NCBI GenBank assembly: GCA_046538485.1
Contig: JBKHIT010000007.1
Coordinates: forward strand, 32,001 to 96,000
Origin: Candidatus Brocadiia bacterium
GTDB lineage: Bacteria > Planctomycetota > Brocadiia > SM23-32
Direction of reading: 5' to 3'
DNA length: 64,000 bases
Below are positions 1 to 64,000 of this stretch, in pieces. The notes below the pieces were generated by a model. That model searched no databases, was not told the origin of the DNA, and saw only the letters and a program-made list of their open reading frames with translations. Within the stretch, counting starts at the first letter, position 1, and every line of letters begins with the position of its first letter. Made by a program: the position numbers and the translations under genes.

Positions 1-345
1 AGCGAGTTCTTTGCTGTCGATAGGGAACTCAAGGAATTCGTCGCAGCCTGCGCGCATACAGGCCACCAGAAGCTCCTGAGAAGGTTGCTGACTGACCACG
101 ACAATGCCAGGGTCGAGTTCGTCCATCGATTCTATCGATGTAATTGTTCGCAGGGTAGGGTCGCCCGGTGCGTCGACACCCACAACGACTATTGCAGCCT
201 CTTCTTCTTTGACCCGTTCGGTAGCGCGGCGTAGATCCGTGACGGGCAGCAGGCTCAGTTCGGGGTCCTGTTCCTTGAATGCATCAATAATATTTTCGCA
301 GTGTTGTTCATTTGGATGGCAGACGCATATACGGATGTTCGGCAT
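1..345 (-). CDS. Receiver-domain protein, probably the N-terminus of a CpaE/TadZ pilus assembly protein (runs off the window edge)
   Basis: Hand-translated from ATG 345 (GGAGGAG RBS upstream): MPNIRICVCHPN...AIVVVGVD...GIVVVSQQPSQELLVACMRAGCDEFLEFPID. The 'MRAG.EFL..P' signature is receiver-like, and the gene follows the cpaB-like gene. Confidence 0.7.
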   Translation of the reverse strand, partial: MPNIRICVCHPNEQHCENIIDAFKEQDPELSLLPVTDLRRATERVKEEEAAIVVVGVDAPGDPTLRTITSIESMDELDPGIVVVSQQPSQELLVACMRAGCDEFLEFPIDSKELA

Positions 346-363
346 AGAGTCTCCTCCGCTTGG

Positions 364-2622
364 CTATTTTCTTAGCCAGCCTTTTTTCTTCAACTCTTCT
401 TCTGCTTCTTCCACGACTGGATGTTCGGGGTATTTGTCTTTCATTTTTTTATAATATTCCAACGCTTTTTCTTTGTTATTATCGTCGATGTAGTAGTTCA
501 GACGCATCTTCGGGTTTTTGAGCCACTGTTCGATGCTTGTAATTTCATGCCTGGCGTTGGCTTTTTGAACTTCTGGCGCCATTAAACCGGCACTTGGTTT
601 GTAGCCACTATATTCCTCAGTGAGTTTTTCGAGCAGTTTCTCCACGCCTTTAACGTCCCCTTTGTTGAGAGCCTTTTCGATATCTTCAGCCAGTTCCTTA
701 TAGGCTTTTTCTCTTTTATGCTGTTCAATTTGTTTCTTTGCTTTTTCGGCCAACGAGTTGCTTTCTTTCAGGAGATCTTTCTGTTCGGGGAACTGCTTTT
801 TAAGCTCCTCATGAAGCTGGATTACTCGTGAGTTATTGCCGGCGTCAAAGGCTTTTTGCATTTCGGATAGTTTGTGTCTGGCGATTTTCTGTTTACACTC
901 TGCAGCGCTTCTTTTTGCGTCTTTGGCAATTTTAGGCGCGTATTGCTTGTACTGTTCACTGACCTTTTTGAAGGTTCGCAGAGCCATTTGGAGAGCCCCG
1001 TCTTCCTGCATTTCCTTCGCATCGGCCAGCATTTCTTGCGCTTCTTGTTTTTTCAGTTTCTTCTTTGATCGAACGGCGTACGCTTCCGTGCCTGAATTCC
1101 AGATCATTATGTTACCGTCGTCCCCTCCTGTCGCAACGTAAGCCCCGTCTGCAGAGAATGCGGCACATGTAAGGGCTTTTTTGTGGGCCTGGAGGGTAAA
1201 AATGGCGCGCGCCTGCGGCACCAGCCATATTTTTGCCGTTTTATCGGTGCTGGCAGTGAGGACTCTGGCGCCTGTTGGGGCGAAGGCGACCGCGCTGATT
1301 GCGCCTTCATGTCCGCCAAGTTTAACGGCACTGGTTGCTTCTGCAATATTCCATATCTTGGCGACTTTGTCGGCGCTCCCTGTCAACAGACGTTTGCCTT
1401 CGGGAGAATATGCGGCGGAGAGCACAGGTCCCAAATGCCCCCTCAGAGTCTTGATCTCTGTGCCGCTCTGAGTATCCCAGACTTTGACGGTTTTGTCTTC
1501 ACTCGTTGTGCAGATTTGATCGCCGTCGGGCGAGAAACACACACATTTGACCGCCGCCGAGTGTCCTTTCAGCACTCGGGTTTGTTCTCCAGTTTGACTA
1601 TCCCAGATCCGAGCCGTGTTATCGGCACTACCGGTCACTACTTTTGCTTCGGTCGGAGAGAATGCTACCGAGTAAATGGCGCCTTCGTGCCCGCTACATG
1701 TAACTTGTTTTGCCCATCCCCAGAGTTTCACAGTTTTATCTGTACTTCCGGTCGCGACACGCATGCCGTCCGGTGAAAAAGCAACCGTGGTAACGGCTCC
1801 GCCATGCCCCGAGAGAACGTAAAGGAGTTCACCTGTGTGTGGATCGCGAGCTCTTGCATTTCCGTCGCAATTGCCGATCAAAAGTTGTGAACCGTTCGGC
1901 GCGAAAGCGAGAGCTGTGATAGCTCTTTTTTCCGGCGAGTGGAACGTGCGCAACGGCACTTCTATACGCTCGAGAACTTGCTTCTCTGCCAGAGGGCGAA
2001 CTGACAACTTCCCAGAATTTTTGGCCTGCATAACTTTTTCCTGCAGGCCGACAGGGAAACGGAGATAAAGGCGGTGTTTATATTCTTTACCTCCATCATC
2101 CGTGAGTGCGGCAGGTGGTTTCCCTACGGAGAGGACCCGAACATTTTTGAGCAACGGTTCCCGGTCCCACCCCGACTGTATTTTTGCAATGTCCACGCGG
2201 TCACCGGCTTTAATCCCCTGGATTTCCTGGGGGCCAAAATCGAAATGTTCCACGATCACGCCCGGAGGAAGGATATCTTCTTTGTGGACGAGCGCTGCCT
2301 CGAAAATCGGTTGCCCCGCGTGCATTGACTCTCGCACAAAATGCCCTTTATCTTTGATCGGATCCGCCGAACTGATCGACTTCTTGGGGACGAATTTTTT
2401 GGGCCAATCTTTAAATCGTGCGTTGGCGTTTTTGCGATCTTCCTCGTGAAGCACAAGTTTCTCGCCGTAGCCGATATCTTTTGTGGCGACAAGAACTTTC
2501 TTCGTTACGATGGTCGGTTTTTCGACGGGTTCTTCGCTCAACAAAAACTTCTTGGCAAGCAAAACAGCACCAACCGCGCAGACCAGACCGGCTACAAGGT
2601 AAATCACAGCCCTTCTGTCCAT
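364..2622 (-). CDS. CpaB/RcpC-like Flp pilus assembly protein fused to 7 WD40 repeats and a helical/TPR-like C-terminus
   Basis: N-terminal TM helix, SAF-like VLVATKDIGYGEKL, RcpC-like IKAGDRVDI...LLKNVRVLSVG, seven GH...WD-type repeats, Lys/Glu-rich helical tail. Confidence 0.8.
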   Translation of the reverse strand: MDRRAVIYLVAGLVCAVGAVLLAKKFLLSEEPVEKPTIVTKKVLVATKDIGYGEKLVLHEEDRKNANARFKDWPKKFVPKKSISSADPIKDKGHFVRESMHAGQPIFEAALVHKEDILPPGVIVEHFDFGPQEIQGIKAGDRVDIAKIQSGWDREPLLKNVRVLSVGKPPAALTDDGGKEYKHRLYLRFPVGLQEKVMQAKNSGKLSVRPLAEKQVLERIEVPLRTFHSPEKRAITALAFAPNGSQLLIGNCDGNARARDPHTGELLYVLSGHGGAVTTVAFSPDGMRVATGSTDKTVKLWGWAKQVTCSGHEGAIYSVAFSPTEAKVVTGSADNTARIWDSQTGEQTRVLKGHSAAVKCVCFSPDGDQICTTSEDKTVKVWDTQSGTEIKTLRGHLGPVLSAAYSPEGKRLLTGSADKVAKIWNIAEATSAVKLGGHEGAISAVAFAPTGARVLTASTDKTAKIWLVPQARAIFTLQAHKKALTCAAFSADGAYVATGGDDGNIMIWNSGTEAYAVRSKKKLKKQEAQEMLADAKEMQEDGALQMALRTFKKVSEQYKQYAPKIAKDAKRSAAECKQKIARHKLSEMQKAFDAGNNSRVIQLHEELKKQFPEQKDLLKESNSLAEKAKKQIEQHKREKAYKELAEDIEKALNKGDVKGVEKLLEKLTEEYSGYKPSAGLMAPEVQKANARHEITSIEQWLKNPKMRLNYYIDDNNKEKALEYYKKMKDKYPEHPVVEEAEEELKKKGWLRK

Positions 2623-2746
2623 GAGTCAAATCCCTCTTGTCAAAGTTGCAAACGAATTACCTGAAAACAAAATCCTAACCTTGACCCGGGATAGTGGCGT
2701 TTGAACGCCTTGCCGGATACGTTGAATAAGCACGCTGGACAGTTTA

Positions 2747-3205
2747 TCACTCATGCCGGAAAACGCAAGTCGAGTGGAGATTCAGCGTGCCACTTACGCC
2801 AGGTATGAGAGTCCCGGTTACCACTTCAAAATTGTGTTCAACTCTTACATAAATCCGATCTCCTTGCTGGGCATCGCTAAGCCCGCCGGCGCGCGCATTC
2901 CCGCCCGGAACGGTTTCTCCGGGGGGGTAGACGTGTACGACAACATTGCAAGTGTCGGTATCAATACCGGCCGCGTTTAAAAAATCGTTGACCGCAGCAT
3001 CGACTTCGCTTTCTGTGCTGTTCGGCATGGAACCCACCCGAGCCCCTTCCCGAGCCGCATTTGTCAAAAGATGTATTCGGAAATAGACGATCCCAAGTTC
3101 TATTCCACCAAACAGCAGAAGCATAAAGATCGGCAAAACCAGTGCGAATTCAACAACAGCTTGGCCTTGTCGTTTCGATCGCTTTACTGTTCCACAGCTT
3201 TTCAT
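2747..3205 (-). CDS. TadE/TadG-like pseudopilin
   Basis: RQGQAVVEFALVLPIFMLLLFGGIELG and AAREGAR motifs. Start moved to ATG 3205. Confidence 0.9.
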   Translation of the reverse strand: MKSCGTVKRSKRQGQAVVEFALVLPIFMLLLFGGIELGIVYFRIHLLTNAAREGARVGSMPNSTESEVDAAVNDFLNAAGIDTDTCNVVVHVYPPGETVPGGNARAGGLSDAQQGDRIYVRVEHNFEVVTGTLIPGVSGTLNLHSTCVFRHE

Positions 3206-3589
3206 ACCCCACCTCTTTTCTCTTGCCTTGAAGGATAAGATGCCTCGATGCAGCCCTTTCTTACCTTTGAACTCAAAAGCGCTTCCACATAAGAGACATC
3301 CTCCAAAACACCAGGTCATCTAATCTATCGCAAGTCCTTATTCTAATATATTTAGAACCATCAGAATAAAATGTTATTCCTTATGGTCTTGCATATCCAT
3401 GCACACTCTTTCCAAAATCCACTTGTAATATATCCCACGAACGGAGGTACTGCAACTGTTTTTTGGCATAATTGAAGTTCAAAATCAATGAAATCTTGAC
3501 ACCAACGGCACGGTTGCCCGGCATTATGCACTCTGCTAAAGTGAAGAAGTCAGGAAAAACTATTTCTGCCCATTTGAGGAATTGACCCT

Positions 3590-4381
3590 ATGCACGAAGC
3601 CGATACGGTTAAATTTCTCGGCACAGCCGGAGCCCGTTTTGTAATGGCGAAACAAATTCGCTATTCAGCAGGAACGTTTCTCAGGCTCAGAGATACGTCA
3701 ATTATGCTCGACCCAGGTCCCGGCACGCTGACTCGATGCGCAAAAGCGAAGCCAAAAGTCGACCCTGAGAGTCTGGATGCGATTATTGTTACCCACGCCC
3801 ATATCGATCATTCGAACGATTTGAATGTGCTTATCGATGCCATGACCCGGGGCGGATGGCAGAAACGGGGAACGGTTTTTGCACCACAGGAGTGTTTGAA
3901 AGGCTCGGAACGCGTGCTGCTGAATTATCTCCGCGATTTTCCAAATAAGATAGTTTCTCTGGAACCAGAGACCGATTATGAAGTGGGCGATGTCCAATTT
4001 TCGACTTCCGTTCGACACCATCATTCCGTGGACACTTACGGAATAAAATTTCACAGGCAGGCTGGAGCACTCTCTTTTCTTGTTGATACTCAGTACTTCG
4101 ATGGATTGGCAGAGGCCTATGAAGGAGCTGATATCCTTATCCTCAATGTTGTGCGGCGGGTGCCCCATTCAAGTGGCAATGTCTTGCATTTGACTCTTGA
4201 ACAGGCAGAAAAGGTCATAGAGCACGTCCGGCCTCGGAAAGCAATTCTAACTCATTTTGGGATGACGATGGTGAAAGCAAAGCCCTGGGAGCTGGCCGAT
4301 GAAATGGCCCAGAAAACGGGGATTGAGGTGAAAGCTGCCAGCGATGGTATGATGATGGAATTGGACGAAGAGCAAGATTGA
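3590..4381 (+). CDS. MBL-fold metallo-hydrolase
   Basis: FLGTAG, DPGPG, THAHIDH (HxHxDH), HL and LTHF motifs. GAGGA RBS. Confidence 0.9.
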   Translation: MHEADTVKFLGTAGARFVMAKQIRYSAGTFLRLRDTSIMLDPGPGTLTRCAKAKPKVDPESLDAIIVTHAHIDHSNDLNVLIDAMTRGGWQKRGTVFAPQECLKGSERVLLNYLRDFPNKIVSLEPETDYEVGDVQFSTSVRHHHSVDTYGIKFHRQAGALSFLVDTQYFDGLAEAYEGADILILNVVRRVPHSSGNVLHLTLEQAEKVIEHVRPRKAILTHFGMTMVKAKPWELADEMAQKTGIEVKAASDGMMMELDEEQD

Positions 4382-4391
4382 GTGTGATAAG

Positions 4392-4526
4392 AAGGAGGTT
4401 AAAGTTCTTAACGACTTCGCCTACGACGGTTTTCTCAGCGGAGAATGGATCAACTGGGAACCCTACGAACAATACCTCCCACGTGAGATCGAGACTCTGA
4501 GAAAGTACGAAGCTGAAATCGTTTGA
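4392..4526 (+). pseudogene. Possible 3' remnant of a sugar-phosphate isomerase/epimerase (TIM barrel) gene
   Basis: Frame with no good start reads KEVKVLNDFAYDGFLSGEWINWEPYEQYLPREIETLRKYEAEIV*. YDGFLSGE resembles the family's C-terminal (G)YDGxxxxE motif. Confidence 0.45.
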
Positions 4527-4562
4527 AAGGGGCCGCCCCGGGTTTCAGCTACCGGAGGAGAC

Positions 4563-5339
4563 ATGCGACGAATTGCAGTAAAACTCGAATACGACGGGAC
4601 GAATTTTTGCGGTTGGCAACTCCAGGCGGATGTTCGAACAGTGCAGGGAGTGCTTGAAGAGGCAGCACGTAACGCCACAGGTATTGAAGAACGGGTTTTA
4701 GTTGAGGGCGCTGGCCGAACAGACGCGGGAGTCCACGCGGCCGGGCAGGTCGCTCACTTCGATACTGAGAGTGATCTGGACACAGCAGTGATGGGACGAG
4801 CCCTAGATAATTGGTTGCCCCGCGATGTCGGTGTCTTAGCTTGCGCGCAGACTGACAAATCGTTTCACGCCCGCTTTTCCGCTTCCGGCAAACATTATTG
4901 TTACCGGATCATCCGGTCTCAACGGACACGACCACTCTGGGAACGGTATTACCTTCGGGTATGGGAAAAACTCAAAGTAGAGCCGATGCGCGAATGCGCG
5001 GGATACGTTGTCGGAACACACGACTTCGCCAGTTTCACAAGCGCCGGGTCGGAAGTGGAAAACACGGTTCGAACGATGCACAGTTGTAAATGGCAGAAGG
5101 ATGGAGAGAATCTGCTGTTCGACATTATAGGGGAGGGATTTACCTACAATATGGTTCGTGCATTGGTGGGAACAATGCTGGAAGTGGGGCGCGAAAAATG
5201 GACATTCGAAGAATTCAAGGAAGTCCTTGAAGCGGGGGACCGCCGACAGGCTGGCCCCACAGCTCCCTCAAACGGTCTAATTTTGAGAGAAGTTCTCTAT
5301 CCGGAAGATGTGGAACCGTTTACGGAGCACCCGAGCTGA
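4563..5339 (+). CDS. truA: tRNA pseudouridine(38-40) synthase
   Basis: EYDGTNFCGWQ, GRTDAGVHA, FHARFSA, FTYNMVR, AGPTAP.GL. Confidence 0.97.
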   Translation: MRRIAVKLEYDGTNFCGWQLQADVRTVQGVLEEAARNATGIEERVLVEGAGRTDAGVHAAGQVAHFDTESDLDTAVMGRALDNWLPRDVGVLACAQTDKSFHARFSASGKHYCYRIIRSQRTRPLWERYYLRVWEKLKVEPMRECAGYVVGTHDFASFTSAGSEVENTVRTMHSCKWQKDGENLLFDIIGEGFTYNMVRALVGTMLEVGREKWTFEEFKEVLEAGDRRQAGPTAPSNGLILREVLYPEDVEPFTEHPS

Positions 5340-5857
5340 GCAGCGATGTGTTGACTGAGTTCTCTGGCCTCTTTGTAATTTTCAATTTGAAAGAGGGGAA
5401 GCTGTTCATCGGTAGTTTTCAAAGTAACGACAGGGAAACTATCCAGCTTGTTTTCCCGTCCCGAGGCATGGAACTGTACTTTCACCGTTACCAGTTCGTC
5501 CTTTGTCCATTGGCGCGTTCGGATAGGGATTCTCAGCAGCTTTTCCACGGAGATCACGCGGTTCCTGTCGAAATCGAGCTGCGTTTCGGAATCGTACGTG
5601 TAGAGCACAAATCCTGCGAGAAGCAGGCCGAACGAGGGAAATGTAATGAAAGTGATGAATGCGGGCAGGGTCTTAGGGCTGACGTCCGCGGTGACGGAGA
5701 CGATTACACCGGCACCGGCGACGATTGCGATAAGCAGGGCAACGGGGCGAGAAAAACTTGAGCGGCACTCCAGACGGTCCCGTTCCAGCGAAATCAGGTT
5801 ATGATGCACCAAGCGCATTTCTTGGCCCTTATTTGACCCAAAAAGTGTATCATACAT
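5297..5857 (-). CDS. Hypothetical membrane protein (2 TM)
   Basis: Two hydrophobic segments then a soluble domain. Fills the gap between convergent truA and the divergent nitroreductase. Start uncertain (5857 or 5818). Confidence 0.6.
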   Translation of the reverse strand: MYDTLFGSNKGQEMRLVHHNLISLERDRLECRSSFSRPVALLIAIVAGAGVIVSVTADVSPKTLPAFITFITFPSFGLLLAGFVLYTYDSETQLDFDRNRVISVEKLLRIPIRTRQWTKDELVTVKVQFHASGRENKLDSFPVVTLKTTDEQLPLFQIENYKEARELSQHIAAQLGCSVNGSTSSG

Positions 5858-5985
5858 CAGCCTGTCCTGTATGCCAACTTAGCCGGTCAACTTATTCTCT
5901 ATGATTGAAACCTGGGCCGGGTTTAACTACACTGAAAAATGCTTGCAAGCTGTTATTCGAAGGTGGATTCATTCCGGAGAGTGCG

Positions 5986-6492
5986 ATGGATTTTTTCGAG
6001 ACGGTGAAGGCGAGGGCAAGCGTGCGCTCCTTCGAACCCTGCAATATTTCGGAGGAGGAACTTCTGCAGATCGTCGATGCTGGCCGCCGCGCCCCTTCTG
6101 GTTATAATCGCCAGCCATGTGAATATGTCCTGATTCAGGACGAAAATACTCTGGACAAATTGGATAAAATCCAGGGGTGCCTGGCGGAAGCGTCGGCGGC
6201 TATCGCCGTTGTGGTGGACGAGTCGGCGACCAAGTTCTGGAAAGAAGATGCGTCTGCAGCGATTGAAAATATGCTTCTTGCCGCTGTGTCTATTGGTTAT
6301 TGTTCTTTGTGGATTGAAGGTTATGTGCTGAGGCATGAAGAGTTTGGGAAAAGTGTTCTTGGTGTGCCAGAAGATCGTCGATTACTGGCGATTTTGCCGA
6401 TTGGAAAACCGGCCGGGCAACCTCAACAGGCGGAGAAAAAGGGTCTTGATGATATACTGTACAGAGAAAGATACGGAGTGTCGCCGGAATAA
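5986..6492 (+). CDS. Nitroreductase family protein
   Basis: RASVRSF, APSGYNRQP, AIENMLLAA..GYCSLW. ATG 5986 follows GGAGAG. Confidence 0.92.
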   Translation: MDFFETVKARASVRSFEPCNISEEELLQIVDAGRRAPSGYNRQPCEYVLIQDENTLDKLDKIQGCLAEASAAIAVVVDESATKFWKEDASAAIENMLLAAVSIGYCSLWIEGYVLRHEEFGKSVLGVPEDRRLLAILPIGKPAGQPQQAEKKGLDDILYRERYGVSPE

Positions 6493-6508
6493 TTGTCAAG
6501 GAGCTGAC

Positions 6509-7483
6509 TTGGATTTGGACGGACGAGGACTGGTTTCTTGCAGTTTCCGTAGTTTGCGAATTCTTTTTTCGCTTGTGGTTCTGGCACTGTCTGTTTTTGG
6601 GATGGCAGGTTGCGAAAAAGAGACAGATAAGGAGAAAAAAAGCGCGCAGGAAAAAGTAATATTTTGGAAGGGTAAATACGATGATATCGTGCAGAAGAAT
6701 GAGAAGGCCTACGACGATATAAAAAACTTGAAGACTCAAAATGCTGAGTTGAAAGAACGCGTTGACGCGTTGGAAGAGAAGGTTCAGGAGCAGGCAGGGG
6801 CGGCTGAGATAAGGGAAGAGTTGAAAGCAACGAAGGAAAAAATTGGCGACAAAGACGAGCAAATAGAGCAGCTTCAGGATAAAGTGCTGGAGTTGCAGAA
6901 AGATCTTAAAGAGATGGAAGCGGAAGAAGCCGGATCGGCGAGCGCTGAGGCGCTGAAAAACCTTGAAACAAAAACTGCTGCCACAAGGAAAGATCTCGCG
7001 AAGGTAGGTGAGAAGCTCTTCAGGGAAGAGCGCAATGCAGAGGCGCGATCGGTTCTGGAATCTGCCGTCGCGCTCGGGTTGGAAGATCCGGAATCGCTTT
7101 TCCAGCTCGGCTATGTTTCTGCGGAAGAAGGAGAATACGAAGCGGCAGCGAGATGGTACATGAAAAGCGCTGCAAAGGCCAGAGAGAAGCCGGAAGAGTT
7201 TGCTGAATTGTTGCCGAAAGTGACGAATAATTGCGGCGTCGTTTTGGCGAAAAGCGGGAAGGTAGAAGAAGCGTTGAAATGGTACAAACGTTCCGTTGAT
7301 TACAATGATAAATATGCGCCCGTCTGTTTCAATTTGGCCAGATCCTATCAGGAACATCTGGACGAACCGCGGAAGGCGATCGAGTTTTATCGGCGGCATA
7401 TAGCTCTCAGGGGTCGCCAGAGCATAGCTGCGGAAGAGGCCATCGCAAAGTTACAGAAGAGTCTTGAATCGGAAGGAAATTAA
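6509..7483 (+). CDS. Lipoprotein with coiled coil and TPR repeats
   Basis: Signal peptide ending MAGC, long heptad region, TPR-like FQLGYV...YEAAARWY, NNCGVVL...VEEALKWY, FNLARSY. TTG 6509 after AAGGAG chosen as start. Confidence 0.75.
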   Translation: MDLDGRGLVSCSFRSLRILFSLVVLALSVFGMAGCEKETDKEKKSAQEKVIFWKGKYDDIVQKNEKAYDDIKNLKTQNAELKERVDALEEKVQEQAGAAEIREELKATKEKIGDKDEQIEQLQDKVLELQKDLKEMEAEEAGSASAEALKNLETKTAATRKDLAKVGEKLFREERNAEARSVLESAVALGLEDPESLFQLGYVSAEEGEYEAAARWYMKSAAKAREKPEEFAELLPKVTNNCGVVLAKSGKVEEALKWYKRSVDYNDKYAPVCFNLARSYQEHLDEPRKAIEFYRRHIALRGRQSIAAEEAIAKLQKSLESEGN

Positions 7484-7519
7484 TCGGGCAAGCAAAACTC
7501 GGACTCTTTACTCGGGGTG

Positions 7520-8371
7520 TTACCCCAGGATCTTGGCGAACCAATGAGCGGTATGAGTGAGGGCTTCTTTTTTCCAGGGCAGCGAGTAGAAATTGTGATT
7601 GGATCTTTTCACAACATGGAACTCGGCCGCCGGTTTTTTGTCGGCCAGGAATTCACCGAATAATTTACGTGCGTCTTTTGCCTCGGGGTCTGCCCCCCCG
7701 AAAAGAAACAACAAGTTCCCGGGGTAATTTGCCAGGGCTTCAACGATTTTTTCCTCTTGCTGAAATTCCTGAGGATTCCGCTCATGTTGGTCACTGTCTT
7801 TGCGGTAATGCCCGAAAAGAACGTCGAAAATCATGCCGAAATTAATTCGGCCTTTGACGAGTTTCGTCCACGTTTCTCGTCGCAATGCTTTCTTGATGTA
7901 GGTTTTTAAGAAGTGTCCCGTGCGTTTCACATCCTGGCGACGTTGTCTCTGGATTTGGAACGGGTATGTTGACCAGCAGGCCACGGCGGAAATCCGCCCG
8001 TCCATTGAGGCCGCGCTGAGGGCAACGTTACCGCCGGAACACATTCCCAGGAGGGCAATGGGGAGGGAAGCGTCAAATGTGTTCTGCAGGTAGTCGATGG
8101 CGGCAGTGGTATCCTTGAGCATTCGGTCGACATCCGTCTGAAATGGATCCCCTTCGCTTTCCCCTCGGCCGCTGAAATCAAAACGTAAAGTGGCCATCCC
8201 GCGGAGGTTGAGGTTGCGAGCCGTCTCAACAAGTATACGATGGGGACCCATCCGGCAGCCACTCCAGCCATGAAGCAACACGACTCCGCCCACCGGGTCG
8301 GTATCCGGCAGTCCCAGGATGCCATAAAGTCGTTCGGAACAGCTTATAAAATTCGCGGGTTTTTCGGGCAT
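7520..8371 (-). CDS. Alpha/beta-fold hydrolase with a Cys at the nucleophile elbow
   Basis: LLHGW, RFDFSGRGESEG, GMCSGG, GGAD, SNHNF. Confidence 0.85.
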   Translation of the reverse strand: MPEKPANFISCSERLYGILGLPDTDPVGGVVLLHGWSGCRMGPHRILVETARNLNLRGMATLRFDFSGRGESEGDPFQTDVDRMLKDTTAAIDYLQNTFDASLPIALLGMCSGGNVALSAASMDGRISAVACWSTYPFQIQRQRRQDVKRTGHFLKTYIKKALRRETWTKLVKGRINFGMIFDVLFGHYRKDSDQHERNPQEFQQEEKIVEALANYPGNLLFLFGGADPEAKDARKLFGEFLADKKPAAEFHVVKRSNHNFYSLPWKKEALTHTAHWFAKILG

Positions 8372-8474
8372 GGGTTCCAAGAATCCGATTCCAGAGCGGT
8401 TTCCCCGAAGAGGGTGTGTTGCCCGGAGAAACGGAAAGTCGATTTCTATAGCCTGCAACTATTCAGGCTAACTT

Positions 8475-8510
8475 GTCATTGCGAGGCGGTATCGCCGCCG
8501 CGGCAATCTC
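8475..8510. repeat. Palindromic dispersed repeat, GTCATTGCGAG...GCAATCTC family
   Basis: Related units at 14971-15039 and 20294-20331. Confidence 0.65.
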
Positions 8511-8624
8511 GCTGTTGGGCCAAAAGAAAGACGGGATTGTCCGCCGGAGGTCGAATGAACTTCGCCCTTCTTGAGGTGAGCTTGCAGTGAGCTATCAAGC
8601 GCGGTCCCCCGGTCAGGGGGGCGT

Positions 8625-9488
8625 TCAGGCGCCGAGCAGTTGCGCGACTTTTCTGAAGAATCTCGATACCTTGCCCGCCGATCCGGAAAACATTTTATCG
8701 GGAGACTTCAATTGATCTTTGGGTTCAACATGTTCGCGAACCGTCTGGAATTCTCCGGCATCGAACCAGAGCCCGTGGCATTCTGGACACATTTCGACCT
8801 TGACTTTTGTGCCAGGATAATTGAACGAGGCCATTTGTTCGCGGCAATGGGGACATTCTCTATCGGAAAGCGTAGCATTTGCTGGGATGTCAGGGGGGCC
8901 CTCTTTCATGTACAGAACCTGTTCCAGTTCGCCTCCGTCGAACCAGATTCCCCGGCAGTTCTGACATTGGTCAAGAATAACCCCGCTGTAGTCGAGAGGT
9001 ACCTCTTCAAGAGCGGCTTTCTCACATCTGGGACATGGCATAGTGACGGTTTCGACATCGACCAGCATCTGACGCATTATTTGGGTTGTGGATTCTTCTT
9101 TCCCCTCCAGGACCGCCAATTCCTTCTCCGTGAGTGAATGGTGCCATTCGCGAATTTGCTCAAATTCGCCACGGTCCAGCCATACGCCTCCGCAATCTTC
9201 ACATGCATCGACAGTAACGTCCGTAGGGGGGTAGACAAAGGTAAAAAGTCTCCCACCGCAACGCGGGCAGGCCAGGTCTGTTTCCTCTCTCTCAGGAGGG
9301 ACACCCCGGTGCCCCGCGTTTGTGCGTAATATCTCTTGTAACTCGCCGTTATCGAACCAGAGCCCTCGACATTCGGGGCATCTGTCGATAACAAGGTCGC
9401 TCCGCGGGAAGGTCAGTTCCTCCATATCCACATCATTGCATTTGGGACATGAGAGGTCGGTGGCATTTTTTTCAGCGGATTTTCTCAT
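8625..9488 (-). CDS. Protein with four tandem zf-TFIIB-like zinc ribbons
   Basis: Four CPxC...CxxCxGxW(F/L)DxGE units. The real start is probably ATG 9488, and the longer ORF extension overlaps the next gene. Confidence 0.85.
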   Translation of the reverse strand: MRKSAEKNATDLSCPKCNDVDMEELTFPRSDLVIDRCPECRGLWFDNGELQEILRTNAGHRGVPPEREETDLACPRCGGRLFTFVYPPTDVTVDACEDCGGVWLDRGEFEQIREWHHSLTEKELAVLEGKEESTTQIMRQMLVDVETVTMPCPRCEKAALEEVPLDYSGVILDQCQNCRGIWFDGGELEQVLYMKEGPPDIPANATLSDRECPHCREQMASFNYPGTKVKVEMCPECHGLWFDAGEFQTVREHVEPKDQLKSPDKMFSGSAGKVSRFFRKVAQLLGA

Positions 9489-9800
9489 AATCGAAACAAG
9501 TTCGTGAAAACCAAAAAGTAATGACCTTTTCCGATACAGCCCATACACCAGTATCATAAAACGATCCCCGACAAGATTCAACAGGTTGAGCCCGGACCAG
9601 ACCTCCGATCCAATCCAGCCACCCGGCGCAGAACACCCGCTCCCCCAAACGAGGGTACATTTGACAAAGATCTTCCGGTATCCAGAATAGATATGAATGA
9701 GAACACCGATGAAAGTATTTGATCCAACGCGTTTTGTCAGGATACCGACGGCGTGGACCACCGCCTGCGGGTCAGTATCTCCGTTATAGAGAGGGCCGCC

Positions 9801-12800
9801 GTGAATCGTGTCGTCTGCAGTCTGATAATTGCTCTCGTCGGGTTGCTTTTGTCCGCCGTCTGCGGCACCGTGCAAGGGGCAGATACGCAGAAATCTTTGC
9901 CGCAACCGGCGGTAACAAAAGCGGAAATCGACTTCGACAATTGCATCAGCGCCGCCGGAAACCAGTTTGAGGAAACAGCCGATCCGAATGTTCTCGCGGG
10001 ATTGTTGGGACTGAAGGATCTGCCATCGAAAAAGGCTGGATGGTCTACGGGTCCGGTGCAACATCCCGTGCGACACTTCCGTGTTTGTTTCAAGAAGCCG
10101 GTCCAGATTGGCACGATTTCGAGTCATTTTGCGGGCGAAAACACCGGGCTGGCGAGGCTTAAAAACTCGTCCGAGTATCCTGGCCCTATCGGAGATGATA
10201 CGGCTTGGAAGGAGATTCCAGGACGGCATCTCCGTGTTCTCCGACCCGGGACCAAAGTCCGTGCGTTGCGTTTTACCGACAGGAATTTCGATGTGCCCTG
10301 GGCTCCGGACTGTGAGCCATCGCGCTTCGGGCGTGTCCTGCTCCTGAAAAGACGATATTACAACGCCCTTCGATTGGGACGGAGCAAGTGGACGCTTAAG
10401 GACGCGAAGGGCCGCTGGCTCGGCTTCTGGATTAGACCCCTTCCCGTGAGTGCTGTTTGTCTGCCGAAGGGCCTTCCGAAAGACTTACAGGTGGAAATTC
10501 TGGGAGCCGAGATCGATAGACATCCCGCCATTGCCTCTCCTGAGTCGTGGAAGCGTCTGCAGACGCGGAACCTCTATGGTTCAGTTCTGGTATTCGAAAA
10601 ACCGGTGAGCTGTCGCGCACTCCGTGTGACGTCTGCCCATTTTTCGCATCGACGTCACCGGCCGGCGATCTTGCCCCTTGTTGCTCTCGAGGCCGGGCAA
10701 AAAGCTCCCTCGTTGAGTCAAGAGGCTCCGTTTACCTTCAATTATGAAATGCCACTCGATGGTTTGATGGCGATTCGGATCGATGACGTGCACGGGAATC
10801 TTGTACGGCGACTCCTCGCCGAAGTCGAACGGCAAAAGGGCCCCGTTTTGGAGCCCTGGGATTTGAAAAACGCCAGTGGGAGATACGTCGAGCCGGGTCG
10901 ATATCGCTGGACAGGTGTAGCTTGCCCCCCTCTTAAATTGACCTATCTCAATACGGTCTATAACGCCGGGGAACCGCCCTGGCGAGCGCCGGTGAGGGGA
11001 GGGGGATGGTGGATGGCCGATCACAGCCCTCCGGTCGCAGTTTGCGCCGCCGGGGATGTGGTGTTTATGGGCGCTCTGGGATCGGAGTTCGGTGATTCCC
11101 TGATTGCGACCGACCTGGATGGCAACAAGATCTGGCGTGACGAACATCAGGGAGTCGAAAGGTTGGTCAGCGATGGGCGCTACGGTTACATCGTCAATAA
11201 TAATTATGTGATGAGAGTGGATCCCCGAAAGGGATTCGAACGGCGGAAAATCTACCGTTTCAAATACTCTGAAACCTTCCCAGGCCATCGAAAAGGTTAC
11301 TATCGGGCTTACAACAGCGGAGTGGCGGCGTATCCCGGGCTATTGTGCGTGGCCTACAACGCACCTCCACCGCCCTGGATTACCTCCGCATTCAGCCGGT
11401 CGGAAATCGACATTGCCGGGTGCTTCCCGCCGATTGTCGACGAGGAGGTGCACGATACGGAACTCACGCCGAAGCAGCGCGTTTATTCCGCTTTCCTCAC
11501 GATGCAGAGCTCCCAGCAGAGCTATTTCGGGGATGCCGTTCAGAAAGGACCGCTGGCTCACACACTCATCCTGAAACTAAAAAAAGAGGTGCCGATTGGA
11601 AGTGTGCTTCTGCCGGATGCGCGAATCCGCGTCCGCGCACTGAAACCGGGCAGAACGCTCCCGACGAAATTCAAGGCCACTCGTAAGAGCGACGACCTGC
11701 TGGGGGCCGGGAGCGAAGAGGATCCGGAGATAGCAGGGCTTGCGGAATTCGACTCGCGTTTCGAACGCGACCGCTGGGTTTTGTTCGACTCGCCCGGGAA
11801 AGATGGCCGCCCGATAGTCGCCGCACCGGAAAAGGGGTTGAGGACCGGCGCATTGGCTTTCACAGGCACCAATCTGAAAAGGATTGACTATGCTCTCGTG
11901 CTCAAACATCGTTTCCGGGACGCGACGCCCGAAGCTGAATTAGTGATGCTGGAAGGCAAGAGAAAGGACGGTTGCGGTTGGGTTACACAGCGCGGACCCC
12001 ACAACCCAATATCCCCCGGCAATCCAGCCATCGCGGGGTTTGTCTGGCCCGAACTGGTTCCGCTCCGCGGATTTGCTCTGCTGCGTCCGATGCTCTGGGC
12101 AAGCGTCGAGGTTGATGTCTGGGATGGGCCAACGGATGCTGAGATCACCAAAGAATCGTTCCGGACGGAGACGAACTGGCGCAAGGTGCGGTGCTACGAG
12201 AAGAGCGAAAACAGGATGAAGTTCGGCTGGCATACGAATGTCGTCATTAAGAAAGATTTCCGCCGGACGCTGGATATAAGGGCGGTGCGCGTACGGATCG
12301 TCGAACCTCCCCAGATGCCGGTGGCCCCGGATAGCCCGGTCTGCCACGGCGGATTTGAAGCGTTGGTAACGTTTCGCCACATTGGCAAAGACCCTGATCT
12401 GCCAGAAAGCCATCCGAAACGTATTACGGTTTTGAAGGAACCGGATGGAAAAAACAATGCGAAGCTTGTGGGGCACTTTAAACTCAGTACGCGGGCAATT
12501 GCTTTTGGGCCGGACGGAGAACTTTTTGCGGCGACAGATGCCGGAATTGAACGGGTGAAGAATACCGGCTCGGTAGAAGGGGTCACAAAACCCGGCACGT
12601 CTTTGGTCGTGTCAGCTGAAAAATGCGGTGATTTATGCGCTCTGGAAGCCGGCAGTGAAGGGTTGCTCTACGGGATTGATCGATCGCGGAAATATATCCG
12701 CGTTTTTGATCCCCATGGCGGAAGGTTGGTCAGAACAATCGGAACGCCGGGAGGGATGAAAGCCGGGCCCTATGAACCCACGCGATTTGTCAAACCGGTG

Positions 12801-14888
12801 GCACTGAGCATCGACCGAGATGGCAAACTCTGGGTGGTCGATCAAGCGTTTCAACCGAAACGTATAACACGTTGGTCGAAGACCGGCCAGCTTGAAAAAC
12901 AGTTCCTCGGCCCCACACATTACGGCGGGGGAGGTAAAATGGATACCCGCGACCCAACGGTGGTCAACCACCTTGGCATGAAGTTCCGTATCGACTACGA
13001 CGACAAAACCTGGCGGCTCGAGAGCATACTGCGTCGCTACGGGAGCAACACGTTTCTGCCGGACCGGGTCTTTTACCACAAGGGACACCGCTACCTCGTG
13101 GGCGATAGGCCCGTCGTGACACCGTTCGGGGACGATGGGCCTGTGACAGCTATCTGCCAGGAGGAGGATGGCCGCGCCGTGACGATTGTGGCAGCGGGGA
13201 TGCTCGCGGGCTGGAAAAAATTTGCCCGAAGCGAATGGATGCAGACCGAATACGCGGACCTGGATGCTTCGAAAACGGGTTTTATCTGGAGCGACTTCAA
13301 TCACGATAGCGAAGTGACCGAAAAGGAATTGCAACTTCTCAAGTACGGTCTTGTGGAAAAATCTCCCTACGTGGGCAGAGACCTTTCGCTGAACTATGCG
13401 GGCAAAAAACGTCGGCTTCGGTCCACCAGCATCCGGGAAGACGGGATTCCTGTCTACGATCTCGAACGCATCGTAAAGGTCGAACATTTGGACGCGGAAG
13501 TGATGGTGACACGGGATGGGGGTACGTTTGTGATGGGGAACAAGTTCCTTGCCGCGGACGGTAGGCTGCTGTGGCCGTACCGCGACAAATACCGCGGGGT
13601 GCAGGGCTCCAATAAAACGCCGTGGGGATTTTACTCCCGGCCGCCGGGCGTTCTGTCCGGATCGACCACGACCGTCGGGCATTTCAGCGTGGCCGGGGAG
13701 CATTTGTTCTGCGTCGGGGGGAATAATGGCGATTACTATGCGTTCACGCGCGATGGTCTGCTGGCAGCGACGATTGTCGGGGGACCGCGAGGATACGGGA
13801 AACGCTTTTTCACGATGCCCGAGGCCAACCCCGGTAGGACCGACCTGACAGGTCTGCGTAAAACGGTCGAAGATTTCCACGGGCACGTCGCGCGGGTGAA
13901 TGGCCAGGTTTACGCCATCGCCGGTAAAAATCACGTGACCGTCATGCGAGTGGATGGGTTGGAACGGATCCAGCGGTTGGGAGGGGAGCTGAAAGTGACC
14001 CGCGAAGATATCAAGAAGACAGAAACTTGGGCCGCGCGTCAGGCAGCGCTCCGCCAACAAACGCGCGAACCGAAAGTGACGGACGTCCCGTTCCTCCGCA
14101 AAAAACCCGACATCGATGGCGAACCTTACGTGGATTGGCCCGAAGGCGATTTGCTTGATATCCGCGTTAAAGAAAATGAGCGGGGGGATATTTTGGAGCT
14201 GTACCGTGCCCGGTTCGCTTTCGACCGTGATAACCTGTACGTGACGGCCCGGGGTTTGGATGATTCTCCGATGCGCAACGGCGCGGATGAGGTCGCCACT
14301 TTGTTCCAGCGCGGGGACGGACTCGACATACGGCTGGGTCTTGATCCGAATGCATCGCCGGATCGGCAGAAACCGGCGCCGGGTGATGTGCGCATCGTCA
14401 TTGCCAGTGTGAAGGGGAAACCCAGGGCCGTTCTCTATCGTTACAAGAAATTGGGAAGGAGCCTGGGCGGCAAACCCCGGACTTTTACCTCGCCCATGGG
14501 CAAAACCCACGTCGAAGAATTCGTCCAGCTGACAGAAGCCAGGGTGGCGATTGAAAGGAAGAAACGGGGCAAAAAACAATTCTGGCACCTCGAAGCCGCC
14601 ATCCCCTGGGCGTCGCTCGGATGGGACGGTCCGGAAGGCGATACCACAATTCGGGGCGATGTGGGTGTCCTGGTCTCCGACCAGAACGGCGTTCAGACGG
14701 TCACCCGGTATTACTGGTCGAACAAATCCCACGTGATAATGGGAGATCTGCGGGCCGAGGCGGCCATCCATCCCGCGCTCTGGGGAAAGTTACGTTTCCG
14801 CGTGCCGGATGCTTTTGAGGGAGCGCTCGATGAGGGCGGAGGGGATGAGGAGGATGGGATCGAGGGGATTGATGGAATGCTGCCGTAG
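9801..14888 (+). CDS. Giant exported protein (~1700 aa): FlgD-like Ig domain, NHL-type beta-propeller, C-terminal CBM9-like domain
   Basis: Signal peptide, GNLVRRLL...WDLKNASGRYVEPGRYRW (FlgD-Ig-like), PVALSIDRDGKLWVVD (NHL), PDIDGE...AFDRDNLYV...GDGLDI...LEAAIPWASLG (CBM9-like). Start GTG 9801 after GAGAGG; 9753 also possible. Confidence 0.8.
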   Translation: MNRVVCSLIIALVGLLLSAVCGTVQGADTQKSLPQPAVTKAEIDFDNCISAAGNQFEETADPNVLAGLLGLKDLPSKKAGWSTGPVQHPVRHFRVCFKKPVQIGTISSHFAGENTGLARLKNSSEYPGPIGDDTAWKEIPGRHLRVLRPGTKVRALRFTDRNFDVPWAPDCEPSRFGRVLLLKRRYYNALRLGRSKWTLKDAKGRWLGFWIRPLPVSAVCLPKGLPKDLQVEILGAEIDRHPAIASPESWKRLQTRNLYGSVLVFEKPVSCRALRVTSAHFSHRRHRPAILPLVALEAGQKAPSLSQEAPFTFNYEMPLDGLMAIRIDDVHGNLVRRLLAEVERQKGPVLEPWDLKNASGRYVEPGRYRWTGVACPPLKLTYLNTVYNAGEPPWRAPVRGGGWWMADHSPPVAVCAAGDVVFMGALGSEFGDSLIATDLDGNKIWRDEHQGVERLVSDGRYGYIVNNNYVMRVDPRKGFERRKIYRFKYSETFPGHRKGYYRAYNSGVAAYPGLLCVAYNAPPPPWITSAFSRSEIDIAGCFPPIVDEEVHDTELTPKQRVYSAFLTMQSSQQSYFGDAVQKGPLAHTLILKLKKEVPIGSVLLPDARIRVRALKPGRTLPTKFKATRKSDDLLGAGSEEDPEIAGLAEFDSRFERDRWVLFDSPGKDGRPIVAAPEKGLRTGALAFTGTNLKRIDYALVLKHRFRDATPEAELVMLEGKRKDGCGWVTQRGPHNPISPGNPAIAGFVWPELVPLRGFALLRPMLWASVEVDVWDGPTDAEITKESFRTETNWRKVRCYEKSENRMKFGWHTNVVIKKDFRRTLDIRAVRVRIVEPPQMPVAPDSPVCHGGFEALVTFRHIGKDPDLPESHPKRITVLKEPDGKNNAKLVGHFKLSTRAIAFGPDGELFAATDAGIERVKNTGSVEGVTKPGTSLVVSAEKCGDLCALEAGSEGLLYGIDRSRKYIRVFDPHGGRLVRTIGTPGGMKAGPYEPTRFVKPVALSIDRDGKLWVVDQAFQPKRITRWSKTGQLEKQFLGPTHYGGGGKMDTRDPTVVNHLGMKFRIDYDDKTWRLESILRRYGSNTFLPDRVFYHKGHRYLVGDRPVVTPFGDDGPVTAICQEEDGRAVTIVAAGMLAGWKKFARSEWMQTEYADLDASKTGFIWSDFNHDSEVTEKELQLLKYGLVEKSPYVGRDLSLNYAGKKRRLRSTSIREDGIPVYDLERIVKVEHLDAEVMVTRDGGTFVMGNKFLAADGRLLWPYRDKYRGVQGSNKTPWGFYSRPPGVLSGSTTTVGHFSVAGEHLFCVGGNNGDYYAFTRDGLLAATIVGGPRGYGKRFFTMPEANPGRTDLTGLRKTVEDFHGHVARVNGQVYAIAGKNHVTVMRVDGLERIQRLGGELKVTREDIKKTETWAARQAALRQQTREPKVTDVPFLRKKPDIDGEPYVDWPEGDLLDIRVKENERGDILELYRARFAFDRDNLYVTARGLDDSPMRNGADEVATLFQRGDGLDIRLGLDPNASPDRQKPAPGDVRIVIASVKGKPRAVLYRYKKLGRSLGGKPRTFTSPMGKTHVEEFVQLTEARVAIERKKRGKKQFWHLEAAIPWASLGWDGPEGDTTIRGDVGVLVSDQNGVQTVTRYYWSNKSHVIMGDLRAEAAIHPALWGKLRFRVPDAFEGALDEGGGDEEDGIEGIDGMLP

Positions 14889-14970
14889 AGATGTTTCGCA
14901 CAAGTAGATCACGTTTTCTAAGCGGCATATGGTCGTGGCTAATTTACCGTACGGCGAACGCCAAGAAGGC

Positions 14971-15039
14971 CGCCGCGGCAATCTGGGTTGAAAAAACGAC
15001 GAGATTGCTTCGCCCATCGTACGACGGACTTGCAATGAC
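14971..15039. repeat. GTCATTGCGAG-family palindromic repeat (partial inverted pair)
   Basis: CGCCGCGGCAATCT matches the 8475 copy. GAGATTGCTTCG...TGCAATGAC is the reverse-complement unit. Confidence 0.6.
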
Positions 15040-15153
15040 TCATGAAGCGGTACTTCCGGGCTAAATACGTACATTCTGGCTGTCAGCGGTCTGGCTGGGA
15101 GGAGCGAAGTGTTCTTGTTGACGGGCCTTCCTCTCTTGCACTTCTGCAAGATT

Positions 15154-15196
15154 TGTCCGCCTCAAGTCCAGTTTCACCCGCCGCTGGCGGGCTCAG
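15154..15196. repeat. REP-like dispersed repeat module
   Basis: TGTCCGCCTCAAGTCCAGTTTCACCCGCCGCTGGCGGGCTCAG closely matches the reverse complement of 52141-52182 and is related to 20614-20654. Confidence 0.8.
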
Positions 15197-15307
15197 CGGA
15201 CCACTAGGCGCTCGGCGCCGATCGGAAACTGGCGACAACCTCAAGCAAACCCACAGTTATCAAACCAAGAAACGCCTGAAGCGCATATTCGTGACGTTAT
15301 TCGATGC

Positions 15308-15353
15308 TTGATTTTACAATTACTCCGGGCTATAATATCCAAAAATGATATTA
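15308..15353 (+). promoter_or_regulatory. Sigma-70 promoter with an overlapping inverted-repeat operator candidate
   Basis: TTGATT (15308-13), 17 bp, TATAAT (15331-36). TAATATC-N7-GATATTA at 15333-15353. Confidence 0.6.
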
Positions 15354-15440
15354 AAAGGGTATCTTATGCCGTAAGAGAATATTAATTTTTGGGTCTCCCC
15401 ATCATGGTGTTACATCGGGGAAAACCGATGGGAGGAAAAA

Positions 15441-16325
15441 ATGCGCTGCATGGAACTGAGAATGTCGCCGCCAGGTGGTAAAAAAGGCTCAAGGCGGGGA
15501 TTTACGCTGATCGAGCTGCTGGTTGTGATTGCGATCATCGCGATTCTGGCGGCGATGCTCATGCCGGCGCTGGAATCGGCCCGCGATGCCGCACGCACGG
15601 CCGTATGCCTGGGGCACCTCTGCCAGTTCGGTACGGCGATTCAGGTTTATACGGTCGATAACGACGGCAAATATCCCCTCAGCGGCATCAAAGTAAACGG
15701 CTGGAACGCCTCCTGCGGTGGCAGCACGCCGAATTACAGCTGGGACGACATTATCACCCCCTACACGGGCCAGGAGTTGACCCGGGCCGAACTGGATGCG
15801 AACGGAATCTACAAGAAACATTCGCTCTTCAAGTGTCCGGCTAACCCTATTCCCGGGGACGAGCGCCGGCGTCGGGACTACAGTATCAATCCGAATGTTG
15901 CCGGAAGCCCCTATCTCGCTTCCTGCCCTGCCGGGCCGGGCGATGCTCCCGAGCCCCTGCGGGTTGCACAGATACCCGGGCCGAGTAATACGCTCTTGCT
16001 GTTTGATTATCCCAATAATACTCACAACGTCGGACGGGGGAGGGTCGAAGGCAGCGGCATCCGCAATCCCTGGAGCCAGATAGGCGGCCACGGCTGCCAT
16101 GGTTTCCCCGGCGGCAAGATATGGGATTATTACCACGGTACCGACTGGCCCACGCATGATAGGCCGCAGCTCGGGACCGGTTGTCACAGGGGGGATACCT
16201 ACTTCAATTATCTCTATTGTGACAGTCACGTCGAGACGCTTTTTGCGCTGGAGACGGACCGGCGCGATTTCTGGCAGTGTTTTGGGGACCCACTCCACGA
16301 CTGGTCGGTGGAGACGGGGGATTGA
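15441..16325 (+). CDS. Prepilin-type N-terminal cleavage/methylation protein, DUF1559 / H-X9-DG-like
   Basis: [30 protein letters not shown]...C, LFKCPA, H...[10 protein letters not shown]. Confidence 0.92.
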
Positions 16326-16397
16326 AGCCGGGATGTAAATGTGATCGAATGTTCCATGCACGGAATTGCCCCGCGCTTTCTGAAAGGATTCGAAAAC

Positions 16398-19300
16398 ATG
16401 TTTTCAGGTCGTTCTATAGCTTTTTCTTTGTTCTTTGTGCTGGTTCTGGTTTCGGTTTCTTCCCTGCTGGCCGACTCAGGGAGGGGGCGTCATAAGAAAA
16501 TCTACGCTGTCCCGACTCCCGGCACGGTGAAGATCGACGCCCGCCTGGACGACTGGGATTTCAGCGGTCATGTCAACTGCTACATCCGTTCCGAAACGCG
16601 GGAAGAGAAAAGCGCCGATTTCGCGGTGATGTATGACGACGAAGCGCTCTATCTCGGGGCCAGAGTTCTTGATCCTTCTCCGATGCTGAACCATCACAGC
16701 CCGGAGGCCGACGCGGATAAAGCCTGGATGGGGGACTGCTGCCAGTTCCGTCTCGTCACGGATCGCACGTTGCCTTTTCCGTTCCTGCGGGGAGCCCTGG
16801 GAAACGCCAATAAAGGGGCTGAAGAAGGACAGCCCCTTCATTTGATGTTGTGGTATTTCACCGACGAGAAAAAGCCGGCCCTTCAGGTCCACAAGAGTTT
16901 TGCCATGGAACCCGTGCGGAAGGAGTGGGCTCCCCACGGAGTCGTCCCGGCGACTCATTTTGACGCCGCGTACCGGAAACATCCGGAAGGGAAATCCTAT
17001 ACCTTCGAATATCGAATTCCCTGGTCCAGCCTCAACGCAAAGAAAAAGCATCCCGTCGCCGGCGACGTTGTCAACGCGACCGTCCAGTTTCTGTGGTCCG
17101 GGCCAAACGGACTCAGAGCAAAAGGGGGAGTGGTCTACGACGTCATGAGCCGGGGCGGATTCCCCTGGCAGACCTCCGGGGTCTGGGGCAAGATGGTGAT
17201 GAGGAGCGAAGGCAACGTTGATCGCAAATGGGTCGAACCGTTCGAACCGCCAAAGCCCCCGCGCCCGCTCGAATTTGAATACGACCTCCCCGAGGACGGC
17301 GTCGTTTCCGTCGCGCTTTACAAAGACAAGAAAATCGTGCGGCATATCGTCGCAGAGGGCAAGAGAAAAGCGGGTCACGTCGTGGAGAAGTGGAACGGTC
17401 GCGACCGACGCGGCGAACCTTTGCCCACGGGCACCTACCGCTGGAAAGGGCTCTACCACGATCCCATCACAACCCGTTACGTAATGTCGGTCGGGAATTC
17501 CGGCAATCCCCCGTACAAGACAGCGGACGGGACGGGCGGTTGGGGAGGCGATTACGGTCCGCCGTCCGCAGCCTGTGTTGCCGGTGACAGGATGATTCTG
17601 GGTTGGACCGCCCACGAAAACGGTTGGGGGATCATCGCCACCGATCTGGACGGAAACAAGATATGGGGAGCCAAACAGAAAAACGCCGCGTTCCTCGCCA
17701 CAGATGGCAACCGGTTTTTTGCCCCGGCCGAGCGTGGCGGCAAACGGATCAACGTCTACGCGGTTAAAAACGGTCAACCACTGGTCTACGGCAACGGTTT
17801 GCAGGGCCTGAAGCCCCCTGAAACGGAAAAGAAGGACGTCTCCACAAAGCCGACCGGCGTGGGGTATGCCCGGGGTAAGTTGTATGTCAGTTACCGCGAA
17901 CTCAACACCATCGGCGTATACGATGCGGACGAGGGAAATCTGGGGGCCACGTGGAACGTAAAGAGCCCGGGCCGCATTGCGGCTTCTGGTGAGGGCGGGA
18001 TCCTCGTTATCAGCGGGACAAGGCTCGTGCGGGTGAAAGATGGGAAGCCGGAGGATTTTGCGACCACGCATATCGATGAACCCGCCGGGGTGGCGATCGG
18101 CCCCAGGGGCAAAGTGTATGTGGCCAATCACGGCAAACTTCAGAGTGTAAGCGTATTTACGCCCGAAGGGAAATACCTCCGGAGCATCGGCAAGCGCGGG
18201 GGACGTCCTCTGGTCGGGCCCTGGGACAAAAAGGGGATGCGGCGTCCCGCCGGTATCGCGGTTGACGGCGAAGGGAAACTCTGGGTGCCGGAGGCCATCA
18301 ATTCTCCCAAACGTTTGAGTGTGTGGCACACTTCGAGCGGGAAATTACTGGAAGAATACTTTGGTGCATGTTCCTACTCGCCTTTCATGTGGATAGATCC
18401 CGCCAACCCGAGCGAAGCGTTTTTCGACAATACGATCTGGGATATCGATCTGGAGAAAGGCACCTGGTATCCGAAAAGCGTCTTTTATCGGCGCACCTCT
18501 CGCAACATGGTGCACAGCGGCAACGGGGGATTTCACAATCCGTTCCGGGTGTTCACGGCGGGGAACGGCCATCAATACGCGATTTCAAGCTGGCACGGGT
18601 TCGGTCCGGTTCTCTGGATACGGCGCGGCAACCGTTTTCGGCCGACATATTTCATGTTCAAGAACCATCCGAATCCGGTTTTGATACCGCGTCCGCCTTT
18701 CAAAATTATGAAGGATGAGGAGGAATACCCGCCGGGTCATTACTATTTCTGGGCCGATGAGAACAGAGATATGGTGGTTCAAAAGGCGGAGATCACTGAA
18801 ATCCCCGGTTCCTGGCGCAACCGACCTCCGTATTTCAACTGGATGGATAAAGGTTTGAACCTTTACGGCAACGGCGCCGTGTATCGGCCGGGGAGCATCG
18901 GCGAGGACGGAGTTCCCGTTTACGATTTTAAAAATCCGGAAAAACTTGACGTGGAGCACAGAAGCCGACATACCTGGGTTGATCCGGAAGGGAAACGTCT
19001 CTGGGGACTCGGAAGAGGCAGCCGCGAGCTGGGGCGGGCCATCAGTCAGTGGGATCTCGGGAGCGGCAAGATGGAATGGGCCTATCCGCATTTGAAGACC
19101 TGGCGCGCGGCGATTAACGAAGGGATTCCGGCGCCCGGCAAATTGATCGGGTCGACCTGCCCCCTCGGGACGGCCGGCGGGTACACCGGGGTCATAAGCT
19201 ATTTTGGCACGGCCAATCTCGTGCGAACAAAAGACGGTCTGTTCATGTCGCAGGTTTTTGAGCATGGGGCTCGTGGCGGATACGGTCCGAATGTTTTTTA

Positions 19301-20186
19301 CGTTGAATTCCTTGCCGGACAGCTCCTTCAACCCCGCGGTTCGGACCGCTACTATATTCTGGCCGGGGATCAGGACTGCCGGATCAATGAGGTGTTGGGG
19401 CTTGATACCGTGAAAGATCTGGGCGGGGGAAAATACGAATACACGAGTGAGAAGGCTGGTAAGGCCGCGAAGGCCTGGAAGGATTATGAGACGAAAATCG
19501 CCCGCGGCCAGCCGCTGGCCGTCGGGCGTGGCGGAGAGGACGGGCTTGGTTTCGCGACCAGCGTTGGCAAGACGTTGGACGAAAAACGTGGATTCAAAGT
19601 GCAGGTGACCTACGACCAGAAGAATTTGTACTTCCACTATGAGGTGAAAAGTCCGAGTCCGTTTGTGAATGGGACGGCCGACCCGAAGTATATTTTCAAA
19701 GGAGGGAATCTGCTGGACATTCAGATGGCCACCGATCCGGACGCGGATCCTGAGCGGGAAAAGGCTGCCCCCGGAGATATCCGGTTATTGATCGGGCGGC
19801 GGGACGGCAGAACGCGGGTTGTCATCTACCGTCCGAACGTGGCCGCTTTCAAAGGCGAGCCGATTCAGTTCAAATCCCCGGTTGACAGTGAGACGTTCGA
19901 TTCGATAAAGACCACGAATCGGGTCAGCCTCAAGAATTTCAGAAAGCGGAAAGGTGGATTTGAAGTTATTGCTGTAGTTCCCCGGCAAATGGTGGGGCTG
20001 GATAAACTCAGGCCGGGCACGACTCTCCGCATGGATGTCGGGTACATCTTCGGCAATGCCGGCGGTACGAACGCGAACCAGAGGGCGTACTGGCACAACA
20101 ATAGTTTCGAGGCGAATGTAGTGAACGATGTGCCCGATGAGAGCCGACTGGAACCGGATCAGTGGGGGGAAGTGCTGGTGGAGTGA
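16398..20186 (+). CDS. Giant exported protein: CBM9-like, FlgD-like Ig, NHL propeller, CBM9-like; paralog of the 9801 gene
   Basis: Signal peptide, VKIDARLDDW...MYDDEALY...GDCCQF...EYRIPW, KWNGRDRRGEPLPTGTYRW, PAGIAVDGEGKLWV, C-terminal YW.N...D...E....P..WG shared with the paralog. Confidence 0.8.
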   Translation: MFSGRSIAFSLFFVLVLVSVSSLLADSGRGRHKKIYAVPTPGTVKIDARLDDWDFSGHVNCYIRSETREEKSADFAVMYDDEALYLGARVLDPSPMLNHHSPEADADKAWMGDCCQFRLVTDRTLPFPFLRGALGNANKGAEEGQPLHLMLWYFTDEKKPALQVHKSFAMEPVRKEWAPHGVVPATHFDAAYRKHPEGKSYTFEYRIPWSSLNAKKKHPVAGDVVNATVQFLWSGPNGLRAKGGVVYDVMSRGGFPWQTSGVWGKMVMRSEGNVDRKWVEPFEPPKPPRPLEFEYDLPEDGVVSVALYKDKKIVRHIVAEGKRKAGHVVEKWNGRDRRGEPLPTGTYRWKGLYHDPITTRYVMSVGNSGNPPYKTADGTGGWGGDYGPPSAACVAGDRMILGWTAHENGWGIIATDLDGNKIWGAKQKNAAFLATDGNRFFAPAERGGKRINVYAVKNGQPLVYGNGLQGLKPPETEKKDVSTKPTGVGYARGKLYVSYRELNTIGVYDADEGNLGATWNVKSPGRIAASGEGGILVISGTRLVRVKDGKPEDFATTHIDEPAGVAIGPRGKVYVANHGKLQSVSVFTPEGKYLRSIGKRGGRPLVGPWDKKGMRRPAGIAVDGEGKLWVPEAINSPKRLSVWHTSSGKLLEEYFGACSYSPFMWIDPANPSEAFFDNTIWDIDLEKGTWYPKSVFYRRTSRNMVHSGNGGFHNPFRVFTAGNGHQYAISSWHGFGPVLWIRRGNRFRPTYFMFKNHPNPVLIPRPPFKIMKDEEEYPPGHYYFWADENRDMVVQKAEITEIPGSWRNRPPYFNWMDKGLNLYGNGAVYRPGSIGEDGVPVYDFKNPEKLDVEHRSRHTWVDPEGKRLWGLGRGSRELGRAISQWDLGSGKMEWAYPHLKTWRAAINEGIPAPGKLIGSTCPLGTAGGYTGVISYFGTANLVRTKDGLFMSQVFEHGARGGYGPNVFYVEFLAGQLLQPRGSDRYYILAGDQDCRINEVLGLDTVKDLGGGKYEYTSEKAGKAAKAWKDYETKIARGQPLAVGRGGEDGLGFATSVGKTLDEKRGFKVQVTYDQKNLYFHYEVKSPSPFVNGTADPKYIFKGGNLLDIQMATDPDADPEREKAAPGDIRLLIGRRDGRTRVVIYRPNVAAFKGEPIQFKSPVDSETFDSIKTTNRVSLKNFRKRKGGFEVIAVVPRQMVGLDKLRPGTTLRMDVGYIFGNAGGTNANQRAYWHNNSFEANVVNDVPDESRLEPDQWGEVLVE

Positions 20187-20293
20187 GAGGACAGCCTGCC
20201 GTTGAAACGTTTAGGGCCGTCGCGGGGCGGGATCTGGGGCTGACGACATCGGCATAGTGTTCGAAACCCGGCTTGCGTCCAGGCCTTCCCGGA

Positions 20294-20331
20294 GGATTGC
20301 TTCGTTAATCTTGCGATGCACTCGCAATGAC
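20294..20331. repeat. GTCATTGCGAG-family palindromic repeat
   Basis: GGATTGCTTCG...CTCGCAATGAC. Confidence 0.6.
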
Positions 20332-20448
20332 CTATGAAGAGGCATTTCTGGGCTGAATGGGCAGGGTGAACGCAGTGAACTCGGGGAAACTCTGAGCCCC
20401 GACGGGGCTTTTCATAAGAGCCCAGATCGTAGTGGTCTGACAGACTAC

Positions 20449-20950
20449 GAAGGCCCGGGGATGTGATGTTGCCGGAAAGACGTGGGCTGAAGGTCCATCA
20501 TAAATCTGCCCCCAAAACACCGTATCGTGAGCGGACTGGACTTCAGAACCACTCCCGCGGGGCTGGAGTTCAGAACGCGGGCAGTTTCGTGCGAGTTGCC
20601 ATTTTCCAAATTCGTCCGCCTCAAGTCCCGCTTCCTCCGCCATGGCGCACTCAGCTGAACTCGAGTCTACACTCCACTGAGCAAGCTGGAGTTCAGAACG
20701 CAGTCCGGAAGCCTGCTGGTTTCGCGGCGACGGGCTGGCCCGGTGTTTGGTAAGCCCCGCAATTGGGGAGGCGAACGACAAACGGCAGGTCCGGCTCGGC
20801 GATCCAGACCTACAGCCCTCGGGCATTTTCGGTAACTCGCGACAGTTCTCAGCCTTTGAAGTCTTCCTGGAACATATTCCCGACCTCACGTATCCGCGAT
20901 GCCACGTACATGTAGGGCAACCGATTTCATTTTTCGAAGATGAAATCGGT
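20449..20950. repeat. Cluster of GTAG-initiated REP-like hairpins and composite repeat modules
   Basis: CGTAGT...ACTACG at ~20449-20469, GCTGGAGTTCAGAACGC twice, modules shared with 52125-52327, perfect 11-bp IR ACCGATTTCAT/ATGAAATCGGT at 20920-20950. Confidence 0.75.
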
Positions 20951-21134
20951 AGAGCACGAGAGAGTGGAGAGTGGAGAGGAGATACAGAAGCTTCCGCAAA
21001 ACAAAATGCTCAATAAAGCGCTCTCTCCTGCGGACTCCTTTCACGTCCAGAGAATCGTCGAGGGCGCCTTGCCGTTTTGCGGAAAAACAGGGGCAATGAG
21101 CGGCAAACGGTACCGTATTTCTGCAGCTGACCCC

Positions 21135-22199
21135 TTAGATTTCGACGAGGTCGTATTCCCGGCTGCCAAGTCCGATTTCCTGTCCGTGGATTAGCTGGGC
21201 CTCATAGTGGCTATCCGGCCAGAGAGCGGCGATTGCATCTTTGCCGGCGGTTTCGTTAATCAGGTCGGTGGAGGCCTGATCGATGGCGACGGGGTCGCGG
21301 GAGACGACGATACCGATATCGTCGCAGATCGGGTCCATCTTTTTTCCGGCGCAATTGCAGTCGTCTGTGATATTCCAGAGGTAGGTGATGAAGGCGACGG
21401 AATCCATTTTGTCTTTGAGGATGCCGTAGGCGGATTCGGCCATTTTTTCGTTGAAGTTTTCCGGGCTTTCACTCCAGGAGAACGAAACGGCGTCGGTAGG
21501 GCAGACGGCGAGACATTCACCACAGCCGATGCATTTGTCGTAATCAATCTCGGCGGTTTCGTCGACTTCTATTGCGTCGGTGGGGCACCATTCGGCGCAG
21601 GTCCCACAACCGATACAGTCTTCAGTTATCTCTGGTTTGCCGGATTCGTGTTGACGCAGTTTACCGGCCCGGGATGCCAGTCCCATGGCCACGTTTTTGA
21701 TGGCGCCTCCGAAACCGGCCAGGTCATGTCCGGTTGCGTGGCTTATAACGAGGGTAGCAGGGATCAGCGGGAAATCACCCGCAACGGCGACGGAGTCGAA
21801 GTGTTTGAGCCCAACCTCGACTTCGTGGTGAAAGCTACCTTTCAGCCCATCGACGAATATAAGGGGGCAACCGGTGGTCTCGGGCGCGAAGCCATGATTC
21901 AAGGCGGTTTGGAAATGATCAACGGCATTAGCCCTTTGCCCACGGTAAAGTGCGGAGGTTTCGATGAAGAAGGGTTTGGCGCCCAGATCTTTAGCGGAGT
22001 TAATTATCGGCTGGATGTATTTCGGCGGGATATAGTATTCGTTGCCCATCTCGCCGAAATGAGTTTTGAGAGCGACGAGTTGACCTTCGGCGCACAGCGA
22101 ATTCATACCGGATTCTTCAAAAAGTTGCCGCGTTTTTTCACAGATGGAATCGTCATCTTCGTCGTTTCCGAAGCGTGCGATGTATACTTTGCTTTTCAT
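21135..22199 (-). CDS. DUF362-family protein with a 2x[4Fe-4S] ferredoxin domain
   Basis: KTHFGE, SHATGH..AGFGGAIKN, CIGCGTCAEWCP and CIGCGECLAVCP, DPVAIDQA. Confidence 0.9.
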   Translation of the reverse strand: MKSKVYIARFGNDEDDDSICEKTRQLFEESGMNSLCAEGQLVALKTHFGEMGNEYYIPPKYIQPIINSAKDLGAKPFFIETSALYRGQRANAVDHFQTALNHGFAPETTGCPLIFVDGLKGSFHHEVEVGLKHFDSVAVAGDFPLIPATLVISHATGHDLAGFGGAIKNVAMGLASRAGKLRQHESGKPEITEDCIGCGTCAEWCPTDAIEVDETAEIDYDKCIGCGECLAVCPTDAVSFSWSESPENFNEKMAESAYGILKDKMDSVAFITYLWNITDDCNCAGKKMDPICDDIGIVVSRDPVAIDQASTDLINETAGKDAIAALWPDSHYEAQLIHGQEIGLGSREYDLVEI

Positions 22200-22345
22200 G
22201 TCATTCTCCGTGGCGCTTGTGCGAGTTGTGAGTAGATTTAGGTCAAATTCAGGTCAAAACTTGATTCGGGAGATAGCGGCCGGTTTGGCGCCGGGATGCT
22301 GCGAAGATGGTGCATGTACAGAACTTATTTACTGGGAGATTCCAG

Positions 22346-22732
22346 TTATCCGTCGGTTTGATCTTCAGTTTGGAGTGCATCGTCGACTGTCGGGAAGATA
22401 TCGATGAGTTTGTCCAGTTTAGTTAGTTCGAACAGGTCGGCGATCAGTGGCTGAGGATTAACGACTTTAACGTAGCCGTCTGTATCTTTGACGGTCCGAT
22501 AGACGCGCATTATTTGGCCCAGTGCCGAGGAGCCCATAAAACTTACATTGCTCAAATCGAAAATGACTTTGTTCTGATTGTTCTCAAAGATTTCGTCGAT
22601 TTTGCTACTGAGCGCGTCGGCGACGAGTTCATTCACGTGACCGGAGAGCTCGAAAACGAGGGTTTCTCCCTGTTTTTCGATGTAAATTTCAGAGGGTTCT
22701 TCATTTTCAAAGCGGGAGCGCATTGTTTTCAA
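22346..22732 (-). CDS. STAS-domain anti-sigma factor antagonist (RsbV/SpoIIAA-like)
   Basis: IFDLSNVSFMGSSALG, LFELTKLD. 4-nt overlap with the upstream gene. Confidence 0.92.
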   Translation of the reverse strand: MKTMRSRFENEEPSEIYIEKQGETLVFELSGHVNELVADALSSKIDEIFENNQNKVIFDLSNVSFMGSSALGQIMRVYRTVKDTDGYVKVVNPQPLIADLFELTKLDKLIDIFPTVDDALQTEDQTDG

Positions 22733-24144
22733 GACCCCGAATTTTTAGAGTGCCAGGGAGCGTATTTTGTCATGGTAACTTTATTGCCTTTTTCATTGTA
22801 TTCGACCGAATCCATGTACGCTTTCATGAGAGCGACGCCCCGGCCGTAGACGGAGTCGAGTTGTTTACCGTCGATGGGGTCCGGGATACTTCCCGGATCG
22901 AACCCTTCGCCTTCGTCAGCAACCGAAATGATCGTTTTGTTTTCATCAAGGATGAAATTGGTGCGTACTTTTTTTGTGCTATCAAGTTTGTTCCCGTGTT
23001 TGATGGCATTGATGATAGCTTCTTCGAGGGCGAGCTTTACTGCGAAGAGGTATCTCTCGCCATAACCTTTAGCGGAGAGCGCGGGGAGTATGACATCTTC
23101 CACCCGACTTACTTCCGAAGGAATACTCGGAATAGTAATTTGTTTTTCTTTTGCGCGGCGGTTAAGCAACTGCAGGGCAAAAATCAAGACGTCATCTTGC
23201 GGTTCTTCTGAAATTTGCTCACATATGTTGCTGACGAGCTTTTGCACGGGGAAATCGGCGTTTTTTTCGAGGAGGTTTTGCAGTTTGTGAATCGCTTCTT
23301 CTCGTGCTCTGCTTTCGAACATATCCAGAGCACCATCCGTGTAGAAAAAAAGCTTGTCATTTTTTTTGAGCTGGATGTTTTTTTCTTCGTATTGTGGATC
23401 CTCGAACATTCCCACAAAAAGGCCTTCGCTATCAAGGGATTCTACGATTCCGTCGCGTATGAGATAGGGGGGACAATGAGAAGCATTGACGTATCTGAAG
23501 GTAAGCATCTCGGTATCGATGAGGCCAAGAAACGCCGTGAGATGGTGGCCGGCAAGGGTGGAGTCAAGGAGGGCTTTATTCCCCTTTTCCATGATGAGTT
23601 TGGGGCTTGACTCTGTGGTGGCGAACGTTCGGAAAGCCATTCGTGCTGTTGCCATAATGACGGCTGCGGGCAGCCCATGGCCGCTTACGTCTCCGATCAT
23701 AAGCCCCATCGTTGCGTCAGAAATCTGGATAACGTCATAGAAATCTCCCCCAACGCGTTCGCCGCTGCGGCATTCGGAAGCGAATTCGACACCTTCAAAA
23801 TCAGAAAGCCAGAGAGGTCGCATACTTTGCTGGAGTTTCCGGGCGACGGCATTATCCCGCTCCAAAATCATACTCTGACGTTCAAGTTGTTTGGTGAGAG
23901 ATTGCTCATCGTTTTCTTCGCCTTGCCCTTCGGCTTTTGAAGTGCGCAGTTTGAGCTGTTTCCGCAGGTGTTCGACTGTTCGGTGAGCGTCTTGCAGCTC
24001 TTCGTTTAGTTTGTGAACGCATTCTTGAAGAGCCCGGGCTTGAGCTGCCAGCATATCTTTCGACTGCTGGCCTTTGTCTGGGTTTTCAGGACTTGCCATG
24101 CGGAAAAGCGTCCTTTTAAGGAAATCTGTTTGTTTTCCGAGCAC
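22729..24144 (-). CDS. SpoIIE/PP2C phosphatase fused to an RsbW-like HATPase kinase
   Basis: VGGDFYD, GDVSGHG, FYTDG, DDV, then LALEEAIINAIKHGN, DEGEGFD, GRGVALM. Start 24144 or 24099. Confidence 0.92.
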   Translation of the reverse strand: MLGKQTDFLKRTLFRMASPENPDKGQQSKDMLAAQARALQECVHKLNEELQDAHRTVEHLRKQLKLRTSKAEGQGEENDEQSLTKQLERQSMILERDNAVARKLQQSMRPLWLSDFEGVEFASECRSGERVGGDFYDVIQISDATMGLMIGDVSGHGLPAAVIMATARMAFRTFATTESSPKLIMEKGNKALLDSTLAGHHLTAFLGLIDTEMLTFRYVNASHCPPYLIRDGIVESLDSEGLFVGMFEDPQYEEKNIQLKKNDKLFFYTDGALDMFESRAREEAIHKLQNLLEKNADFPVQKLVSNICEQISEEPQDDVLIFALQLLNRRAKEKQITIPSIPSEVSRVEDVILPALSAKGYGERYLFAVKLALEEAIINAIKHGNKLDSTKKVRTNFILDENKTIISVADEGEGFDPGSIPDPIDGKQLDSVYGRGVALMKAYMDSVEYNEKGNKVTMTKYAPWHSKNSGS

Positions 24145-24203
24145 CTATAACAACGACTTTATCCATAGACGTGCGGGTCGACAAGAAATATGGTCTAAAT
24201 GCA

Positions 24204-24234
24204 AGAAGGGAGCCGCTGCTCGCGGCTCCCTTCT
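24204..24234 (-). terminator. Stem-loop, probable terminator
   Basis: 13-bp perfect IR AGAAGGGAGCCGC/GCGGCTCCCTTCT downstream of the 24306 gene. U-tract is weak. Confidence 0.55.
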
Positions 24235-24305
24235 GGATCTGAATTACTTGCGTTTTCCGGCACAAAACCTGCCCGGTCGCTGCACCGGCGCTCCAATAGC
24301 AGGCC

Positions 24306-25604
24306 TTAGTCTTCGTTCTCTTCTTCCTCTTGAGCCTGATATTCATCACAGGAATTTTGATGTATATGGAGCCCACGAGCCGTGGGGAAGGTTCTGCCGC
24401 AAACGCACCTGAATTCTTCTTCTTCTTCTTCTTCCTCCTCCTCCTCCTCCTCTTCGACTTCAGTTTCCTCTTGTTCAGCTTCTTCTGCCCCTGCTGTTGC
24501 TTCAGGAGTTTCTTCTGTAAACTCTTCACCAACCTCAAACTCTTCTTCTTCGGGTTCTTCCTCGTAGACTTCATCGACATCGATTCGGTCTACATGTTTC
24601 CGGAGAAGGAAGCAGACTATGGTGCTCGAAGTGAAGAAGTAGGAAAAAGCATAGGCGGGCACCAGCCCGCGGACACCGAGCGCGATGATCTGAAGCAGCA
24701 TCGATGCCACTTTCATACCGGCACTGGTTCCTTCTGGTACTATGTTTTGGAAATCCAGAATTTCTCTGCCAACAAGACCAATGCTTATTGTTTGGCTCAT
24801 TATGTGAACGAAAAGTTCTGCCGCGAGAAACGCTACGAGAGTCGTGACCAGTCCGCCCACCAGGACGACGAAGTAGTACCCCACGAAACGGTTGAATCCC
24901 CAGAGCAGATAACTGTACGCGCTGCTCCAGCCTTCAAAGGCATCTTTACCGCCTATGCTAACAGCGGGAAACATAAGTCCAAATGTTGCGACGCCAAGAA
25001 CAATAATGAAGGTCAATATTAGGGTGGAAGGTAGCACGCCAAACGGCAGGAGAATTGCGAGGGCCCACGGGCCTACAAATGGTATAGAACCGATAAGCCC
25101 TGCGATCATGTTACAGAACGCGAAGATCATAATTCCGAACAAGGGGGTGACAGGGGCGAAATAATATGCCTTTCTTTTTGAGCGGATCATTTCCAGAGCA
25201 TCGTGGAGCGTGGGGATATCGTCGCGGGCATACTGGAGCGATGTCAGGCGTGTGATTGCCCCCCCGCAAACGGACCATACGCCCATCAAAAGCAGATAAA
25301 ACAAAAGGGAAAAAGCAAAATGCTGCCAACCTGCAGCGAAAGGGTTCAGCAGGGGCAAAACAGCCATAAGAACACTTTTGCTGTCGCCTTCCATGAATCG
25401 GAAAAGCATATTTTCAGGACCTCTGAAATTGCCCATTTGGGCCAACGCAGACGCGGGAGCTTTGCCAAAATGGACCATGGCAAATACGGCGATCAGTGCT
25501 ACAGTCGCAAGGGTCGCCACGAAGCCCAGCCACAATTTTTTCGCGTCAACGGCCAGCGAGTGCGCTGACAGCAAATCTCTCCAATCACCTTTACGCTCTC
25601 TCAT
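24306..25604 (-). CDS. Multi-pass membrane protein with a poly-Glu tail and a terminal zinc-finger-like motif
   Basis: Several TM segments, a 14-Glu run, FRCVCGRTFPTARGLHIHQNSC. Confidence 0.85.
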   Translation of the reverse strand: MRERKGDWRDLLSAHSLAVDAKKLWLGFVATLATVALIAVFAMVHFGKAPASALAQMGNFRGPENMLFRFMEGDSKSVLMAVLPLLNPFAAGWQHFAFSLLFYLLLMGVWSVCGGAITRLTSLQYARDDIPTLHDALEMIRSKRKAYYFAPVTPLFGIMIFAFCNMIAGLIGSIPFVGPWALAILLPFGVLPSTLILTFIIVLGVATFGLMFPAVSIGGKDAFEGWSSAYSYLLWGFNRFVGYYFVVLVGGLVTTLVAFLAAELFVHIMSQTISIGLVGREILDFQNIVPEGTSAGMKVASMLLQIIALGVRGLVPAYAFSYFFTSSTIVCFLLRKHVDRIDVDEVYEEEPEEEEFEVGEEFTEETPEATAGAEEAEQEETEVEEEEEEEEEEEEEEFRCVCGRTFPTARGLHIHQNSCDEYQAQEEEENED

Positions 25605-25720
25605 TGTTTTGCTCCCTATCGGTGTAATTCTGCGTGCAGGGGACCATCATCAGTGTGGGGAGAAGGGTACACACACGATACATGGTTTGTCAACCGCAAA
25701 ATGATCCCCGTTATTCCTTT

Positions 25721-25936
25721 TTAACTTTCCGATTCCTCGGGCAAATCGCCGCGTTCGATGCGTTCGTTGACACATTCCTCAATACGATGTTCCTCTTCAA
25801 ACCACTTGTCCAAGTCCATAAGTTTACATCGTTTTCCGCAAAAAGGAAAGTAAGGATTCTCATCCAACCCTGTATAAGTTACTTTTTTCCCGCAGGTGGG
25901 ACACTTCACAACAGGCGAATTGTCCGATTCTGTCAT
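25721..25936 (-). CDS. yacG: DNA gyrase inhibitor YacG
   Basis: VKCPTCGK...PFCGKRCKLMDLDKW. Confidence 0.9.
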   Translation of the reverse strand: MTESDNSPVVKCPTCGKKVTYTGLDENPYFPFCGKRCKLMDLDKWFEEEHRIEECVNERIERGDLPEESES

Positions 25937-25980
25937 TTCTGGATGCTGTCCCGTGGGACTTATCGGTTTCAAGAAAAATG

Positions 25981-26610
25981 CTATTGCTCGTCCGGAGGTG
26001 CGACTGAGACTGCGACCTGGGCGGGTCTCAGCAATTCACCATCGAGCAGGAAACCTTTCTGGATTTCCTCAACAATCGTATTCGGTTCGACTTCGTTGGT
26101 CGGCTGCTGATAGACCGCTTCATGATAGCTCGGATCAAAAGGTTGTCCAATCACCTCCATCGGCTTTATGCCTAAATCTTCCAGAATATTGTAGAATTCA
26201 TTTTCCGTCATAGCAAGTCCTTCGCTAATGCTTTCCGCCCCTTCGGTTTCCCGGGCAACTTCTCGGGCGCGTACGAGGCTATCAATAAAGGGGACAACTT
26301 TCCGAGCCAGTTCACGCAGTGCGTCACGGCGTGCGGAGCGGCGGGTCTTTTTAATCCGTTCCTGTAGATTCATCTTGTCGGCTACCGCTCGCCTGAGCCG
26401 ATCAAGATATTCATCTCGTTCTTCAGCCAGAGTCTTGAGTTCTTCATATTCGGTAAATCGTATAGTGACGTTTTTATTTTGCGGCTCCTCATTATTCTCC
26501 TGGGATTCACCTGTTTCGGTTTCGGCAGAGTCTTGCGGAGTTGCTTCGGCTTTCTGTGAATCGATGTCCTCCGCTGAACCGCCTTTCTGGTTTTGTTTTT
26601 CGGTTGTCAT
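25981..26610 (-). CDS. grpE: Nucleotide exchange factor GrpE
   Basis: FDPSYHEA, QKGFLL...LLRPAQVAV. Confidence 0.95.
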   Translation of the reverse strand: MTTEKQNQKGGSAEDIDSQKAEATPQDSAETETGESQENNEEPQNKNVTIRFTEYEELKTLAEERDEYLDRLRRAVADKMNLQERIKKTRRSARRDALRELARKVVPFIDSLVRAREVARETEGAESISEGLAMTENEFYNILEDLGIKPMEVIGQPFDPSYHEAVYQQPTNEVEPNTIVEEIQKGFLLDGELLRPAQVAVSVAPPDEQ

Positions 26611-26643
26611 TTTGTTTCCCTTTTGCCATTGCAGAGAGATAAT

Positions 26644-27798
26644 TTATTGCTGTTCTTCGTCTTTTTCACCATGGGATCGCTGGTACACGTACTCTTTTAT
26701 TTTTTGCAGAAATCCTTTTCGTTTTTCGGAAACGTGGCTTCCTTCGATTTCTGCGAGTTCTCGTAGGAGTTCTTCCTGGCGGTCGGTGAGTTTTTGGGGC
26801 ACTTCCACGCTGACATTTATAAGCAGGTCTCCCCGCGCTGAGTTTTGGGGGTAAGGTAGCCCGGCTTTCGATATCCGTAGAAGGTCGCCCCCCTGGGTAG
26901 AACGGGGGATTTCAATTTCGCGCATCTCTCCGCCCAAAATAGGCACCTGTGCTTTTCCTCCGAGAGCGGCCAGGGAGTAACTCACAGGCAGTTCGCAGAT
27001 CAAGTCAGCACCGCGTCGATTAAAGATGGAATGTTCGCGAACGGTTATGTCACAGAACAGGTCACCGCGTCCTCCGGGACCCGGTTCGCCTTCCCCGCGG
27101 ACCCTTATACGCGTGCCGGATTCTATTCCTGCGGGGACCGTTATTTCGACGTCACATTCTTTTTCAATCAAGCCTTCCCCGCCACATTTACTGCAGGGGT
27201 TTTTGCATATAGTTCCGCTTCCGTGACATTTGGGACATGTTGTTCGCATTGAAAAGAAGCCCTGGCGGTTCTCAACCTGTCCGTGACCGCGGCAATAGGA
27301 ACATGTCGTAGGCTCTGTTCCGGGGGTGCAGCCGTTGCCTTCACAGTGGTCACAGATTTCCCGACGACGCAGAGTGACTGTTTTGGTAACGCCTTCGCTC
27401 ACTTCTTCCAGGCTCATATTGAGGGCAACACGCAGGTTGCGTCCTCGTTTTTCCCGACGTTGTCCCCGCCGGCCTCCGCTGAAAAACTCATCGAACAGGC
27501 CGCTCCCCCCGAAAATGTCACTGAACGCGCTGAAAATATCGTCGAACGATCCAAAATCACGCCGCCCCGTATTGCGGAGACCTGCCTCGCCGTATTGATC
27601 GTAGAGACGCCGTTTTTGCTCATCGCCCAAAACTTCATAAGCTCGAGCCGCCTCTTTGAACTTTTCAGCTGCTTCAGGATCATCCGGATTGCGGTCAGGA
27701 TGGTATTCAAGAGCAAGTTTGCGATAGGCGCGCTTTATCTCCTTCTGGGAGGCTTTCCGCTTGACCCCGAGGATGTCATAATAGTCTTTTTCTGGCAT
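26644..27798 (-). CDS. dnaJ: Chaperone DnaJ
   Basis: [13 protein letters not shown] region, four CxxCxGxG repeats. Confidence 0.97.
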
Positions 27799-27847
27799 AT
27801 CGCACTTCGCCAATTGGAATCAGCTACGGCTATGTGTGCTTGTATGT

Positions 27848-27880
27848 CAAAGAGGGCTGCCATGAAGACAGCCCTCTTTG
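27848..27880 (-). terminator. Stem-loop between groEL and dnaJ
   Basis: 12-bp perfect IR CAAAGAGGGCTG/CAGCCCTCTTTG. Confidence 0.6.
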
Positions 27881-27944
27881 TATTCAGTTATTCTTCAACC
27901 TGACAATCTCCCCATGCATATTGGATTGGGGGAATGCAGGACGA

Positions 27945-29561
27945 TCATTTCACGCTGCCTTCCACGTTTTGTTCCTCATCCTCGTCGACATCGGTCACCA
28001 TCGTTTCGGTGGTAAGCATGAGGCCGGCAACGCTTGCCGCGCTCTGAAGCGCAATTCTTACGACCTTTGTGGGGTCGATGATCCCGGCTTCGAACATATC
28101 GACGTATTCGCCGGTATTTGCATCGAAACCGGTTTTCTTGTCGCGGTTGAGTATTTCAGTGATCACAACGGCACCGTTATGTCCGGTATTTGCCGCGATC
28201 GTGGTGCTCGGGGCGTCGAGCGCTCGTGCGATGATGTCAGCGCCCATTTTTTCATCTCCCCGCTGGCGGTCACGGCGTTTCATCACGGCGTCTTTGCATC
28301 GTAGAAGGGCGCAACCTCCGCCCACAACGATGCCTTCTGCGGCGGCCGCTCGCGTTGCGTGAAGGGCGTCTTCTACCCGCGCCTTTTTCTCGTTCATCTC
28401 GGCTTCCGTCGCGGCACCGACGTTAACCACGGCCACTCCGCCACTGAGCCGGGCAAGACGTTCCTCGAGTTTTTCACGATCGTAGTCGCTTGTTGTTTCG
28501 TCGATCTGACGTCGGATCTGGTCGATCCGCGCCTTGACATCTTTTTTGTTCCCTGCGCCGCCTACAATCGTGGTGTCGTCCTGGTTGATGGTGATACGTT
28601 CGGCTTTGCCCAGATCATCGAGCTGGACCTTTTCAAGGTCGATACCTATATCCTCGCTGATGAAGCGTCCGCCGGTGAGGACCGCCAGGTCGCCGAGCAT
28701 GGCTTTTCTTCGATCGCCGAACCCCGGTGCTTTGACGGCGCAACACTGGATGGTTCCGCGGAGTTTATTCACGACGAGTGCGGCAAGAGCTTCACCTTCA
28801 ACGTCTTCGGCAATAATCAACAGCGGTTTTCCGGCGGTGGCAACGCTTTCAAGAATCGGTACCATGTCGGCGACGTTGCTGATTTTCTTTTCGTGTATGA
28901 GAATATAAGCCTCTTCAAGTTCGACTTCCATCTCCGCCGAATTGGTCACAAAGTACGGTGAGAGGTAACCTTTATCGAACTGCATTCCTTCAACGAAATC
29001 CAGTTCGGTCTGGGTCGATCGCCCTTCCTCGACTGTGATAACGCCATCTTTGCCGACTTTATCGACGGCATCGGCGAGCAGTTCTCCGATGGTCGGGTCG
29101 TTATTGGCACTGATGGTACCAACCTGGGCGATTTCTTCCTTGCTTTTGACCTGTTTACTTTGATCCTGTAGTTCTTTAACGACGGCGTCAGCAGCGTCGT
29201 CAATTCCTCGTTTCACGGCCATAGGATTTGCGCCGGCTGCGACTGCTTTCAATCCTTCACGGTAAATGAGTTCTGCCAGAACGGTTGCAGTAGTAGTTCC
29301 GTCTCCAGCCTCGTCGCTGGTGCGGGTCGCTACTTCGTTCACCATTTTGGCGCCCATGTTCTCGAATTTGCCTTCCAGCTCTATCTCTTTGGAGACGGTG
29401 ACACCGTCTTTGGTGACATTGGGGCTTCCGTAACTTTTCTGCAGGATGACGTTGCGGCCCGTTGGACCCATCGTAACTCGCACGGCATCGGCGAGTTTTT
29501 GGATCCCGTTTAGCATTTGTTTACGGGCATCGTCGCTGTAAATTAATTGTTTGGCCGCCAT
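27945..29561 (-). CDS. groEL: Chaperonin GroEL (acidic tail, no GGM repeats)
   Basis: [33 protein letters not shown]. Confidence 0.98.
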
Positions 29562-29620
29562 ATTCTTTTTTTACCTCCTGAAGGCGATAGGTATGATGTT
29601 GCCAAATTTTCTAAGGGAAT

Positions 29621-29929
29621 TTATTCTTCCAGGATAGCGAGCAAGTCTGTTTCGCTCATGATTTTGACGTCTTTCTCACCAACCTGTACATCGGTTCCGC
29701 TGAACTTTCCAAAGATCACGACATCTCCAACCGAAACGTTCAATCCGGCCCGTTCTCCGTCCTCGAGCAGTTGTCCCGGTCCGGCAGCGATAATCTTGCC
29801 CTTTTGCGATTTTTCCTTTGCCGAATCGGGAAGGAATATTCCTCCAGCTGTTTTGTCTTCGCTCTCAATCGGTTCCACAACCACTCGATCGTCCAGGGGC
29901 CTGATCTGAATGTCTTGCTTTTTAGCCAT
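29621..29929 (-). CDS. groES: Co-chaperonin GroES
   Basis: IRPLDDRVVV, TAGGIFLPDSAKEK. Confidence 0.98.
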   Translation of the reverse strand: MAKKQDIQIRPLDDRVVVEPIESEDKTAGGIFLPDSAKEKSQKGKIIAAGPGQLLEDGERAGLNVSVGDVVIFGKFSGTDVQVGEKDVKIMSETDLLAILEE

Positions 29930-29977
29930 TTGTTTTAAAGACCTCCGTCAGGAAATATTTTTTAAGATGATTTGGAG

Positions 29978-29997
29978 GGCCGGGCTTCGGCCCGGCC
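29978..29997 (-). terminator. GC-rich tetraloop hairpin between the first groEL and groES
   Basis: GGCCGGGC-TTCG-GCCCGGCC. There is no U-tract on the coding strand, so it may be an mRNA stabiliser instead. Confidence 0.4.
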
Positions 29998-30019
29998 TTT
30001 GGGTGATTTGGCATTACCT

Positions 30020-31744
30020 TTACATGCCGGGCATACCTCCGCCCATACCACCCATGCCACCCATACCGCCCATACCGCCCATGCCACCCATGCCGCCAGG
30101 AGCAGCTCCGCCCATGCCGGGAGCACCGCCTGGGCCGCCAGGACCGCCAGGCATCTCTTCTTCTTTTCCGGGCAATTCGGTGATAAGACATTCGGTAGTG
30201 AGCAAAACGCCGGCCACACTGACGGCGTTCTGAAGAGCGGAGCGGATGACTTTTGTCGCGTCAATTACTCCGGATTTTACAAGGTCGCAAAACTCCAGTT
30301 TTTGGGCATCAAAGCCAAAAGAATAATTGTCTTCTGAAAGGATTTTTTGGACGACGACCTCGCCTTCTTCTCCGGCGTTGCTGGCTATCGAGCTGGCCGG
30401 TGCGGCCAGAGCCTTCTTCAGAACTTCGATAGCGGCCGATTCTTCGCCGGGCAACTCAAGGTTTTCCAGGACAGAGGATGCTCTCAGTAGCGCAACACCA
30501 CCGCCGGGCAGGATGCCTTCTTCTGCTGCGGCCTGGGTAGCGTTAAGCGCATCTTCAACACGAGCTTTCTTTTCTTTCATCTCGGTTTCACTCACGGCGC
30601 CCACGTTAATCTGGGCGACTCCGCCTCCGAGTTTTGCCAATCTTTCCTCGAGTTTCTCGCAATCATAATCGCTTGTAGTTTGCTCGATTTCGCGTTCGAT
30701 CTGTGTGCAGCGGGCTTCAATTTCGGATTCCGAGCCAGCCCCACCGACAATAATGGTATCGTCGTCGGTAACGGTAACCTTTTCCGCCCGCCCGAGGTCG
30801 TTGATATCCACGTTTTCAATTTTAATCCCCAATGATTCAAAAATAGGACGAGCGCCCGTCAGGATGGCGATATCTTCCATTATCGACTTCCGGCGATCGC
30901 CATATCCCGGGGCTTTGACCGCACAGCAATCGACCACACCGCGCATTTTATTCACCACGAGAGTGGCGAGGGCTTCATCTTCAACGTCTTCACTGATGAT
31001 CAAAACGGGTTTGTCCTGTTGGCTGAGTCGTTCGAGGAATTCGACAAGCCCGGAAGCCGAGCTGAGTTTTTCCTCAAATACCAGCACCAGACAGTCTTCA
31101 AGGACGCATTCCATCCTGTCCTCGTCGGTTATGAACTGAGGTGAAAGGTAGCCCCTATTGAACTGCATACCTTCCACGACATCGACATAGCTGTCGAGGG
31201 CCCGTCCTTCTTCGACGGTTACGACCCCGGTTCGACCGACCTGGTCCATGGCATCGGCGATCATCTGACCAATTTCGGCGTTGTTATTGGCCGCGATACT
31301 GGCGATAGCCTGAATATCATCGCTGTCGCCGACCGGTTTGCTTTGTTGCTTGAGTTCTTCGACGACGGCGTCAGCCGCTTTCTGCAGGCCACGGCGCAAC
31401 GACATGGGGTCAATGCCGCTGACCACCCGTTTCATGCCTTCTGTGGCGATGGCTTCGGCGAGCACAGTTGCCGTTGTGGTGCCGTCTCCCGCATCATCGC
31501 CCGTCTTGGATGCTGCTTCTCGGGTGAGACGCGCTCCAAGATTCTCTTCTTTATCGGTCAATTCGATATCTTCCGCAACGGTAACCCCGTCTTTTGTGAC
31601 TTTCGGGCTTCCGTAACTCTTATCAAGCACGGCGGTACGGCCGCGCGGACCAAGCGTCGACTTCACGGCCCGGGCAAGTTTCTGGACTCCCTCCAGTATT
31701 TTCTCGCGGGCCTGCCGTTCATAAACTAGTTGCTTCGCTGGCAT
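30020..31744 (-). CDS. groEL: Chaperonin GroEL (long GGM-repeat tail)
   Basis: [27 protein letters not shown], tail GGMGGMGGM. Confidence 0.98.
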   Translation of the reverse strand: MPAKQLVYERQAREKILEGVQKLARAVKSTLGPRGRTAVLDKSYGSPKVTKDGVTVAEDIELTDKEENLGARLTREAASKTGDDAGDGTTTATVLAEAIATEGMKRVVSGIDPMSLRRGLQKAADAVVEELKQQSKPVGDSDDIQAIASIAANNNAEIGQMIADAMDQVGRTGVVTVEEGRALDSYVDVVEGMQFNRGYLSPQFITDEDRMECVLEDCLVLVFEEKLSSASGLVEFLERLSQQDKPVLIISEDVEDEALATLVVNKMRGVVDCCAVKAPGYGDRRKSIMEDIAILTGARPIFESLGIKIENVDINDLGRAEKVTVTDDDTIIVGGAGSESEIEARCTQIEREIEQTTSDYDCEKLEERLAKLGGGVAQINVGAVSETEMKEKKARVEDALNATQAAAEEGILPGGGVALLRASSVLENLELPGEESAAIEVLKKALAAPASSIASNAGEEGEVVVQKILSEDNYSFGFDAQKLEFCDLVKSGVIDATKVIRSALQNAVSVAGVLLTTECLITELPGKEEEMPGGPGGPGGAPGMGGAAPGGMGGMGGMGGMGGMGGMGGGMPGM

Positions 31745-31828
31745 CCTCGTAATCCTCCAAGATTTCAAGTGGATGCGAAAAGTTTTGAAAACACACTTAT
31801 TCCGCAACGCTGGAACCAAATTATAGGC

Positions 31829-31844
31829 GCAAACTCTGTGCCAA
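31829..31844 (-). promoter_or_regulatory. Sigma-54 (-24/-12) promoter of the chaperone operon
   Basis: Minus strand reads TTGGCAC-AGAGT-TTGC, matching the TGGCAC-N5-TTGC consensus, 85 bp upstream of groEL. Confidence 0.8.
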
Positions 31845-31974
31845 TAAATTTAAATTCGGATCTCCTTCGGTGCCTGCGACTCCGAAACCCACCGATACCG
31901 TGACCTGGTTTTGCTGAAAGCATCTGAACATTGTCGTTTCCGCCCGTGTGCCCGGTTCCGGGACGCTGGAGCTA

Positions 31975-32029
31975 CTGTCAATCCGACAGAACAAAGGCCT
32001 GCCATTGCAGATGCCTGTCAATATGGCAG
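31975..32029. promoter_or_regulatory. Candidate enhancer (UAS) palindromes
   Basis: CTGTCA-ATC-CGACAG (31975-89) and CTGTCA-ATA-TGGCAG (32015-29), 40 bp apart, with CTGCCA between them. Confidence 0.5.
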
Positions 32030-32045
32030 CGGACGGCGTGGGTGT

Positions 32046-34418
32046 TCAGCGGCCTTTTTTCATGCTGATACGGCGGGAGGCTGCCGACAGTTCGGAATGG
32101 AATTTCCGGGCAATAGTGGTGAAAATCCCCCGGTGAATAATTTTTTGGCCTTCTTCGTTGGGATGGAGTTGGTACGAACTCTTGTTTTCGGGAGACGGGC
32201 GGAAAAGGCGTTCCCATTTTTCCTCCAGCATGAACCGCGAGTATATATCGGCTACCGGGAGCCCTTTTCGAAGTCCCGTTTTTTTGATGATACGGGCATA
32301 ATGATGGGACAGTTTGGGGCGCAGAGGAAGCGGTGGGGGAGTTATCAGAATTATATAAGCCCGGCTCTGGCTCAAAGCCTGGTCGAGAGCAGCAATCAGG
32401 TATGCCTCAAAAGCTTCATGAGGGACAGTATTGACGACAGATTCGGGTTGCCCCACGAGAATGATGAGATGGGGGCCTGATTCACTTATGCTTTGTTGCA
32501 TTTCAAGAAAACGCCGAGTGGGAGGGAATTCCTCTCCGCTTTTCAGCTGTGGTTTCTTTACTTCGAAACGAAGCGGATTATAAGTGTTTCGCAAAGCGTT
32601 TGTGAGCATTGTGATATAGCTCGGCCGTTTCGGGGAGGCCCCGGAAGGTCCCGACAGCCCGGAATCAAGCACCAAGATGCGGCACACGCCATTTTTGGGC
32701 GAAAATATTTGTCTCTGAGGAACGTTCTTAATCTTTGCGTCAGCAATGCGAAGCACGACCAGGCGGCCTTGTCGATCCCTGAGATTGTGTGCTCGGTCCT
32801 GTTTGAGGCGCATCAGTGGACGGTCTGTGCTGAGAGCAGCCAGGGTTTTTTCTGTTGTCGAACGGCCATGGAGTAGAAGTCGGAAAGTAAGGTACAAATC
32901 GCCTTTTGGAAGGGCGGCGCTGGTTTCGATCGGCAGCCAGCCACCTTGCAGCCCCGGAGAGGGACGGAGTTCTTCTATAAGGCGTTTGTCCCGCCTTGAT
33001 TTGATTTTCACGCCTGAGTTCGTTTTCGAGACGGTTTCCAGGACGACGTCTCGCTTCAAATTACTTTTGTTTTTGAGATAAAGTTTGATTTTAGCTTTTT
33101 CACCGGCCGGTAGTATGGGGAATTCGCTTTCAAAGGCGATTTGCATCCTCAAATTCATTTGTTTGACGGGTTCGGGGGCATGGGTCACACGCCGCTTAAT
33201 TCGTGCCTGTTTGCCCTTTTTGTTTCTTATCGTAAGCGTAACCCGGTACGGTTTCTGCCGCGGGAATTCGTGGTCGGTCGTTCTCCCTGTGGCAGTTGTA
33301 CCGTCGCCGAAATCCCATTGGTAGGTGAAGCGACTTTCGCTCTCGGGGGGTTCGCCGGATCTGCTTTCGAAATGGTGACGTGGGAATTTCAGCTCGTCGC
33401 CATTGACATGGAGGTTGTACCGATGGCGGGAGATGAAGAACGGATTAAGATCAGCGCCCAGCACTTCACGGCCCTTTATTTCTGCGGGCAGAAATTTTAC
33501 AAAAGCGCGCGGCGGCACGGTCACAATAGCGTCAGATGATGGCCCCTGCCATCCCAGTTTGGCCAGCTGGGCTCCGCCGTTCTCCACGTGATAGTAGTGC
33601 AGCCGGTAAACGCCTCGTTTAATCGGCTCAGCGGTGGTCCTGACTGCTTTGGGATGCGTTGGATCGCGCCAGCTCTCACTCGGTACTCCCACTTTTCGTT
33701 CGCAATGCAGCAGTTCTTCTTCGCCCAATTGAAGGTCAAATGACGCAAAATCATCCGCGTTGAGGGCGAAAGTGTACTGGCCTGTTTCCGGGAGATAAAT
33801 GGTTCCTTCATAGATGCTCAAATAATAATCGTTGCGTCCGAATGGGTTTTCAAGATCGTTGATATGCCGCCATTCTTTCTTCCCGCACTTTTCAAGATCG
33901 GCCCCCAGCAGGTAATCCAGATGCGCAAGATTGCGAAATACGCCATTTTGCAACAATCGGGTTTCAAGAGTTAACCCGCCAAGGTGCCGATCCCACTGAT
34001 GTGAGACACGAGGGGCTTTTTTATTGCCGTAGTAAATAAAAAACTTTTCCCGATCGGGCGGAACGAAAAACAGTACGCTCAGAGAGCCGTCTTGGAACTT
34101 TTCCACATTGTGTGGGAGGATCTGTCCCGAGGCATCCAGTACCCGCACGTCGCGGCCGTCTTTGGCACAGAGGGAGCTTTGTTCGCGGAGTTCAGCACGG
34201 ACCGTGTTGATTCCTCCCCGCCGCTCTTTTTCGACGACACCGACCTCAAGCCGGTATTTCCAGTTTTTGTTCCACCACTTATCGGCGGAAAAGCCGAGCG
34301 AGGGAAAAACACAGATGAGAGACAAAAGAGAGACCAACCGCAATAACAGGCCGCGATGGCGGAGGTCGGCAAACACGTTATGTACCCCGATGGATTGTTC
34401 GCACCGCTTGGGGATCAC
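32046..34418 (-). CDS. Exported multidomain protein: DUF2341-like, PA14-like, PKD, SGNH-like
   Basis: WWNKNWKYR...DGRDVRV...IYYGN, YEGTIYLPETGQYTFALNADD...ENGG, YQWDFGDGT, LITPPP...ADIY...LHPNEEG. Confidence 0.75.
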   Translation of the reverse strand: MIPKRCEQSIGVHNVFADLRHRGLLLRLVSLLSLICVFPSLGFSADKWWNKNWKYRLEVGVVEKERRGGINTVRAELREQSSLCAKDGRDVRVLDASGQILPHNVEKFQDGSLSVLFFVPPDREKFFIYYGNKKAPRVSHQWDRHLGGLTLETRLLQNGVFRNLAHLDYLLGADLEKCGKKEWRHINDLENPFGRNDYYLSIYEGTIYLPETGQYTFALNADDFASFDLQLGEEELLHCERKVGVPSESWRDPTHPKAVRTTAEPIKRGVYRLHYYHVENGGAQLAKLGWQGPSSDAIVTVPPRAFVKFLPAEIKGREVLGADLNPFFISRHRYNLHVNGDELKFPRHHFESRSGEPPESESRFTYQWDFGDGTTATGRTTDHEFPRQKPYRVTLTIRNKKGKQARIKRRVTHAPEPVKQMNLRMQIAFESEFPILPAGEKAKIKLYLKNKSNLKRDVVLETVSKTNSGVKIKSRRDKRLIEELRPSPGLQGGWLPIETSAALPKGDLYLTFRLLLHGRSTTEKTLAALSTDRPLMRLKQDRAHNLRDRQGRLVVLRIADAKIKNVPQRQIFSPKNGVCRILVLDSGLSGPSGASPKRPSYITMLTNALRNTYNPLRFEVKKPQLKSGEEFPPTRRFLEMQQSISESGPHLIILVGQPESVVNTVPHEAFEAYLIAALDQALSQSRAYIILITPPPLPLRPKLSHHYARIIKKTGLRKGLPVADIYSRFMLEEKWERLFRPSPENKSSYQLHPNEEGQKIIHRGIFTTIARKFHSELSAASRRISMKKGR

Positions 34419-34419
34419 T

Positions 34420-35265
34420 TCAGAGCAGTTTTTCTTTCAGAGATCGCAATAGCTCAATGGCTTTTTCAATGTCTTTCACCTGTTGTTCACCGCTGATCTC
34501 GCGTTCGATGGTCAGCGGGCCTTCGTATCCCAGATCGACGAGGGTGCGCATATACTCTTCGATATTAACATCTCCTTCGCCCAGGGGAACTTCTTCGCCC
34601 CATTCCACGCCAGGATTGCCGCTCCCCACAGCGTCTTTGCAGTGGCAGCTCCGCACGTATTGACCCACTTTGCGCAGGGCTTCAAGCGGTTCCCCGCTCC
34701 CATACAGGATCATGTTAGCGGGATCAAAATTCACGCAGAGATTATCTCTTCCCACTTCTTCAATCAGTGTCAGCAAAGTGGACGCGGTTTCCTGCCCGGT
34801 TTCCAGGTTGACTGTCAGGTCCATCGCTTTGCAGTATTCGCAGAGGCCCTTCAGGATCCCGACGATTTCAGCGAACTCGTCCGAATCGGTATCTTCGGGC
34901 ACAAAACCCACGTGAATTCCAATACCGGGGGCGTCTACCGCGGAAGCGAAATCGGCGATGTCTCGCGTTTGGCGGACTCTCTTTTCACGTGTCTCCGGTG
35001 GCACAAGTCCCACTGTTTCCCGCACGGCTTCAATGGTCGCATAGCTTTCACCGGGGTAGCCGCAGAAAACCAATGTGATATCGATATGAGCCTCATTGAA
35101 TTGTTTGCAGACTTGTTCGGCGTGCTGGGGGGTACGCAGGTCGGGCGGGGGAGCGTGTACCTGAACGGTCGGAACGCCCATTTTCTGGACAGCATCTAAT
35201 CCAGCTCCAAGACCTGCCCCGATGGAAGTGAAAACTCCCAGCGGCATAATTTCTTTGGTACTCAT
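34420..35265 (-). CDS. Sugar-phosphate isomerase/epimerase (xylose-isomerase-like TIM barrel)
   Basis: LETGQE, NFDPAN, HCKD, LGEGDV, GYEGPLTIERE. Confidence 0.92.
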   Translation of the reverse strand: MSTKEIMPLGVFTSIGAGLGAGLDAVQKMGVPTVQVHAPPPDLRTPQHAEQVCKQFNEAHIDITLVFCGYPGESYATIEAVRETVGLVPPETREKRVRQTRDIADFASAVDAPGIGIHVGFVPEDTDSDEFAEIVGILKGLCEYCKAMDLTVNLETGQETASTLLTLIEEVGRDNLCVNFDPANMILYGSGEPLEALRKVGQYVRSCHCKDAVGSGNPGVEWGEEVPLGEGDVNIEEYMRTLVDLGYEGPLTIEREISGEQQVKDIEKAIELLRSLKEKLL

Positions 35266-35510
35266 ACGAGTCTCCTTCATACAAGATGTAAAGACCATTT
35301 AAATGCTCTTGGAGCGGGGTGTCAAGCTTAAGAACATCGGGTTTTGTCCCCGTGGACCCGAACGGCCGCGGCGAAAATACGCTTACCGAAAGCAATTCAA
35401 GGTTGCGGTGCTTTCTCTTGTGCAGCACTTTGATATTCTCGATTGTGTAGTATATCATCAAACGCTCTACTTTCCATCCGGCAGTGTCCAAAACGAGAGG
35501 TATTCAACTG

Positions 35511-37493
35511 ATGGTAATGCGTTGGTTCAGACGAAATAAGAAAATTTTGATGGCCGGACTCGTTGTGTTGCTTATGGTCAGCTGGGGCGCGCTCCCTGCT
35601 TTGCGGTCTATTGCCACGAGGAGCAAAGGCGTACGGGGTCAGATCCGGGGAGAAAAAGTAACCCAGATTGAACTCAATGAGGCCGCGCGGGATCTTCAAA
35701 CACTCATAAAAACAGGTCTTGCGAGATTATTCCCCCGCCCGATCGGATCTTTCATTTTCCAGGGCGATCGTCCCCAGGCAAGCCTGGATGCTATTTGGCG
35801 TTATCTCGTTCTGGTGCGGGAAGCTAAAGCCGCCGGTATTAAAGTGACACAACAGGAGGTGCGGGGACTTCTTGCTCTGAGGTCCTTTGGAGATAATACG
35901 CAGGAACTGCGCGAAAAAATCGGAAAGCAACTCGAAGCCAATCCGGAAATCAATGCGGCTTTACCGGAACTGTTTCGCATCAGCAAGCTGCTTTCCTACT
36001 GGCTCAGTTCTGTCCAGTTGAGTGATGCTGAGCTGTGGCTCAAGTATCGTTACGAGGGTGAAGCAGTCAAATTCAAGTTCGTCAAAATCAGCCCTGCGCC
36101 GTTCAAGGAACGAGTTGATGTGGAGACGGAAGAGCTCCGGCAGTTTTACGAAGAACATAAAGATAAACGTCGCAATTTGTCTCAAGGGGTAGTGGGATAC
36201 CAGGCCCCGAAACGTATTAAACTGGAGTTTGCTCTGGCTTCGTATGAGAAACTGGCAAAGAGCCAAACAGTTACAGATGAGGAAGTCGAGGTTTATTACG
36301 AGGAACATAAGAGCGAATTCGAGAAGGAAACAGAGCAAGAAGAGTCGTCTGAATCGGACTCTAAAACTGAGGCCGGGGAGGATCCAGAAAAGACCGAATC
36401 GGAGGGCGATTCGGGTGTCTCGACTGAAAATGGTGGAAACACGGAACAGATTGAGATCGGCGGCGAAACCGCGGAAGAAAAAGGACCTGTCTATAAACCG
36501 CTGGATGAGGTAAGTGACGAAATTCGCGAGAAAATCCGAGACAGAAAAGCGCGAGAAGCTGCCAGAGAGAAAGAAGAAAAAGTTTGGAAAGACCTCGCCA
36601 AAGTAGCCGACCGCTACGAGGATGAACCTTTACCGCTTGAGCAGATGGCTAAAAGGCATGATCTCGACTATGAGCTCGTAACGGTGGATGAGGAAAGGAC
36701 GTACGTTTCTCAACAGGAACTGGCGGAAGTTCTGCCCGGAGGCCGAAGCCTGGCCGGGTCGATCTTTAGCGATAATCTTGAAGTCAACATTACCGCGCGG
36801 AAGGATACTTCGGAAGGGATGGTCATTTTCCAGGTGCTGGGCAAGCGACCACCGCGCCCGAAACCGTATGAAGAAGTCACCGAGCAGGTCCGTGCAGATC
36901 TGATCGCCCAAAAAGCATTGGACCGGGCGAAGAAAGCAGGACTGAAACTCAAAGATAAAGCCCAGCAGAGTTCGTTAAAAGACGCTGTGGAAGAGATGGA
37001 AAAACGCCTGGTGAGTTTGCTTGGAAAACCCGGGGCTGCGGAGGAAGAAAAAATGGACGAGGAGGGGAAGGAGAAGACAGATGAAAGCGCAGGCCAAAAG
37101 GAAGCTGAAAAAGGTAAAACGGTGGAAGAATCGGCGGATGAAGAAAAAACAAAGAGTAAAGCCCGGTACCTGCGGGTTCAGGAGTCTGATTTCGTACAGC
37201 GAGGGAGCCCATACGTGGAGCAAATTGGCGTAGTCGTCGAAAATGTTGTGGAAACAGCATTCGAGCTGGAACGCAATCAGATTGAAACGGTGGTAGAAAC
37301 AGGGGCTCAGTCGGCTTGTTACGTAATCCAGAAATTGGGGCAGCAAGAAGCTTCTCAGGAGGGTTTCCATCAGCGGGCGCAAATGCAAAAAATGCTCGGG
37401 AAATTCCGCCGTCAGCGACGTGCTATCGATAGTTTTCTGCAGCGCTTGATCGACGAATCTCCCGTTCCGGAGACCGAAAAAGAAGAGGAGTAG
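35511..37493 (+). CDS. PpiD/SurA-like membrane-anchored periplasmic chaperone
   Basis: MRWFRRNKK + TM, G.KVTQ, ELRQFYEEHK, VTDEEVEVYYEEHK, KPLDEV...I, acidic inserts. Confidence 0.65.
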   Translation: MVMRWFRRNKKILMAGLVVLLMVSWGALPALRSIATRSKGVRGQIRGEKVTQIELNEAARDLQTLIKTGLARLFPRPIGSFIFQGDRPQASLDAIWRYLVLVREAKAAGIKVTQQEVRGLLALRSFGDNTQELREKIGKQLEANPEINAALPELFRISKLLSYWLSSVQLSDAELWLKYRYEGEAVKFKFVKISPAPFKERVDVETEELRQFYEEHKDKRRNLSQGVVGYQAPKRIKLEFALASYEKLAKSQTVTDEEVEVYYEEHKSEFEKETEQEESSESDSKTEAGEDPEKTESEGDSGVSTENGGNTEQIEIGGETAEEKGPVYKPLDEVSDEIREKIRDRKAREAAREKEEKVWKDLAKVADRYEDEPLPLEQMAKRHDLDYELVTVDEERTYVSQQELAEVLPGGRSLAGSIFSDNLEVNITARKDTSEGMVIFQVLGKRPPRPKPYEEVTEQVRADLIAQKALDRAKKAGLKLKDKAQQSSLKDAVEEMEKRLVSLLGKPGAAEEEKMDEEGKEKTDESAGQKEAEKGKTVEESADEEKTKSKARYLRVQESDFVQRGSPYVEQIGVVVENVVETAFELERNQIETVVETGAQSACYVIQKLGQQEASQEGFHQRAQMQKMLGKFRRQRRAIDSFLQRLIDESPVPETEKEEE

Positions 37494-37498
37494 GTGCG

Positions 37499-38428
37499 AT
37501 GGAGGTGGTTCGATGGCCGGCGGAAAGCGATTGGCCATACGAGCGTGGCGCATGCACGCTGGGGGTTTTTGACGGTGTGCACCTGGGGCATCAAAAAGTT
37601 TTGTGGCGGGTCGTGGATGAGGCGAAAAGCCGGGGTATGCCTGCGGTGGTCATTACGTTTGATCGGCATCCTGGCCTGACTCTGGGGGAACCGGGTGAAC
37701 CTTTCATTACAGCTCTGGAGCATCGGCTCTGCCTTTTCGAGGATCTCGGACTCGACGGCTGTGTGGTGATTGAGTTTGACGAAGAAGTTGCCCGGATTGG
37801 GGCCAGAGACTTTGCACGCAAAATGTTCGGTGACCTCATTGAGGCCAAAGTTGTCGTTATCGGGTTTGACTCGAAATTCGGGAAGGGAGGGGAAGGGGAT
37901 ATCGAGACGCTCAGGAATATGCAGGATGAGCTCGGTATCGAAGTTTACGAAGTTCCGTCCATACGCGTTGATGGGGAAGTGGTTTCCAGCACGGCGATCC
38001 GAGAGGCTGTGCGAGAGGGGGACCTTGAACGGGCCGAGCGATTGTTGGGACGACCCTATTCAATGTATGGAACGGTCGTCCACGGAGCGGGTCTCGGCCA
38101 TGAGATGGATTGTCCGACGGCCAATCTCGAAGTGCACCATGAGCTTTTTCCAAAAGAAGGCGTTTATGCTACCTGGCTTCACTACAGGGGTAACCGTTGG
38201 GAATCGGTAACGAGTGTCGGAACACGGGAAACGATTGAGTGGTTGGACGAACATCCTCCTGTTATTGAAGTTCATGTTTTGGGAAAAGAAGTCGATCTTT
38301 ATGGGGAAGATGTGGAAGTGGTGTTCGTTGACTGGATTCGGGAACAACGTAAATATGAGAGGGTCCAGGAGTTGAAAGAACAACTTCCAAGAGACTGTGC
38401 GGCGGCGACCGAAAAGCTGAACCGTTGA
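37499..38428 (+). CDS. ribF: Bifunctional riboflavin kinase/FAD synthetase
   Basis: GVFDGVHLGHQ, TFDRHP, VSSTAIR, PTANL, IEVH. Confidence 0.96.
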   Translation: MEVVRWPAESDWPYERGACTLGVFDGVHLGHQKVLWRVVDEAKSRGMPAVVITFDRHPGLTLGEPGEPFITALEHRLCLFEDLGLDGCVVIEFDEEVARIGARDFARKMFGDLIEAKVVVIGFDSKFGKGGEGDIETLRNMQDELGIEVYEVPSIRVDGEVVSSTAIREAVREGDLERAERLLGRPYSMYGTVVHGAGLGHEMDCPTANLEVHHELFPKEGVYATWLHYRGNRWESVTSVGTRETIEWLDEHPPVIEVHVLGKEVDLYGEDVEVVFVDWIREQRKYERVQELKEQLPRDCAAATEKLNR

Positions 38429-38441
38429 GAGGGGGTTTCGT

Positions 38442-38470
38442 TTGACAGTTCGGGGGACCGTTTGTATATT
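38442..38470 (+). promoter_or_regulatory. Sigma-70 promoter for gap
   Basis: TTGACA-17-TATATT. Confidence 0.65.
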
Positions 38471-38611
38471 CATCAAGGTGGGTGGTCATTCTTCGACACA
38501 GGGATTTAGAGAATGGCAGCACAGAAATGACCTTTGTATCTGTTTGTGTCGAAACTGACTGTGAGCGAGCAGAAAACTGGACTGCAACTTTCACTTTGAG
38601 GAGACGTAATT

Positions 38612-39622
38612 ATGGCTATCAGGGTTGGCATCAATGGCTTCGGCCGCATCGGCCGACTGGCATTTCGTTTGATGCGCGAAAGAGACAACTTTGAGGTCGT
38701 AGCGATCAATGACCTGTCAGGACCAGAGAACCTTGCTTATCTGCTGAAGTACGACAGTGTTCATGGAAGGCTTGATGAAGAAGTGACGGCCACAGAAAAT
38801 TCCATCGTGGTGGACGGCGATGAATATCCCGTTCTCTCGATCAAGGATCCGAAAGAGCTGCCCTGGGACGAAGAGGATGTGTATTTCGCAATTGAATCTA
38901 CCGGCGTGTTTCGTAATCGTTCCAGTGAAAAAGGAGGTTATGGTGACCACCTGGAAGCGGGAGCTGAAAAAGTTCTCCTGACAGTCCCGGCGAAAGACGA
39001 GATCGACGCGACAATCGTCCTGGGCGTAAATGATGAGGAACTCGGTGCCGATGACCTGTGCCTTTCAAATGCATCTTGTACGACCAACTGCCTCGGCCCG
39101 ATCACAAAAGTGTTGAACGACGAATTCGGGATCGAAAAAGCGCTGATGACGACCTGCCACGGTTACACGAACAATCAATCAACATGTGACCAGATCCACT
39201 CGAAAATGCGTCGTGGCCGCGCAGCTGCGGTGAATATTATTCCCACGACGACAGGCGCTGCGAAGGCTATCGGTAAAGTGATCAGTGAACTGGATGGTAA
39301 GATTGATGGAATGGCTCTGCGAGTGCCCGTGCCCTGCGGGTCCATCGTGGATCTTGTGGCATCAGTGGGGCGCGAAACCTCTGTCGAAGAGGTCAATGAG
39401 GCGATGAAAAAGGCTGCCGATGGTCCGATGAAGGGGATTCTGGAGTATTCGGAGGACCCGCTTGTCAGCACCGATATCCTCGATAATCCCGCCAGTTCGA
39501 TTCTTGATTCTGAGCAGACTATGGTCGTCGGTAACCTGGTCAAGGTGCTCAGCTGGTACGACAACGAGTGCGGATATTCCACCCGGGTCATCGATCTTAT
39601 GGAGAAAGCGGCCGCGCTCTAA
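38612..39622 (+). CDS. gap: Glyceraldehyde-3-phosphate dehydrogenase
   Basis: GINGFGRIGR, NASCTTNCL, WYDNE. Confidence 0.98.
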   Translation: MAIRVGINGFGRIGRLAFRLMRERDNFEVVAINDLSGPENLAYLLKYDSVHGRLDEEVTATENSIVVDGDEYPVLSIKDPKELPWDEEDVYFAIESTGVFRNRSSEKGGYGDHLEAGAEKVLLTVPAKDEIDATIVLGVNDEELGADDLCLSNASCTTNCLGPITKVLNDEFGIEKALMTTCHGYTNNQSTCDQIHSKMRRGRAAAVNIIPTTTGAAKAIGKVISELDGKIDGMALRVPVPCGSIVDLVASVGRETSVEEVNEAMKKAADGPMKGILEYSEDPLVSTDILDNPASSILDSEQTMVVGNLVKVLSWYDNECGYSTRVIDLMEKAAAL

Positions 39623-39663
39623 CGGTTGCCAATCCAGAAATATCAGCACTGAAATGAATAAGC

Positions 39664-39696
39664 AAAAAGGATGCCTCCAGGCGAGGCGTCCTTTTT
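39664..39696 (+). terminator. Rho-independent terminator after gap
   Basis: AAAAAGGATGCCTC / GAGGCGTCCTTTTT stem with a U-tract. Confidence 0.75.
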
Positions 39697-39883
39697 CTTA
39701 GTCGGAACGGCAGAAAGAAAGTTCCAGTATTGCGAGCGCGATGCCCATCGGCGCAGGGTTTGCGGATCCCGAAAATATTTAATACCGTTGTGGTGACCGT
39801 AATCTTCCCATCGTTAAGGAATACAACAAAAGTGGGCAGCAGCCAGAGTGGCAAACTGTCTACCAGGTCCAGGAGAAAAAGAA

Positions 39884-41056
39884 ATGAAGACTATTGAGGA
39901 TTTGGCAGATTCTATTGGCGGGAAACGCGTGCTTATGCGCGTGGATTTTAACCTGCCGCTCGATAAGGAAACCGGTGAGATCACAAACGACCTGCGCATC
40001 CGACAGGCCCTGCCCACCGTCCAGTACGCCCTCAAGCGAAATGCTCGGACAATCTGCATGAGTCATCTGGGACGTCCGAAAGGCGAAAAAGACCCGGCGC
40101 TGAGTCTCGAACCCGTTGCCGAGCGGTTTTCGGAGCTGCTGGGCGCTCCGGTGAAATTCGCTCCCGACTGCGTGGGAAACGAAGTTGAGGAGATGGTGAA
40201 CGAGCTTGAAGACGGTGAAGTCTTGCTGCTTGAGAACCTGCGGTTCCATGCCGGAGAAAAAGCCAACGACGAAGATTTCGCGCAGTCACTGGCCTCTCTC
40301 GGGGACTATTTTGTGAACGATGCTTTTGGAACCGCGCACCGAGCGCATGCCTCGACGGTCGGCGTGGCACAGAATCTGCCGGCCGTGGCGGGATTCCTCA
40401 TCGAAAAGGAGGTCGATGTTTTGTCAACCGTTTTGAAGAATCCCGAGAAACCGTTTGTGGCGGTTATGGGCGGTGCCAAGGTCAGCGACAAGATCGAAGC
40501 AATACGAAACCTGCTCAAACTGGCGGACCGGCTGCTCGTGGGTGGTGCGATGGCTTACACGTTTCTCAAAAGTCAGGGTAGAGATATCGGCAATTCGATG
40601 GTCGAGGATGAGAAACTTGATCTGGCCGGGGAGCTTCTGGCGGAAAGCGGCGAGAAAATCAGGCTCCCAATCGACCACGTCTGTGCCGAGGAGATCAACG
40701 AGGATGTGGAACCGCAGACGGTCGGTGTGGTCGATATACCCGACGGTCTGATTGGGCTTGACATCGGTCCCCAGACCGCGGAACTCTACGCTCAAGAGGT
40801 CCGACAGGCCCGGACGGTGACCTGGAACGGGCCCCTCGGCTATTTTGAGATCGATGCCTTTTCTGAAGGGACTCGCTCTCTCGCGCGCGCCGTGGCAGAA
40901 TGCGATGGAATGACAGTTGTTGGCGGTGGAGAGACCGGGGAGAGCGTGGAAGAACTCGGCCTGCAGGATGAAGTCAGCCATGTTTCCACGGGCGGTGGTG
41001 CTTGTCTGGAGTTTCTTTCTGGCAACGAACTGCCGGCTCTGGCCGTTCTGAAATAA
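39884..41056 (+). CDS. pgk: Phosphoglycerate kinase
   Basis: RVDFNLP, SHLGRP, LLENLRF, DAFGTAHRAHAS, GGAKVSDK, STGGGA. Confidence 0.98.
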   Translation: MKTIEDLADSIGGKRVLMRVDFNLPLDKETGEITNDLRIRQALPTVQYALKRNARTICMSHLGRPKGEKDPALSLEPVAERFSELLGAPVKFAPDCVGNEVEEMVNELEDGEVLLLENLRFHAGEKANDEDFAQSLASLGDYFVNDAFGTAHRAHASTVGVAQNLPAVAGFLIEKEVDVLSTVLKNPEKPFVAVMGGAKVSDKIEAIRNLLKLADRLLVGGAMAYTFLKSQGRDIGNSMVEDEKLDLAGELLAESGEKIRLPIDHVCAEEINEDVEPQTVGVVDIPDGLIGLDIGPQTAELYAQEVRQARTVTWNGPLGYFEIDAFSEGTRSLARAVAECDGMTVVGGGETGESVEELGLQDEVSHVSTGGGACLEFLSGNELPALAVLK

Positions 41057-41068
41057 GGAACATTTATT

Positions 41069-41743
41069 GTGACCCCGATACCGGATATAAAGATTGCGCC
41101 GGCCATCATGGATTCGGATCTGGCGCACCTGGCCCGTTCCCTCCAGGAGGTGGAATCGGGCGGGGCCGATCTGATCCACGTCGACATTATGGATGGCCAC
41201 TTTGTGCCGTCGTTTGTCGGCGGACCGCGGGTTCTGGCCGCGATGGATGCCAGCACGCAGCTGCCCCTTGATGTGCACTTGATGGTGAGCAATCCCGATA
41301 CGGCGGTCGACTGGTTTTTGGAAGCGGGAGCGGATATTATTTTGTTCCATCCAGAGACCAGTGAAGATCCAATGGAAGTGATAGATCGAATCCACGAGGC
41401 CGATTCGCGTGCCGGTTTGGCCTTGAAACCAAAAGAGCCTGCGCTTGTTATTGAGCCCTTCGCGGATAAAATCGAATGCGTAATGGCGATGACCGTGGAA
41501 CCGGGATTCAGCGGACAAAAATTTATGGAAGAAGGATGCCGCAAAATTCCGGAATTGCGTGAAATGTGCGGAAACAATGTAGACGTATATGTTGATGGTG
41601 GTATTAATGGGGAAACCGCTCCTGTTGCCGTGAAATACGGTGCCAATGTTCTTGCGGCCGCAAGTGCAATTTTTTCCGCAGAGATTGCTCCGCCCCGGGC
41701 AATAAGTTATCTGAGAAAAGTGGCCGAGGAAGCACGCCAGTAG
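41069..41743 (+). CDS. rpe: Ribulose-phosphate 3-epimerase
   Basis: HVDIMDGHFVP, DVHLM, MTVEPGFSGQ, VDGGI. Confidence 0.96.
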   Translation: MTPIPDIKIAPAIMDSDLAHLARSLQEVESGGADLIHVDIMDGHFVPSFVGGPRVLAAMDASTQLPLDVHLMVSNPDTAVDWFLEAGADIILFHPETSEDPMEVIDRIHEADSRAGLALKPKEPALVIEPFADKIECVMAMTVEPGFSGQKFMEEGCRKIPELREMCGNNVDVYVDGGINGETAPVAVKYGANVLAAASAIFSAEIAPPRAISYLRKVAEEARQ

Positions 41744-41767
41744 ATTTTATTTGAGGCTTGAATCGAC

Positions 41768-42613
41768 ATGCGATTTTTTCGCAAAAAAAAGCCTGTCCCG
41801 GACGGCATTTTTATGAAATGCGAGGGTTGCGGTGAAATGGTGTACCGCAAGAATGTCGAGGAAGGCCTTCAGGTTTGTCCTGAATGTAATTACCATTTCC
41901 CGATTGGGGCCTGGGACAGAGTTCGGATGCATACAGATGAGGGCTCTTTTGTGGAGTTTGGGCGGGAACTCATAACGGCCGATCCGCTGAATTTTGTGGC
42001 GGAAAAAGCTTACGCTGACCAGATCGAATCCGATGTTGAAACAACCGACCTCAACGAGGCGATTGTCTGCGGAGAGTGCAGAATTGAGAATATCCATGTG
42101 GTATTTGCCTCCATGGATTTTGGTTTCCGGGGCGGGAGCATGGGCAGCGTGGTCGGAGAAAAAGTGACACGCGCCGCGGAACGTTCTCTTGAAAAAAAGA
42201 TACCCCTGGTAACGGTCTCCAGTTCCGGGGGAGCCAGAATGCAGGAAGGTGCGCTGAGTCTGATGCAGATGGCAAAAACCTGTGCGGCGCTGCAAAGGTT
42301 GGGAGATGCGCGGATCCCCTACATCAGCGTGATGGCGCACCCGACAACAGGCGGGGTGACGGCAAGCTGGGCATCGATGGGCGATGTGATCATTGCAGAA
42401 CCGGGGGCTCTGATCGGTTTTGCCGGGCGGCGTGTCATCGAGCAAACTGTGAAAGAGGAATTGCCAGAAGATTTTCAGACGGCTGAATTCCTGATGGAAC
42501 ATGGTTTTCTGGATAAAATCGTCCAGCGGAACGATATCAAAAAAACGGTGGCAGGAATCCTTGACTATCTGGATTCTGACGGATCCTCGAGAGCCGGGGA
42601 AGCTTCGGGATAG
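41768..42613 (+). CDS. accD: Acetyl-CoA carboxylase carboxyltransferase beta subunit
   Basis: N-terminal C4 zinc site, GGSMGSVVGEK, SGGARMQEG, PTTGGV, GFAGRRVIEQT. Confidence 0.97.
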   Translation: MRFFRKKKPVPDGIFMKCEGCGEMVYRKNVEEGLQVCPECNYHFPIGAWDRVRMHTDEGSFVEFGRELITADPLNFVAEKAYADQIESDVETTDLNEAIVCGECRIENIHVVFASMDFGFRGGSMGSVVGEKVTRAAERSLEKKIPLVTVSSSGGARMQEGALSLMQMAKTCAALQRLGDARIPYISVMAHPTTGGVTASWASMGDVIIAEPGALIGFAGRRVIEQTVKEELPEDFQTAEFLMEHGFLDKIVQRNDIKKTVAGILDYLDSDGSSRAGEASG

Positions 42614-43368
42614 CGTGAGGGATGGCGCAGCTGGTACGAGACGTGAACCTGGTCGAGTTTATAATCCACTGTAAGAGCATACATAATTGCGTTGATGGCC
42701 AGGCGCATTGCTTTCTCCCGATCGGAAGATTTTCCCGAATCGAGTTTATATGTCCATTGACCCTCGCCTTTGCCTTCAAGAGCTCCGGAAAGATCGTTCG
42801 GTGAATAAATCAAACACGCCCGGCCGTCCACTGTGATCGCTTCAAGGTTGGGATCAACTTCAAACCGACCGACGGCTTCTTTGAGGTAGTAGAAGGAATG
42901 GTAGACCGCGTGTTCTTCCGGCAACGGTTTCAGTGTCCGAGCAGGGAAAATACGTTTTAATTCTCGCGTAAGGGAAGCTTTAAAAGGGGAATTTTCTTTT
43001 CCCGAGCCATCATCTGCGAAAATCGTCCCACCAAAACGCAAAAAACGCCGCAAATGTTTCACGCTTTTTTCGGAAAAGGAGTCAAAAGCTCGGTTCCCAT
43101 TCATCCACAGAAATGGATGATCGAAAAGCTCGTCTCTCATTGGGGCAACAGGCACGGGTTCGAAAGCAACTTTGATGCTGGTTCGGAGGTCTATTTCAGA
43201 GAGAATTCTTTGGGGCGTAAAGGGGCGACTATTCCAGCCGCCGTTGTGGCGCAGGAGAGCGAATTTGAACAGACTCGCATCTCCCATGGCAGCGACACGC
43301 CGCAAGATGGGGACGGTTCCACCAGCGCTCATGATGACGGCTTTTAGAAATTGGCGGCGTGTGGTCAT
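42565..43368 (-). CDS. DUF4159-like protein with a Tat-like signal
   Basis: TRRQFLK, HPFLWMNG, LRRFLRFGGTIFADD, YSPNDL, AINAIMYALT.DYK.DQVH. Confidence 0.8.
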   Translation of the reverse strand: MTTRRQFLKAVIMSAGGTVPILRRVAAMGDASLFKFALLRHNGGWNSRPFTPQRILSEIDLRTSIKVAFEPVPVAPMRDELFDHPFLWMNGNRAFDSFSEKSVKHLRRFLRFGGTIFADDGSGKENSPFKASLTRELKRIFPARTLKPLPEEHAVYHSFYYLKEAVGRFEVDPNLEAITVDGRACLIYSPNDLSGALEGKGEGQWTYKLDSGKSSDREKAMRLAINAIMYALTVDYKLDQVHVSYQLRHPSRYPEASPALEDPSESR

Positions 43369-43450
43369 ATATGTCTCCTTTTCTATCTGCCTATGGTATG
43401 TCCTGAACGGATTTACCGCAAGGTGGCTGCGGCTGTCTTTTTCCGCAAAC

Positions 43451-43479
43451 TTGCGTGTTTAGACGAGGGGACGTACAAT
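43451..43479 (+). promoter_or_regulatory. Candidate sigma-70 promoter for queD-mcsAB-clpC
   Basis: TTGCGT-17-TACAAT. Confidence 0.45.
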
Positions 43480-43573
43480 ACAGGTAGTATTGGCTTATGG
43501 GCCTTCTTGAATAGGAGGATTTCCGGCGGGAAGTTGTGGTGTAATTTTCCCTGGATTGAGAAAGACGGAAGTC

Positions 43574-43948
43574 ATGTTTGAGCTTCAACTTGAAGGACAT
43601 TTTTCAGCAGCACACCGGCTCAGAGAATATGAAGGAGCCTGTGAGAAACTTCATGGTCACAACTACCGCGTGCAGGTTTTCCTGCGAGGCGCCGAGTTGA
43701 ACGATTTGGGCATGTTGATCGATTTTGGGGACGCCAGGGAGGCGCTGGACGCCGTTCTTGGGCGACTGGATCACGAGTATCTCAACGAGATAGAACCGTT
43801 TGATGAGTTGAATCCCAGCACCGAACATATCGCCCGGCACGTGGCAGAAAGTCTTGACGATCGGTTTCCTGCGGGAGTGAGTGTCGTGCGCGTGACATGT
43901 TGGGAATCGGAAAAGTCCGCAGCCAGTTACTTAAAAGAAGGGAATTGA
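43574..43948 (+). CDS. queD: 6-carboxytetrahydropterin synthase
   Basis: FSAAHRL, CEKLHGHNY, LDHEYLN, WES. Confidence 0.93.
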   Translation: MFELQLEGHFSAAHRLREYEGACEKLHGHNYRVQVFLRGAELNDLGMLIDFGDAREALDAVLGRLDHEYLNEIEPFDELNPSTEHIARHVAESLDDRFPAGVSVVRVTCWESEKSAASYLKEGN

Positions 43949-43981
43949 CGATAATAGCATCACGAAACTGAGAGTGAAATA

Positions 43982-44497
43982 ATGGCTTCGGACAAAAAAA
44001 AATGTGATATTTGTGGAAGACGCGAGGCGACGATTCACCTCACCGATTTTGTCGATGGACAACCTGTGGAAAGGGATTTGTGCGAAGAATGTTATGCGGA
44101 GCAAGATGGAGTCCCGCCAGTTTCATCGTCGCAGATTTTCCAGCAGCTTGTGGGGGCCCTGGCCCCTGAACTGGAGGAAGCTACGAACAAAAAATGTCCT
44201 GAGTGCGGTATCTCATATCTTGAGTTTCGTCAGACCTTGAGGTTTGGTTGTCCCAATGATTACGAATTTTTTAGCGAGCAGCTGGATGATTTGCTTAAGC
44301 AGTTGCATGGTGCGACCCGACATGTCGGTCGACTCCCCAGCGGTGCGGCGCAACGGGGAAGTTCGCAAGCTCGCATCCAGGTGCTTAAGCGGGAGCTGGA
44401 TGAAGCTGTCGAGCGGGAAGATTTTGAGAAAGCAGCTCGTTTTAGAGATCGGATTCAAGAATTGGAGCAAGACAGTGATCGAAACGTTGAGAAATAA
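43982..44497 (+). CDS. mcsA: McsA (CxxC motifs + UVR domain)
   Basis: CDIC...LCEEC, CPEC, EREDFEKAARFRDRI. Confidence 0.92.
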   Translation: MASDKKKCDICGRREATIHLTDFVDGQPVERDLCEECYAEQDGVPPVSSSQIFQQLVGALAPELEEATNKKCPECGISYLEFRQTLRFGCPNDYEFFSEQLDDLLKQLHGATRHVGRLPSGAAQRGSSQARIQVLKRELDEAVEREDFEKAARFRDRIQELEQDSDRNVEK

Positions 44498-45521
44498 AAT
44501 GGGAGAGTGGCTGAGCGGTGGCCCGGAGGAAGACGTGGTCATAAGCAGCCGGATCCGATTGGCCCGAAATGTTTCGGAGTATCCCTTTATTTCCCGAGCG
44601 AGTGGCCGTGAGGTCGCTCGAATCGAAGAGGTACTTCATAACAAGATTATGAAAGCGGACTTCGGTGAATCCGTTCAGTACTATCGGTTAGATCGGCTTG
44701 ATCCCGTCTATCGGGAACTGCTTGTGGAACGGCATCTGATAGGTCTCAACCATGCCGAAGCGGATTGGGTCCGAGGGGTGGCGTTTAACGAGGACGAGCG
44801 GATGAGCCTGCTGGTGAATGAAGAAGATCATCTTCGCATGCAAGCCATACGCGGCGGGCTTCGTCTGAGAGAGGCATGTAAGAGAGTTTTTGATGTCGAA
44901 GCCATCCTGGCAGAAATGGTCCCTTTTGCATTTTCAGCCCGATACGGCTATCTGACTGCTTGCCCGACAAATGTGGGTACGGGGATGCGAGCAAGCGTAA
45001 TGCTGCATTTGCCCGCTCTGGTGATGTCCCGCGAAATGGACAAAGTTTTGCAGCTTTCACAAGAAGACGGCCTCATTGTGCGAGGATTATATGGAGAGGG
45101 AACTCAAGCTTCGGCGGACCTTTATCAGATTTCGAATCAGTTGTCTTTGGGCGTGACGGAAGAGGAAGTGTTGCAGGCGGTCTCGGTCGCAACGGAGCAG
45201 GTGGTTGAGCTGGAGCGGGAATCGCGAGAGGACCTGGCTAAACGGTACCAGAAGCGGCTTTCGGAACGGATTGATCGGGCATATAGGTTGTTGAAATCGG
45301 CGTCGATGATATCTTCTGAAGAAGCCTTGAATTTGCTTTCGCAGGTGCGCATGGGAATCGAACTTGGATTGGTTAAACAGATCGATGACGAAACGGTTCG
45401 GGAGCTGGTTCTCTTGACTTTGCCTGCGCATCTTCAGACAATGGTACAAGGTAAGGAAACTGATAGGTTGGAGCGTAACGAACTGAGAGCATCATATCTC
45501 AGAGAACGCCTTATTAATTGA
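44475..45521 (+). CDS. mcsB: Protein arginine kinase
   Basis: ISSRIRLARN, NEEDHLR, LTACPTNVGTG, YQISNQ. GTG 44475 after GGAG. Confidence 0.95.
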   Translation: MIETLRNKMGEWLSGGPEEDVVISSRIRLARNVSEYPFISRASGREVARIEEVLHNKIMKADFGESVQYYRLDRLDPVYRELLVERHLIGLNHAEADWVRGVAFNEDERMSLLVNEEDHLRMQAIRGGLRLREACKRVFDVEAILAEMVPFAFSARYGYLTACPTNVGTGMRASVMLHLPALVMSREMDKVLQLSQEDGLIVRGLYGEGTQASADLYQISNQLSLGVTEEEVLQAVSVATEQVVELERESREDLAKRYQKRLSERIDRAYRLLKSASMISSEEALNLLSQVRMGIELGLVKQIDDETVRELVLLTLPAHLQTMVQGKETDRLERNELRASYLRERLIN

Positions 45522-45555
45522 ATATAAGCGGTCATTCGGAGACTGAGAAAAAAAG

Positions 45556-48045
45556 ATGTACGATAGATTCACGGAAAAAGCCAAGAAAGTTATAAGTTAC
45601 GCAAAACAAGAGGCCCAGCGGTTGGGGCATGAATATATCGGTACCGAACATTTGCTTCTCGGCGTGCTCCGGGAAGGTACCGGCATGGCCTATACTATTC
45701 TCCAAAGGCTGGATGTCGATCCTAAACGAGTCCGACTTGAAATCGAAAAGCGTGTCCGACACAGCGCCGAAGGCGTTGATTCGGGACAACAATTTCCGTT
45801 TGCTCCAAGAGCTCGCAAGTCGATTGAATACGCGGTAGAAGAGGGGAAAAGACTCGGCCAGAATTACGTTGGTACGGAACATATTCTGCTGGGTTTATTG
45901 AGAGAGGCAGAAGGAATTGCCTCAAAAGTCATCCGGAATTTTGGGGTTGAATTTGAAGATGTGGAGGAGCAGCTATTTGAGCTTCTGGGCCCCGAACTCG
46001 ATGCCGATGAAGAAGATGAATTTGATGAACGAGAAGAAGATTCAAAGAGCAAAACCCCTGCTCTCGATTCGTTCGGGCGGGATATGACGGAACAGGCCCG
46101 TGAAAACGAACTCGATCCGGTGATCGGACGTGACCAGGAAATTGAGAGAGTGATTCAAGTCCTGTGCCGTCGCAAAAAGAATAACCCGGTCTTGCTGGGC
46201 GAAGCCGGGGTGGGGAAGACCGCTATTGTTGAAGGACTTGCCCAGAGGATCGTCTCGAATAACGTTCCCAGCATCCTCCGTGCTCGGCGAATCGTGACGC
46301 TCGATCTCGCTTTGATGGTGGCCGGCACGAAATACCGCGGCCAGTTTGAAGAGCGTATCAAGGCGGTTATGCAGGAGGTCAAGAAGGCCCATAATGTCAT
46401 CATTTTTATCGATGAATTGCACACTCTGGTGGGAGCGGGTGGTGCCGAGGGAGCTATCGATGCTTCTAACGTGCTGAAACCACCGCTTTCGCGCGGCGAA
46501 ATTCAGTGTATCGGCGCCAGCACGCCTGACGAATATCGCAAACATGTGGAAAAAGACAGTGCCCTGGAACGTCGTTTCCAGCCGATCATGGTGAGTCCGC
46601 CCAACAAACAGGAAACGGTCGATATCCTGCGTGGTTTGCGTGAATGTTATGAGTCTCACCATATGGTCGAGATCACCGATGCAGCGATCCGAAATGCGGC
46701 GGATCTTTCAGGACGTTACGTTACCGGACGGTATTTGCCGGATAAGGCCATTGATGTGATCGACGAAGCAGGTGCGCTTGTTCGTCTCCGCTCGATGAGT
46801 GTCCCTCCAGAGGTTTCAGAAATCGATTCTCGACTGGACGAACTCGGCGTGGAGTTGGATCAGGCCGTCCAAGAACAGGATTTCGAACAAGCTGTTTTTT
46901 TGCGTAACGAACGGGATAAACTGCGGGAACAGAAATCAGAGTGCGAGGAACAACAACTTCTGGATGGTGTCCAGGGCGTTGTGGATGAGGATGTTGTCGC
47001 TGAAGTGGTTTCCCGAATGACCGGGGTGCCATTGACGCGGCTCACCGAGGGCGAGGCGGAACGGCTCCTTAGAATGGAAGAAAAACTTCACGAGATGGTC
47101 GTCAGTCAGCATGAAGCCGTAGAGGCTGTAAGCCGGGCGATCCGCCGGTCGCGAGCCGGTATGAAAGATCCAAGCCGACCGGTCGCAAGTGTTATCTTTG
47201 CCGGCCCAACCGGCGTGGGGAAGACCCACCTCGCACGATCGCTGGCCAAATTCCTCTTCGGCGAAGAGGAAGCGCTGATCCAGGTGGATATGTCGGAGTT
47301 TATGGAAAAACACAACGTTTCCAAGCTTGTGGGGGCCCCTCCCGGTTATGTCGGCTATGAGGAGGGGGGACAACTGACCGAACAAATTCGCCGCCGGCCT
47401 TACTCAGTGGTTCTCCTTGATGAGATCGAGAAAGCCCATGGTGAAGTCTTCAACATGCTTCTACAGATCATGGAAGATGGCCACCTGACGGATAGTTTTG
47501 GTCGGCGTGTGGACTTCCGAAACGTCGTATTGATTATGACATCGAACGTGGGTTCGGAAATTATCCGGAACAGTGCAGGACTCGGATTCCGAAAACAGGA
47601 TGAGGAAGCCACTTACCAGAAGATCAAAAAACAGGTGATGGAAGAGATCGAAAACCATTTCCGTCCCGAATTTCTGAACCGGCTGGATGATACCATAGTC
47701 TTCCGAACTCTCACGCGGGAAGATCTGCAGCAAATCGTACAGCTGGAACTGGACAAAATTATGGAGCGGCTCAGCAGTCACAAAATTGAGCTCGTCGTTA
47801 CTCAGGGTGCACTTGATGTAATCATTGAGCGAGGTTATAACCCCGATTTTGGTGCACGCCCCTTGAGAAGAGCGCTGGAGTATCTGCTTGAGGATCCGCT
47901 CAGCGAGAAGATACTCAAGGGAGATCTGAATACCGGAAAAGTTGTTGCGTATCCTGATGGCGACAAGCTACGCTTCGAATCTGAGAAGGCCGGCGAGACG
48001 GAAAGCGATACCAAAGAAGAGACCGCCACAGCGGCGAAGACGTGA
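45556..48045 (+). CDS. clpC: ATP-dependent Clp protease ATP-binding subunit ClpC
   Basis: Two Clp N repeats, [11 protein letters not shown]-type M domain, [11 protein letters not shown] ClpP-binding loop. Confidence 0.96.
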
Positions 48046-48073
48046 GCGTGGCGGCGCTCAACAGTTCGAAGAT

Positions 48074-48517
48074 TTATTCCCAAATACGAGATTCAATCCC
48101 CCGAAACTCCAAAGTCAGGAGCCTCGACCTGGGGTTTGTGGTCCAGTAGTGCAAATGGCTTGAGCAACGGCAGTCGGAACAGCCAAATCCCCTTATATTC
48201 GCTTCCGCTTCTTTTTGAACCTTGCGATTGAGTTCGCATTCTCCCCCGCCGAGTAGCCAGATAACTGCGGAGTCAATTTTACATCGAGGTTTCAGGTAGT
48301 CAATATGCCAATGCTTTTTGCTCTGTGTATTGGAATGACGTTTAAGGCGTTTGCCGATTCCTGAAAGAGCGCTGCCGACATACCCGTAATAGCCCGGCTG
48401 AAAAGTCAGTTTTCCTCGCGCGCCGATGCAAATTGATTGCTTTTGCGGACCAAGTTTAAGGACCAGGACATAGAGCCCCGGTTGATTCTCGATATCAGCG
48501 TTTTTGGCCGGCATCAT
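48074..48517 (-). CDS. DUF123/Uri-superfamily GIY-YIG nuclease
   Basis: GLYVL, YGYVGSA, RLKRH, HWHIDY, GFGCSDCRCSSHL. Confidence 0.88.
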   Translation of the reverse strand: MMPAKNADIENQPGLYVLVLKLGPQKQSICIGARGKLTFQPGYYGYVGSALSGIGKRLKRHSNTQSKKHWHIDYLKPRCKIDSAVIWLLGGGECELNRKVQKEAEANIRGFGCSDCRCSSHLHYWTTNPRSRLLTLEFRGIESRIWE

Positions 48518-49076
48518 TCCAGAGCCCTCGTTGCTCACGATGAGCTTGTTGTTCCAGTTTAATGAATGTTTTACGGTAAGGATGGTTCCATTTTCGCGTG
48601 GCGGTCCCAAGACCTTCGCGGATAAGTTTACGATTAACGAAAATTTCGTGTTTGCCACGTGTTACGAAGATATAGGCGAGCGTCCGTCCGTAGTCGTCCC
48701 GACGCTGAGGTCCGAATTCGAGTCGAACAGTCCTTCCTGAGGTCCAATCTTGCAGTTTTTTGGTAGCTTCTTTAGCCCAATATTTTACGTGTTTCTGCTG
48801 CATAGCAAGCCAGGCTGCCTGACGGTTAAGTTTGTTTTTGTTATGGCTGTCGAGAGTATCAACTCCGATGAGACGTACTTTTTTCGTTCCATCGAGCTGA
48901 AGGGTGTCGCCATCATACACGAACGTGACTTTTCCAGTAGGACCATTTTTTACGGCCTGCCGCTTTTGTCCCGACTGAAAAATCCAGAGGAGGCCCATCC
49001 CGCCGAAAATACAGAAGAATACAAGTAGAGTTCGTGCATTGATTGAACGATCTTTTTTCCCGTTTGATGAATTCAT
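48495..49076 (-). CDS. Thermonuclease (SNase) family protein, membrane-anchored
   Basis: DGDT, VRLIGVDT, DDYGRTLAY, RGLW. Confidence 0.92.
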   Translation of the reverse strand: MNSSNGKKDRSINARTLLVFFCIFGGMGLLWIFQSGQKRQAVKNGPTGKVTFVYDGDTLQLDGTKKVRLIGVDTLDSHNKNKLNRQAAWLAMQQKHVKYWAKEATKKLQDWTSGRTVRLEFGPQRRDDYGRTLAYIFVTRGKHEIFVNRKLIREGLGTATRKWNHPYRKTFIKLEQQAHREQRGLWNDAGQKR

Positions 49077-49226
49077 GGTGAGGGCAAATCTCCAGCAGGA
49101 GCAAAGCGTGTCTGTCCGGTCGAACGATAGCTCAGTCCATTATATCTGTCAAGCTGAGATGTTGCTCTTCAGTTCCGGATGGGTTAACATAAGGAAGGTT
49201 GAGTGTTTCACAGCGAGGATCTTGTC

Positions 49227-51263
49227 ATGAACGGTGGAAATCTAAACGCTTTTTTTTGTGGGTTGGTTTGTCTTTTTATCGGTATTGCCAGCCCGGGGTG
49301 CATCCAGCTTCCCATAAAAGAAGAAGCTGAAGAGGCCGAGGGGCCGCCCCCAATGACTCAGGCTCAGCTCATCAGCTACGCTCAGGCTGAACAGCTCCTC
49401 GTCTCGGAAGAGCCTGCCACACGAGAAAAGGCCGCCATTAAGCTATTGGGGATGGGGAGACCAGAAGCAACCGAAGCGGTACTGGAACGCATGCAGAATG
49501 CGGAAGATCCACAGGCCCGTGTGGATATGATCAGGGCAGCGGCTTTCTGCCGAGCACACCGATGTTTTGAGGCGATATTGGAATCGATTAAGGACCCCAG
49601 TGACAAGGTCAAAAGGGCAGCGGCTGACGCTCTCGGCCATTTTGGCAAATCGGAAGAAATTGAAGCCATGAAAAAAATCGCTGGGGATTCCTCTACTTCC
49701 CCGCGTGTGCGCGAGTTGCTTTACCGGTCCCTGGGAGAAGGAATATTTTTGCAGGCAACACCTGTTCTTCTCCAGGGCCTGGATGATTCTCATCCTCAAG
49801 CTGCTGAAGCGGCGCTCTGGGCTTTGCGGCATATGTCGGGGCGTAATCTATCCGGGGAACCCGCGCGTTGGGAAAAGTGGTGGGCCGCGAATCGTGCGAG
49901 AACGCGAGAAGAGTTACTGGAGGAAAGGATCTGGAAACTTGAATCGAACTTAAAAATAAGCCAGAAAAAGCGCGACGAGCTTCAGGACGAACTGGATGAG
50001 CTTTCGAGCCTAATGAGGTATTCCGCCCGGAGCAACCCCGGCAGGTTGGTCAAGGCACTTCTGAGCGAACACCGCAGAATTCGTGAACATGCCGCTTACA
50101 AACTTTCGAGCCTGGATCGTGACATGTTGAAATCGGTTTCACTGAGTAGTAACGAGACGTACGAGACGCTCCGGCAAGCACTCGTGCGCAGTAGCCCGGC
50201 TATCCGGGAGAATATCGTTGAAGTTGTTGTCAAATTGGAGGGCAATCACCGCAATACGTTGCTGTTAGAGGCCCTCAATGACCACGATCCGGACGTTTTG
50301 GTAACAGCGATTGGTGCTGTTAACCAGCAGATGGGAAAGCCAGCCGTCGAGCGACTCAAGGAACTGCTTCAACACACAAAACCGAGTGTGCGGGAAAGCG
50401 CAGCCAATGCGCTCGGGAAAGTGGGTTCGGACGATGCTGTTCAATCCTTGCTCGGTGTGCTTAATGATAAAGCCGAGAATGTGCGATGGTTCGGTGTGGA
50501 AAGTCTGCGGAAACTTGATGCCGTCCGGGCCGTACCACGTCTGTGCGAAGTGCTTGAGAATGACGAAAGTGCCCGGGTGCGTGAAATTACGGCAAATGCG
50601 TTGGGAGACATTGGACAGCCTGCAGCGGTGCCCGTGTTGCGTGAGGCTCTTGCTGATAAAAACGAAAGGGTGCGAGAAGCAGCGGTGTCAGCCTTGAAAT
50701 CATTGGCAGAAAGCAATTTCGAACGGGCACTTATCATTGCCGAGATACTTAAAAAGAAAGATCGCGGCGAGGCGGCCATCGAAGTCCTCCGTAAAGGGAT
50801 ACAGGAATTTGGCGATAATGAAGAACTGGTCGAACAAACGCGTGAAGCACGCCTGGAGCTGGCGGAAATTCTGGAAAGACAGGAGGACTTTGTCGGGGCG
50901 GCAACCGTTTACCGAGAAATTGTAGCGCGTGGACATGACGATATGAAAATCCGAAGTGAGTTCATTGACTGCTGGTTCAAGGCTGGGGAACCCCAACGTA
51001 TTCTTGAGCTGATGAAGAAATGGCTCGATTCGGACGAAGGGGGGAAGCTGGAGGCGCTCGTTGATCTCGGGCTTGAAACCGTGAAAAAGCTACGGAAGGC
51101 GGACGAGCAGGAACTCGCGACTCAAGTTCTTGAAGTGCTCACAGCTGCAGCAACAAGAGCGGGAGAGGAAAAACTCCTGGAGCGTTTGAAAAAAGCGGAA
51201 ATCAAAAAGCCCGAAAAAGAGGGAGCGGACAACTCTGAAACGGAGAAAGAAAAGGAAGAGTAA
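49227..51263 (+). CDS. HEAT-repeat lipoprotein
   Basis: Lipobox SPGC, multiple VRxxAAxALG repeats, WEKWW motif, coiled coil. Confidence 0.85.
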   Translation: MNGGNLNAFFCGLVCLFIGIASPGCIQLPIKEEAEEAEGPPPMTQAQLISYAQAEQLLVSEEPATREKAAIKLLGMGRPEATEAVLERMQNAEDPQARVDMIRAAAFCRAHRCFEAILESIKDPSDKVKRAAADALGHFGKSEEIEAMKKIAGDSSTSPRVRELLYRSLGEGIFLQATPVLLQGLDDSHPQAAEAALWALRHMSGRNLSGEPARWEKWWAANRARTREELLEERIWKLESNLKISQKKRDELQDELDELSSLMRYSARSNPGRLVKALLSEHRRIREHAAYKLSSLDRDMLKSVSLSSNETYETLRQALVRSSPAIRENIVEVVVKLEGNHRNTLLLEALNDHDPDVLVTAIGAVNQQMGKPAVERLKELLQHTKPSVRESAANALGKVGSDDAVQSLLGVLNDKAENVRWFGVESLRKLDAVRAVPRLCEVLENDESARVREITANALGDIGQPAAVPVLREALADKNERVREAAVSALKSLAESNFERALIIAEILKKKDRGEAAIEVLRKGIQEFGDNEELVEQTREARLELAEILERQEDFVGAATVYREIVARGHDDMKIRSEFIDCWFKAGEPQRILELMKKWLDSDEGGKLEALVDLGLETVKKLRKADEQELATQVLEVLTAAATRAGEEKLLERLKKAEIKKPEKEGADNSETEKEKEE

Positions 51264-51326
51264 TCGCTCATCAGATGTCAGTCCTTCCCTCGCCGGTTAT
51301 CTTGCCAATATTACTGGCGAAGGCTC

Positions 51327-51746
51327 TCAGTGAATCAATTTTCCTGTCGTGCCGAGGTTAAGTTTGCCGTATTTAACCCCGCGCATACTGATGAGCTTTT
51401 CTCCGAAAGCGCGCACTTCTTTGCCCGGGCCTTTTAAAACGATAATTTCAAGACAATTATGGTGGTCAATATGGATGTGCAGCGATGAAATGACCTCTCC
51501 TACGTGCTCGTGTTGTGCGTCGAGTAAGCGGGTATCGACGGACATTTCATGGTGATCGTAGACCAGGAATAAGATGCCAAAATTTTCCGTTTCGCTGGCT
51601 GCCCACTCCTCTTCTACAAGTTCTTCCCGGATCAGGTCGCGGATAGCCTCCGAGCGGTTTTCATACCCCTTGTCTCGAATCAACCTGTCAAAGTTGTCGA
51701 GCAGGTCCATGTTGAGTGACACTCCAAAACGCACCGTTTCTGACAT
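51327..51746 (-). CDS. nikR: Nickel-responsive regulator NikR
   Basis: RFGVS...NRSEAIRDLIR (RHH domain), QH.H...SSLHIH...NCLE Ni ligands. Confidence 0.95.
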   Translation of the reverse strand: MSETVRFGVSLNMDLLDNFDRLIRDKGYENRSEAIRDLIREELVEEEWAASETENFGILFLVYDHHEMSVDTRLLDAQHEHVGEVISSLHIHIDHHNCLEIIVLKGPGKEVRAFGEKLISMRGVKYGKLNLGTTGKLIH

Positions 51747-52124
51747 TTCTATCCTCCTCAGACAAAACCTAAGCTGTCTGCGATAAACATTCTCAGCTTT
51801 AGTTGTTTACTCCACCACAGGTCCCGGGCTGGGGGAGACCTTTTGGCCTTCGCCAATTTTTGGACAGATCAGGCAGGCCCGATTGGCCCTTTACAGCATG
51901 CCAACAGACACACTGGTTGTCAACAGAGGGATTTGCGCTGTGGGTCCTGCGGGTGCTGATAGCCGTACATTTACCGAAAATCGTGCCGCCTGTTCCCATT
52001 GGACCGAGCGCAAATTCCTCAAGTTTCCTGCGGAAAAGTCGTTAAAGGTTGTGGTAATATAAACCTTATGTCTGGTGTCAATCATTCTGTAAGCTCGCAA
52101 CCTCGCTTCTCGACGGCGTATCCT

Positions 52125-52327
52125 GCAGACTCGAGTTCAACTGAGCCCGCCCCGGCGGGCGAAAGTGGACTTGAGGCGGACAGATGCCGGAAAATGCCAG
52201 GTAGCTGTCGGTCCGTATCGCCGAGGCGGACCTGCCGTTCGTTCTTCTGCTGTTTTGCTCCGAGACCTGCGGTTTATGGCCCGCGTTCTGAACTCCAGCC
52301 TCCGGCTGAAGTCTAGTCCGCTCGCGG
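52125..52327. repeat. Composite REP-like repeat (inverted relative to 20526-20830)
   Basis: Shares four modules with the 20.5-20.8 kb cluster and one each with 15154 and 59341. Confidence 0.8.
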
Positions 52328-52675
52328 ATCCGGACCCGCTTACAAATCCGCCGGGCTTGTCCCGGCGTGCTTAAGGATTCAACCTGCAATTGTGGGGTAA
52401 AAAGTTTTTTATGGCCATGCTAAGTCCCGATTGTGCAAATATTTCTGATCAACGCAAATGACTCTCAACATGAATGCGGGAGAAGGAAATTGCGCTGCAG
52501 GTCGTCTCGTGGTTTGGTGGCCGTGGATTCCAGGGTGAAAACTTTTTCAGCCCGGATTTTTTGATGTAGAAGCGCTTCTACGAGGTCAGTTGGAGGCGCG
52601 GCGCTAAGAGTAATACAGCCAAATCCCTGCGAGGCCGCAACGAAGAAATGACCCGGCAGAATTGCTCCCTACGGG

Positions 52676-52774
52676 CCGGACGGCGGCGGCCCATCTGCGG
52701 CGTTGCAGTTCGGCGTGGACCCACTTGGGTCGAACTTCTCACTGCACCTTGCATCTGAACCACCGACGACCGGC
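52676..52774. repeat. Long imperfect hairpin, MITE-like
   Basis: Degenerate terminal IR GCCGG.../...CCGGC, inner TGCAGT/ACTGCA and GACCCA/TGGGTC stems. Single copy here. Confidence 0.4.
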
Positions 52775-52823
52775 TGAACCCACAACATCAAATGGAACGG
52801 ACCACCAGCAGGTCCGGTGTCGA

Positions 52824-54293
52824 TTAATTTGCCGGGATTTCCAATTTTTTGGGTTCAGGCGCCGGAAACGGTAGCTGTTTGATGATCTTTTTGACTGAGA
52901 AACGTTGCGGGAACTGGAGGTGACCCTTTTGCCATGAACGGAGTTTCTTGATGAACCCGGAGTTGGTTTGGTGCCATGCGGCGACAACTCGCTTGCCCCA
53001 GTATCGCAGCATCGCGGTGCCGAACCGGAAAGTTGAGAGTGATCTGAGGGAGGACCGGACCGAATAGAACCGCCGGTTGGCGCGCATCGTGCCGAGTTGA
53101 AGTTCGAGGGGGGTCATTCTCGCGGGTTCGAAAACGACATGATGGCCGTCGTAAAGGGACCAGTCGCGGGTGATGATCCGATCTTCCTCCACCAATCGGT
53201 TGAACAACTGGGTTCCCGGAACCGGTGTGAGGATCAGGAACTGAACCGTATCGATTTGATTGTGGCTGGCAAATCCGATTGTTCTTTCAAAAGTTCCCTT
53301 GTCGTCGTGCTCCGCCCCGAACATGAACATGCCGTGGACCGGAATTCCGTAATCGTGGAACCCCTGGATGCTCTGTTTTATGTCGTTGACGCTCTGGTGT
53401 TTGTTGTAGTCGTCGAGGACTTTTTGGTTGACGGATTCGTAGCCGACATAGACACGGCTGCAGTTTGTCCGCTTGAGCAGGTCCATCATTTCTTCATCGC
53501 GCCATGTATCGGCGCGAACCTGCGCATACCAGCGTTTCGGGAGCCGGTTTTCGGTCAGGAGCCTGTCGAGCAGTTCTTTTGTTCGGCTCGGCACGGCCGT
53601 GAAATTGTCGTCGCACAAGAATACGTTTTTGCCTTTCCAGGATTTTGCTTCTTCCACCACCCGATCGATGCTGGCCATCCGATATCGGCGTCCAAACATC
53701 CCGGAGACACAACAGAAAGTGCAATTATGCGGACACCCCCGGGTTGTGAGGGCAGGAGTAATTTTCATCTGGTCGTGGTCTGCGATCAACTCGAGGTTGG
53801 GCATCGGGATCTCGTCGAGTTCGCATTTGAGGGGCTGGCGTTCGTTATGCACGATATCTTCGCCGTCCCGGTAAACGAGATTGGGGATGGAGGAGAGATC
53901 TCTGTTGTTTCCCAGGGCATCGACGAAGGCGGGGAAAGATTCTTCGGCTTCGCCCCTGAGGACGTAGTCTCCGAACTCAAGCCCTTCTTCCGGCATGAAG
54001 TTCGCATGGGGTCCCCCGAAAATGACGGGGATATCTCTCAAACCGAGAAGCCGGGCCATTGCGTATCCGCGGGGCGCGGTGGAGGAGGTTATGGAGATCC
54101 CCACCAGGTCGCTTTTAAATACGTCCCAGGCCCGCTGGGGGTTGAATTCGGTCAGGTCTTCGACGTAGATCGTGACGTCATGGCCTTGCTGTTCGAGAAT
54201 TGTGCCCAGGATTGGGAGCCCCAGCCGGGGGATGGCCAATCCGCTGTAAACGTGGTAGTCAGGGGAGCGAGGTTCAATCAGTGATATCTTCAT
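52824..54293 (-). CDS. B12-binding radical SAM protein
   Basis: N-terminal cobalamin-binding-type domain (LVGIS, GGPHA, GEAE), TRGCPHNCTFC, DDNF, GYES. Confidence 0.92.
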   Translation of the reverse strand: MKISLIEPRSPDYHVYSGLAIPRLGLPILGTILEQQGHDVTIYVEDLTEFNPQRAWDVFKSDLVGISITSSTAPRGYAMARLLGLRDIPVIFGGPHANFMPEEGLEFGDYVLRGEAEESFPAFVDALGNNRDLSSIPNLVYRDGEDIVHNERQPLKCELDEIPMPNLELIADHDQMKITPALTTRGCPHNCTFCCVSGMFGRRYRMASIDRVVEEAKSWKGKNVFLCDDNFTAVPSRTKELLDRLLTENRLPKRWYAQVRADTWRDEEMMDLLKRTNCSRVYVGYESVNQKVLDDYNKHQSVNDIKQSIQGFHDYGIPVHGMFMFGAEHDDKGTFERTIGFASHNQIDTVQFLILTPVPGTQLFNRLVEEDRIITRDWSLYDGHHVVFEPARMTPLELQLGTMRANRRFYSVRSSLRSLSTFRFGTAMLRYWGKRVVAAWHQTNSGFIKKLRSWQKGHLQFPQRFSVKKIIKQLPFPAPEPKKLEIPAN

Positions 54294-54457
54294 GGCGTGC
54301 GGGTACCCGTGAATCTGAGTCGGTCGGGAGAGGATGGTTACGGACGAGACAGCCGGTCACGTGTTGGTCACCTGCTGTTTTGCTATCGCTTGAGATGATA
54401 CGTGTGTTCAGTTGCAAAACTGCCTTCGGTACAGTCGGATAGTATGGGGAGCGGATG

Positions 54458-54534
54458 TGGTAGCGGGGGTGGGACTCGAACCCACGGCCTGAGGCTTATG
54501 AATCCTCCGCTCTAGCCAGCTGAGCTACCCCGCC
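54458..54534 (-). tRNA. tRNA-Met(CAT), elongator type, CCA encoded
   Basis: GGCGGGGTAGCTCAGCTGGCTAGAGCGGAGGATTCATAAGCCTCAGGCCGTGGGTTCGAGTCCCACCCCCGCTACCA. Position 1:72 pairs, so it is not an initiator. Ile2 is not fully excluded. Confidence 0.93.
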
Positions 54535-54557
54535 ACCGGTAAAACAACTACATATAT

Positions 54558-54585
54558 ATTATAAATCTTCCCCCCCTTTTGTCAA
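54558..54585 (-). promoter_or_regulatory. Sigma-70 promoter for the tRNA
   Basis: Minus strand TTGACA-16-TATAAT. Confidence 0.7.
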
Positions 54586-54602
54586 GAAGCTGCTGTTCTG
54601 AT

Positions 54603-54631
54603 TTGACAGCGGGACGACCACCTTCTATAGT
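54603..54631 (+). promoter_or_regulatory. Sigma-70 promoter for the hydrogenase-metVF operon
   Basis: TTGACA-17-TATAGT, back-to-back with the tRNA promoter. Confidence 0.7.
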
Positions 54632-54757
54632 CTTATTCTCTGACTCTGTCCGGGAGTGGGCGTCCGCCCCTCCATGGTTCGAGTGACTCCCATCTTGACG
54701 CCTTGATGGGCGTTGGAAATTGAAGACTCTGTGCGGCAGGAAATGAGGGAGAAAAAA

Positions 54758-55636
54758 ATGCCGGTAAAAGAGATACCTGTGATCTGGTTGCAGGGAGGCG
54801 GATGCTCGGGTTGCACTGTGTCGCTTGCCAATTCCAAGTTCCCCTCTTTGCGTAACATTTTGATCGATCAGCTCCTCCCCGGAGCGCACTTGAACCTTCT
54901 TTATCATCCCACTCTTATGGCTGGAGAAGGTGAGCAGGCGTTCTCGGTTCTGGAGGAACCCCCCGACGGGTATGTGCTGGCCGTGGAGGGGGCGATCCCC
55001 GAAAACGAGCGTTTCTGCACCATTGGTGAAAAGAACGGCGAAGAGGCGACCATGCTTGCCAAATTCGTGGAACTTGCCCGGGACGCCTCGCTCGTCCTGG
55101 CCGTCGGGACATGTTCATCATTCGGCGGAATACCGAGCGGGCATCCAAACCCGGGACAGTATCGGCCTGCGCATGAAATCATGCAGAAACATGACATCGA
55201 GATACCTGTGGTGAACGTGCCCGGTTGCCCGCCTCATCCGGATTGGATAACAACAACTCTGAGCGAATTCATGCTCGCCTCCGGCACCGAGGGCGTCGCC
55301 GTCGACAAGTGGCACCGTCCGCTGACAATCTACGGACAGCTCATCCACGAGAATTGTCCACGACGCGCTTATTTTGATGAGGGCAAGTTTGCTGAAACAC
55401 CCGGAGACCCCGAGTGCCTGTATGAACTCGGATGTAAGGGACCAATTACGTATGCCGATTGCCCCGTGCGGGAATGGAACGGGGGCACCAACTGGTGCGT
55501 CGGTGCAGGCGGGCCGTGTAATGGCTGCACGCAACCCGAATATATCGACGAGGTCACTCCGCTGTATCGCAAACTTCCCGAGGACGCACTGCCGAAGATT
55601 GGACAAGTTAACTCACCAGGAGATGATAATGAGTAA
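54758..55636 (+). CDS. [NiFe]-hydrogenase small subunit, group-1a/HysB-like, no Tat signal
   Basis: WLQGGGCSGC, GTCSSFGG, PGCPPHP, HENC, CLYELGCKGP...DCP...NWC...PCNGC. Confidence 0.95.
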   Translation: MPVKEIPVIWLQGGGCSGCTVSLANSKFPSLRNILIDQLLPGAHLNLLYHPTLMAGEGEQAFSVLEEPPDGYVLAVEGAIPENERFCTIGEKNGEEATMLAKFVELARDASLVLAVGTCSSFGGIPSGHPNPGQYRPAHEIMQKHDIEIPVVNVPGCPPHPDWITTTLSEFMLASGTEGVAVDKWHRPLTIYGQLIHENCPRRAYFDEGKFAETPGDPECLYELGCKGPITYADCPVREWNGGTNWCVGAGGPCNGCTQPEYIDEVTPLYRKLPEDALPKIGQVNSPGDDNE

Positions 55637-57170
55637 GAGCACAATTACCATCGACCCTGTTACCCGGATTGAAGGACACCTCGGGGTGCATGTGGAACAG
55701 GAAGACGGTACGGTGACCGAGGCCCGCTGTTCGGGAACTCTCTTCCGTGGTCTGGAAAGCATCATGGGAGGACGCGACCCTCGTGATGCCCCTATACTGA
55801 CACAAAGAATCTGCGGGGTTTGTCCTCAGGCGCACGCCACGGCTTCGGCTCGAGCGCTCGATGAAGCGTATGGTGTGGCCGATCAGGTGCCCGCCAATGG
55901 GCGCCTGCTGCGTGATATCCTGCTCGGAGCCAATTTCCTGCAATCCCACGTGCTCCATTTTTACCATCTCGCCGCTCTCGATTACGTCGATGTGACGGCG
56001 GTGCAGAAATATTCCGGAAATGATTCCGACCTGCAGGCCGTCAAAAATTTTCTTTCGCGAGGAAACGCTCAGCCGTTTGTGCCGCGCTATGAAGGCGATT
56101 ATCGGCTTGAGCCGGATGAGAATGTGGCGGCGACAAAACATTACGTTGAAGCACTCGATGTGCGAAGAAATGCCCACGAGTTGCTGGCCTTGTTCGGCGG
56201 CAAAATGCCCCATCAATGCACAGTCAATGTCGGCGGGGTCGGGACAGAAGTCACCTCCGACAAAGTGATGCGGGCGCTTTCGTATGTCGAGGATATCCTC
56301 GAGTTTGTGAACACCGCCTATCTGCCCGATATTCTGCTGGCCGCTGAACGATACCCCGATTACCTCAAGATCGGGGCCGGCTGTTCGCGTTTTCTGTCGT
56401 ATGGCGGTCTGGATTCAACGGGCGATCCAATGTTCAGCAGCGGAATCCTGACACCCGATAACGAATTTGTTGCGTTCGATCGAGATAAGATCCGAGAGGA
56501 AATTTCCAGCTCGTATTACGCGGGTGAATCGGAGTCGAATACGCCATTCGATAGCACGAGTGTTCCCGACGCGGAAAAAGACGGAGCTTATTCCTGGCTG
56601 AAATCCCCGCGCTACGATGGCAAGCCCTGCGAGGTTGGCCCCCTGGCCCGGATGATGATCGGCTATGCAGCCGGAAATAAGGCCGTCAAACCGGCTGTCG
56701 AAGGCTTGCTGGAAAAAACCGGATTGCAGCCCGTCCAGCTGAATTCAACTCTTGGTCGTCACGCCGCCCGCGCTCTGGAGACCAAACTGATGGCGGAAGC
56801 GATGAGAGAGTGGATTATGGCCCTTGAACCGGGCGCTTCCTGCACCCTCGGCCTGGATGTTCCGGAGTCGGGCCGGGGCGCCGGGCTCACGGAAGCCCCA
56901 CGGGGGGCGCTCAGTCATTGGGCCACGATCGAAGACGGCGAACTGGCGAACTACCAGTGCGTCGTCCCCACGACCTGGAACGGGTCCCCGCGAGATAATC
57001 AGAATGTCCCCGGGCCCATCGAGCAGGCCATTGAAAATGAAACCATCAAAGACCTGGACAATCCCTTCGAAGTGGTGCGGATTATCCGATCCTTTGACCC
57101 CTGTCTCGCATGTGCTGTTCATCTGCAGCGCCCGAAAGGTGAACTGCGGCTGGAGCTGCCCATAAAGTGA
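55629..57170 (+). CDS. [NiFe]-hydrogenase large subunit, group-1a/HysA-like (Cys, not Sec)
   Basis: IDPVTRIEGH, L1 QRICGVCPQAH, HFYHLAALDY, EAPRGALSHW, L2 FDPCLACAVH plus a C-terminal extension. Confidence 0.96.
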   Translation: MSKSTITIDPVTRIEGHLGVHVEQEDGTVTEARCSGTLFRGLESIMGGRDPRDAPILTQRICGVCPQAHATASARALDEAYGVADQVPANGRLLRDILLGANFLQSHVLHFYHLAALDYVDVTAVQKYSGNDSDLQAVKNFLSRGNAQPFVPRYEGDYRLEPDENVAATKHYVEALDVRRNAHELLALFGGKMPHQCTVNVGGVGTEVTSDKVMRALSYVEDILEFVNTAYLPDILLAAERYPDYLKIGAGCSRFLSYGGLDSTGDPMFSSGILTPDNEFVAFDRDKIREEISSSYYAGESESNTPFDSTSVPDAEKDGAYSWLKSPRYDGKPCEVGPLARMMIGYAAGNKAVKPAVEGLLEKTGLQPVQLNSTLGRHAARALETKLMAEAMREWIMALEPGASCTLGLDVPESGRGAGLTEAPRGALSHWATIEDGELANYQCVVPTTWNGSPRDNQNVPGPIEQAIENETIKDLDNPFEVVRIIRSFDPCLACAVHLQRPKGELRLELPIK

Positions 57171-57182
57171 GGAGTTCTTGCG

Positions 57183-57689
57183 ATGCACAAGAAGTCCCAA
57201 AAATCCCAGATCGCAATCATCGGGTTGGGAAACCTGTTGATGTCCGACGAAGGGATCGGGATCCACGCGATCCGGACCCTTCAGGACGGCTGTCAGGACG
57301 AGGGTGTTGTCTGGATTGATGGCGGCACCGACCCGTGGGCGGCCCTCTGGGAGGCGCGAGATTGTCAGCACGTGATCATAATCGATGCCGTGGAAGGCAA
57401 TGCGTTGCCCGGAACGCTCTACAGATGCGACATCGAAGAAGTGGAATCCGAAACCGGCGGGTTGTCCCTTCACGACACGAGTCTCAGCCAGATCGTCGCT
57501 TTTGAAGGGTCAGTGGGAAATGCGTTCGCCTCGGTCACGGTGCTGGGTATCGAACCGGACCGATTGGATTTTGGTATTGGCCTTTCCCAGACCTGCAGTA
57601 AGAAACTCTCCGAATTGATGCGGGTTGTCCGCTGTGAGATCGATAGATTGAAAAATGACAATAAAACCCAAGGAGTGCGGCCATGCTAG
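57183..57689 (+). CDS. Hydrogenase maturation protease
   Basis: GLGNLLMSDEGIG, DGGT, IIDAV, SLHD. Confidence 0.95.
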   Translation: MHKKSQKSQIAIIGLGNLLMSDEGIGIHAIRTLQDGCQDEGVVWIDGGTDPWAALWEARDCQHVIIIDAVEGNALPGTLYRCDIEEVESETGGLSLHDTSLSQIVAFEGSVGNAFASVTVLGIEPDRLDFGIGLSQTCSKKLSELMRVVRCEIDRLKNDNKTQGVRPC

Positions 57690-58378
57690 TAACCGAACTC
57701 AAGCCGCAGGAAGAGGTTCTGGAAGAACTCGAAGGCGATTCCAGCGTCTTTCTTCTGGGCTGTGACGGGTGCGCGAGCGCCTGCGAAACCGGAGGGGCGG
57801 AAAATCTTCCGACCCTCGTAGAAATGCTCGAGGATGCCGGAGTAAAAGTAACCGGCCAGACCTCGCTCGATTATCTGTGCAATAAATCGCTCATACGGTC
57901 GCACCTGCGACCCTACGAGGACGACATCGTGAAATCGGACTGCGTCCTTGTTGCAACGTGCGGGGTCGGAGTTCAGTGTGTCGCCGACAGCGTTCTCAAG
58001 CGCACCAGACCCGCCTGCAATACCGTCAATATGGGCGGATCGGGTGGCACTCAGATGTCAACCGAGCGTTGCGCCGAATGTGGCGATTGCCTGCTGGATC
58101 AGACGGGCGGAATCTGCCCGATCACCGGATGCTCCAAAAGTATGGTGAATGGCCCCTGCGGCGGCACAACGAGCGACGGAAAATGCGAAGTCGATAGCAA
58201 AAGGGATTGTGGTTGGTACAGGATCTATGAGCGCTTGAAAGACTTGAAAGCACTCGATCAAATGAAAGAAATTGCCCCACCGAAAAAATACGGATTGTTC
58301 CTGCCGTCATACGAACGAATGACCAGCGAATTCTGGGCGGTCCAGGCTCAGTCAGAGCAAGGAGGGGACGATGAGTAA
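57683..58378 (+). CDS. metV: Methylene-THF reductase small (Fe-S/Zn) subunit MetV
   Basis: GCDGCA..C, CGVGVQ, CAECGDC......GICP...CSKSMVNGPCGG....KCEV....CGW. Confidence 0.92.
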   Translation: MLVTELKPQEEVLEELEGDSSVFLLGCDGCASACETGGAENLPTLVEMLEDAGVKVTGQTSLDYLCNKSLIRSHLRPYEDDIVKSDCVLVATCGVGVQCVADSVLKRTRPACNTVNMGGSGGTQMSTERCAECGDCLLDQTGGICPITGCSKSMVNGPCGGTTSDGKCEVDSKRDCGWYRIYERLKDLKALDQMKEIAPPKKYGLFLPSYERMTSEFWAVQAQSEQGGDDE

Positions 58379-59249
58379 TTTGTCAGAAGCGCTGGCAACG
58401 CAAGATTTTGTCGTAACCGGAGAAATCGGCCCCCCGAAGGGCGTAAACGTCGAAGAATGTCTCGAAGATGCCGAACATCTCCGAGGCAAAGTGGCCGCTA
58501 TCAATGTCACCGATATCCAGAGCGCTGTGATGCGCGTGGGATCGATGGCGACCTGCAAACTCCTGATCGAGCGCGACCTTGAACCGATCCTGCAGATGGT
58601 CTGCCGGGACCGGAATCGTCTTGCGCTCCAGAGCGACCTGCTGAGCGCACACATCCTCGGCATTGAGAACGTCCTCTGCCTGACCGGCGACCACAATGTG
58701 CTCGGGGATCATCCCGATTCCAAACCGGTGTTCGATCTCGAAGCGGTCGGGTTGCTTGAGGCTGCCACGGGACTTATGGAGGGAGAGGATATCGCGGGCG
58801 AGGAACTCGACGGAGCCCCGGAACTGTTCCTCGGTGCCGTTGTCACCCCCGGAGCCGATCCGGTCGAACCCCAGATCATGCGGATGGAAAAAAAGATCGA
58901 GGCAGGGGCCAGGTTCTTCCAGACCCAGGCAATCTACGATACGGATCAGTTCGCCAATTTCATGAAACAGGTCGAAGGATTCGGGGTCCCCGTCCTCGGC
59001 GGGATTGTCCTGCTGAAATCGGCCGGAATGGCGCGCTTCATGAACGCGAACGTCGCCGGCGTCAACGTGCCCGATCACCTGATCGAGCACATGAACAAAG
59101 ATGATGGGAAAAGCAATAGCGAAAAAGCCGTGGATATCGCCGTTGAAACCATCAACGGACTCAAAGATATCTGTGATGGTGTCCACATCATGCCGCTCGG
59201 CTGGGACCACCTGGTGCCGGAGATCATCGAACGGTCCGGGCTGGGGTGA
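58371..59249 (+). CDS. metF: Methylene-THF reductase flavoprotein MetF
   Basis: EIGPPKG, NVTD, CRDRNRLALQ, LTGDH, KKIEAGARFFQTQ, GVHIM. Confidence 0.95.
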   Translation: MSNLSEALATQDFVVTGEIGPPKGVNVEECLEDAEHLRGKVAAINVTDIQSAVMRVGSMATCKLLIERDLEPILQMVCRDRNRLALQSDLLSAHILGIENVLCLTGDHNVLGDHPDSKPVFDLEAVGLLEAATGLMEGEDIAGEELDGAPELFLGAVVTPGADPVEPQIMRMEKKIEAGARFFQTQAIYDTDQFANFMKQVEGFGVPVLGGIVLLKSAGMARFMNANVAGVNVPDHLIEHMNKDDGKSNSEKAVDIAVETINGLKDICDGVHIMPLGWDHLVPEIIERSGLG

Positions 59250-59270
59250 TGACGGCGGCTGAAGGGATGA

Positions 59271-59310
59271 CACGGAATAACACGGACGAACACGGACTGG
59301 CACGGACACA
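59271..59310. repeat. Four tandem 10-mers with a CACGGA core
   Basis: CACGGAATAA CACGGACGAA CACGGACTGG CACGGACACA. Confidence 0.8.
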
Positions 59311-59340
59311 GGAACGCCGCTTTGAGGCTCATATCTTTTC

Positions 59341-59364
59341 CCGCGTTCTGAAGTCCAGTCCGCT
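59341..59364. repeat. Single REP-like module
   Basis: Reverse complement AGCGGACTGGACTTCAGAAC matches 20530-20549. Confidence 0.7.
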
Positions 59365-59392
59365 GGCTGCTGAACAGGCTCCCTGAAAGCCC

Positions 59393-62300
59393 TCAGCGTT
59401 CGCTGAGACGGGCGGCGGCGAAGGTGGCAAGGTCCCCGCGGGTGGCTTCCTGGAGGTCTTGCAGGATTTTTGCCGAAGTCTCGGCCGCAACGCTGCCCAG
59501 CAGGTTGTAAACCGTCTGAATCTCCCGAGTGAAACGCGCCCCTTTTAACGCGCTCACCGTTTCCGCTGGCATCTCTTCCAGTAATCTCTCGATATCATGG
59601 CGCGTGAGCTCCTGAAGGGACGCGAACCGTCTGGAAAGGTGTCGCCAGTTTCTCCGGACCGCCGCCGCCTTCGCTCCCTCCAGCTTGTTCTGGCCGATCA
59701 TGTAGGACCGGGTGCGGGCGCAGTAATCCTGGTACTGACGGACCATCGTCCACTCGCGCACAAACTGTTCGGCGTAAGTTTCCGAATCGTGACGGGAAAG
59801 ATAGGCCAGCCACGCCAGACGAGCAAAAATCTTCTCGGCGCCAAGACACGGCGAGGTCTCAAGCATGGCCGTGTCGGGTCCGAGACGCCGCGCATAAGCC
59901 GCGCGGGTCCGGGCTTCTTCCTTATTCCATTTCTTGACTTTCTCACGACCTTCCTCAACAAGATCGGCTTTGCGATACAGGGCGATGGCCAGGGAGAGGT
60001 CGCGACGCCGTTCGCGCGCGTCGGCTTTGGTTTCCAGGCGGAGTGACGGTGGATTCGACAGGATTTTTCGGAAAGATACATCCCCCGCAAGAGCCAGCAG
60101 GAGGTAGGCGTTTCCGTGGAGCCGACTCGACGCTGTGCTCAGAGCTTTCTGGGCGAGTTTGGCCGCGTTGCCGGGCCGTTCCCGCTGCAGAGACGAAACC
60201 ATACGCAGGCGGAGGCCGAGAGGCAGATTTGTGACGGTTGCCAGTTGTGTGGCGAGGGCACTGGCGATCTTCGGTCCTTTTGCTTCGAGAGCTTTGTTGA
60301 TCACCCCGATTCGTTTTTTGAGTTTTTCGGGTTCCAGTTCCGTCCCCGCCCCGGAATCCTTCTCGCCTGGCAATCCCAATCCAGCTTCTCCGGTTTCCTC
60401 ATCGAGCCCGCCGAGATCATCGAGTTCTGAATCGAGGGACGTGCTTCCCAGTTTTTCGAGCAGATACTCCGTGTCGGCTACTTTCTGCGGGGCCTCAACC
60501 TCTCCGACCCCGGGTGCCGTCCAGACCATGGCGCTTTTGAGGAGTTTCGGCCAGTCTTGCCAGTCGAAGAAAGCCGTTGTGCCGTCGCTGGATTTGCCCC
60601 GGTGGTCGACCAGCAGGCACGCGACCCGTCCTTTCCCGACTTCCCACCCGACCAGAACGGGTCGATTGCCGCTTTTCAGGAATACTTTGACATCCGGTCT
60701 TAGCACGACCTGATTCCGCACCCAGTAGACGGGACGCTGGCTGAAATCAAGATCCACTTTAAGTTCCGAGAAATCCGGACCCGGCTCGAATGGGCGCGGT
60801 TCTTCGGGATAGGTCGTGTCCGTCATGCCGGTGCAGCGGAACGGTAACAATTCTCGTTCGAGCACTGTGTGCATGTAGCCCCCTTTGCCGAAGGCGTATT
60901 CCCCGCCGGTGAAGAGGACACCGCCGCCCGATTTGACGTATTCCGCCAGTGCGTAGCTGTTTTTGACCCCGATCGCGCAGTGGGGGATCCCGGTGAACAG
61001 AGTCAGGTCGAAATCGTTGTAAGCGTGAGCTGGGACGTTATTTGCGAGTCTCATGCCGGGTCTCTGGCGGACTGTTCCATACACCCACGCGTTGTGGATG
61101 TTGAATCGATTCAGCCTGGCAAACGCGAGGGGCACCCGCAGGCGATAATCCATCGCACCCCGGCCGTAGAAAATGTCGAAACGGCCGTTACGCACCGGGG
61201 TTAAATCACCGAAATCAAGATCTTTGTCTTTCAGTTTTAGATCCGCCGGGATCGCGGCGCCGTGCCACCATTTTTTGGCAAGTTTTTCCGGGGACCTTCG
61301 CTGGCCGAGAAGGGTTTCCTTGCGTTCTTCGCCGGAAAGTTTCCTCATGGCGGCTCGTTTTTCCGCACGTTTCTTTGCCCATTCCGGGGCCAGACGCCGG
61401 AATTGTTTGTTGACCTCTTCCATGCTGGCATCGGGATCGAGGATGATCTGTTCTTTCCGCTTGGTGTCGTCGATATCCTCTCGCTTTTTGCCGAGAGTCG
61501 CGGGAGGTCCAAAACGCGATGCCAGGGCTCCGACGTCGCCTTGAACGACGAGGTCAATTACAGCCACTTTCCAGGTTCGGACCGCCGGGACATCAAACCG
61601 GCCGTCGGCAAGGGGCAGCGCATTAACATCGAGCGTACGGGGATGGATAAGGTTGACGCCCGTTGCCTCCACACCTTCGGGCAGACTCAGCTCGAAGGCG
61701 ACTGGATCGGTTCCCGGGGACATGTCGAATTCCGGCGGCGCGTCACTATCGCGTCCCGGCCGGGTTTCTTTTTGCGGGATGTTGAGCAGGTTGACGACGA
61801 GCTGTCGCCGACCGTTCTGAAGTGGTGTTTCGTAGACAAACGGTTTCCACCAGAGCCGCGTTTTATTTTGCGGTTTGAGCACTTTTTCGGGTGTGACGAG
61901 TCGCCGGAGATTTTCGTCGAAAGTATACTGGCTGTAGCGGGTGCAGTAGCGTCGGATTTCGCGGTTCATTGCTTCGTTGTAGGGACGGCAACCGGCGGCG
62001 GCCCAGAGTGCGCTTTCGATGATTCTGTCCCGTCGGGATTTGGCGTAACTAATTCCCAGGTAGTAGCCCCCGCGTTCCCGGCAGAGATCGCCGTCCGTCT
62101 GGAGATTCTTTGCAATCTGGGCGAACGTCCAGCCGCCCGATGCATTGCCGATAGATTCGTTCATCAACAGTCCGCCCCCCCGGCAGAGTTCGTCCAGCTC
62201 GAAGTCCTCAATGGCCCACTTGTGATCCTTGTTCTTCTCAATGAGCAGATAGTTGTAACCGTGGCGGAAGTCGGGGTATTTCTGCGCGACGATATCTTTA

Positions 62301-63928
62301 AAGTACCGCACCAGAGTTTGAGTTTGACATGCTGCGAACGGACGGTATTTCCCGCTCCGCCCGCACTGAGCCCAGCCCGCCCCCCGCGGATGCCCGTCCC
62401 AGCGGATGGCGTCCCACCCGAACATCTCAATAGAACGCACACATTCCTCGGCGGCGATTCGGACCATGTGGGGGGTGGCATCCGGGTTGATCGGCATGAA
62501 ACTTGACCACCAGTTCCGGAACGGGTTCCCCGGCACGCGCGGAAGTTTGCTGTAGATGCAGAAATCCCTGTCACGGCGCCGATCCAGATGCAGTACGTTG
62601 ACCCCGTTCCACATCCCGACAGGGTAGTGGTATTGGGAGCGGTGGTCTTCTGGATAATCGTAAGCCGTCTTCCAGCCTTTGGATCCGGACATGACGAACT
62701 TGCCGTAGGTCGAGACCGCGAATCCCTGTTCGTGGGCGAGGCGGATCTGGCGCTGAAGGGTCTTTTTGTGCATTCGATAATTGGTCTGTCCCGATGACCA
62801 GAACTCGGTGGCGGGACTCATCTCGACCATATCGTCTTCGGCCCAGGCGAAGTACTCCGTGGCATTGAAATACTGATCGCGCGCTTCCCTCAGCTCTTTG
62901 CGAATTGTCTCTTCGTCCAGGACAACATCACGGGTCGCCAGCCCGCCACCGAAGATTGCAACCCTCTGGAAGTTGGCCGCGATGTTAAAATATTCCGCCG
63001 CTTCCGAACGGTCTTTGCCGTCACTGGAGACGTATTCAGCCACCAGTGCGTAGCCGAGTTCTTTGTCGGGGAGCCTGATTTCAAAATCGACTGTCTGAGG
63101 TTGCTTGCTGAGCGTAACCGGGAGGCTTTTGGCCTTGCGACGTTCCCGGACATTGTGCTCGAGGTAAATGTTGAGCGTTCCGCTGCCTCCACGACCGCCA
63201 ACGTCCGAGACCACGGCCGAGCCTTTAAGTGTTGCGCCCGGCAGGTAGCGTATTCTGTCGATATCGACCTTGTCCACGCACCCGGTGCGCGATAGTCGCC
63301 TGTACTCCACTTTATCCACCAGATAGTAGACCGATTGTTTTGGGGTGAGGGTATGTTCAAGATCGAGGTCCATGTCCGGTTCGGCGTCAGCGGCTCCGCC
63401 GAGCATATCTTCGGTGGCGGCTTTGATGCCGGCTCCGCCTTTCTTGATGTCGGCTTTGGCTCTCGCATTTCCGACGGTCTCGGCGTCGGCGGTGGCGTGG
63501 ATGGCGAATGTGAGCGGCGCCGATCGGGAATGGATAAACTGGCACGTTCGTGTCTCCGGCCGATGGACGCGCGCGAAGTGACACCCTTCGTATTGTGCGA
63601 TCTCCTGTTTTTTCTGCATGATCCGGAGGTGGGAATGAAACGCAATGGCATTTCCCACGTGGGAAGGCTGGAGCGTCAGGCGTATTTCGTAGAGTCCCGC
63701 CGGCCGGGTTTCGGGCGTTTGGACGGACAGTGGACTGGTTTTCTTTTTCGGGAGGGCGACGGCTGCCGCGGCTTTTTGATCCAGTGCCGGCACGCGGGCA
63801 TCAACGATTCCTTCCCATTGGTCGGCCGGGATCGTCTGCCATTTGGGTTCCGCGCCTTTGACGTTGCGCGTCAGCCACAGCGTCAGGCCCAGGATGAGCA
63901 GCGAAATTATGGCATGATTTTTCTGCAC
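59393..63928 (-). CDS. Giant exported protein (1511 aa): putative glycoside-hydrolase-like barrel, class I glutamine-amidotransferase-like domain, helical C-terminus
   Basis: Signal peptide, IRLAHEQG...FGWDAIRWDG (GH-like barrel), LAEYVKSGGGVLFTGGEYAFG.GGY...GKGRV (GATase1-like). Confidence 0.7.
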   Translation of the reverse strand: MQKNHAIISLLILGLTLWLTRNVKGAEPKWQTIPADQWEGIVDARVPALDQKAAAAVALPKKKTSPLSVQTPETRPAGLYEIRLTLQPSHVGNAIAFHSHLRIMQKKQEIAQYEGCHFARVHRPETRTCQFIHSRSAPLTFAIHATADAETVGNARAKADIKKGGAGIKAATEDMLGGAADAEPDMDLDLEHTLTPKQSVYYLVDKVEYRRLSRTGCVDKVDIDRIRYLPGATLKGSAVVSDVGGRGGSGTLNIYLEHNVRERRKAKSLPVTLSKQPQTVDFEIRLPDKELGYALVAEYVSSDGKDRSEAAEYFNIAANFQRVAIFGGGLATRDVVLDEETIRKELREARDQYFNATEYFAWAEDDMVEMSPATEFWSSGQTNYRMHKKTLQRQIRLAHEQGFAVSTYGKFVMSGSKGWKTAYDYPEDHRSQYHYPVGMWNGVNVLHLDRRRDRDFCIYSKLPRVPGNPFRNWWSSFMPINPDATPHMVRIAAEECVRSIEMFGWDAIRWDGHPRGAGWAQCGRSGKYRPFAACQTQTLVRYFKDIVAQKYPDFRHGYNYLLIEKNKDHKWAIEDFELDELCRGGGLLMNESIGNASGGWTFAQIAKNLQTDGDLCRERGGYYLGISYAKSRRDRIIESALWAAAGCRPYNEAMNREIRRYCTRYSQYTFDENLRRLVTPEKVLKPQNKTRLWWKPFVYETPLQNGRRQLVVNLLNIPQKETRPGRDSDAPPEFDMSPGTDPVAFELSLPEGVEATGVNLIHPRTLDVNALPLADGRFDVPAVRTWKVAVIDLVVQGDVGALASRFGPPATLGKKREDIDDTKRKEQIILDPDASMEEVNKQFRRLAPEWAKKRAEKRAAMRKLSGEERKETLLGQRRSPEKLAKKWWHGAAIPADLKLKDKDLDFGDLTPVRNGRFDIFYGRGAMDYRLRVPLAFARLNRFNIHNAWVYGTVRQRPGMRLANNVPAHAYNDFDLTLFTGIPHCAIGVKNSYALAEYVKSGGGVLFTGGEYAFGKGGYMHTVLERELLPFRCTGMTDTTYPEEPRPFEPGPDFSELKVDLDFSQRPVYWVRNQVVLRPDVKVFLKSGNRPVLVGWEVGKGRVACLLVDHRGKSSDGTTAFFDWQDWPKLLKSAMVWTAPGVGEVEAPQKVADTEYLLEKLGSTSLDSELDDLGGLDEETGEAGLGLPGEKDSGAGTELEPEKLKKRIGVINKALEAKGPKIASALATQLATVTNLPLGLRLRMVSSLQRERPGNAAKLAQKALSTASSRLHGNAYLLLALAGDVSFRKILSNPPSLRLETKADARERRRDLSLAIALYRKADLVEEGREKVKKWNKEEARTRAAYARRLGPDTAMLETSPCLGAEKIFARLAWLAYLSRHDSETYAEQFVREWTMVRQYQDYCARTRSYMIGQNKLEGAKAAAVRRNWRHLSRRFASLQELTRHDIERLLEEMPAETVSALKGARFTREIQTVYNLLGSVAAETSAKILQDLQEATRGDLATFAAARLSER

Positions 63929-64000
63929 CGGTTAGTCTCCTCAGATTCTTCGGGTTCGGGGGTTTTCTTGCGCACCGGCAGATGTGATGATACCAGAAAA

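Follow-up and report, generated by a model that had tools for sequence, protein, structure and literature searches.

The five genes at positions 54758–59249 of the window (the whole stretch of 64,000 nucleotides analysed here, from a Candidatus Brocadiia bacterium) would, in the reading that we favour with moderate confidence, encode a soluble cytoplasmic H2:methylene-THF oxidoreductase, in which a group 1a-derived hydrogenase is the electron-input module of a MetVF core. Since a hydrogenase without an export signal shares an operon with MetV and MetF, H2 probably drives the methylene-THF reduction step of CO2 fixation directly. All five genes are on the forward strand. The first two, overlapping by 8 nt, encode the [NiFe]-hydrogenase small subunit (SSU; 54758–55636, 292 aa, PF01058 and PF14720) and large subunit (LSU; 55629–57170, 513 aa, PF00374, 507 bits). 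After a 12-nt gap follows a hydrogenase maturation endopeptidase of the HybD/HycI family (57183–57689, 168 aa, PF01750, 68 bits), the gene of which overlaps by 7 nt with that of MetV, the Fe-S subunit of MetVF-type methylene-THF reductase (57683–58378, 231 aa, PF12225, 110 bits). The last gene, overlapping metV by 8 nt, encodes MetF, the flavoprotein catalytic subunit (58371–59249, 292 aa, PF02219, 135 bits). Genes were called from an open reading frame listing with translations and families were assigned with Pfam and NCBIfam, which reproduced the span, gene order, overlaps and 12-nt gap that a sequence-only reading had given for five co-oriented genes. Domain assignment of the unit and its flanks also bears out that reading's remark that genes for cytochrome b, Hdr, MvhD, RnfC and a diaphorase are missing from the unit. 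No terminator-like site was found on the forward strand inside the unit. A sigma-70-like promoter (TTGACA-17-TATAGT, forward strand, 54603–54631) precedes the first ATG, that of the SSU gene, by 127 nt; it is a candidate by consensus match only (11 of 12 positions), and the region holds 5 promoter-like sites versus a mean of 2.3 in shuffles. The flanking genes, namely, tRNA-Met, a B12/radical-SAM gene, NikR and a 1511-aa GATase1-like gene, are all on the reverse strand.

Among solved structures, the LSU is closest to the periplasmic [NiFeSe] large subunit 5jsu_B (399 bits), and it scores 642.7 bits with NF033181 (cut-off 600). Its active site is all-cysteine (RICGVCP ... DPCLACAVH), with C62, C65, C492 and C495 of the two Ni-Fe-binding CxxC motifs invariant in 32 sequences. 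The LSU carries a C-terminal extension of 15 residues for the protease, which itself matches TIGR00072 with 114 bits (cut-off 47). The SSU aligns with the periplasmic small subunit 1cc1_S (222 bits) over the ligands of three Fe-S clusters (proximal, medial and distal), all of which are kept; residues C19, C119, C157, H197, C200, C220, C226, C235, C254 and C257 are invariant in 33 sequences. The CxxC motifs of the LSU, the Hys-type likeness and the three SSU clusters are those of group 1a [NiFe]/[NiFeSe] hydrogenases in the HydDB sense, and the Tat signal and periplasmic respiratory role that also define this group are not found in the SSU. Relatives from Hebobacteria were classed as group 1a with HydDB by the authors of PMC10290634. 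Assignment of the LSU to the Mvh type of group 3c was rejected, given a score of 101.5 bits with NF041785 (MvhA/VhuA-type) versus a cut-off of 800.

The in-frame stretch 5′ of the SSU ATG comprises 17 codons (WALEIEDSVRQEMREKK) and is ended by a stop, so that a Tat leader on the SSU is impossible; no twin-arginine leader is found in the SSU or in this closed upstream frame. Residue 3 of the SSU aligns with mature residue 5 of 1cc1_S, and together with the closed frame this confirms the absence of a Tat signal noted from the sequence. Lacking the leader, the hydrogenase would be cytoplasmic. The SSU also has no C-terminal membrane anchor, unlike Tat-bearing relatives. The window's SSU is typical in this respect, since a Tat leader is missing from all 33 MetVF-linked small subunits analysed. 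It is present (TRREFL or SRREFL) in all 10 bacterial relatives that lack the linkage but retain an intact SSU frame and the downstream flank; four of these 10 additionally carry a C-terminal membrane helix. Tat-leader loss thus separates linked from unlinked small subunits completely, with no exception.

MetF falls outside the NAD(P)H-type equivalog (TIGR00676, 65 bits versus a cut-off of 293.7) and is encoded adjacent to a cysteine-rich PF12225 MetV, the combination that characterizes the MetVF core. Twelve cysteines of MetV are invariant in 33 sequences. No solved structural relative of MetV was found; its structure model has a pLDDT of 80. Two known architectures were tried and rejected, namely, Type III (MetVF-RnfC2), because no gene for an RnfC-like NADH-binding subunit is present in or beside the unit, and Type IV (MetVF-HdrABC-MvhD), because hdrABC and mvhD are absent from the unit and a search of the 88%-complete host genome found no FlpD/MvhD (PF02662). 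A search for longer MetV relatives returned 312 proteins at E <= 1e-10. The best 120 of these include fusions to RnfC-type modules and to MetF, and none to a hydrogenase small-subunit domain. Judged by domain architecture, MetV acts as an adaptor for different electron inputs.

Conservation of the gene order, proposed earlier as a check, was confirmed in a large-subunit search that yielded 60 loci, 48 bacterial and 12 archaeal. Of the bacterial loci, 34 have metV downstream of the hydrogenase genes, a recurrence that, on gene order, is far beyond chance. The protease lies between hydrogenase and MetV in 31 of the 34 linked loci, and MetF is present in 33. The exception, L010, retains MetV alone beside the hydrogenase, with no MetF within 7 kb, an arrangement that counts against our preferred reading. 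The linked loci carry at least nine phylum-level labels (Planctomycetota, Chloroflexota, Armatimonadota, Aerophobetes, Bacillota, Elusimicrobiota, Omnitrophota, Ratteibacteria and 'Vermiphilus'); by this survey the pairing is widespread. In a sample of 401 Planctomycetota genomes, host included, LSU-MetV adjacency occurs in 14 of the 400 others, and the 13 best MetV matches (44–49% identity) all adjoin a hydrogenase. The window's LSU belongs to a clade of 11 rows, every one of them linked (support 100), and the linkage label changes 6 times on the hydrogenase tree versus 19.5 times in shuffles. Four clades of the hydrogenase tree are recovered in the MetV+MetF tree, each with support 100. AcsB is found in 12 of the 14 other module-bearing Planctomycetota genomes versus 70 of 401 overall, and in one of them (G082) it is located 3 kb upstream of the module on the same contig. 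At least two PF02219 matches are present in 9 of 15 module-bearing Planctomycetota genomes, so that some carriers of the module have more than one methylene-THF reductase (MTHFR), a point against the favoured reading.

In the host, the operon's MetF is the single PF02219 match and the only MTHFR detected. The check suggested in the sequence-only reading for fhs, folD, acs and methyltransferase genes turned out positive: Fhs, FolD and MetH are present, as is HypD, and an acs cluster encodes CODH, AcsB, AcsC, AcsD and AcsE. With the operon's MetF, the Wood-Ljungdahl gene set (Fhs, FolD, AcsABCDE) is complete. The host also encodes group 3b and group 4-like hydrogenases, a further hydrogenase whose gene precedes those of a histidine kinase and a sigma-54 regulator (contig C10), and a second, orphan MetV with ferredoxin and glutaredoxin/thioredoxin-like genes next to it (contig C54). 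This second MetV also weighs against the favoured reading. Gene order across phyla, the separation by Tat loss, congruent trees, co-occurrence with AcsB and the Wood-Ljungdahl set of the host together strongly support, at the comparative level, a functional link between hydrogenase and MetVF.

In the proposed mechanism, the [NiFe] site of the LSU would cleave H2 and the electrons would cross the three Fe-S clusters of the SSU, a subunit that presumably descends from periplasmic group 1a (Hys-type) enzymes by loss of the Tat leader. From there they would enter the Fe-S clusters of MetV and reach the flavin of MetF, where methylene-THF would be reduced to methyl-THF for AcsE and CODH/ACS (the Wood-Ljungdahl methyl branch) and for MetH. 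On this path, the hydrogenase would fill the role played in other MetVF enzymes by RnfC2 (NADH) or HdrABC-MvhD. Contact between MetV and the hydrogenase was addressed by predicting a complex of SSU, LSU and MetV from our own alignments with three controls, taken as a score only, without the interface. The median score is 0.44 (runs 0.44, 0.31 and 0.53) versus 0.01 for the best control; the runs share at least 64% of contacts, with partner pLDDT of at least 79. Of 157 solved complexes in the calibration, from which this three-chain job differs, 116 passed the threshold, as did 2 of 215 mismatched pairs; passes at scores of 0.60 or lower account for only 18 of the 157, but for both mismatches. 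The earlier interpretation of the operon is strongly supported, on comparative grounds, as regards the functional link, whereas for a physical soluble complex this one structure prediction gives weak support.

The main competitor, which we consider rather unlikely, treats the hydrogenase and a Type II-like MetVF as separate enzymes, the former reducing and the latter oxidizing a diffusible carrier (ferredoxin, flavodoxin or a thioredoxin-like protein), so that the operon would reflect shared regulation by H2 or one-carbon flux. Purified MetVF enzymes, including Type II, take reduced ferredoxin in vitro according to PMC8760232, which makes a soluble carrier possible, and the lack of hydrogenase-MetV fusions among the best 120 of 312 longer MetV relatives, the modest complex score and the loss of MetF from L010 all fit this view. 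However, Tat-leader loss follows linkage without exception, hydrogenase and MetVF co-diverge, and the genes overlap with translational coupling, a tighter association than mere co-regulation would predict. Moreover, the unit has no carrier gene, and low-potential ferredoxin would, judging from the potentials, be poorly reduced by H2 at environmental levels.

Another concern is energetic. From the potentials quoted in PMC9586279 (−414 mV for H2, −200 mV for CH2-THF), electron transfer from H2 to methylene-THF releases about 41 kJ/mol (−41 kJ/mol by arithmetic), and spending this without energy conservation looks wasteful for a Wood-Ljungdahl organism, a point against the direct, uncoupled route we prefer. 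The module might instead pass part of the electrons by flavin-based bifurcation to a second, low-potential acceptor, for example ferredoxin, perhaps together with a partner whose gene lies elsewhere, or dock to a membrane complex; bifurcation has been proposed for Type IV MetVF-HdrABC-MvhD (PMC8760232), and the orphan MetV beside redox-protein genes could be seen in this light. We regard such coupling as improbable: an HdrA-like or other second flavoprotein is absent from the unit, FlpD/MvhD was not found in the 88%-complete host genome, and the PMC8760232 authors consider MetVF on its own highly unlikely to bifurcate. If it did occur, it would represent Hdr-independent energy conservation at the MTHFR step in uncultured Wood-Ljungdahl organisms, bearing on a long-standing question. 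Group 1a-type [NiFe] and [NiFeSe] enzymes are reversible catalysts, and the sequence-only reading had also considered reverse operation at very low H2. Methyl-THF would then be oxidized and electrons would leave as H2, in methylotrophy or in acetate oxidation via a reversed Wood-Ljungdahl pathway, of which methyl-THF oxidation is a known bottleneck (PMC10689502). Reverse operation is thermodynamically unlikely from the standard potentials, by which H2 near or below about 1e-7 bar would be needed, and the group 3b and group 4-like hydrogenases of the host are better suited to H2 evolution; we give the proposal very little credence. Hardly credible at all is that the hydrogenase senses H2 and controls metVF expression rather than donating electrons. 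Sensor hydrogenases are indeed cytoplasmic and without Tat leaders, but the unit has a dedicated maturation protease, a cleavable LSU extension and no kinase or regulator gene; the nearest solved relatives are catalytic, and a separate hydrogenase already accompanies a kinase and regulator on contig C10.

The physiological donor of MetVF and energy conservation at the most exergonic Wood-Ljungdahl step are described as an open problem of acetogen bioenergetics in PMC8760232. An operon that apparently specifies the donor of its MetVF makes the question directly testable, with H2-dependent, carrier-independent methylene-THF reduction as the prediction. In HydDB-type pipelines, 'group 1a respiratory uptake hydrogenases' lead to the inference of sulfate, metal or organohalide respiration (PMC10290634); the evidence here would correct this annotation to cytoplasmic enzymes serving carbon fixation. 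Since uncultured anaerobes with at least nine phylum-level labels carry it, the module bears on H2 use in sediments, mats and the subsurface. The earlier impression that no characterized example exists stands insofar as no survey or biochemistry of the module was found in the literature, but not as regards prior description: PMC11287216 (2024) devotes one sentence, with a figure legend for two OTUs, to HysAB-MetVF adjacency in Ca. Bipolaricaulia MAGs, for which it suggests this role too. Its passages on the adjacency contain no survey, Tat-leader loss, phylogeny or biochemistry.

Type II MetVF of Clostridium ljungdahlii, Eubacterium callanderi and Thermoanaerobacter kivui (PMC8760232) likewise has adjacent PF12225 MetV and PF02219 MetF, the latter also outside the NAD(P)H-type equivalog. 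Its donor is still debated in that account, whereas here, with [NiFe]-hydrogenase and protease genes in the same operon as the core, the obvious candidate is H2. A dedicated input module encoded alongside the MetVF core is also seen in Type III MetVF-RnfC2 of Acetobacterium woodii (PMC8760232) and Type IV MetVF-HdrABC-MvhD of Moorella thermoacetica and Sporomusa ovata (PMC8760232, PMC9430772), but the putative input here is a hydrogenase, without a second flavoprotein, rather than NADH-oxidizing RnfC2 or Hdr/MvhD. In S. ovata, H2-driven methylene-THF reduction relies on quinone and on a cytochrome b-linked hydrogenase in the periplasm (PMC9430772), not on a soluble enzyme. In working mode, though not in family, the module resembles MvhAGD-HdrABC (group 3c), a cytoplasmic hydrogenase hard-wired to a C1-pathway reductase. 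The same design is found in the hydrogen-dependent CO2 reductase (HDCR) of A. woodii, which uses an [FeFe] enzyme. The hydrogenase lineages of both systems are unrelated to the one described here, their reductases differ, and bifurcating HdrA is absent from the unit. The best solved relatives of both subunits are those of HysAB (Desulfovibrio vulgaris Hildenborough 5jsu/2wpn and Desulfomicrobium baculatum 1cc1), with which the hydrogenase shares a three-cluster small subunit with a fourth cysteine at the medial cluster and the same protease type. By contrast with HysAB, it has no Tat leader, cysteine replaces selenocysteine at the active site, and its partner would be MetVF instead of cytochrome c3 or a respiratory chain.

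The five-gene arrangement proposed for the + strand at 54758-59249 by the sequence-only reading was borne out by the ORF listing and translations, and Pfam and NCBIfam agree on the assignment of each gene. The unit begins with the [NiFe]-hydrogenase small subunit (SSU; 54758-55636, 292 aa), followed by the large subunit (LSU; 55629-57170, 513 aa, overlapping the SSU by 8 nt) and, after a gap of 12 nt, by the protease (57183-57689, 168 aa). MetV (57683-58378, 231 aa) overlaps the protease by 7 nt, and MetF (58371-59249, 292 aa) overlaps MetV by 8 nt. No terminator-like sites were found on the + strand within the unit. A promoter-like site, TTGACA-17-TATAGT (54603-54631, +), stands back to back with the promoter of a divergent tRNA-Met (CAT) gene (54458-54534, -), which is a perfect sigma-70 match (12/12; 54558-54585, -). 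The 127-nt operon leader (54638-54757, +) has a moderate, unremarkable fold (z = -1.87). A riboswitch in this leader was considered and rejected, since Rfam matched the adjoining tRNA only and had no family for the leader. The flanks encode tRNA-Met, a B12/radical-SAM protein, NikR, a HEAT-repeat protein and a GATase1-like protein of 1511 aa, none of them related to electron transfer. The nickel-responsive repressor NikR (RHH and NikR_C domains; 51327-51746, -) is encoded 3 kb 5' of the hydrogenase genes and may tie nickel supply to hydrogenase expression. Elsewhere in the window, genes at 43982-48045 (+) encode a McsA-like (UVR) protein, the ATP:guanido phosphotransferase McsB and ClpC, which make up an arginine-phosphorylation module of protein quality control in this Planctomycetota-like genome.

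The nearest solved relatives of both hydrogenase subunits are periplasmic group 1a [NiFeSe] enzymes (LSU, 5jsu_B, 399 bits; SSU, 1cc1_S, 222 bits). At its active site the LSU uses cysteine (DPCLACAVH), and it retains a C-terminal extension of 15 residues for the endopeptidase encoded in the same unit. The four Ni-Fe cysteines and the ligands of the three SSU clusters are invariant across 32-33 orthologues. From residue 3 onward the SSU aligns with 1cc1_S, starting at mature periplasmic residue 5. Judging from the reading frame, the window SSU cannot carry a Tat leader, because the in-frame stretch upstream extends for 17 codons to a stop codon and shows no twin arginine and no hydrophobic core. 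We class the enzyme as derived from group 1a but departing from the periplasmic location of that family. A C-terminal membrane helix is present in four Tat-bearing relatives and absent from the forms linked to MetV. A C-terminal LP(K/R)IG tail, seen in the Planctomycetota, Chloroflexota and Armatimonadota clades, was rejected as a universal docking motif because it is absent from the Omnitrophota-like clade.

The distribution of the arrangement was surveyed with peptide patterns drawn from the window LSU alone, in one genome per GTDB species; the search was non-exhaustive and yielded 60 loci, of which 12 belong to Methanimicrococcus or Methanolapillus and the other 48 are bacterial. Linkage was scored by tblastn of the five module proteins. 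The gene order is conserved, as a survey suggested with the initial reading was meant to establish: MetV lies directly 3' of the hydrogenase in 34 of the 48 bacterial loci, labelled Planctomycetota, Chloroflexota, Armatimonadota (including Hebobacteria), Aerophobetes, Bacillota, Elusimicrobiota, Omnitrophota, Ratteibacteria, 'Vermiphilus' and unnamed bacteria. MetF comes next in 33 of these 34 and the protease stands between hydrogenase and MetV in 31. The one locus in which MetF was not found, L010 (7116-10251), is the closest relative of the window (LSU 78% identical); it keeps SSU, LSU and MetV, with no protease or MetF within 7 kb downstream, and is a split form of the module. In both Chloroflexota loci (L020, 126-3061; L021, 1254-2135) the unit is immediately preceded by another, divergent metV/metF pair (~40% identity), reminiscent of the two MetVF sets described in the Chloroflexi single cell DscP3 (PMC5736913).

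None of the 33 linked SSUs present in the surveyed loci has a Tat leader. An RRDV pattern match in L034 was dismissed as such a leader because its 17-codon upstream stretch has no start codon and no hydrophobic region. Among the 14 bacterial loci without MetV, the SSU bears a clear Tat leader in ten (L026, L027, L030, L033, L041, L050, L051, L052, L054 and L057). In the remaining four, the SSU frame is broken (L031, sister to L033), the contig begins within the LSU (L055), or the contig ends directly after the protease (L039 and L053, whose SSUs have no Tat leader and which fall inside linked clades). The loss of export and the gain of MetVF therefore coincide without exception within the surveyed set. 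In the Selenomonadales/Veillonellaceae relatives (L050-L052, L054 and L057), the LSU frame ends about 40 codons early (around 9390 in L050). Since the alignment reads on beyond this point, consistent with a selenocysteine TGA, these appear to be selenocysteine enzymes, that is, periplasmic [NiFeSe] hydrogenases with Tat leaders.

In a quick maximum-likelihood tree of the 60 large subunits, the bacterial set forms one clade (branch support 100), and the window pairs with L010 (99) within a Planctomycetota clade of 11 rows, all linked (100). Linkage to MetV requires 6 changes on this tree, three of them forced by supported branches, versus 19.5 in shuffles. The backbone lacks resolution, and the tree does not give the number of origins of the cytoplasmic form. 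A tree of concatenated MetV and MetF (31 rows, with L020 and L029 left out) recovers all four clades predefined on the hydrogenase tree, each with support of 100, and shares many inner pairs with it; the hydrogenase and MetVF halves have therefore co-diverged.

Within a sample of 401 Planctomycetota genomes, host included, MetV matches occur in 86 and LSU matches (E ≤ 1e-60) in 34. In fourteen genomes beyond the host, LSU and MetV are separated by 0.5-1.3 kb on one contig and share a strand. In three others with LSU identity of at least 51% (G241, G192 and G304) the contig stops before MetV could appear, and in G027 a close LSU is present and unlinked. The 13 best MetV matches (44-49% identity) all adjoin a hydrogenase, whereas those at 43% or below do not. 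Of the 14 genomes with the module, 12 also have AcsB, versus 70 of 401 overall, and the acsB gene of G082 is 3 kb 5' of the module. When the host is counted as well, 6 of the 15 genomes show a single PF02219 match and 9 show two or three, these being matches rather than copy numbers. In one genome (G101, contig C310:1053-4410) the LSU is followed by a tandem pair of MetV copies, at 45% and 44% identity.

The host assembly (5.19 Mb, 143 contigs, 88% complete) encodes the pathway context that the sequence-only reading had proposed to look for: Fhs, FolD, MetH and a full acs cluster (CooC, CODH, AcsB, AcsC, AcsD, AcsE and RACo), together with HypD. Its only PF02219 match, in an assembly 88% complete, is the MetF of this operon, and FlpD/MvhD gave no match in the same assembly. 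Other hydrogenases of the host are a group 3b-like sulfhydrogenase set, a group 4-like membrane complex and a group 1-like pair with regulators. In the last (contig C10:1445-6573, L074), genes for a histidine kinase and a sigma-54 response regulator come directly after those of the small and large subunits, and the enzyme resembles a regulatory hydrogenase that senses H2. Contig C54, which bears the acs cluster and MetH, also encodes an orphan MetV paralogue (47112-47750; L070:9113-9799; PF12225, 37% identity to the operon MetV) without an adjoining MetF. Next to this paralogue are genes for RACo, a 2x[4Fe-4S] ferredoxin, a glutaredoxin/thioredoxin-like protein and a DUF1684 protein. MetV of similarly low identity is found throughout two families of the same class (f2, 17/17 genomes; f3, 5/5), in which no LSU was detected at E ≤ 1e-60 except in G354 (43% identity, E 2.5e-108).

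Twelve cysteines of MetV are invariant (32-33 orthologues). MetF belongs to the methylene-THF reductase (MTHFR) family but scores far under the NAD(P)H-type equivalog (65 bits versus a cut-off of 293.7). The N-terminal half of MetV as an MvhD-like adaptor is unsupported: residues 1-110 have no Pfam match at E up to 10 and only unnamed clusters with scores below 0.9 in the ESM Atlas, and the AlphaFold model examined for this likeness (pLDDT 80) matched nothing beyond generic Rossmann-like or periplasmic-binding-protein-like structures. A PDB sequence search yielded no solved relatives of MetV, Foldseek of the model against the PDB nothing at E ≤ 0.001, and a wide VIA-align search a best Z of 7.7. 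Contact with the hydrogenase was addressed by one three-chain prediction with purpose-built alignments (SSU residues 1-272, LSU and MetV residues 1-210). Its median score was 0.44 (runs 0.44, 0.31 and 0.53), against 0.01 for the best of three controls, with at least 64% of contacts agreeing between runs and a partner pLDDT of at least 79. In the calibration, 116 of 157 solved complexes passed the mark, as did 2 of 215 mismatched pairs; with scores of 0.60 or less, only 18 of the 157 and both of these mismatches did so. The job, with three chains and its own alignments, differs from the calibration, and its output came without an interface. Among the best 120 longer MetV relatives listed, no Rosetta-stone fusion to a hydrogenase subunit occurs, and these relatives lend no fusion support to the contact. 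MetV is fused there to MetF, to RnfC-type modules and, in one case, to a histidine kinase, which marks it as a connector to variable input modules. Of the soluble complex envisaged initially, the functional part is well supported by comparative genomics, while the physical complex is weakly supported by this single prediction.

H2-dependent MTHFR as the putative function of the module is well supported by these genomic comparisons. Electrons probably take a direct route: H2 would be oxidized at the [NiFe] site, and electrons would pass through the three SSU clusters to the clusters of MetV and on to the flavin of MetF and methylene-THF. The main rival holds that two co-regulated enzymes are linked via a soluble carrier; type II MetVF takes reduced ferredoxin in vitro (PMC8760232), and we regard this alternative as unlikely, though worth keeping in view. 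If the potentials are taken as -414 and -200 mV (PMC9586279), H2-driven methylene-THF reduction yields ~41 kJ/mol, and by the Nernst equation it is exergonic down to roughly 1e-7 bar H2. The forward direction is therefore robust at trace H2, and operation in reverse at very low H2, which had been entertained initially, is implausible. Because so much energy would otherwise go unused, electron bifurcation by the module might be proposed, but the unit has no gene for a second flavoprotein, and we consider this very improbable.

The proposed direct transfer from hydrogenase to MetVF can be set beside published systems. Hebobacteria relatives of the hydrogenase were assigned to group 1a by HydDB and read as respiratory, and the words 'methylene' and 'metF' are absent from the main text of that report (PMC10290634). 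The view that the module was undescribed needs one amendment: a HysAB-MetVF pairing was noted, and the same role suggested, in a single sentence on two Ca. Bipolaricaulia OTUs (PMC11287216). This was the only earlier note that full-text literature searches turned up, and the available text of PMC5736913, PMC7325909, PMC9586279, PMC8542988, PMC10689502 and PMC12529827 does not describe the pairing. H2-dependent methylene-THF reduction is reported for membranes of Sporomusa ovata, where it involves a periplasmic hydrogenase linked to cytochrome b, together with quinone and a type IV enzyme (PMC9430772). Four MTHFR types are distinguished in acetogens, namely, MetF alone, MetVF, MetVF-RnfC2 and MetVF-HdrABC-MvhD (PMC8760232). 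A hydrogenase is part of none of these four types as described there, whereas it is part of the window unit, which we take, with reasonable rather than full confidence, to be a MetVF-type MTHFR with a hydrogenase as its input module.
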